A stretch of DNA of 63,572 nucleotides, the filler included, from Collodictyon triciliatum (taxonomy: Eukaryota), in assembly GCA_043381765.1 (NCBI GenBank). It is 11 parts of 11 records of this genome, joined end to end, with 100 filler letters (N's around TTAATTAATTAA, not from the genome) between each part and the next. Parts side by side here need not be neighbours in the genome. Positions count along the whole stretch, not along the records: positions 32,031 to 37,698 come from JBHJMP010005097.1; 10 more parts are not named here. The stretch is one strand, 5' to 3'. The notes under the pieces were generated by a model, which did no database searches, was not told the DNA's origin, and saw nothing but the letters and a program-made list of their open reading frames with translations. Both the position numbers and the translations under genes were made by a program. How positions within the stretch are numbered: position 1 is the stretch's first letter; every line of letters starts with the position of its first letter. Positions 1 through 63,572 of this stretch are shown here, one piece after another.

Positions 1-99
1 GTCCACATGTTTTGTTAGTTGTAGCAATATATCCCTCGTTGATTTTTCTTTCAGTCTGTGCGAGATATGGAGTTTTAGTCTCGATTCCTGTACTTCATC

Positions 100-255
100 C
101 GCATGGAGACTCCTTGAATCTCGGAGGATAAGTAGTTGGTGGTAATCATATAATGCATCCTGCGGTTTGTCCTGTGGCCTTGGTCTTGTGGTTGCACGAG
201 ATGCAAGACAGTGTTTAACCTCTCTCTCTCAGTCTATCCACAAGTCTCTCGATCT
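100..255 (-). mobile_element. 3' (ORF2 C-terminal) fragment of a non-LTR retrotransposon, same family as 43482-44240
   Basis: Reverse complement (GAGACTTGTGGA...CACAAGACCAAGGCCACAGGACAAACCGCAGGATGCA..TGATTACC) aligns by eye with ~44076-44225 (GAGACATGTGGA...CACAAGACCTAGGCTACAGGCCAAACCGCAGGATGCA..TGATTACC), which lies downstream of an RT fragment. Confidence 0.7.
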
Positions 256-709
256 GTACTGATTTACACGGTTCAGTGAACACAAACCATAAAGCATGAA
301 AGAAAATCCCGTTTATCCGTGGGTGGATTACATATATATTTGCATACTTTCCTCATGATAATCGAGATTGAAGCACAAATAGGGTGAAGATTGTCCAAAA
401 AACGATGGGGTAGAGCATCTATATCGAAATATTATTCAAGAAAGGTAGGAGACTGGAAGGTAGATGCGCAGATTCTATCGGATTCATGGTCTTCATCTAA
501 TTCCATCTCAAGAGAATTAGTATGTAGTATGAGATTGCCTGCGACAAAATTGAAGGATTTTACTTTATAAAAACAACCGATGTAAGAGCGCTATACTACA
601 ATTAATTTGTGAGGCATATCAAAAAATAAATATTTTGTTAGAGAGATGAGCCACTTAATAATCACACTCAATGGATATGGTATCGCTTTCGTTGCTTCTT
701 TTTCAGAGG

Positions 710-783
710 TCTGCTCGGAAATAAGCTTAAAAAACATTTCTATATCTGCTCGGAAATAAGCTTAAAAAACATTTCTATATCTG
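710..783. repeat. Perfect 35-bp tandem duplication
   Basis: TCTGCTCGGAAATAAGCTTAAAAAACATTTCTATA at 710-744 and 745-779, followed by a partial TCTG. Confidence 0.9.
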
Positions 784-890
784 TGAAGAAAAAGAAAAAG
801 AAAAACCAAAAATGAAAAATGAAAACCAAAAAAGAAAAAGAAAAAGAAAAAGAAAATAGAGAAAAGATAAAAGATATAAGATAAAAGATT

Positions 891-939
891 TTTTTCCTTT
901 ATTCGACTCAAAGTGTAGCGAGGTTATGTCATACAAAGG
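891..939 (-). repeat. Dispersed ~50-bp repeat copy (…CTTTGARTCGAATAAAGGAAAAA family)
   Basis: Reverse complement CCTTTGTATGACATAACCTCGCTACACTTTGAGTCGAATAAAGGAAAAAA closely matches 17164-17214. Confidence 0.8.
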
Positions 940-2929
940 GGCGGGATGGGAGCGCATGAGAGAGAGCAAACGCGAGTAAGAGAAGACATTATGGATAGGC
1001 TAGTACCGGAAACAAATCGGTGATAGCGAGTTGGTCAGGTGGGCGCCCGAAGTGGTTGATTGGTTGCGTGGGTAGCAGGGGTTGGATATGCTGTGTGAGA
1101 TATCGCACGACACATTCCCACATCTCTCTTCGCTTGCGGTGAGAGTAGCTGGGACGTGCGGGCTTACTTTCAGCTTTTGACTATCGGCGGCTCAATAATG
1201 CCTATAGTTTCGGCCAATCGACTCATTTTATACAGTATGTAAGGATTCGGACTGGTGATTTCATATCGAAACAGCTTGGAATATGGAATAGTCATCGAGA
1301 AATGCGGAGAGTTGAGTGTGTTTGACCGTCTTTGGTGTAAAAAAAAACTTAATACCTTCAGTCGTACAATAGAGAATCTTAACTGGTCTGTCTGGTCGAA
1401 TGGGATGAGCTCGTTGAAAAAATGCATTTATCCCGCCATTTGCTCAATACCAATTTTCTGGATTTCACGTCGTAATCGATGCGAGTGTGCAATTGGGTTG
1501 GAAATCATTTAGTAAGATATTTTAGTGTTCACACGTGCGATACAACCCATTCGATTGCACCCAAATTCATATTGATAAAAAAAAACTGATAGAAAAAAAT
1601 GAGGCATAGAAAATTTAGGATATATTCTTGATAAATAATCAAAAAATGATATGGGCGTATAAAATGATAATTAATCGATAGATATTTACTTGCGCGCCGC
1701 CATGTCCAAGTGATGTCCGTCCAAATAAAGGCTAGCGAACCAAGGCAACACCGCCCATCCTGCACAGAGCGAAAGCAAAAATATATGATAATTAATTAGA
1801 TATTGAAATACATTAATTGCAAAAAAATTATGTACCATAACAATCACTACGAAATATTCGTTAAATTGGGCGGTATGCTGCTACCAACAGCACGAAAGGA
1901 CAATGAGTGAATGAAAACACGCATTCATTTGTATGCATATATTTTGATGTCAGGTCGGAGCTAAACATTTACCACCAGGCAAGTTTTTTTTTGATTAAAA
2001 ACAAGTATCAGGCTGATTTATTCAACTATTTTTTTTCTTTTTCGACAGTCAGTCCCACCCCTCACAACACTTCTAAGTATCTATGTCCCTCACGAAACCT
2101 AACGCTCTTTTTGTGCGTTCTGTCACGCACATTCACTTAACAAATAAAAAGTATGCAAGACACTCACAAAAATACAGCACACTCGCCTGCACAGCCCCCG
2201 CCTCATTCTTGTCATGACGTCTAACCGAACGGATATTTCTGAAAAGCTTGCAAAGATCTGGTAGTTTCCCGAAATTTCTCTTTTAAAGGCTCCGTGATTG
2301 TACAGCTACTCCAAATTAAATTAAAAAATTAAAAAAAGTTAACCTTATACTAACCAGGGTTTTCCCGTTGACAGATAAATGAAATACAACTTTGGAACAA
2401 GTTTTATTCTCGTGACAAAAACCATGTTTGACAAACTAGAACAATTTGGTGTCTAATACAACACGATATATTTTCATTAATGTTGGAATAAAAAGACGCT
2501 TACAGTGATATGCGCAGATGGAGAAGCTTACAACACAAATTCAAGCGCCCATAAATCTGAAGCTTTGGATGAAACACACTTGCAGAAAAGCCATAGGAAG
2601 GGCACCGTGTGGCATCTCATCACTTCCTTTCCGCAAAATACATGAAATAATTGCAAACACATCCAGGCTCTGCAACTCTACTACATGTAGGCACACATAC
2701 ATACAAGATGGTACACGGCCAACATACTCCCTTCAGGTCGATATCCCGGATAGAACCTGCAACATTGAGAAACGCATAAAAACGAAGAATCAGCAAGTTA
2801 GTAAATTTTTTCATCTTTCACAATCCATCTCCTGACTACACTACATGAAACATCTCACTCAAACGACCCATTCCTGCTACATTCCCCTCAGAAAAAAACA
2901 CGGACTTCTTGACCACACACTTTGAGAGA

Positions 2930-3690
2930 AACATAAAAAATATCTTGGGCACAGCTGCCTTTGGTTTGGTCTCGAGGTGTAGTCGAAGGAGAGCCTCTTT
3001 ACCGTTAAGAAGAGTGAGTGGCATATCTCTCTTTGCAGTTGCCAAAGGCTCTGGCTGAGAAAAAGGGCAGCATCATGTTCGAGCTGCAGCACCACTCAAA
3101 CACCATGGCGTTCTACGACTTCGGATTCTGGGGCAACCACCAGCTCTTTCCATGGAGTCTGCAGAAGTCGAAGAGCTCTGCTTGTTCATAAAAATTACAT
3201 GGCACTTAGACGACATCACCTCGAATATGGCATGCATGTAATTCAAGGCCTTTTATACCTGCATTCACATGGCCGAGAGTTCATCCAGCACCGTGACCTC
3301 AAGATCTAAAACTTCCTGCTTGTGAACGGCATTTCCGAGCTGAACGACATCAGCCTTGTAAAATTGGCGCGTCCATCAACTCGGTGAGTGGCATCAAAGG
3401 GTCAAAGAACTTGTCACCGAGGCCTTTCGAGATTGAAAAAGGTATTGGGCTGCCTAGTGATATCAACTCGTATGAGATGGTCTTCTGGTCTATCTTGAAT
3501 AAAGCATATTAGTATGAGCCACCACTATAGAATGAGGTCAGCACAAGAGCCATGGGCGGTGAATTTCCTCCTCTCTCTCCAACCGCATCATGTCCTTCAT
3601 GACTCGCAGTTCTGAACCACAAACGCTGGGATAGAAAGTACGAAGCTCGCATCAATTCCCGACAGATCAAGGCTGAGCTCAAAGAGCGTC
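2930..3690 (+). pseudogene. Degenerate protein kinase (TKL-like) pseudogene with no evident introns
   Basis: Motifs recovered across frameshifts and stops: ILGTAAFGLV (G-loop), IMFELQHHSNTMAFYDFG, IQGLLYLHSHGREFIQHRDLKI*NFLLV (catalytic loop), PSDINSYEMVFWSIL (subdomain IX), KRWDRKYEARIN (subdomain XI). Confidence 0.75.
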
Positions 3691-5587
3691 ACCACTATCA
3701 ACCCGGTTGTAATCATGGTCACTCCAGGAATGGGCTTTGTCAGTGTCGCGGAAGCCGAAGAGCTTATCACTTATCTCGAGGAATAGTCCACTACAAAGTT
3801 GCGTCCAAATCTGAAAATACAAATGAGATAAGCAACTCGAGTTTGATATCCTCATCGACGAGCATGTGAGAGTTCTTATTAGAGTTCAAGATCTTCCTCA
3901 TGCAAGCTGAACAAATATTGGGGGAGACCAGACAGTGGCAAGCATGGCATTTCTCAACCATCTCTCATTCCATTTGTGATAATTTGCGGGTTTTGAGGCT
4001 TCTGCTCAGCCATTTGTTGATTTCCGTCCTTACTACCCATACATCCCTGAGGCATACGCAGCACAATAATTATTCTGACAGAAACTCTGCAGCTTTGCTT
4101 CTTTGTTGATATAATAGTAAGTGGGAAGGCAAAATAAAAAAAACTTTCATAACGCGTACATATGAACAAAAGCAGATTAAACTGAAGCAAAATCATCCAA
4201 ATAATTCCATAAATAGGAATAATCTAAAATATACAAAAGCGGATATTATATAGTATGATTAATTTTTTTTGGACATGATCTTTCGATTGATATATTTTGT
4301 TGCAATTATTTTATTGCATGTACCATTAATTATTATGTTGTACAAATTTCACAGAATTTCATTACATGTTCGGTATTCAGAATGCACACATTTATCACAT
4401 GCGCTAATCAAGAACAACCCACAAGTTCAAGGAATCGGGGCTACTGAATGCTATGATGATAGTAAAAATAGCTAATGACCCGAAACAGAACATCAATGTT
4501 GGTTAAAATGGCGCTAGTTATATAAAAGTTGCAGTGTATTTTGTTCAGCATTTGGTCTATTTCTTTGAATGGTTAAAGAATTGTGGCTAATTTATCACTC
4601 TAATTATGAAAAGAACAAAGCTTTCTTCGCATTGGTTCTTATTTACTGAATTATAAGTTTTATAATCTTATTTCGAAAAAATTCTAAGAATTCTCGTAGA
4701 AAACCAGTATCAATCAAATCTGGAAAATATAATTAATGTATTATTAAAATTTAAGGAAATTATGGAGCTGATAAGTATATTAAATATACCTAGCGCAATA
4801 TTCCATCTCATGCTTTTATTCTATTCTCGAACGCTTACTGCCTTCAATCAATGTTGTCGCTCTTTATCAATTTACAAAAGCACGCGAGTGGAGTATCGTA
4901 TCATATGTACATTAGATGCGACAATATTGCATGCCTTTCAATCTTTAATTAAAACAGCCCCACCGTCATCAATACTTTTACAAAAAAAAGAGGCAATTGT
5001 GCGCATTACAGATGGTAGATGGTGGATGGTTTGTGCCTGATGACTGAAGAGAAAAGACGGTTGAGAAATAGCGGAGACGATTGAATTTTGGGCGAGTGAG
5101 GCGACATATCGACAGGATATATGGGTGAATAACAGCGAATCTATTTGGAAATCAAGCATTCATTAGCCTCAGGTTTCCTAATTGCCACTTGCCATCATTA
5201 TGTAAACATATAAAGATAGCAAGAAAGCAATTAAGATAAAATGTCTACTTGATGTGATTTAGCGTATCGTCATCAAATATGGTGCATGATTGAAGAATGT
5301 TGGGTTGGAGACGCATGAGCCATCCATTGACTTTATGGAAAAAAACCAACATGGCTCCACAAAGTGCCTTTTTTTTCTGGACACCGTTTATGCTGGGTCC
5401 AAATATCTCTTGGATAAGCTGAAAGCTGCACTAATCCCGAGAGTGCATCGCAGAATCTCGCCCTAGTGTCACATAGATTTGGGATGAGAATTCATATAGA
5501 TGTTTGTGCTAAATAGAGTTGTACCCATTCTTTGGGAGACTTGATTATTGAAGAATAATGAATAGTTTTTTCACAACTCTACGTATT

Positions 5588-5687
5588 NNNNNNNNNNNNN
5601 NNNNNNNNNNNNNNNNNNNNNNNNNNNNNNNTTAATTAATTAANNNNNNNNNNNNNNNNNNNNNNNNNNNNNNNNNNNNNNNNNNNN
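5588..5687. other. Artificial scaffold-joining linker (N44-TTAATTAATTAA-N44)
   Basis: 100-bp spacer with stops in all six frames; recurs 10 times in the window. Confidence 0.97.
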
Positions 5688-5773
5688 GGGGGGGGGGTGA
5701 CGGGGGAGGGGGGACAACCCGTGTAAATCGCACCCCCCCCCCCCCCCCACATACACACGGGCATAGCAACAGC

Positions 5774-6445
5774 CTAACTCCCAGCATGGGGAGGCAGCTG
5801 CGGCGTAATCTGGACAAGGATGGGTTGCGATTGTGGCTGCATCTGTGGCTGTGGCTGTGGCTGTGGCTGTGGCTGTGGCTGTGGCTGCATCTGCATCTGC
5901 ATCTGTGGCTGAGCCCTCTGGCGCTTGTGGGGCTCGTGCAGGCCGCAGGCGAGGGCCCACTTGTCGATGTCTGCCTGGATGGCGTCGCGGATGCGCTTGA
6001 TGGAGGGCAACCTGCGGGTGGCGGCGAGGTATGCGTCGGGGCCGCCGACCACCTGGTGGCAGCGGGCAGTCCAGAGGGCGACGTCGCGCAGCAGGCCGAG
6101 GGCGCGCTCGTGGGGGGTCTCCGGGGCCGCGCCCGAGGCGGAGAGCAGCTCCTGCCGCATGCGCAGCCGCAGCGGGGTCAGCTGGTGCCGCGCGCCCTGG
6201 CACTCGTTCTCCAGCCCCTCCGGGATCGCCAGCGCAACGGCAAAGTCGCGGATGCTCTGCGGCCGCGACGACAGTGGCCCTCCCGTGCTTGGCGGTGGCC
6301 CCGCTGCGACCCCCGCCGTCCCGCCCCGCACCCCGCACCCCGCACCCAGGTTCAGGCTGAGGCTGCCAAAGGACCCCGCCGTCCCGCCCCGTGCGAAGGC
6401 CCCTTTGCCTCCGGTCCCTGTGCTGCTCCCTGCTGTTCCTTCCAT
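5774..6445 (-). CDS. GC-rich ORF of unknown function with QM/QP repeat tail (possibly a terminal exon)
   Basis: 223-aa ORF; much higher GC than its surroundings; candidate acceptor CCGCAG just upstream; no recognisable family. Confidence 0.4.
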   Translation of the reverse strand: MEGTAGSSTGTGGKGAFARGGTAGSFGSLSLNLGAGCGVRGGTAGVAAGPPPSTGGPLSSRPQSIRDFAVALAIPEGLENECQGARHQLTPLRLRMRQELLSASGAAPETPHERALGLLRDVALWTARCHQVVGGPDAYLAATRRLPSIKRIRDAIQADIDKWALACGLHEPHKRQRAQPQMQMQMQPQPQPQPQPQPQPQMQPQSQPILVQITPQLPPHAGS

Positions 6446-6839
6446 CGGATCACCTGCGGCCCGTGTTTGGTCTTGTGGGCGCTTTTCTTCTTTTTTTTTC
6501 CTTCTTTTTTCTCCTTTTTTCTCCTTTTTTCTCCTTTTTTCTCCTTTTTTCTCCTTTTTTTTCCTTTTTTTCCCTTCTTTTTCCTTCTTTTTTCCTTCTT
6601 TTTTCCTTCTTTTTTCCTTCTTTTTTCCTTCTTTTTTCCTTCTTTTTTCCTTCTTTTCCCTTCTTTTTCCTTCTTTTTCCTTTTCCTTTTTTTTTTTTTT
6701 TTTTTCCTCTTTCTTCCTCTTTCTTCCCTCTGGGAATGAAAATATGGTATTGGGGCCCTCTTTTTGTTGTCATGGGGTAATAAATGCTGCACGTCCGCAG
6801 AAAGGTGTGCAGCAAGGGTATATGGTTTTTTCTTTTTTC

Positions 6840-7620
6840 TAACATAGCCCGATGGGCCATTTCTCCATCTTCTCAAAGTCTTGCAAGTATCTCGCTTCCC
6901 ATTTTTTCCGCGATATTTGTGAATATCCTGTGTGAGCTGCTCGGCAAGTTTACCTTCGAAGTTCGGAGTCATAGTATGTTCTTCAGGCTATGCACCTTGC
7001 CTGATATTTCATCATTTGTTGAGGAGAGTTGATGAGATGTCAGACTCTTTGAAGGCGCGTATCTCCACGCGACAGCGCCTATCATGAACGACGGCAAAGG
7101 TAGGCATTTTCCCTCATTTTTTCTGTTCTTTGTCAAATGTAACGAGTGCATCATTCACACATATTCCTCCAGGCTTTGTCCAGTTGACTTTGCTTGGGGT
7201 AAAGTATTCACTGCAGGCCTTAAAAATATCAGTCCAGTTTACTCCCAGCGGTGTGTTGGATAGGTGCGCAACCTTTGTGACCGTTTTTGCTGGAATGGGG
7301 GTTTAATGGTGATTGAGGGGCTGGGAAGACCTCTCTTTAATGAAGGCAGCTGCGTTTTCTTTTCTTGGGAAGGCGTTTCTGAGTCCGAGGGCAGGGTTGT
7401 CCACCATAAGTGTCACGTCCTTCTCGTAGCACTTTCGGGCTTCCATTACAGCACGCAGATGCTTACACATATTCTTGAAGATTGTGAAAGCAAAATATTT
7501 TTCATACCCCGCCACGAAGACGGGTAATGCAGTCTTCGTCTTTGAAGAGTTCGTTCTCGATCGCACTTTTTGATAAGTGGTATGTCAAAATATGATTGAT
7601 TGGGAGGTTCCGTTTCCCGA
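6840..7620 (-). mobile_element. Decayed ORF with RRM-like segment, probably a non-LTR retroelement ORF1 relic
   Basis: One frame interrupted by stops: …KERSSQPLNHH*TPIPAKTVTKVAHLSNTPLGVNWTDIFKACSEYFTPSKVNW…NDALVTFDKEQKK*…; spacing resembles RNP2/RNP1; no introns. Confidence 0.4.
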
Positions 7621-7966
7621 TGCAAGTTCAACCGCACACGAGGCTGGCTGGCGCTACCGTCCTGTCCACTAGCTTGCTGGGATTCATGAGCGGTTTAATA
7701 AAAACAGAAGTGACAATATCGACCTCATAGCTCACTTTGAATCGAATAGAGGGAAAATAATTTTCGACCCAATGGCTCCCCTCAAAATCCACACAGCCTG
7801 ACTCCGTAAATGAATGCATGAAACCCTGCCCCGAGAAGTCTAAATTCTCACAAGCTTGATAGTCCCCTCCTGCACGCCCAAAAAGAAAGCGTAGTGCCGT
7901 GGTTCTGCTTCACAGAAAATAGACCCTGGCTCGACTGCACCCCCAATCCCGACAGCCAAAAATAGT

Positions 7967-8037
7967 TGTCCGTACCGGGAATCGAACCCGGGTCGCAAGA
8001 ATGGGAATCTTGCATGATACCACTACACTACACGGAC
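7967..8037 (-). tRNA. tRNA-Gly (CCC)
   Basis: GTCCGTGTAGTGTAGTGGTATCATGCAAGATTCCCATTCTTGCGACCCGGGTTCGATTCCCGGTACGGACA: 71-nt cloverleaf, anticodon stem CAAGA/TCTTG, loop TT-CCC-AT, A and B boxes, T5 terminator just downstream. Confidence 0.96.
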
Positions 8038-8319
8038 TTCCCCTTGCTGATGCTAAGGAAAAGATGCTATTTATATTACAGATAAGGACAAAAAAATTCT
8101 CAGCGCCCATTGTTTTTCTTATGAGTTGCAGTAATTTGTAATCTATCACCCCGCTTAATCCATCAAGTTTGCTATTTCACGCCTCGTTGCACTTTAAATC
8201 GAATAAAGAAAAAAAAAAGTTTGCTATTTCATAAAGCGTGTTACTGGATTTTTTTATTCCGAAATACACCGTTGGTAATGTGAAGTATGCGCGACATCTA
8301 TAAAATTAATTTCAAAGCT

Positions 8320-8516
8320 TTGTTTGTTTGTTTGTTTGTTTGTTTGTTTGTTTGTTTGTTTGTTTGTTTGTTTGTTTGTTTGTTTGTTTGTTTGTTTGTT
8401 TGTTTGTTTGTTTGTTTGTTTGTTTGTTTGTTTGGTTGGTTGGTTGGTTGGTTGGTTGGTTGGTTGGTTGGTTGGTTGGTTGGTTGGTTGGTTAGTTGGT
8501 TGGTTGGTAGGTTGGT
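8320..8516. repeat. Compound microsatellite (TTTG)n(TTGG)n
   Basis: Directly visible, immediately 3' of the eIF3g stop. Confidence 0.95.
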
Positions 8517-8517
8517 T

Positions 8518-10297
8518 TTATTTAGTGCTCGTATAGGATGACGGTTTTCTGAACATTCCTGAATTTGCTCTCTTGTAATTATCGTTGTCTGGATAGCAGT
8601 ATTTATTATTATTATTATTATTGTTTTAAAAAAGTGTAATTCTCTGAGAACAATGCTCAACTAATTTAGTATATGCCCTTGATACTCAAGAGTGTAAGAG
8701 TAAAAAAATGCAAATAGAAAGGAAATATATTATCGTAGTACACAAACTTTGCCCATCCGACTTCCAGAATCAAGTGGTCGTATCCGTAGCCGTTTAGCGA
8801 CATAGCCTTTTCAGCTTCATCTCTGTGAACGAAATGAACAAAGGCTACACGGCGGTTTGCGTACTGATTCTATAAATTATTCATTGGGAGAAAAATAAGA
8901 CGTAGATCTATTTGCCTGAACAACTAAAATGATAAATCGAAGTGATATGAGAAGAGGGGGAGAAAGTGCCCTTACCACATAGACCTTGGTCATCTGTCCA
9001 AAGCGAGAGAATAGCTCGCGAACATCAGAGTCTCTGGCATCAGGGCTGAGATTGGAAACACGGAGTACGTGTGTATCGCTTGTTAGGGAATCTCCTGACT
9101 TCCCAGCCTCCATTTGGTTGCGGATAGATGGGGGAATATATTTGCCGGGCTTTGATGTGGCAATATCGACAGCAGCAGCAGCAGAGGCCAACGGATTTCC
9201 AACAGCCTCGACTCTGTCAGCGAAGGGACATTTATTGGTAAAGTGGAGCCCAACAGCACCACAAATACGGCAGGTAACTGATATAATCTCAGGAGTTGGG
9301 ATGGGAGCAGAGTCGACCTGAGAAAGATATCAATAAGTGTTCGCTTCTTGTTGTTGATGTTTTTTCACTCAAAAAAGAAAAATACAATCATTTAAAGTGA
9401 TGCAATTGATTTATTTAGACATATATGGAATGAAGGATCGAATGTAGAAATATAGTAGTTCAAGCCCAAAGGGAAAGGAAGAAAAAGAAAGAACCTTAAC
9501 AACTGGTCTGATGTCCAAGGTAATTTCATCTCCAATATAGCTTGTAGTATTTTCTGTTGCTGGACTGTTTTTCGCAGAAAGGCCAAATTTAGCCCATTTC
9601 TGCGTGTATATTTTTTTTCGAAATAATACATAGATTTATTATATCAATAAAGTTGCTTGAATATGTTCTATTTTAAAAGCAAAAGGAAAAAAATATACTT
9701 TGAGATTTTCTGTTCTGTACGGGAACATAATTGAACGGAGTAGTCGAATGTAATTCAATGGAAAAGAAATTACTACCTTCCTGTCTGCGACACCGGGCAA
9801 TACCTTGGACTTCTTCGTCACCACATGAAACCGGCGTGTTATCTAAAACCATCGATCCATATTTACACCCCGATCAAAATTACGTTATACGTCCCAAATG
9901 GTGGAGGAAGAAGCAAGTGAGAGGCAGGCAAATATATAATGAAGTATGCTGGTCAGGAGGTGCGCTCTGGATCAAACCTTCACAACTTTGCCGTCTTCTT
10001 GCTTTTCGAAATGAACATATGACTTGATCCCTTGAGCATCGGGTCCCTCCACATAGTCTGAATGCAACGTGGTAAAAAAAAAAACAATAATAATAGTCAC
10101 TCTACCCCTGCATCGACACGTGAGAAAGCAACCCAACATATCATGGTAAAGTGTCCAGAAGGTTGCTAGATCACTTTCAAGAACAAGTATAAAAGACAGA
10201 GAAATAAATAAATATGAAAATCAAGACCTTGGTATGTGGGTGTTTCGGGTGACTCTGCTTCATCTCCCCAGTTTCTGGCTTTGGGTGCTTCAGCCAT
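8518..10297 (-). CDS. eIF3g: Translation initiation factor 3 subunit G (about 7 exons)
   Basis: Spliced product [13 protein letters not shown]…KWAKFGLS…[17 protein letters not shown] (Zn knuckle)…GKYIPPSIR…[23 protein letters not shown]…[36 protein letters not shown] (RRM); GT-AG introns keep the frame. Confidence 0.93.
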
Positions 10298-11284
10298 TTC
10301 AGAACAAACTACTTTAGTGGTACGAAGAGTCCAAACAAACAAACAAAAACAAAAAAAAAAAACAACTGATAAGCATAACGAGCGATGTGAAAAGAGACTG
10401 CCAGTAGGACAATATATGAATCAAGAAAAGCTAAAGCGATCTGATAAAACGATGAGTGCGCCCGCTTCAATTTGCTCGAGGTCATCCACTAACCACTGTT
10501 CCAAGTTGTTGTTGTTTTTTTCCTTGTTCAGAAAATGCAAAGGACGCTGTGTGTGCCCCTTCGCCTTCCTTTCTTTTTCTTCCTCTTCTCTTTTTTACTG
10601 TCCAGATAATTGAGCGTAGCAACCAGTTTTTAAGCTCGGGAGCCGGAGGCGATCACGTGCTCTGAAACAGAGTGATCGGGCTCGGCAATGAATCACGGTA
10701 CATCTTTTGTTTATGGGCTTCACGCACCTTTATGAACCGGTTTCTCTCGGAGCCTTTGCCTCTGTGTGTGACTTTACGAGCTGCCAACCTCTTTCGCTCT
10801 TGTGCGAGACTTGGTTTGTAGGGCGTGAAGCAGATGATAACAGAACAACACTTGCTGGGGTTGACCACATATATTTTAATGTGGAATTTATATATATTTA
10901 CTTATTTATTTCATAATTTATCTATTGGAACCCTCATTTATATGCAATTAATAAAAACTTTATTATAAACTAATTGACTATAATCTCCTTGATCGCTGAT
11001 TATTAGGGTGTTCTGGAATCCTTATTTCTCACCCAACGCGACCATGAACGCAGCCCCGCGGATTCCACCCCCTTGATGGGGGTTTACAAGAGAAAACTCA
11101 AGCCGCACGATTCAGCACCCAAAAGCTTTCCGAGGGAGAGACCTTCTACAATTCTAGTTGGCCTATTTATAAGCCCGGGTGGTATCGGTGGACTTTTTTT
11201 TTCTGTGTTCAATACTTTCCCTCCTCTAGTAACAAAAAACAAAAAACAAAAAACAAAAAACAAAAAACAAAAAAAAAAAAAAAA

Positions 11285-11384
11285 NNNNNNNNNNNNNNNN
11301 NNNNNNNNNNNNNNNNNNNNNNNNNNNNTTAATTAATTAANNNNNNNNNNNNNNNNNNNNNNNNNNNNNNNNNNNNNNNNNNNN
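11285..11384. other. Artificial scaffold-joining linker
   Basis: N44-TTAATTAATTAA-N44. Confidence 0.97.
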
Positions 11385-11568
11385 GCTGCTCCAGCAGACG
11401 CAGACGTGTGGCGTGTGTCAGTGTCTCAGTGTACTCGCCCACAAGGCGCACCACGCAGCCGGCCGGGTAGAGTCCCTTCTCCTGCAGTCCCGCTGCTCGC
11501 TCCACCCGTCGCGTCCGGTAGTGCTCGTAGACCACATTCTCGTCGTCAAAGTGAGGCTTGGTTGCCAT
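11385..11568 (-). CDS. Possible 5' fragment of an unknown gene, divergent from the TRIM-NHL gene
   Basis: GC-rich ORF MATKPHFDDENVVYEHYR… running off the scaffold end; no family recognised. Confidence 0.35.
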
Positions 11569-11818
11569 CCGTGTGGTTTTTGTGCAAAACCAAAGGGGTA
11601 AGTAAAGCTACGTATTAGTGCCACCTGAATAAAGCAGAAGGGATCGACCGATAGAAAAGCGTCGAAAGCCTTTGATGTTTTTATTTTCCGTCACGATTTT
11701 TTTTTCGATTTGTTTTCTTCAAAGTCTACTCACCAAGCACCCCAGCTTCGCAAACACACAGGACCCGCAAGGGAAGATCGGATCGGGTGTTGTTGCAAAC
11801 GTTTAAAGCGCCTGAGCG

Positions 11819-14638
<2,820 letters not shown>

Positions 14639-14955
14639 AAAAAGCGAAAAATTAATTGAAAAAAAGAAAAGAAAAGAATCACTTCCTTTCCATGATATGT
14701 TTTATGTCCATAGAATTCCCATCCAATCTTTTTCTTTTCTACTAGAAAATTTTCTAATGATATTGCTAGATGAGTGGGCAGTCATGTAGAAAAGGAACTT
14801 TGTTCTCACATAAAGTAGGTTGGGTGCTTCAAATTAGTGTGAGGATAATTAGAAACGAACGATGGTACAAATGTTCCTCGTTTTAATTCATGCTACCATA
14901 CCAATACAGTAATAGGAAGAGATGTTACATGCATTGAAATTAACACCTGCACCAA

Positions 14956-15046
<91 letters not shown>

Positions 15047-16875
15047 TATGAACACTAAAAGCTACACTCGCATATATGCATCCTTTTTCCCATGTCAAGA
15101 GCTCAATTAGGTCATGACATCTTAATGGACAAATTCTAATGAAAACAATTTTTTTTCTAGAGATTGCCACTATTTCGAAAATTTATCTAATTCACATCAG
15201 ATCTAAAAACCCTTCCTTCACTTCAATCGAATGAAGGGAAAAAAAATATAACTCACGTCAGATGCTCTGCGATGGATGTGTATATCCTTCTGTTTCTTTG
15301 TTTTGTCTTCAAAAGTACATGTAAAGAGGGAGGCTGTTCTAAACAAAAATTGAGAGTTTCGTAAAAGTTCAATAATTGACAAATTGGAGACTATTTAGAG
15401 GCAGCATAAATGGGCTGAAGTTGCTATATGAGGCTTGGGCAGACAATCATGGTGACTATAAGAATTGTAAGAATAACGATTGGTTGGGGTAAGGCTGGCT
15501 ATCCACCACTTCTCTTTCTACCACGTGTGAACGCACAGAAGAAATTAGATAAGAAAAAAAAGACACTACAACCATTGAGAGGCTATGGTAGATGTAAAAA
15601 AGGGTCTAAAGCATGCCATTTTAATTGTTTAATTATTATGGGGTGAAAAATACAATTTGAAGGCTTATGTGCAGAGTACGCATTGCATCTTACAAAAGTT
15701 CTTGTGCAAACCTAATTCCAAAAAGATAGGTTATGTGGTCAAGATAATGTTACACTATGTTTCGGGGTAACGGAGATAGGATGAACTGTTGGTGTGCAGA
15801 GTAAAGCTGCCTAACTTATTTATTACACGAATATGAGCTCTCCAGTAGCTCATGTGAACTTCATACAGCCAGGGTTGTTTAGACTGGCTGAGAAAAGGAT
15901 GTGGTTCAAACAAATGAAAAGGAATGCAGGTGGAAAATAATTTCGGTGCAAAACTAAGAAATTTCCAAGTGCCCAAACGCTTCAGTTTACACGATACAAG
16001 AAAGCTAATTTAGACCATATCACGAAAAGGGTTTCTTCCCCATAAGTGTTGCGATATTGCTCCGGTAATCTTTCGGCCTCAAAGTTAAAGGAAGAATTCC
16101 ACATTCACTCTTGTTATCAAAACTCTGCGCGGTTGGTTGCACCAAACGTGACGTAACTTTGGCGATACGCGACTCGATAAACTCTGACACATCCTTGTGT
16201 TTCGGTACCGGCTTGCGAGGTGATATATTTAGTTCTTTGTAGATGCGCGGGGTCTTACCACAACTAAGTGGGACTTTGGTTGGAGTTTCATTATTTGATG
16301 ATGCCTGACGATGCGAAAGCATGGGAGGTATGCGTGTCCCACTCGTTTGTGAAGATTCAGCCTCATCAACTGGCAGGTGCCTTTGTGTAGAAAAACTTCC
16401 CCTGTCACCATCTATGAGTTCTCCTGCATTTGCAAGGCCTCGAATCTTTTTCACCTGAGGTCGGTTTGGGAGCTTTAGTATGCGAAAGTGATTGCAGTTG
16501 GATGGTTATTAGTATTTCAGCGCACCACTTTTATCTGATTAAGTTCATAAACTTTTATAAATGAAAAAAAATTCTCCTTTTCATTTGTTTGTAACCCCTT
16601 CTTTTAATCTTTAATCTAATTAAAACATCTGGGGTTGTGATAAATGCGAGCACAGCTGACCTTTTGACGCGCAGTGTATGGTATATGTTGGGTTCTAGGA
16701 GTCAAGTCATGCATTGTAAGTGCCTTTTTTACACCAGAGTGGGACGGAAAGTTCGCCCTAAATTCTAGCTGCATCGCTGGAGTCTCGTTTGAAGTCTATT
16801 ACGACCAGATTATAGAGCAGTTAGCGATTATGAAAATGTGTTTCTATTATGGACTAATGTTGTTGAAGTTTTTAC

Positions 16876-16970
<95 letters not shown>

Positions 16971-17070
16971 NNNNNNNNNNNNNNNNNNNNNNNNNNNNNN
17001 NNNNNNNNNNNNNNTTAATTAATTAANNNNNNNNNNNNNNNNNNNNNNNNNNNNNNNNNNNNNNNNNNNN
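16971..17070. other. Artificial scaffold-joining linker
   Basis: N44-TTAATTAATTAA-N44. Confidence 0.97.
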
Positions 17071-17119
<49 letters not shown>

Positions 17120-17163
17120 TCTCTTCTTTTTTATTATTATTATTGTTATTTTCTTTCCACATT

Positions 17164-17214
17164 CCTTTGTATGGCATAACCTCCCTGCTCTTTGAATCGA
17201 ATAAAGGAAAAAAA
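17164..17214 (+). repeat. Dispersed ~50-bp repeat copy
   Basis: CCTTTGTATGGCATAACCTCCCTGCTCTTTGAATCGAATAAAGGAAAAAAA; matches the reverse complement of 891-939. Confidence 0.8.
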
Positions 17215-17663
17215 TATTATTTTCTTTCCTATACCTTGCTGCTTTACTCACCCTCTTTACCTACCAACAGCTCGCGACGACAGAAGGAAAGAAAGGAATT
17301 ACGCAGCACCAAAAGCCAAAACGGATCCATCTTTCTGGATGCTTAATATGGATAAAGATCTATTTCCATTAGTGGAATTGTGACAGGAACCACATCTTTA
17401 AACTTTCCCGTGTTTGATGACCGTCGCTCTGATTGCGAGACTCGCAGAACCAAGTTAGAGTTAAGATTTCTACTTGGACACGCGGGCTCAGAGCCTCGCC
17501 CCTTTATCTCTTTTCCCTTCTGTGTTGATCTTGGATCAGTGAGGTCTCCTGGTCTGGTATTTGCGATGCACAATCTTTTCTCGTTAGTCGAGAACTGCGC
17601 ACAAATCAGAAGTTGGTATAACATGTTGTTTTCTTTGTGACGGTGGGCCAAAGTCTCCAGGGC

Positions 17664-17926
17664 ATGGGCTGCGGTTCTTCTTTTGTCAAGGCTGCAAAAG
17701 AGTATCAGGTATGTACCATAAGCTTCATTTTATATTGCAGCTATTAGTGTAAGAACATGCTATTTATTTAATGTGTGGGTGCATGAATCAGGCTGTTAAG
17801 AAGGAACGCATCAAGAGCGACCTCGAGGAGAAAACAAAGAAACTTCATGATCTGGAATCCACATTGCAAACGAAGGTAGGAAAGTAGTACATTTCATTCT
17901 GAATTTTGTACTTTTAAGACTTTTTG

Positions 17927-17977
<51 letters not shown>

Positions 17978-18089
17978 NNNNNNNNNNNNNNNNNNNNNNN
18001 NNNNNNNNNNNNNNNNNNNNNNNNNNNNNNNNNNNNNNNNNNNNNNNNNNNNNNNNNNNNNNNNNNNNNNNNNNNNNNNNNNNNNNNNN

Positions 18090-18138
<49 letters not shown>

Positions 18139-21100
18139 TTTTAATTCATATATACTACAGGATGAGGAAAAGCAAAAACTTATGATAAAGATTAGGAAAA
18201 TGGAGGAATTGAAAAGAAAGAAAGAAGGTGTGTTTTTAATGATAGCGAATATTGCACATGTCCACTGCTGACATATTTTCTTCAAAAAAATAGAAGAGCA
18301 ACGCGATGATGATGATAATAGAGATCTGGATGATGGAAATCCTCGATTCATGAACCAGAGACGCAACATGGTCCCGAATGAACATGAGGCAGTAAACCGC
18401 AGAAATGAGGCGAGAAATGGGGAAGATGTTGGTGAAGAACCTCATGGTCAGAATCCTGGTGGAGATCCACGTGCTGGCAATGAAGAAATGCAACAGAAAC
18501 AGCCTCGTGCAAAGTAGAACTACGCATACTTTATTACGTATATCCCATTCAAAAGATAACACAGTCGTGTTTGGGTTTTAATGTCATACTTTATCATAAG
18601 TGTCTTGGATCATTTGGAAAACCACGGTCTTCAAGTCGAAAAGGATCCCAAATATCACTACTGGGAGAAAAAATACGCACTATCTCATTCAAAGTACTCC
18701 TTTTTTGAGTTCAGCCTGTTTGTTGTTACTGTAAGTCTTCCTGACTGCTGAAGTGGAATTAGTTAAAAAAAAATTGCTTTGATTTGTTCATACATCACTT
18801 TCAACAATATGCCCCTTACGAAAATGGATAAAAACACTAATTTTTGTATTCAAGATACAAAGATATTTCAGAGGATACAAGGCAAGGAAAACGATGAAAG
18901 AAAAACTTTCCTATGAATCGCAAGGAACCAGGGTAATGAATAGATATACACGTTTTTTTTTTTTTAGAAGAAAAAGGTTACCGCTGCGCAATCTTACGTT
19001 ATATTTTTCTTTTGGAGAAAATTGTACCGTTATTCCTTATAGTACTGAAAAATGATTATCAAATTTGAGCAGTATGTTTTTTTATTTTTATTTTTTTACT
19101 ATTGTAGTTTTTCCGCAACAAAATTTTGAAATGCGACCATTTTAAAGGTGTCCACCGAATTGTCCCTCATTTTTCTCCTGGTAAATTCAGTCAAACTCAT
19201 GCAAATACTCATCAAGCATCCAGTTGTTGATTACGTCACTAATGGGTTTTTTTTTATTACTTTTAATCTAATTTTGTTTTGTTTTTATTTACGACAGGGG
19301 TTCCTAACTTCCGTCGTATCGGGACTCTCCCTCTCTTTGGTATGGGTCAGCCTTGTCAAAATGAAATTCATCGGGTGATTGACCATGTTAAAGGTTTTGG
19401 CTACAAGAACCTCATATTCGTTAATATGCGGGAAGAATGTGTTATTTACATAAACAATCGGCCATTTACGTGCCGAAAATCTGGGAATTTGTCAAACAAT
19501 ATCGATAACATGGGTTTTGCTTTCCCTCCATTAAAATAACAATATTTAACAATATATATATCCTTTTTAATATCAGAGTTGTGTTTGTCCGATTCATACT
19601 TTAAAAAATGCATGCATTTTATGCAATATATTTTATCTTGATTCTCTTTGATCAAAATTGCCCACGGGAAAAAATAGGAATTGAAAAGGCGGAACTAGTA
19701 ATGCTTGAAACTTCACTGAAACGGCAGATATATGAATTATCGCAACCAAATGGATCAGTATCTGTATGGGTACGCGCATTTTTCCAAATTTTTATTCGAT
19801 TTATCACACTATACGTTGTTTGTTTCATTTCTTGTTTTCATGACAAAGGATGAGGATATGTTTGGGAAAAATAAGCTGATTACAGAGAATATAACCTCGG
19901 ATTCTGTGTTCACGTTGGAGGAGCTATTCGATTCATTGGCTGTAATGAGAAAGGATGTGCATATATCATACCATAGGATACCTGTAACGGACGAATCAGC
20001 TCCTGAAGAGAAAGTAAAAGATATTTGTGATATATAAAATTGTGGTGTATACATTTTCAAATGCAAATATGCTTGAATACATCCTACTGTTGTATAATCC
20101 TTTCTTTTCGACAAGAAGTTTCAAAAAGAAGCAACAAAAAAAAAAACGTCCACGGCACAAACATTCATCATATAAAACATGTATCTAGGACTTTGATGAA
20201 ATAACAAAGATAGTCAAAGACATCGATATCTCTACCACATGCATCATTTTTAACTGTCAAATGGGAAATGGAAGGACAACTACTGGTTTTTATATATATA
20301 AAAAAGCAATTTGAAAGACATAAGCGGAAAGCTCTGAGAATATCTGTGTGCCTACTTTTCAAGATATTTTTATGTGATTATTGTCTGTTATTATTCTGGA
20401 ATTTAAAATATGTGTGTGCTCTCATCGACAGGTATCGTAACGTCATATGTTCTCTTGCATTCTAGAAGCAAAGATATATTATTAGAGGGGAAGTATTTCC
20501 CACCAAACGATGCCGCTCTTGACAAACGAGATTTTTTGAGGTTTTTTTTTTTTTTTTTTGCCAAGAATGGAGACTTAATATCCGAATCAAATGTTTTGGA
20601 TACTATTAACAATGATTTCGTCCTTTATTTGGTACATCAAAAGTATTCGCGAGCTCCAATCCATTCTCTTTCTTGGTAAAGAAGCCAAAGCAAATCTCGA
20701 CGAAATAATAGACCATTCCAATGCCATGCTTAATTTGCGTGAAGGTTCTCGTCTGTCATATATTAAACATCCATATGTTTACTAAAAGGAAGTTTCTTTT
20801 TCCCTTTACTTGATTCACATTTCAATTAACTGTTTGTTTTTTACTTATTTATTTATCTGGTGATGAATTACGCTACGTTTACGTCTCAATTTATTACGAT
20901 GCAACTTCTAAAAAAAAAAAACCTTGAATAGCTATTTTTGATGTAAAAAACTTGTTTGATCTCGAGAAAAAGGCTGTTAAGAAGAAACATTTACTCCGGG
21001 TTACGATCGGATATCTGGAGAGATATTTTTACTTGATTGCTTACTCTTCATACGCTATCAATCGCTATCACGAATCCGATCCAGTACAAATCATCCTGTT

Positions 21101-22656
21101 GATCTCTTCAATGTCTATTCTACTGCATTATATTGCTTGCCATGATTTTTTACTCTCCCTTTTGGTTTTTTCAAATCCAGCAAGCTGACACTCAATTTCG
21201 TTGGTGGATGAAGCAGCGCCCTCAAGTTTATCGTCTTCTTGAGAACCTAGTTGTTTATGAGCACAAAGATGCAGGTTGTCTTTCTAATGAAAACTGAAAA
21301 TAAACATTCTCTTTTTCGCATTAGATGCCTATTGATATCCGACTAGATACCCTATATTATCATACAATAATTCACCTTGTTGCTCTTTGAATGGAATAAA
21401 GGAAATAATAAATAGATTATCCCATTACTTAGTCCTGAGCCACAAGGTACTTGCGCCTGACTCGCCCTTACCAGGAACGAATGAAGGAATTCCACAGAAG
21501 GGTTAGTGATATTTTTATGGACTGTGTGGAGTTGCTGTTTGGTTTTATCATTTAACTATTTATGAATTCTATTTTGTCAAACAACGTTCTTCCTGATGCC
21601 TTGCTGAAATATGAAAAATGTGCACGAGTTAAAGCTCTTGTTATTCATATGTAAACCTCGAAAAAAAAAAGGTATACCAAATCTCATGCGAATTGACGAT
21701 AATCCCATCTATGGGATGGGCCAGCCGTTGTTTCATGATATAAGAACTTTTGTCAAGAACCTGGTGGTATCGATCTAACTGAGCTACATTAGAAAACACC
21801 CACTTAAATTGAATCGACTATTAGCAGTTTGCCGTTAGGAAATATTCTGATTTTCATTTTTATAAAGGCTGAAAGGTCTCCTAAGAATGTGGTATGGATA
21901 AACCTTCGAGATGACTGCATTATGTCGGTTGGAAATCGAAATTTCACTCTGATAGAGAATGATAAACAGACCCCCTCTGAATTTACTGGGTGCCAAGGTA
22001 TCAGTTAAATCCAGCGAATCGGTCCTTCTTTTCTATTCTTTTAAAATCTCTTTTTCTTTCGTTTTATTTTCCAGATAGGTATATATTTAAATCCAGTTAT
22101 AGCTTACCTGCACATGAATGAGTATTATCTCTTTCTTTTTTTTTTCTTTTTTCCCGATTCATTTTGAAGTAATCCCCCAAATGTAAAAGGACATCTGCTT
22201 GAAGGTGTCGAGTCCAAGCTACAACAGGAAGTAAACGACATATTTGAAAAAAAGCAAAAGTATGTCCATTTAGTGGATGTAAATAAATAGAAAATCTTGA
22301 TGTTTACTTTTATCTTTATCGGATTTCAAAAGAACCCTGCAAATTAAGGAATAAGGTAAAGCCGACTGATTTTTAACCTTATATATTACATATTGACCAA
22401 AGGCTCGAGGCCTGGGTTGGGCATTGTTTTGAAGAAGTCGAGGCCGTTTCAAATTTAGATGTCATCACAATGCGGGAATTGTTTGAAGGAATAAAGAGAA
22501 ACTTTTTAGAAGAGGTTTTTCTTAAATGGAAGAATCGACAAAACAATACATATTCTCCAAATTTTTCGTTTTTATTTAATCTTTTTCACTTCAATTTTTC
22601 TTGAACAAAAAATCAACTAATTTTCTCTATTATCTCAAGGACGGCATTCTATACCC
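17664..22656 (+). CDS. Paladin-like / PTP-like phytase family phosphatase with N-terminal MGCGSS acylation motif, coiled coil and IQ motif (3' truncated, many exons)
   Basis: Exons: MGCGSSFVKAAKEYQ; IQRYFRGYKARK; KILKCDHFKG…GVPNFRR…LFGMGQP…FVNMREECVIYINNRPFT; YHRIPVTDESAPEE; IIFNCQMGNGRTTTG (CX5R); MLNLRE; YLERYFYLIAYSSY; second domain GIPNLMRIDDNPIYGMGQP…VVWINLRDD. Confidence 0.88.
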
Positions 22657-22756
22657 NNNNNNNNNNNNNNNNNNNNNNNNNNNNNNNNNNNNNNNNNNNN
22701 TTAATTAATTAANNNNNNNNNNNNNNNNNNNNNNNNNNNNNNNNNNNNNNNNNNNN
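22657..22756. other. Artificial scaffold-joining linker
   Basis: N44-TTAATTAATTAA-N44. Confidence 0.97.
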
Positions 22757-25097
22757 CCAGTATTTCATTTTTATTCAATATATACCTGCTGATGTATGTA
22801 GACACAACCATTGTGACAATCAGGGTGACAACAAACAGCGCTGCTGTAAGTGATGAGGAAAGCACAATCATACTGTCAACTTTCGAAAAGATGTCGCTAC
22901 GGGGAATCAAGATGACAACAGTCTAGGAATATCTTCAATAAGCGAGCAGCAATTTTATTCCAACATTATTTTCGGTGCATAATTTATTATAAGGCATTTA
23001 TTATATGCTTACCCATTCTATACCACCTCTCGGGTCGACCAGTGTTGATGCAAAAGTGAGATACTCTTTGTCACTTTTGTACGTAGAGAATGAACGAATG
23101 CCATTTATGGGCTCTAATTCACCTTTGTTATCTTTTGCAAGCTTCTAATATTTAAAAATTCAAATCTCTTAAGGATACAACATACCATGATGTTAAAATA
23201 TAGAATAATGATCGAAATATAAGGTCTACTAACGTCCGCTGATTTGAGAATAAGCTTATTGTTGGAGTTCTTATATGGAACCATGCTGCCATCTTTGTCT
23301 GCTATGGGAACACCGAGTGTGCTGGCGATTATTTTTCCATCCTTGTATTTTTTAAAAACCATTTAATTTTTTTGGGTACGAAATTTATGATGTATGAGTT
23401 ATTAAATTTATTATTAAACAACTTTTGTAACTTGGTATATGATAATGAATATAATCATATACCTTTTGTAGGATGTATGCATTACCATTGTCGCTTGTTT
23501 TTATACTTTTCAGCTTTGCTTGTATTAAATCCAAATTCATCTCAATACCAGCTACCCCAATTATGTTATCTAAAACGGTATACCATAGGGTCAATTATGT
23601 ATTTTTTTGATTTTTCTGATTTTCAGCAGCTCGGAATTGTATGTATTTTTACTATTTTTAATGTCTTCATATATCGGGCACACAGCCGTCATGGCAAGAA
23701 CAGATGATCCAGCGCTATAGGAAGAATAAACTGGACTCCATGTAGGGCCGTTTCTCGCTACAGCCGATTTGTACCTATTAAAATCACAAAATTTTCACGG
23801 CTGAGTCATATTTTTGTTTTGGTGTTACTTTTAATTGTTATATTTATTATTATTTTAACTATTATAACCATAACAATACCCAATCTAATCAACATTTCAT
23901 CATTTTTGTAAAAGTAATAATGTATTAAAAATTTAATGTACAATTTCCAGTAAAATAGTTATGTGAAAATTACCAAACTCTTCGAGATGCGTTGTAACCG
24001 TAATATACATATTCCACTGGAAGCTCCAGAAATGGTGTAAGGATATTTTCACGTATTAATGGTTTCATCGTCAGTTCATAGTTTGTGTCAGGACCACTGC
24101 AACCAACATTTGTCGGTCCGGAGTCCTTGACAAATGCTTCAGCCAGAAATTTTAGTAATACTTCTCTATTAAACATCAATATTGAATGCTAATCAAAATT
24201 TATAAGATTATTTGTTTTTGAAATTTATTAAATAATCACAATGAAGTCCTCCATCTTTGTACCCAAAATAGGCTTGCGAAAGTGATGGAGTTTTCTGTTT
24301 CAGAAGGACTAAAATTAATGAATAATTGGGTATCGTACTTATAAATAATATATTTTAATTGCCTCTATGATCCCTAAATTAACGTATCTAGCAGCAAAAT
24401 TATTGCATTGAATTCCGTTTTTAACAAGGTTCATCTGAAAAATCGTTAGCTCAAAAACTCGCAATATTTCATGCGGAATATCTAATGCAGCTTGAATTTC
24501 TTTTTGTATTCTTTCTACAGTCTAAAGTGTATATTTTAATGATTATTTTAATTTACGATTCAAATATATTATTTGTAAAGATATTTATACTTGTGTCTGA
24601 AGCTGGTTGGAAATATCGTTCACAGACTGGAAATTTTCGTTTACAGTGTTAGTATCCATATATAAGGATTTATATATATATATATATATATACTTTTTAA
24701 TACATGATGAACCGAAAACATGTAAAATGATAAAGTGTAAAATAGACTAACCGAGAAGCCGAAAGTATAGGAGGGCACAACGCTCACCAGGGCAACAGAC
24801 ACAACGGAGAAGAAGGACAGCAGTATAATCGAGTTACGCAGAGATACAGTGCGCTGTATATTGTTCTTTTCTCCAACCTTATTAATTTGATGTTTAAGAT
24901 AACCTGTTTTGAAAGACTATGTACTTATGGATAGTATTCAGAGAGTAAGATGAGTTTTGTTTTTTATTTAGTCATTTTTATTTAAGATATTGGATTATTA
25001 CATCTCCCAACCCATTTATTCTTGGGTCCTTTGGATATGTGGCATCACCAGAAGCAAGAAAAATACGTGGTTTTTCATCGATGTGTGGCCCGATCAT
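22757..25097 (-). CDS. Membrane receptor TM1-dCache-TM2 (intracellular output domain cut off by scaffold end; start approximate)
   Basis: Spliced: SLRNSIILLSFFSVVSVALVSVVPSYTFGFS (TM1), SVNDISNQLQTQTVERIQKEIQAALDIPHEI, EYVYYGY, YKSAVARNGPTWSPVYSSYSAGSSVLAMTAVCPIY, IIGVAGIEMNLDLIQAKLKSIKTSDNGNAYILQK, GKIIAS, IPRSDIFSKVDSMIVLSSSLTAALFVVTLIVTMVV (TM2). Confidence 0.8.
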
Positions 25098-26330
25098 TTT
25101 TTCCAAGATACTGAAAACTAAGAAATTATGATTCTTGGAAACAACAATTTGACTATATTGGTCATTTGGGTAATACGTTTTTCGATAGTGTCATGTAGTT
25201 CCACAGAACAGCGAAAGGACCTCATTTGATTCATAAGCGACCAGCTTCAAATTTTGAATTGAAATATGATTCATACATTAATTCCATATTCTATCATATG
25301 AAGTCAGGTTTACTCGATTTTTATACTTCATTAAAAACATCGATTTATCAACTACAACATAATAATAAAACCTTTTATTCGAGTGTTGTCATGGTTATCA
25401 TTATGGTTTTAATAAAGTGAAATATCATGATTAAAGCTGTGATTTCTGTTTGCACTTATTTTTTCTTCGTCTCTTATAAAAGAATATAATTGAAAATCGG
25501 AAATTCATTAGTATTTTCCCTTAATTTAATTATTTAAAAGTCAATTCAAAGTAAGTAGGGTAAAGTCATACAAAGGGTGTAAAGTCTTTATTTTTTTCTG
25601 CAAAATATAATGGATGTACGGTGGTATATACAGAAAGCCGGTGCATAAAAACACTGTACCCAACGTCTTATATGAAAGGACATGGTTAATATTCTACAAT
25701 GATAATGTGTGTAATTATATTCATAATCTAGCTGTTTCTTGATTACCTGAAGGTTATGTGATCAATATTGTTGAAAATTAAACAAAATATTAGGTTAAAA
25801 CTATTGAAATAACTACTATTGCCGACGAATTTCTTACGTTGAACAATAATTAGCTTACATAGCCCATAAATACTATAGATTTCGTTACTATTGGCCGGTA
25901 CTTGGGCTTCATTTTGGCGCTACTCTTAAGATTTTTCCATCAATTTCGATCATAAGAGATATTAAAACTGAATATTTGATAGATTCGCGGCAAAAAATGT
26001 CAGTTTAGAATTAAAAGATATTCACTATTGTGTCTGAAATTTTTTTTGTGACCGCACCGGTATAATGTGTGACTTGATGCGATATGTATTTGAGATCAGT
26101 ATTGAATTTGTGGTATTATCCATCTGGTTTATCATTATTTTTATAAAACTGAGACATCGTCGGCCGCCCTAACAAGCATAAGCAATTATTTTTAAGAGGT
26201 GTTAAAATTAGAGACAGTCTCTAACGACTTTAACTGGTGTTATTTTGATGTGTCTATGCGTCTTTATGTTTCGTTTCATCAATTGACAAGCTTATACTCT
26301 TCCTCGTCTTGTTACTTGAAAGCGAAATCT

Positions 26331-26447
26331 ATTTATATTTTATATTTTATATTTTATATTTTATATTTTATATTTTATATTTTATATTTTATATTTTATA
26401 TTTTATATTTTATATTTTATATTTTATATTTTATATTTTATATTTTA
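26331..26447. repeat. Heptamer microsatellite (TATATTT)n
   Basis: Directly visible; the same unit occurs at ~39830-39903 and ~58655-58750. Confidence 0.95.
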
Positions 26448-27793
26448 TGTTATTTTGGGTGAATGTGTGACCTTTCGACAAAAGATTATTCAAGCACTAT
26501 ATAACCTAATTTTTTCTTTATTCGACTCAAAGGACAAACAGGACTATGTTACACTTGCGCGTGTTTTAATAATATTTCAATTTGACTTTAGCTACGTGTT
26601 TTGAAAAATTGTTCGTGTCGACATTTGCATCATATTCGTAGACAACTCTGAGCACGGACAAAAAAATATCATGCAGCCTTCTAAAAATTCCATGCTGTTA
26701 TCTCATAATATTGGCTTTACCGACGACTCATAAGAAGCTTTTGGGATGAAATGATATTGACCTGAACTACCTTTTATGAATGAGCTTTCGTCTCTTTTGA
26801 ACGAAAAAAATTCATCTATTCTTAATATTATACATCGCTTGGAGAGTGCATTAATATTGAGCATTTTGTATACAATATTCTGTGTATTTGGTGGTACTTG
26901 ATTAAAGATATGCTATCTTCCTTTTCAAAATATCCCTATGTGGTTCAGTCATGGTATAAATCAATCCTGGTCGAAGTGCAAAATAAAAGTGAGAAATAAA
27001 ATACATTATAAAAATTTCAACAAGGGTTCCATGTGAGACATGGGCAATATGCGGACTATGGAGCCTATGGCTTGGGTCTATCGCCCATTTTCCGACTTTT
27101 GTAAGTGTTTGGGCTGATTATTTTATCTCGATTGAATGTTGGAGTAAGCTGCAGCTATCGATTCACAAGGAGATTTGGGTGTGTCTGACCGTCTTTGGTT
27201 CTTAGGCAAAATAAATATATTGTGACAGAACTTCTCACTACAGTCAAATCCATCGAATAATTTGCTATAGTCATCTTTGGTTTAAAAAATTGGATGGATA
27301 TTTTCCTTTTCCTAGTGGCTTACTATAAGATATCTGCTTGGTCAAGAACGTGAGGGTGACTGCCCCAGTAATTTTTATAATGAGAAGCATGTCCAATAAA
27401 AACGGGAAAATCTGATTTAGGGTCTATAATCGTTTAGGGAGAGATGTAGCTTCATGCTGAGTTTCATGAGTAAAGCGCGTTATACTGCACGAACAGAGCC
27501 ACAGCTTCCAATGGATTTTGTATTTAGATGCTCATCTTTTCAAATGTGTGGGTCAGCCGGGTGGGTGTTGGTATGTTTCAGAAAAATGTGTTATCTTCCT
27601 ATGATTCTTTTTTATTTTTGTTTTTGTTTTTTTTCTAATATTCGTTTTAGCTGACGGATGATTTGCTGTTGGTGCAAACAGAGCCCACTCCTTGCGATTA
27701 CACAATCTATATGGGAAAAAAAATATTACAATGAGTGAATCCCACGAAGCCCAAAAAACATTAAAGATGCGCCCACTGAAAAATAGAAAGGCC

Positions 27794-27866
27794 TGCCGAA
27801 ACTCGGGATCGAACCAAGGACATCAAGATCTTCAGTCTTACGCTCTTCCAACTGAGCTATTTCGGC
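27794..27866 (-). tRNA. tRNA-Phe (GAA)
   Basis: GCCGAAATAGCTCAGTTGGAAGAGCGTAAGACTGAAGATCTTGATGTCCTTGGTTCGATCCCGAGTTTCGGCA: 73-nt cloverleaf of eukaryotic Phe type, followed by a T-run terminator. Confidence 0.96.
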
Positions 27867-27924
27867 TGCTCCCTTGCAAGGGATGGCACACAATAAAATA
27901 TAATATATCTTTTCTATTTTTTCA

Positions 27925-29450
27925 TGCGATTTCTGGTTGAGTTCGAGACTGATAGAAAAGCGGATAAAGTTATCGGGTCGATGAAAGTACGCACATGACA
28001 GTTTCTTATCAAATCGATTCCGACGAGTCCTTTCAACCATTATCTCAGACAAGGTTTACATCATATTTCATTCAACAGGATGAGTCTTTTGAGGGGACAA
28101 CAGGACGCTTTCCTTGCGTTTCTTGCTGGGCGATTCATTCAAAAAGCGATACATCTTTGTTTGTCTGGAATTATCGGAAGTGGCGCTTGACCGTCCCCTG
28201 GTTTCGGAACCATGCGTGGCCGGCAGTGGACTTTGCTTAACCAGAGTATGGATACGCGTTTGTGGTTTTAGAGACATACGCTCCTGCTTGCTCGGACTGT
28301 CTTTATTGTGTGAAGTTCCAAGCTTGGATTCGACTTGTGGTGTCTGCTCTTGCTCCTTGGTTCTCGGTGCGACGGGCTGGGGCAGCGTAAACAGACTATC
28401 TTTGGTGGGCGCTGGTTCTTGTGTTGCCTTCGATTTGGAATATCCTTTCGGATAAGTAACGAAGTCTGCCTTGAGGCCTCCTATGTTAACCATATTCACG
28501 TCAGTCTGAATGGATAGTTTAAAGGGGTTTCTTTCGGGGTTTGGAGATGCGCTGCTCTTGGGTCTTGCGATGTGCGGGCTTGTCCGGTGTTGGCGGTGGA
28601 GGGCTTGAGTGTGAGGATTCTGAAGAGGAACCGAGATTTCCTTCCATGTCATCGTCGCTGTCGCTGTATGCGCGTATCTGCTGTGAGTCTTGCGGGCTCA
28701 GTTAATGCCTGGCCTTGGCTTCCTTGACTCCGTCGCTGCTTGTCTGGTTGGCAGGTGTATTCTTTTGCGGGGCTTTTGCTTGTCGTTCGTTGTTCGCGGC
28801 TGGCGGACACTCTTTGAGGATGCGCTTCGGACACCTTTTGTCCATGACCGTAAACTTTGCAGAGAGCTGGTTCTTGTGACAAAGAAGCTTCACCACGGCA
28901 GTGTCTGTGGAGAAGCCTTTGTCCTTTTTGGTCTCCACGTGGGTCGGTCTGAACGGCTTCAGCTCCTCACGAAGGAGTTGCGGCCACACGTCCAGCGGTA
29001 GTTGGTGGAGCATCACCGAGGTCTCTGTTGGTTTACTTTTGCTGAAGCAGTTTATAATATCGCTCAAACTTACCTGCTTCAGCTCCAGAATCTTTCGGGC
29101 GTTTTCTGCAGTGCGAGAGGTAATCAGGCAAAGGCCTTCGCTATCCGGTAAGGGAAATTGGATGGTTTTTCCCAATGTTTGTTCGCTTTCAAGTAGTAGG
29201 CGAGCGCATCTGTTAGCCTGCGGGCCTTATTCTTGTTGTAAACGACTTGCTTGACCCCGTGCAAAAATACTGTCCGTTCAGACAGACTTGCAGGCGGCTT
29301 TCTTGCACAGGTCTTCATTTGGACTTACGTGCAACTCGGGGTTTTTCCGCACCAGCGTTGGAACCAGAAGAACTGGCTGCAACTTGCGAAGCCTTCCATG
29401 ATATGATTCGATTTTTGTTTTGCATCAGGTGTGCGCAGCATGGTTGAAGT
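27925..29450 (-). mobile_element. Interspersed element with frameshifted LINE-ORF1-like (RRM-like) coding region and no RT; copy 1
   Basis: ERTVFLHGVKQ… and TSVMLHQLPLDVWPQLLREELKPFRPTHV…TAVVKL segments plus a long disordered tail, broken by frameshifts; ~27925-28311 closely matches 37311-37698. Confidence 0.65.
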
Positions 29451-30519
29451 CGATATGTAATTTACCCCATTCTTGAAGTTTTATCATCTCTTTGCATTTT
29501 TGCATGTGGAATCTATGTTGGTATTCGGTGAAGAGTCAACCTGCGATGAGTATGTCCGCAGTCTGTTCTCCTCCTCAAATCATACCTTGTGTGCCTATTT
29601 TGGTATCTGATTTGATTGAAACATGCGCTTCATTCTAGTCGTCCTACTTGTAAGCCTGTCTTGTAGGGTCGACTCATGATGCTTTGACTTCTCGAGCTTC
29701 TTTTGTGTAAGGACCAATCCTGTATTGAGCAACGATGAAAAAACTTGTGATTTTAAGTAAATATAAACAAATTACAAATTATAAATAAAAGAATATACGA
29801 AAAGGAACGAAGGGATTCAGATGGAGGAAAATCAGGATTCATCTCAGCGTTTCGAATTAAGCGACACAACTGGTGGTAGAAAATGACGGAGATAAATAAA
29901 CGGTAAATGAATCGGCAAGAACTAATTATAGCACAGGATAACCAGACTAGTTGAGCAAAAAAAAAAATTGAAATCACAATCTGATTTGCAACCCTTCTCT
30001 TGAGAACACTATCTTAACCAATATCTTCAAANNNNNNNNNNNNNNNNNNNNNNNNNNNNNNNNNNNNNNNNNNNNNNNNNNNNNNNNNNNNNNNNNNNNN
30101 NNNNNNNNNNNNNNNNNNNNNNNNNNNNNNNNNNNNNNNNNNNNNNNNNNNNNNNNNNNNNNNNNNNNNNNNNNNNNNNNNNNNNNNNNNNNNNNNNNNN
30201 NNNNNNNNNNNNNNNNNNNNNNNNNNNNNNNNNNNNNNNNNNNNNNNNNNNNNNNNNNNNNNNNNNNNNNNNNNNNNNNNNNNNNNNNNNNNNNNNNNNN
30301 NNNNNNNNNNNNNNNNNNNNNNNNNNNNNNNNNNNNNNNNNNNNNNNNNNNNNNNNNNNNNNNNNNNNNNNNNNNNNNNNNNNNNNNNNNNNNNNNNNNN
30401 GCAACTACTCTGAGATAAAACAACACCCCCAACAGCATATGAATTTCTGATAAAATCCTTCCCAAATACTGGATGACTGAAGCTTCAAATATGAAATGCT
30501 CTTGTGTGAAGGTGTTTAC

Positions 30520-31596
30520 CTTTGCGAGGACTTCGTCGTCAATAAAGAAGTTTCCTGTTATGCTTCCTTTCGGCTGGGATAGAATTGCGTGCGCAGCATC
30601 CGCAACAATCTCGGGCTTACGAGATTTTTTCATTCCCTCCTGCAAAATGATAGATAATTTAACATGATTTCCTGCTTGTAAATTGGGCCAGGGTCTCAAA
30701 CGAATGTAAATAGACGAAAAGAAGACTAAACGAAATAAAGCAACAAGAGAAGAAGAAGTATAAATTAGGCGAATGAGGCTCTCGTTTATATGGTTGAATC
30801 GAGAGAATCACACATACTTCCCCGCCAATCATTTCGATTGCTGCTGTGGCGATGTAAGTGCGAGGCCATAAGGCATTAACAGAGACCTGCTGACTGCGAA
30901 ACTCTTCAGCCATTCCTAATACGCACATGCTCATGCCATACTTCGCCATGGTATATGCGACATGGTTTTTGAACCTTCAAGGGCCAAAAATAGTCGAGAA
31001 TGAGAATAATATAAGAGAGATGATATTTTTTGGATTGGATTTCTTTGCAGAGGTTAGATATTATGTTGATAATTCAAAAAATTATATAAAAAAAAAAAAA
31101 GCTATCTGAATTTTGAATATGGTTTTTCATTTGTGCATACCACTGAGGATTCGTGTTCAGGGGCGGGGCAAGATTCAGGATATGCGGATTGGGCGACTTG
31201 AGGAGATATGGAAGGCATGCTTGGGAGACTGCAAAAGTCCCTCGTGTGTTGATTTGGTGCATGAGATCTAACAGAGGTATGCGAATTACAAAGGAGGAAA
31301 AGGTAAAGAGTAGAAAATGGATCATTTAAATAAAATACTTGAGTTATTACACACAAAATGAAATCCGAACAGTTTAAAAGCACAAATTCTGAAGTGCGTT
31401 ATGGATACTTTAAGAATAGACAGTGGCTGTTCTCTTTGTTGTTAAGGATATAAATATATTTGGTGATTATTTTGGAGATACCGTATCGTTTCATGGGTGT
31501 TTGGAGCGTTCCCGTTAAGCTTATTGCACTTGCATTATTGATGCATATATCAATACCTCCAAAAGCATCCACGGCTTTTTTCACAGCATCTTGAAT
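30520..31596 (-). CDS. HSDL2: HSDL2-like short-chain dehydrogenase (partial; 5' end missing, 3' end uncertain across N gap, possibly to 29674)
   Basis: FGGIDICINNASAISLTGT, DLMHQINTRGTF, PHILNLAPPLN, HVAYTMAKYGMSMCVLGMAEEF (YxxxK), VNALWPRTYIATAA, SRKPEIVADAAHAIL, TGNFFIDDEVL. Confidence 0.9.
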
Positions 31597-31930
31597 CTAT
31601 AGATAGTACAATTTCTATTAATTTCTATTTTCTTTTCGTTTTTCGTTTTTCGTTTTCGTTTTCTTTTTTCTTTTATTTTTTTCTTTTATTTTTTTCCTTT
31701 ATTTTTTTCTTTTATTTTTTTCTTTTATTTTTTTCCTTTTATTTTTTTCTTTTATTTTTTTCCTTTATTTTTTTCCTTTATTTTTTCTTTTATTTTTTTC
31801 TTTTATTTTTTTCTTTTATTTCTTCTTTTATTTTTTTCTTTTATTTTTTCTTTTATTTTTTCTTTTATTTTTTCTTTTATTTTTTCTTTTATTTTTTCTT
31901 TTATTTTTTCTTTTATTTTTTCTTTTATTT

Positions 31931-32030
31931 NNNNNNNNNNNNNNNNNNNNNNNNNNNNNNNNNNNNNNNNNNNNTTAATTAATTAANNNNNNNNNNNNNN
32001 NNNNNNNNNNNNNNNNNNNNNNNNNNNNNN
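31931..32030. other. Artificial scaffold-joining linker
   Basis: N44-TTAATTAATTAA-N44. Confidence 0.97.
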
Positions 32031-35000
32031 GCTCTTGATGAATACAAGAAATCACTGGACTTGAGAGTCAAACAGCTGGGCGAGAACGACTTGCAAGTGG
32101 CCCTATCACATGACCGCTTCGGAGACATCTATGTGAAGCAGTCAAAGTAATATTTGATCATTTATATACGTCAATATTCTGCTTTTTTTGTAAATATATA
32201 AGTATGCTGATCAATCTTTATGATAGGAATGAGCAAGCTCTGATTGAATACACAAAGGCCATGGAAATTCGCCAAAAGAAAGTGGGAAACGAGCATCCTC
32301 TTGTCGCAACATCGTATCAGAACTATGGCCATGTCTCTCTGGCTGGAAAAAAGTAGCATATATATCCATTAAAGACAGTTTTAAATACAGTTATGATATT
32401 TTTGAGAAATGTTAATATGATTGAATCACCAAGGTATGAAGAGTCTATTGAAAACTACGAAAAAGCGAAATCAATCCTTAAAAAATCGCTGGGAGCCAAG
32501 CATGCATCTATTGCCTCGACAATCCAGTTTATTGCGAGTGTTCATCTTGCCAGTGAAAAGTTTGGAATTACTAAATTTTAGATATTAAAATAAAATAATA
32601 ATTTTTCTTAAAATTGAATTTTTTCAAGATGAGTGTGGTTTTATATCTCACATTTGTATACTCTATTTATGGTTAAAATTTTACATCATATCATAATTCT
32701 AACTTATAAATATCAAATAAATATTGTCCTATATAGGAAAACTGAGGCCTTATCCTCATTAAAGCAATCGCTGGATATTTTCATGTCTGCCCTGGGTGAA
32801 AATCATCCGAATGTTGTGGCCTGCTATGAAATGATTGGAGACATCAGCCATGATTTGAAGAAGTATCATTTTATCAATTATGAATTACATTTATAATTGT
32901 GCCGAATAATATTTACTATATCTCAGATATAAGAATGCTTTGGAGGCTTATGCAAAGACACTGGATATTCGCGTGAGAACATTGGGCGAAAAGCATGCAG
33001 ATTATGCGACTTCTCTTGAGAATATTGGCCGAACAAACTTTGAGCTTAAAAGGTAACTTCTCTATTATATTAGAAAATCGAATATTTGATTAATACTTGC
33101 AAAATAATTTATAAATATTCACTAATGGGCATGCATTTAGATTGGACCAAGTCGTGGAATACTTCCAGAAGGCAGCTGCTATCAGAAAGGAGACTAAGAC
33201 AATCATGTCACTGAAAGATACTCATCAGATTGAAAGCATTATCCGCTTCATGAAGGAAAAGAAAGAGCATGAAGCCGTTATTCAGCTTTACAAAACGCTG
33301 ATTAATTTATTCAGCAAGCTTTACTCCTTGGATTATCCTGGGATATGGAACAGTTGTGAGGAAATTGACAAGACTTACAAGGAACTGAAGCAGCACAACG
33401 AAGCAGTGGCATTCTGGACTGAGATGAGAGACAAATTTGCTGATAAACTCGGATGGATTCACTTCAGAACATTGAACTCATGCGAATACTTGTCCGTCCA
33501 TTCAAAGGAAATTGGAATCAAAAAAGAGCCTGTCGAGTTTACAAGAGTCAAGGAATTCATCTGTGAAACTCTTGATGATGCAAAACTAGATGGGGAATGG
33601 AATCGTGAGCAAATAATCGCATCGTTATTCAGAATTGTCTCCATATCAAAGACTGATGAGAGCAAATCAAACAATGCATCTGCTGCAATCACACTTTTGA
33701 ATTTCATGAATATTTTGTTTGGTGGAATGGATTTATCAAACATCAAAATTCCAAATGCAAATCTCAGTAACTCAATCCTTGATGGTGCAAACCTCACTGG
33801 CGCCAACTTGGATGGTGTGGACTTCACGAATTCGATGCTTGGTGATTGTGTTTTTGATAATGCGCATATGAATAATGTGAAATTCGGAATTCCTCATTAT
33901 AAATTAGAAGGTCACACAAAAACTGTCGGAAGTGTTTGCAGTATTCAAGGACCGAATGGCGAAAATTGGTTGGCTTCTGGAAGTCTTGATAAAACAGTAC
34001 GTATATGGGATATAGCCACAGGAAAACAAATCAATACATTAGAAGGTCATAAAGATGATATCACCAGTGTTTGCAGTATTCAAGGACCGAACGGTGAAAG
34101 TTGGCTGGCTTCCTCTGGAATAGCTGATTTAATGATACGTATTTGGGATGTAGCCACTGGAAACCTAATCAAAATACTTGATTATACAAGACCTATTAAA
34201 AGTGTTTGCAGTATTCAAGGACCGAATGGTGAAAATTGGCTGGCCTCTGGAAGTGTAGATCATAGAATCAGTATTTGGGATGTAGCCACAGGAAACCAAA
34301 TCAAAACATTAGAAGGTCATAGAAATTATGTTGAGAGTGTTTGCAGTACTCAAGGACCGAATGGTGAAAAGTGGTTGGCTTCTGGAAGTGTTGATAAAAC
34401 AATACGTATTTGGGATGTAGCCACAGGAAATTTAATCAAAACATTAGAAGGTCATACTAATTATGTCAATAGTGTTTGCAGTATTCAAGGACCGAATGGT
34501 AAAAACTGGCTGGTTTCTGGAAGTGATGATAAAACAATACGTATTTGGGATGTAGCCACAGGAAATCAAATCAAAACATTAGAAGGTCATACTAGTTGTG
34601 TCAAAATTGTTTCCATTATTCAAGGACCGAATGGTGAAAAGTGGCTGGCTTCTGGAGGTCGAGATGATACTAACATACGTATTTGGGATGTAGCCACAGG
34701 AAACCAAATAAAAACATTAGAAGGTCATACTAGTTACGTCAATAGTGTTTGCAGTATTCAAGGACCGAATGGTGAAAACTGGTTGGCTTCTGGAAGTAGT
34801 GATAGAACAATACGTTTTTGGGATGTAGCCACCGAAAACCACATCAAAATATTAGAAGGTCATACAAGTAAAGTCAAAATTGTTTCCATTATTCAAGGAC
34901 CGAATGGTGAAAATTGGTTGGCTTCTGGAGGCGAAGATAAAACAATACGTATTTGGAATGTGGCCACAGGAAACCAAATCAAAACATTAGAAGGACATAC

Positions 35001-36933
35001 ATATGGTGTCAATAGTGTTTGCAGTATTCAAGGACCGAATGGTGAAAGTTGGTTGGCTTCTGGAAGTCGTGATAATACATTACGCATTTGGGATGTAGCC
35101 ACAGGAAACCAAATCAAAATATTAGAAGGTCATACGTATGGTGTCAATAGTGTTTGCAGTATTCAAGGACCGAATGGTGAAAGTTGGTTGGCTTCTGGAG
35201 GCGAAGATAAAACAATACGTATTTGGAATGTGGCCACAGGAAACCAAATCAAAACATTAGAAGGTCATACATATGGTGTCAATAGTGTTTGCAGTATTCA
35301 AGGACCGAATGGTGAAAGTTGGTTGGCTTCTGGAAGTAGTGATAAAACAATACGAATTTGGGATATAGCAACAGGAAACCAAATCAAAAAACTACAAAGT
35401 CATGAATATACTGCCAACAGTCTTTACAGTATTCAAGGACCGAATGGTGAAAAGTGGCTGGCCTCTGGAAGTGGTGACAAAACAATATGTATTTGGGATG
35501 TAGCCACGGGAAACCAAATAAAAACATTAGAGGGACACACAGGGTATGTCATAAGTATTTTCAGTATTCAAGGACCGAATGGTGAAAGTTGGTTGGCTTC
35601 TGGAGGCGAAGATAACACAATACGTATTTGGGATGTAATCACAGGAAATCAAATACAAAGTTTACAAAAATCAGAAGTTACCTACACCCAAGGAAAATAC
35701 CTTGTCAAGAAAGAAAAGCCAGACGAAGTCATCGCAGTATTCAAAAGAACAAGTGACGCGATGAACATGATTGACACCAACAGAATCCAAGACGCAAAGA
35801 CAGTCCAGATTATCGGCCCAAGAAATTTGCAAGGTGGAAACATCCAAATCAGAAATGTCACAGGATTGAGTCAATTCAGCAAATACCTCCTACTTTCCAT
35901 TGGTGCTGTTTCCTATGATGCGGACTTTGCTGCCTATTGTGAGCAAGGTAAATTCACAAAGTTCCAGGCTCAAATGATGGCTGAATGCTATGAAAATGGG
36001 TGGGTTGTTGAGAAGGACATTGAAAAAGCCTACCATTGGAGATACGTCGCCTTTCCAAAATTATCATTAGACTTTGATGGATTGAAGCAACTCGCACAAC
36101 AAGGCTCAAAGGAGGCATTCAATGTTTTGAAAGAAATGGCTGAAGTGAAACACGAAAGTGGACAATGCAAGTATCCACAGGCTGTTTCTTCTGTTGCTGA
36201 ATGCTATGAGAATGGATGGGGTGTTGAAAGCGACACCGAGAGAGCAATAATATTGTTTGAAAAGGTCAAAAAAATTGATAAACTGAGGCAACTAGCGCAA
36301 CAAGGCTCAAAGGAGGCATTCACTGTGTTGATAGAAATGGCTGAAATGAAACATGAAAGTGGACAATGCAAGTATCCACAGGCTGTTTCTTCTGTTGCTG
36401 AATGCTATGAGAATGGATGGGGTGTTGAAAAGGACACCGAGAAATCAGCTGAATGGTTTGGAAATGCTGAAAACTTTGATAAGCTGAGGCAATTCGCACA
36501 ACAAGGCTCAAAGGGTACATTCAATGTTTTGATAGAAATGGCTAGTATAAAGGATAATGTCGGAAGATGGAATGAAAAATACAAATATCCGCAGGCCGTT
36601 TCCATTGTGGCTGAATGCTATGAGAATGGGTGGGGTGTTGAAAAGGACATTACGCTGTTTCTTAAATGGGAAATATTTGGTGGAAAAGCTGAAAACTTTG
36701 AGAAACTTCGGCAATTTGCACAACAAGGCTCAAAAGATGCATTTAATGTTTTGACAGAAATAACTGATATTAAAGTAGACATTCTAAAGCACCAGACACG
36801 AGGAGAAAAAATTGGTGAAAAATACAAACATCCACAGGCCGTTTCCATTGTGGCTGAATGCTATGAGAATGGATGGGGTGTTGAGAAAGACTCCGAGAAA
36901 GCAGCTGAGTGGAGAAAGAAAGCCTCAGCTTAA
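32031..36933 (+). CDS. TPR + pentapeptide + 13 WD40 + 5 Sel1-like repeat protein (5' truncated)
   Basis: 126-nt TPR exons 32227-32352, 32434-32559, 32737-32862, 32927-33052 (plus partial exon ending 32146) spliced in frame to a single exon 33141-36933 with ANLSNSILDGANLTGANLDG pentapeptides, 13 GH…IQGPNGE.WLASG..D.TIRIWD repeats and 5 AECYENGWGVEKD-type repeats. Confidence 0.92.
33900..35660 (+). repeat. Coding tandem array of 13 ~135-bp WD40 units with high internal conservation
   Basis: CAAGGACCGAA(T/C)GG recurs about every 135 nt; segments starting at 34921 and 35191 are nearly identical. Confidence 0.95.
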
Positions 36934-37093
36934 CAAGGTAAGTAGTATAGTAAATGCATATTAATCCATGTTCGTTAACTATATTCATTTTAGATGGAGA
37001 GATTCTCTGGGTTTTTTTCAAGCAGACCTCCACTTTTTTCCCACAAGAACGCTCCATGAAATCAGAATAAAACCATTTCACAGCGGATTGATG

Positions 37094-37698
37094 TTTTTTT
37101 TTTGGTTTCTTTTCAACGGTTTATTGAGATAAAAAAAGCCGAGGAAACCGCCTTTGCCTCAAGGACAAAAATGAGCTGTGGACGAGACAGTGAAAACCCC
37201 GGATTGTGCGGTTGGAGTTTTTGTGTTTTGGGTGGAAAGAGAAAGAAAGTAGAAAGGAGAGAGAATGTTCTCACACGCAGACTATTCTACCCAAAGTGAA
37301 TCAGCTCCAACGCGATTTTTGGTTGTACTCGAGACTGACAGAACAGCGGATAAAGTTGTCGGGTCGATGAAAGTACGCGCATGGCTGTTACTTGGAAAAT
37401 CGATTCCGACGAGTACTTTCAACTGTCTATCTCAGACAATGTTTACATCCTATTTCATTCCACAGGATGAGTCTTTTGAGGGGACAACGGGTCACTTTAC
37501 TTGCGTTTCTTGCTGGGCGACTCTGACAAAAAGCGATGCATCGTTGTTTGTCTGGTATTATCGGAAGTAGCGCTTGACCGTCCCCTGGTTTCGGGACCAT
37601 GCGTAGCCGGCAGTGGACTTTGCTTTACCGGAGTATGGATACGCGTTTGTGGTTTTAGAAACATACGCTCCTGCTTGCTCGGACTGTCTTTGGTGTGT
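37094..37698 (-). mobile_element. 3' end of the ORF1-like element, copy 2, with AATAAA and poly(A) tail
   Basis: 37311-37698 matches 27925-28311; it continues through a ~200-nt 3' UTR to AATAAA (37120-37125) and an A10 tail (37094-37103) on the minus strand. Confidence 0.75.
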
Positions 37699-37798
37699 NN
37701 NNNNNNNNNNNNNNNNNNNNNNNNNNNNNNNNNNNNNNNNNNTTAATTAATTAANNNNNNNNNNNNNNNNNNNNNNNNNNNNNNNNNNNNNNNNNNNN
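37699..37798. other. Artificial scaffold-joining linker
   Basis: N44-TTAATTAATTAA-N44. Confidence 0.97.
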
Positions 37799-37828
37799 AT
37801 AAAGAAAATTATGCTTATCCAGTGATGG

Positions 37829-37919
<91 letters not shown>

Positions 37920-37943
37920 TTAATTATTTTAATTATTTTGTAG

Positions 37944-59498: not shown

Positions 59499-60283
59499 TC
59501 ACAGCCGAGTAGCAACGCGGTTTGCAATCAGATACGCAATCAGCAGAATCAAAATCGTGATGATAAGAGCCAGGACACTCTCCTCTGTTCCTTGACGGAC
59601 TTGTGCAGGCAAAGCTCTCTGCTGCCCCTGGGCCGGATTCAACGGAGCGGCAAACAAACCCGCCCGCGCCGGTGCATCTGTTTGTCCTTGTCCTTGTCCT
59701 TGTCCTTGCCCTTGCCCTTGTCCTTGTCCTTCTTCTTCCTGTGCGTCTATCTGCACATCTGTCTGGGCAGTCTCGATACCGGACGAGCCGGCCTGTGACT
59801 CGGCAGCCGACTCGCGGGGATGCGCATCTGGTACGAGAGGCACGCTCAAGTCCAGAGGAGGGACGCTCGCGTGAGGCGCCCTTTCAATCCTTGCCGGTGT
59901 TGTCATGGGCGATGCGCTCACCGTAAAGACAATCGCAGCCGGGTGAATCGGGGCCTGACTTGGCGGGCGATGCTCCCGCGTGTGCGGAGGCAAATCCGAG
60001 GCCGACTCGCCCCTGGTTGGCGTGTCCTGGCTTTGGATCGGGCTCGTGGGTGGGGGCACAGGCGCTGCTTCGCTGTCCTGCTCGGGCGGAGCATCTGCCG
60101 ACTCGTCTGTCGGGCTCGTGTGGGGGAGGGCTGTGCGGTTGTGGCTTCTGCACTTGGGGCACTCCCAGTCGAGCGATTCCTCAGCGAGTTTCATTCGTGC
60201 GCTTTCACTGAGTTCGATGGCCCCAATCGCCCCGTTGCCCGGTGTTGGAAAGAAACCCATTAATGCTACGAGGACGGTTCGGA
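59499..60283 (-). CDS. UBE2J1: Last exon of ER tail-anchored ubiquitin-conjugating enzyme UBE2J1/Ubc6-like
   Basis: RTVLVALMGFFPTPGNGAIGAIE…RMKLAEESLDWECPKC, then a low-complexity linker and C-terminal TM VLALIITILILLIAYLIA. Confidence 0.82.
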
Positions 60284-60383
60284 CTACAGAGGAAAAGGTG
60301 TATGTTTGGTGCGCGCCGTTTAGTGTTGCTTTCTTTTTCGTTTTTTCGTTTTTTTTTTTTCGTTTTTTTTTCGTTTTTTTTTC

Positions 60384-60423
<40 letters not shown>

Positions 60424-60523
60424 NNNNNNNNNNNNNNNNNNNNNNNNNNNNNNNNNNNNNNNNNNNNTTAATTAATTAANNNNNNNNNNNNNNNNNNNNN
60501 NNNNNNNNNNNNNNNNNNNNNNN
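60424..60523. other. Artificial scaffold-joining linker
   Basis: N44-TTAATTAATTAA-N44. Confidence 0.97.
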
Positions 60524-60619
<96 letters not shown>

Positions 60620-60728
60620 GTTTTCCTCTTATTGGTCCTATTGCTGTATCTTACCATGTGAATAGTTTCAACAATCAAGTCAATTTTATTAACCAAGCCG
60701 CTACAACCTGATTCTACAGCTCTTTAGA

Positions 60729-62431
60729 TGTTGCCAAGATTAAGGCGCGGCGGCATAATCCCGGAGGTGGGACGTCCAAAGTATTTTCCAAAATACTGCA
60801 ACTACTGCAATGGCCCTTTTTATTCATCCTTGCATTTTTGAGACTCATTTTTATGCGTCCAGATGTCCCAACCCAGTACAATGGTATACATATCGATTTT
60901 GTCCTATTTATAAAATGAATTGTAGTCTTATTGTAAAGCTTTCAAAAAAAAACCAGCAATTCCTTGCTTGTAAGATGCGCGATAAGCTGTCCATATACGC
61001 ATATATATCTCCTTTATTGAGTTTCACTTACTTGTTTCATTTCATACAGGAAAGGTGGGATTGGCAAAAACTGCTGTATGGTCGTCTCAAATTCCCCTAG
61101 AAAGCGTCAAAGGATTGGCAAAGAAGTTGGATGCCACTGTGAACGATGTGGTTATTGGAATAGTAACAGGGGCACTCAGGCATTCATATTTTATTTTCCT
61201 TCTTTCGTCATCTAATTGCCCAGGCAATACCATATTTGTATTTATTGTCCCCATTTGTTATTTATGCAGAAAATACCTGATAAAGACTGGGTCTAGCGTC
61301 AAAGACCTTACCATCCGATCGGTTGTTCCATTCAACCTTCAGCCACTGGATTCCAGACCCGAATTGAAGAATGAATTCAGCTTATTGTAAGGGCCTGAGA
61401 AGGCATTATTATTTATGTCTAGTATTCGAGTATTATATAGGACCGGATTTTCCCCTATTATTTTAGTTTTTGTATATTCTTGATTTTTCATACATAACCA
61501 TCGCCTCTACCAGATATGTACCTCTTCCTCTTCATATTGAAGATTCTGTTGTTCGGATAAAAAAGACGAATGACGTGATGAATTCTTTAAAGGTCCAGCC
61601 ACATTTACAGACTTTTCTATGATATCGCCTCTTTCATCCTTCCCCTCTTTCCTTTCGTTCGATTCAAATACTTTTATATCCTGCAATGTCGCTCTTGAAT
61701 CAATAGCCTCAGTCGTATCTTTCTTTGACTTTCATTATTCACATCACAGAATGGGGTTGTTCCAGCTGTTCATTTGTTGGCTATGCAGATTTTTTCAAAA
61801 TGCTTTCCATTGGGTAATAGTCTGCATATGTGAAACATTTTTTTTTTCTTGGTGGTCATACTCAAATGGGATGATAAAAAAAATTGATTTGCAATCGGTT
61901 TCTTTTCCTACTTGACCATTCATTTTTGGGAGCTGTTCGTGTTATTCCATGTAGCCAAGAAGAATATGCTTTCATTTCTCAACCATATCCTAGGAATACT
62001 GCGAGTCCTTTTCAGATATTATTCGCAGATGGCCACCATCATCATGTCGAACGTCCCAGGGCCGACTGTTCCTCTCTACTTTGCTGGTCACAAAATCAAG
62101 CAAGTCATCGCATGGGTTCCCCAAAGCGGGTCCGTGGGGCTTGGAGTCTCGATTGTATCGTACGCAGGAAACTTCAGAGTAATTGCACATTTCATATTCC
62201 TAGACAAATCAATCATCCTTTCAAAATCTCGTCTCTTGGGTTATTCCATGGCGTTATCCGTATGTATGATGCAGTTTACAACACCAAGGATATTTGTTAC
62301 GGGGTTGTTGGTTTTTTACCAAGAATTCATACATCTAGATTGGGTTCTTCGCCGACGCCGGGCTTGTGACAGACCCCCAGTTTATTGTCAACGCAATCGA
62401 AACTGAGTTTGTGGAGCTCTTTGACCGGTAA
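60729..62431 (+). CDS. Wax ester synthase / diacylglycerol acyltransferase (WS/DGAT) C-terminal part, 5' truncated
   Basis: IPLESVKGLAKKLDATVNDVVIGIVTGALRKYL, VPFNL…LKNEFS, YVPLPLHIEDSVVRI, TIIMSNVPGPTVPLYFAGHKI, GLGVSIVSYAG, ADAGLVTDP. Confidence 0.88.
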
Positions 62432-63572
62432 TGATGTAGTGAAGGGCCTGAGGCTCCTGTTTTATAGGCCGCCTGTGGCTCGCTCTTCAGTCGCAATCCG
62501 CCACATAGCACATAACCGTCCTCAAGGCGTTTAGACGAGAGAGTAATCCTGCACTTTGCCTGTAACGCAGATACAAGATCCAAGTGCCGGAGTCGATCCC
62601 CTCCGCAGAGTAGCGACGTGTCAGGCATCCGACATAGGCGACCCATCTTGTTTCAAGCATCAAGAACACCAGAACCAAAACGTGATATAAAGCGAAATAA
62701 AAGCAGAGAACAGCAGAAAACCAGAACGGAGGGAAAAGCTTGTATGCTTAGAAAAATAAGAAANNNNNNNNNNNNNNNNNNNNNNNNNNNNNNNNNNNNN
62801 NNNNNNNNNNNNNNNNNNNNNNNNNNNNNNNNNNNNNNNNNNNNNNNNNNNNNNNNNNNNNNNNNNNNNNNNNNNNNNNNNNNNNNNNNNNNNNNNNNNN
62901 NNNNNNNNNNNNNNNNNNNNNNNNNNNNNNNNNNNNNNNNNNNNNNNNNNNNNNNNNNNNNNNNNNNNNNNNNNNNNNNNNNNNNNNNNNNNNNNNNNNN
63001 NNNNNNNNNNNNNNNNNNNNNNNNNNNNNNNNNNNNNNNNNNNNNNNNNNNGAAAATACCTGTAGTCTTTTTGCTGTCGAAAACTCATTCAAGACGCTAC
63101 AGCCTGTGATGTCTGTTTCAAAGACCACTCCAGTAGTTTTCTATACCCTGAAGCCTCTTTATTTATCCTAAAATAATTTAGGAGCGATATATATGCATAT
63201 TGCAGATTCTTACCTACGAATCAACCGATTTAGAGGTAGAAAAGAGACAAGGAAAGAATAAGAAAAGCAAGAGATGAATCGCCACGTCCCCCTCCATGCT
63301 CTAAGCCAGTGTACGAACCACAGTACTTCATTTTGCTTGTGCGTACATATTCATGGAACGCTTCAACCTCGTCTGTGGGTTATATGAGTGGCGCACACAG
63401 GAATAACCATGAGGAAAACACATTCTTAGCTTTTGAAGTGGATTCATGAGCGCCAGAAAAGCTTCCACAAACGGGTGAGTCGAAGTCCGTTGCGGTTGTC
63501 AAAAAAGAAAAAAGAAAAAAGAAAAAAGAAAAAAGAAAAAAGAAAAAAGAAAAAAGAAAAAAGAAAAAAAAA

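Follow-up and report, generated by a model that had tools for sequence, protein, structure and literature searches.

What does an array of 126-nt exons, each encoding one TPR and each open to loss or gain without a change of frame, tell us about the gene that contains it? Exons of this size in Ectocarpus were reportedly tied to shuffling or alternative splicing by Teng et al. in 2023 (Plant J). The array considered here lies on a scaffold of Collodictyon triciliatum (JBHJMP010005097.1; 5,668 nt) that occupies positions 32031–37698 of the window, by which we mean the whole stretch of 63,572 nt of joined scaffolds that was analyzed. Other genes in the window are on other, unlinked scaffolds. Genes with one repeat per exon have been put forward as a source of diverse receptors in brown algae; Zambounis et al. 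2012 (PMC3341825) describe 124 TPR exons of 126 nt, or 42 amino acids, in 13 NB-ARC loci of Ectocarpus. In that paper, decayed exons lie within introns, paralogy is untraceable, and the pattern is interpreted as shuffling. The first-pass annotation of our locus had invoked a brown-algal precedent, the shuffling of single-repeat exons in genes that include the NB-ARC-TPR type, which that paper supports, and had proposed combinatorial diversification of a binding surface in a protist. The pattern of one TPR per 126-nt exon is itself already known from brown algae. For the present locus, we consider it fairly likely that the gene is STAND-like and that its TPR exons are old, fixed in order, and a relic of duplication.

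The scaffold begins inside an exon, directly after the N-run that serves as linker (31931–32030), and ends in an interspersed repeat. A gene model scripted on the sequence (Table 1) contains five introns, all of them bounded by GT..AG, with a GC content of 0.18–0.25 versus 0.40–0.47 in the TPR exons. The spliced reading frame comprises 1,470 open codons and represents the C-terminal part of a real, expressed gene.

Table 1. Features of the gene and of its scaffold, numbered along the window. X8 is a sequencing run described in the text.
Feature	Position	Strand	Evidence
Partial TPR exon, 116 nt of expected 126, ends in phase 2	32031-32146	+	TPR_12 E=0.0059
Intron 1, 80 nt, GT..AG, GC 0.23	32147-32226	+	Spliced out exactly in 2 X8 contigs
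TPR exon E1, 126 nt, phase 2/2	32227-32352	+	TPR_12 E=1.5e-5
Intron 2, 81 nt, GT..AG, GC 0.25	32353-32433	+	Spliced out exactly in 3 X8 contigs
TPR exon E2, 126 nt, phase 2/2	32434-32559	+	TPR_12 E=5e-5
Intron 3, 177 nt, GT..AG, GC 0.18, without TPR-like remnant	32560-32736	+	Spliced out exactly in 1 X8 contig
TPR exon E3, 126 nt, phase 2/2	32737-32862	+	TPR_12 E=4.2e-5
Intron 4, 64 nt, GT..AG, GC 0.22	32863-32926	+	Spanned by diverged X8 contigs only
TPR exon E4, 126 nt, phase 2/2, best conserved unit	32927-33052	+	TPR_12 32.3 bits
Intron 5, 88 nt, GT..AG, GC 0.23	33053-33140	+	X8 loose ends at 33052, 33139
Start of last exon (3,793 nt): helix B of last TPR, then about four TPR-like alpha-hairpins	33141-33702	+	
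Pentapeptide-repeat beta-helix	33703-33885	+	PF00805 E=4.4e-14
13 WD40 repeats, 45 residues each (one 46)	33907-35664	+	PF00400, 13 stretches
Sel1-like repeats, C-terminal; start approximate	35990-36930	+	PF08238 E=5.8e-27, 4 Pfam stretches
Stop codon TAA	36931-36933	+	
Interspersed repeat at scaffold 3' end, outside the gene	37312-37698	.	387 nt, 89.7% identical to 27926-28311 (another scaffold)

All four complete TPR exons are exactly 126 nt long; each opens on the last base of a codon begun in the exon before and closes on the first two bases of another. The first-pass annotation had read these lengths, the phase-2/phase-2 ends and a fifth exon cut by the scaffold edge, and our gene model agrees on every point. 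Relative to its counterparts in related proteins, the cut exon is short by three residues and one base, the 10 nt missing from 126. Each exon encodes one 42-residue period of the kinesin-light-chain (KLC) type, again as proposed: all five exon peptides match Pfam TPR_12 (PF13424) over profile positions of about 19–58 of 77, with E-values from 0.0059 to 1.2e-7. Taken alone, one of the five exceeds the curated TPR_12 cut-off (32.3 versus 30.1 bits); the other four score 17.2–25.5 bits. Exon borders appear offset from the TPR motif, such that helix B of one repeat and helix A of the following one share an exon, with the linker between them. This offset was read from the TPR_12 profile positions together with the TPR consensus. 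The uniform size and phase arise because the TPR period is exactly 42 residues and the introns all interrupt the repeat at one point, in the turn that joins helices A and B.

The relatives of the gene indicate to which class of protein the array belongs. Among 1.84 billion representative proteins, only P0241, P0242 and P0243 matched residues 1–240 of the last exon at E ≤ 1e-30; the matches cover query positions 2 or 4 to 239 at 37–42% identity. Together with P0271 these are the four full relatives found, all of them transcripts in EukProt under the label Diphylleia rotans; scans of metagenome contigs, first with the protein and then with an alignment as query, found no relative. The transcripts share with our gene the module order (TPR_12, helical region, pentapeptide, WD40, Sel1-like tail) and a unit-by-unit correspondence of TPRs, in addition to the identity across the helical and pentapeptide region. 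They differ in their greater length, of as much as 2,619 residues, and in having more WD40 repeats, which are less uniform. Nothing in the window answers to their N-terminal CH, DUF4062 and P-loop parts, since the scaffold stops short of that region. In P0242, the N-terminal part matches CH (43.5 bits) and DUF4062 (42.3 bits). A P-loop region at approximately residues 618–845 follows, in which NACHT (25.1 bits), nSTAND1 (24.4) and NPHP3_N (22.9) all score below their Pfam cut-offs (26.7, 27.1 and 24.8, respectively), and then come TPR_12, WD40 and the Sel1-like tail. NB-ARC is not among the 13 Pfam families listed for P0242 at E ≤ 0.01.

Since the repeats of P0242 are preceded by CH, DUF4062 and a NACHT-like P-loop, our gene is probably the tail of a large STAND/NLR-like NTPase from a freshwater microbial eukaryote; the upstream NTPase is predicted from relatives that are 37–42% identical and whose own NACHT-type matches fall below Pfam cut-offs. 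The superstructure-forming C-terminal repeats typical of the STAND type are present (five TPR_12, 13 WD40 and four Sel1). An NLR-like and protist-like setting, in keeping with the first-pass annotation, is plausible, but the diversification of a binding surface that the annotation proposed is unsupported.

Comparison of individual TPR units with these relatives argues for old exons. The region of P0242 and P0243 equivalent to the exons scores about 136 bits with TPR_12, and TPR units in the relatives are spaced at exactly 42 residues. Each unit of our gene finds its best match at the corresponding position in six of six cases in both P0242 and P0243, in five of six in P0241, and in three of six in P0271. 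Positional scores of the five TPR exons against P0242 and P0243 range from 68 to 126, versus a maximum of 63 within the gene; for E1 in P0242, the positional score of 75 is barely above a non-positional one of 73. E4 shares 24 of 41 residues with its equivalent in P0242, and as many with that in P0243. For the partial exon the matching units are those at 1164 (P0242) and 263 (P0243), with an offset of three residues. A tree of the units of the gene and its relatives, the per-exon check that had been suggested for shuffling, groups them by position: it requires five label changes, where the minimum is four and the shuffled mean 12.1, and none of 200 shuffles was as low. In this tree none of the 16 branches is starred as strongly supported, and P0241_E1 is placed in the wrong group. 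P0243 and P0242 are themselves collinear across 1,094 residues with three gaps. Old exons, positional matches and a collinear order do not bear out the proposal of combinatorial diversification.

These comparisons suggest a model in which tandem duplication of a unit consisting of exon plus intron, at an early stage of the family, left one period per exon as a relic. Each unit would since have acquired its own identity while the order stayed unchanged. The ancient duplication of exon and intron together is something we infer, because the relatives are known as transcripts only. The product would be a short, fixed TPR arm of the KLC type with about six to seven units, five of them in 126-nt exons and the last lying half within the final exon. 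One long exon would then supply the TPR-like hairpins, the pentapeptide beta-helix, the 13 WD40 blades and the Sel1 repeats, and the arm and these downstream repeats together may form a sensor or scaffold region.

The introns offer another account, which we regard as unlikely: an array of TPRs in a single exon might have gained its introns in separate events, each at one preferred point of a repeat, and the equal exon sizes would then be a by-product of parallel gain. The five introns all split a Lys/Arg codon in A-rich surroundings (AA/G, AA/G, AA/G, AA/A and AG/A, the slash marking the intron). They are mutually unrelated, the longest matches between them being at most 16 nt, and the TPR-like hairpins, WD40 and Sel1 repeats downstream have no introns. 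Five separate gains at an identical codon position and phase would, however, be unparsimonious, and the AG expected of a classic proto-splice site is present at only one of the five exon ends. Moreover, the search motif used for the 42-residue TPR-associated sequence of Ectocarpus, as given in PMC3341825, begins GKYxEA and so starts at the same turn of the repeat; this is a lead only, which hints at an old intron position. Tandem duplication of an exon together with its intron remains our preferred explanation.

Is the array nevertheless put to use? A rather improbable alternative holds that the symmetric 2-2 exons are working cassettes, skipped, duplicated or swapped by splicing or in evolution, and thereby diversify the TPR binding surface. 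Each of the four complete exons can indeed be removed in frame, as the first-pass annotation had stated, and in Ectocarpus exons of this size have been linked to shuffling and to alternative splicing (PMC3341825, PMC11378527). The exons, however, are only 38–52% identical to one another in nucleotides (15–37% in amino acids) and their introns are unrelated, while the units are collinear with those of relatives and cluster by position. No other TPR-like piece, decayed or on the reverse strand, was found in any frame of the 63.6-kb window, the next best match having E=0.31. A pair of isoforms under the Diphylleia label shows only 10 substitutions and no difference in 42-residue blocks.

Transcript-like evidence bears on the same alternative. 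The best word share of any sequencing run with the window was 0.07, with no RNA run listed among the matches; at shares this small the habitat labels of the runs do not count as evidence by themselves. The contigs of four runs were aligned. One of these, X8, is apparently derived from RNA, which is our guess, and its evidence consists of assembled contigs, which drop rare isoforms. X8 contigs are 90–100% alike to the gene and are spliced, with exact GT..AG joints at 32146>32227 (two contigs), 32352>32434 (three) and 32559>32737 (one). The contigs that bridge intron 4 are all diverged, with 11–14 other letters at the joint; at intron 5, loose ends at 33052 (two records) and 33139 (four records) bear letters of the adjoining exon. 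Depth is 0–7.6 in bins occupied mainly or entirely by introns 1–4 versus 38–130 in exon bins. The exon joints keep the canonical genomic order, and none links the borders of non-adjacent exons, among the 15 joints listed of 22. Rare exon skipping is possible because contigs drop rare isoforms and seven of the 22 joints lie outside these 15. Three non-canonical joints (32116>32260, 32147>32312 and 33028>33250; one contig each) are unexplained and could be counted in favour of cassettes, but none of them coincides with exon borders, and those of known content have other letters inside. As many as 11 different X8 contigs overlap at one place, a variant transcript family that would also suit cassettes. 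The first-pass annotation had named three observations that would jointly refute its proposal: constitutive splicing only, a single-copy gene, and a conserved collinear exon order. Exon order is collinear across paralogues, but the gene is not single-copy, since so many differing contigs overlap, and a sizeable family or population exists; constitutive splicing is more than contigs can establish.

A pseudogene fragment, or an artefact of assembly, is scarcely credible as an account of the array: the scaffold is unplaced, just 5,668 nt long, and runs from within an exon to an interspersed repeat, but the open codons, the canonical splice sites, the closely matching spliced X8 contigs and independent metagenome contigs that cover exon-intron borders (including a 151-nt X4 contig with 0 differences) all speak against it.

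The last exon is intron-free and contains the hairpins, the beta-helix, the WD40 array and the Sel1 repeats. No Pfam family matched the hairpin region at its cut-off. An AlphaFold2 model of this region (pLDDT 87) has helices from H2-18 to H173-188, and a Foldseek search with the model returned top rows that are all KLC-type TPR domains, although weak (E 1.7e-3, TM 0.34–0.38). The first of these is PDB 4y6w, the near-identical KLC-like TPR repeats of Podospora. A TPR-like fold is probable for residues 1–190 of the last exon, as judged from the model. The pentapeptide part matches pentapeptide proteins in the PDB at E 2e-9, and in the model it forms one-residue strand rungs every five residues. 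A protein search with residues 1–260 of the last exon returned pentapeptide-repeat proteins only, bacterial wherever named. In a protein atlas, the best clusters for the helical and pentapeptide part are cyanobacterial TPR-plus-pentapeptide proteins (0.82), which is a lead only.

The WD40 array differs in age from the TPR exons. Tandem Repeats Finder (TRF) detects it with a period of 135, 12.8 copies and 83% matches; its units have a mean pairwise nucleotide identity of 0.79 and a maximum of 0.93, and variation, seen as entropy peaks, is concentrated in a few columns. TRF also detects part of the Sel1 region (36083–36649; period 201, 2.8 copies, 83%). The recently homogenised part of the gene is the WD40 array, which lies within a single exon, whereas the TPRs are old. 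Ongoing diversification, if it occurs anywhere in this gene, would sit in the WD40 array.

Fungal NLRs of the HET-E/NWD type have highly internally conserved (HIC) repeats, in which TPR, ANK or WD40 units are homogenised. Dyrka et al. in 2014 are said to have described such repeats in fungal NLRs. Our gene resembles them in its probable STAND-type character and in C-terminal WD40 units that are near-identical in DNA with few variable positions. It differs in that only the WD40 and, in part, the Sel1 repeats are homogenised: the WD40 array qualifies as near-identical units of the HIC type and the TPR exons, at the identities given above, do not.

It is tempting to speculate that both kinds of repeat vary, in giant proteins of an NLR-like family (CH-DUF4062-NACHT-like, TPR, pentapeptide, WD40, Sel1) from a protist lineage that has been little studied; 126-nt TPR cassettes that can be skipped in frame would supply one layer of variation and WD40 recombination the other. 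We give this idea little credence. If it were true, the TPR arm would be shortened by regulated skipping, and the WD40 sensor would be both homogenised and diversified within one exon. The 126-nt exon, and possibly its register, would be common to this gene and brown algae, and would speak for an old KLC-type TPR module, divided into exons, that was shared or exchanged across eukaryotic supergroups.

The NB-ARC-TPR genes of Ectocarpus are alike in having separate 126-nt exons for 42-residue KLC-like TPRs, which in Ectocarpus lie downstream of a STAND-type NTPase. The register may match as well, as exons in our gene start one residue past the G-K of the search motif in PMC3341825. Ectocarpus loci differ in having many exons each, some of them decayed; our array is short, with no decayed exon in the window, and its units are collinear with those of distant relatives. 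Further differences are that the NTPase of the relatives is of the DUF4062 plus NACHT-like type and not NB-ARC, and that pentapeptide, WD40 and Sel1 repeats follow the TPRs. Kinesin light chain (TPR_12/TPR_10; PDB 3nf1, 3ceq) shares the 42-residue period, TPR_12 matches and about six units, and its TPR structures are the best, if weak, fold matches of the adjoining helical region. We rejected identity with kinesin light chain: the TPRs are embedded in a much larger multi-repeat protein, and the heptad-repeat kinesin-binding part is not seen. Literature searches found no related description of the combined TPR/pentapeptide/WD40/Sel1 architecture, nothing relevant on 126-bp phase-2 TPR exons, and, for repeat-per-exon NB-ARC/WD40 proteins, only the fungal NLR and brown-algal work.

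Our results suggest that the same exon pattern exists outside brown algae, probably in a different STAND class, without detectable shuffling. Symmetric 126-nt TPR exons alone therefore do not show ongoing diversification. The gene brings to attention a STAND architecture that combines TPR, pentapeptide, WD40 and Sel1 repeats; recent homogenisation marks its WD40 and not its TPR array, which makes WD40 the domain to examine first in this family.

Two further open reading frames in the window deserve mention. One, by reading of its translation, we take to be eIF3g-like; a search with it for longer proteins returned no match. The other encodes NHL repeats and resembles animal clusters of the TRIM-NHL/Brat type in the protein atlas (0.91–0.93), which we do not read as a sign of animal origin; its protein matches reach at most 34% identity and bear uninformative names, and Pfam lists RING and NHL only, without a B-box at E ≤ 0.01.

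The TPR array of the window gene comprises four complete exons (E1–E4) and a fifth, partial exon that is cut by the scaffold edge. A scripted gene model confirmed this arrangement, which the first-pass annotation had read from the sequence as 126-nt phase-2 exons. The introns (64–177 nt) all lie after the second base of a Lys or Arg codon, which places them in phase 2 throughout, and all five begin with GT and end with AG. Their GC content is 0.18–0.25, as opposed to 0.40–0.47 in the TPR exons. Splicing yields an open frame of 1,470 codons, and the standard genetic code fits. All five exon peptides align to Pfam TPR_12 between profile positions ~19 and 58, although only one of the five passes the curated cut-off when taken singly. 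These match positions, considered with the TPR consensus, show that each exon encodes helix B of one repeat, then a linker, then helix A of the repeat that follows. The description "one TPR per exon" therefore holds for the repeat period, but not for the boundaries of the motif.

Coordinates of the exons and repeat arrays of the window gene and of a repeat on its scaffold
Feature	Position	Strand	Remarks
Partial TPR exon	32031-32146	+	116 nt; sequence reading and scripted gene model
TPR exon E1	32227-32352	+	exactly 126 nt
TPR exon E2	32434-32559	+	exactly 126 nt
TPR exon E3	32737-32862	+	exactly 126 nt
TPR exon E4	32927-33052	+	exactly 126 nt
Last exon	33141-36933	+	terminates in TAA
WD40 array	33907-35664		13 repeats; 135-nt tandem repeat, 83% matches
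Sel1-like C-terminus tandem repeat	36083-36649		period 201 nt, 2.8 copies, 83% matches
Interspersed repeat	37312-37698		scaffold 3' end; 89.7% identity to 27926-28311 on another scaffold

The last exon encodes α-hairpins followed by a pentapeptide β-helix, 13 WD40 repeats, and 4 Sel1 repeats, none of which is interrupted by an intron. The first ~190 residues are predicted to form the α-hairpins (AlphaFold2 model, pLDDT 87); in a fold search they matched KLC-type TPR domains best throughout, although these matches are weak (E 1.7e-3, TM 0.34–0.38). The β-helix matches PF00805 (E 4.4e-14) and pentapeptide proteins in the PDB.

A word-indexed protein search with residues 1–260 of the last exon matched only pentapeptide proteins, bacterial where named. 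When residues 1–240 of that exon were compared exhaustively by HMMER with 1.84 billion representatives, 5,215 proteins matched at E<=0.001, and among the best 150 listed, nearly all match the pentapeptide part only. Three proteins (P0241, P0242, and P0243; 37–42% identity) combine E<=1e-30 with coverage of the whole query. These three and a fourth relative, P0271, are Trinity transcripts in EukProt under a protist label, Diphylleia rotans. All four share the module order TPR_12, helical region, pentapeptide, and WD40, and the Sel1-like tail is terminal in P0241–P0243. Upstream of its TPRs, P0242 (2,619 residues) contains CH (43.5 bits) and DUF4062 (42.3 bits) domains, both above their cut-offs, and a P-loop region in which NACHT reaches 25.1 bits against a cut-off of 26.7; nSTAND1 and NPHP3_N also fall just under theirs. 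Given these upstream domains and the common module order, the window gene most likely encodes the tail of a STAND/NLR-like NTPase whose NTPase domain would lie outside the window. Two scans of metagenome contigs for a 5' extension of the gene found nothing. Two short unnamed database fragments, P0245 (132 aa; 512-nt contig) and P0253 (77 aa; 713-nt contig), show 77% and 61% identity to parts of the helical/pentapeptide region. Because these values exceed those of the Diphylleia-labelled transcripts, public data do contain closer relatives.

The first-pass annotation proposed that the symmetric exons diversify a binding surface combinatorially. Four tests argue against the TPR exon array as a diversity device, at least on an evolutionary scale. 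First, the exons are old and divergent: the five share only 38–52% of bases and 15–37% of residues in register, and comparison among introns revealed nothing beyond 16-nt matches. Second, decayed or reverse-strand copies are absent from the window, as a five-exon profile run in six frames with filters off matched only its own five exons (E<=5e-21; next best E=0.31). Third, relatives are collinear. Best ungapped matches of the units fall at 1164(+3), 1206, 1248, 1290, 1332, and 1374 in P0242 and at 263(+3), 305, 347, 389, 431, and 473 in P0243, so that all six are positional in both, at exact 42-residue spacing. Five of six are positional in P0241, whose transcript begins inside the array, and three of six in P0271. 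Positional scores for the five TPR exons are 68–126, compared with no more than 63 between exons of the window gene, with a thin margin for E1 in P0242 (75 positional versus 73). Two further observations agree: the paralogues P0242 and P0243 are collinear along 1,094 residues, with only 3 gaps in the alignment, and two isoforms of P0242's cluster are 10 substitutions apart and show no differences in 42-residue blocks. Fourth, in the per-exon tree that the annotation had called for, built from 19 units of the window gene, P0241, P0242, and P0243, units group by position: 5 changes of position label (minimum 4) were counted, against a mean of 12.1 after shuffling, and none of 200 shuffles was as low. 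Support for the branches is weak, with 0 of 16 starred, and one long row falls in the wrong place.

Exons of symmetric phase could be skipped in frame, but nothing observed requires such skipping. At most 7% of the sampled words of the window occur in any sequencing run, and no run is recorded as RNA. Four runs were aligned to the gene at 80% likeness. In one of these, X8, whose RNA nature is a guess, 140 contigs aligned (10 at >=99%, 43 at 95–99%, 55 at 90–95%, and 32 below 90%), and depth was 0–7.6 in bins mostly or wholly within introns 1–4 versus 38–130 in exon bins. Exact GT..AG joints were found at 32146>32227 (2 contigs), 32352>32434 (3), and 32559>32737 (1). At 33052 (2 records) and at 33139 (4 records), loose contig ends bear letters of the adjoining exon, and intron 4 is spanned only by diverged contigs with 11–14 other letters at the joint. 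No joint between borders of non-adjacent exons appears among the 15 of 22 X8 joints listed. A few single-contig joints inside exons (e.g., 32116>32260 and 33028>33250) most simply reflect diverged relatives. Rare exon skipping is compatible with the contig data. Freshwater and sediment metagenomes (runs X1, X2, and X4) contain DNA contigs that cross exon-intron borders at 90–100% likeness; one 151-nt metagenome contig has no differences from the gene. Up to 11 differing X8 contigs, with likeness from below 90% to above 99%, cover one place of 32031–33900, as would be expected if the gene has many paralogues or is expressed in a variable or mixed population.

The most economical origin of the array is an ancient duplication of exon plus intron, after which the order became fixed. 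A unit coding one 42-residue KLC-type period would have been duplicated a few times early in the family; a strict period with a common intron position would then automatically give 126-nt phase 2-2 exons. The units would later have diverged in fixed order, leaving a short TPR arm of ~6–7 units, roughly the size of the KLC TPR domain. A rival account, in which the repeats gained their introns in parallel at a single favoured site, is less parsimonious.

Alternative splicing of brown-algal TPR exons has reportedly been described by Teng et al. 2023. The Ectocarpus precedent named by the first-pass annotation is real: PMC3341825 describes 13 NB-ARC-TPR loci that together hold 124 TPR exons, 126 nt or 42 residues in length, along with decayed exons and untraceable paralogy. 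The window gene has the same exon pattern, but not these signs of shuffling, and is probably of a different NTPase class. The Ectocarpus TPR search motif given in that article begins at the same helix A/B turn, which is no more than a lead towards a common register. Brown-algal LRR exons are 72 bp, "in phase 2", and alternatively spliced, according to PMC11378527. A limited literature search, confined to articles without their supplements, found no description of the 126-nt TPR exon pattern outside brown algae or of the CH-DUF4062-NACHT-like-TPR-pentapeptide-WD40-Sel1 architecture.

Ongoing diversification is more plausible for the WD40 array than for the TPR exons. Pairwise nucleotide identity among its repeats averages 0.79 (maximum 0.93), and amino-acid variation is clustered immediately C-terminal to the G-H dipeptide and near the S-G-S-x-D turn. 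Fungal NLR WD40 arrays display the same pattern of few-column variation in highly internally conserved repeats, and the window gene resembles them in its near-identical units. Recent change in the WD40 array arises within a single exon and is independent of exon structure. In the same exon, the Sel1 region shows the WD40 pattern in weaker form and represents another array that was homogenised recently.

The window contains 10 pairs of 44-N runs spaced 12 nt apart; the pair read at 31931–32030 encloses a six-frame stop linker at 31975–31986. These linkers indicate that the window is a concatenation of about 11 short scaffolds. Scaffold lengths are roughly 5.6 kb, with one of 9.2 kb, and the 10 linkers (N44, 12-nt stop motif, N44) lie within 5588–60523. 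Gene adjacency across linkers is artificial, and neighbouring genes are unlinked to the TPR-array gene, which is confined to one scaffold (32031–37698; 5,668 nt). The interspersed repeat ties at least this scaffold and the one bearing its second copy to one genome. Long ORFs adjoining that copy (28071–28697 and 28702–29226, minus strand) contain no Pfam family at E<=0.01. Long, T/C-rich, microsatellite-like tracts at or near scaffold ends (31620–31930, 6500–6800, 49800–50200, and 53500–54200) probably explain the assembly breaks. In the whole window, Rfam matches that reach the gathering score are limited to two tRNA genes, 27794–27866 (-) and 7967–8037 (-). Another scaffold carries a RING finger ORF (11816–12280, +) and a coiled-coil/NHL-repeat ORF of 410 residues (13406–14638, +). 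In a protein atlas, the latter is similar to animal TRIM-NHL/Brat clusters (0.91–0.93), which is relevant to whether the source is an animal or a protist; a protist is plausible. For these ORFs, Pfam lists RING and NHL only and no B-box.
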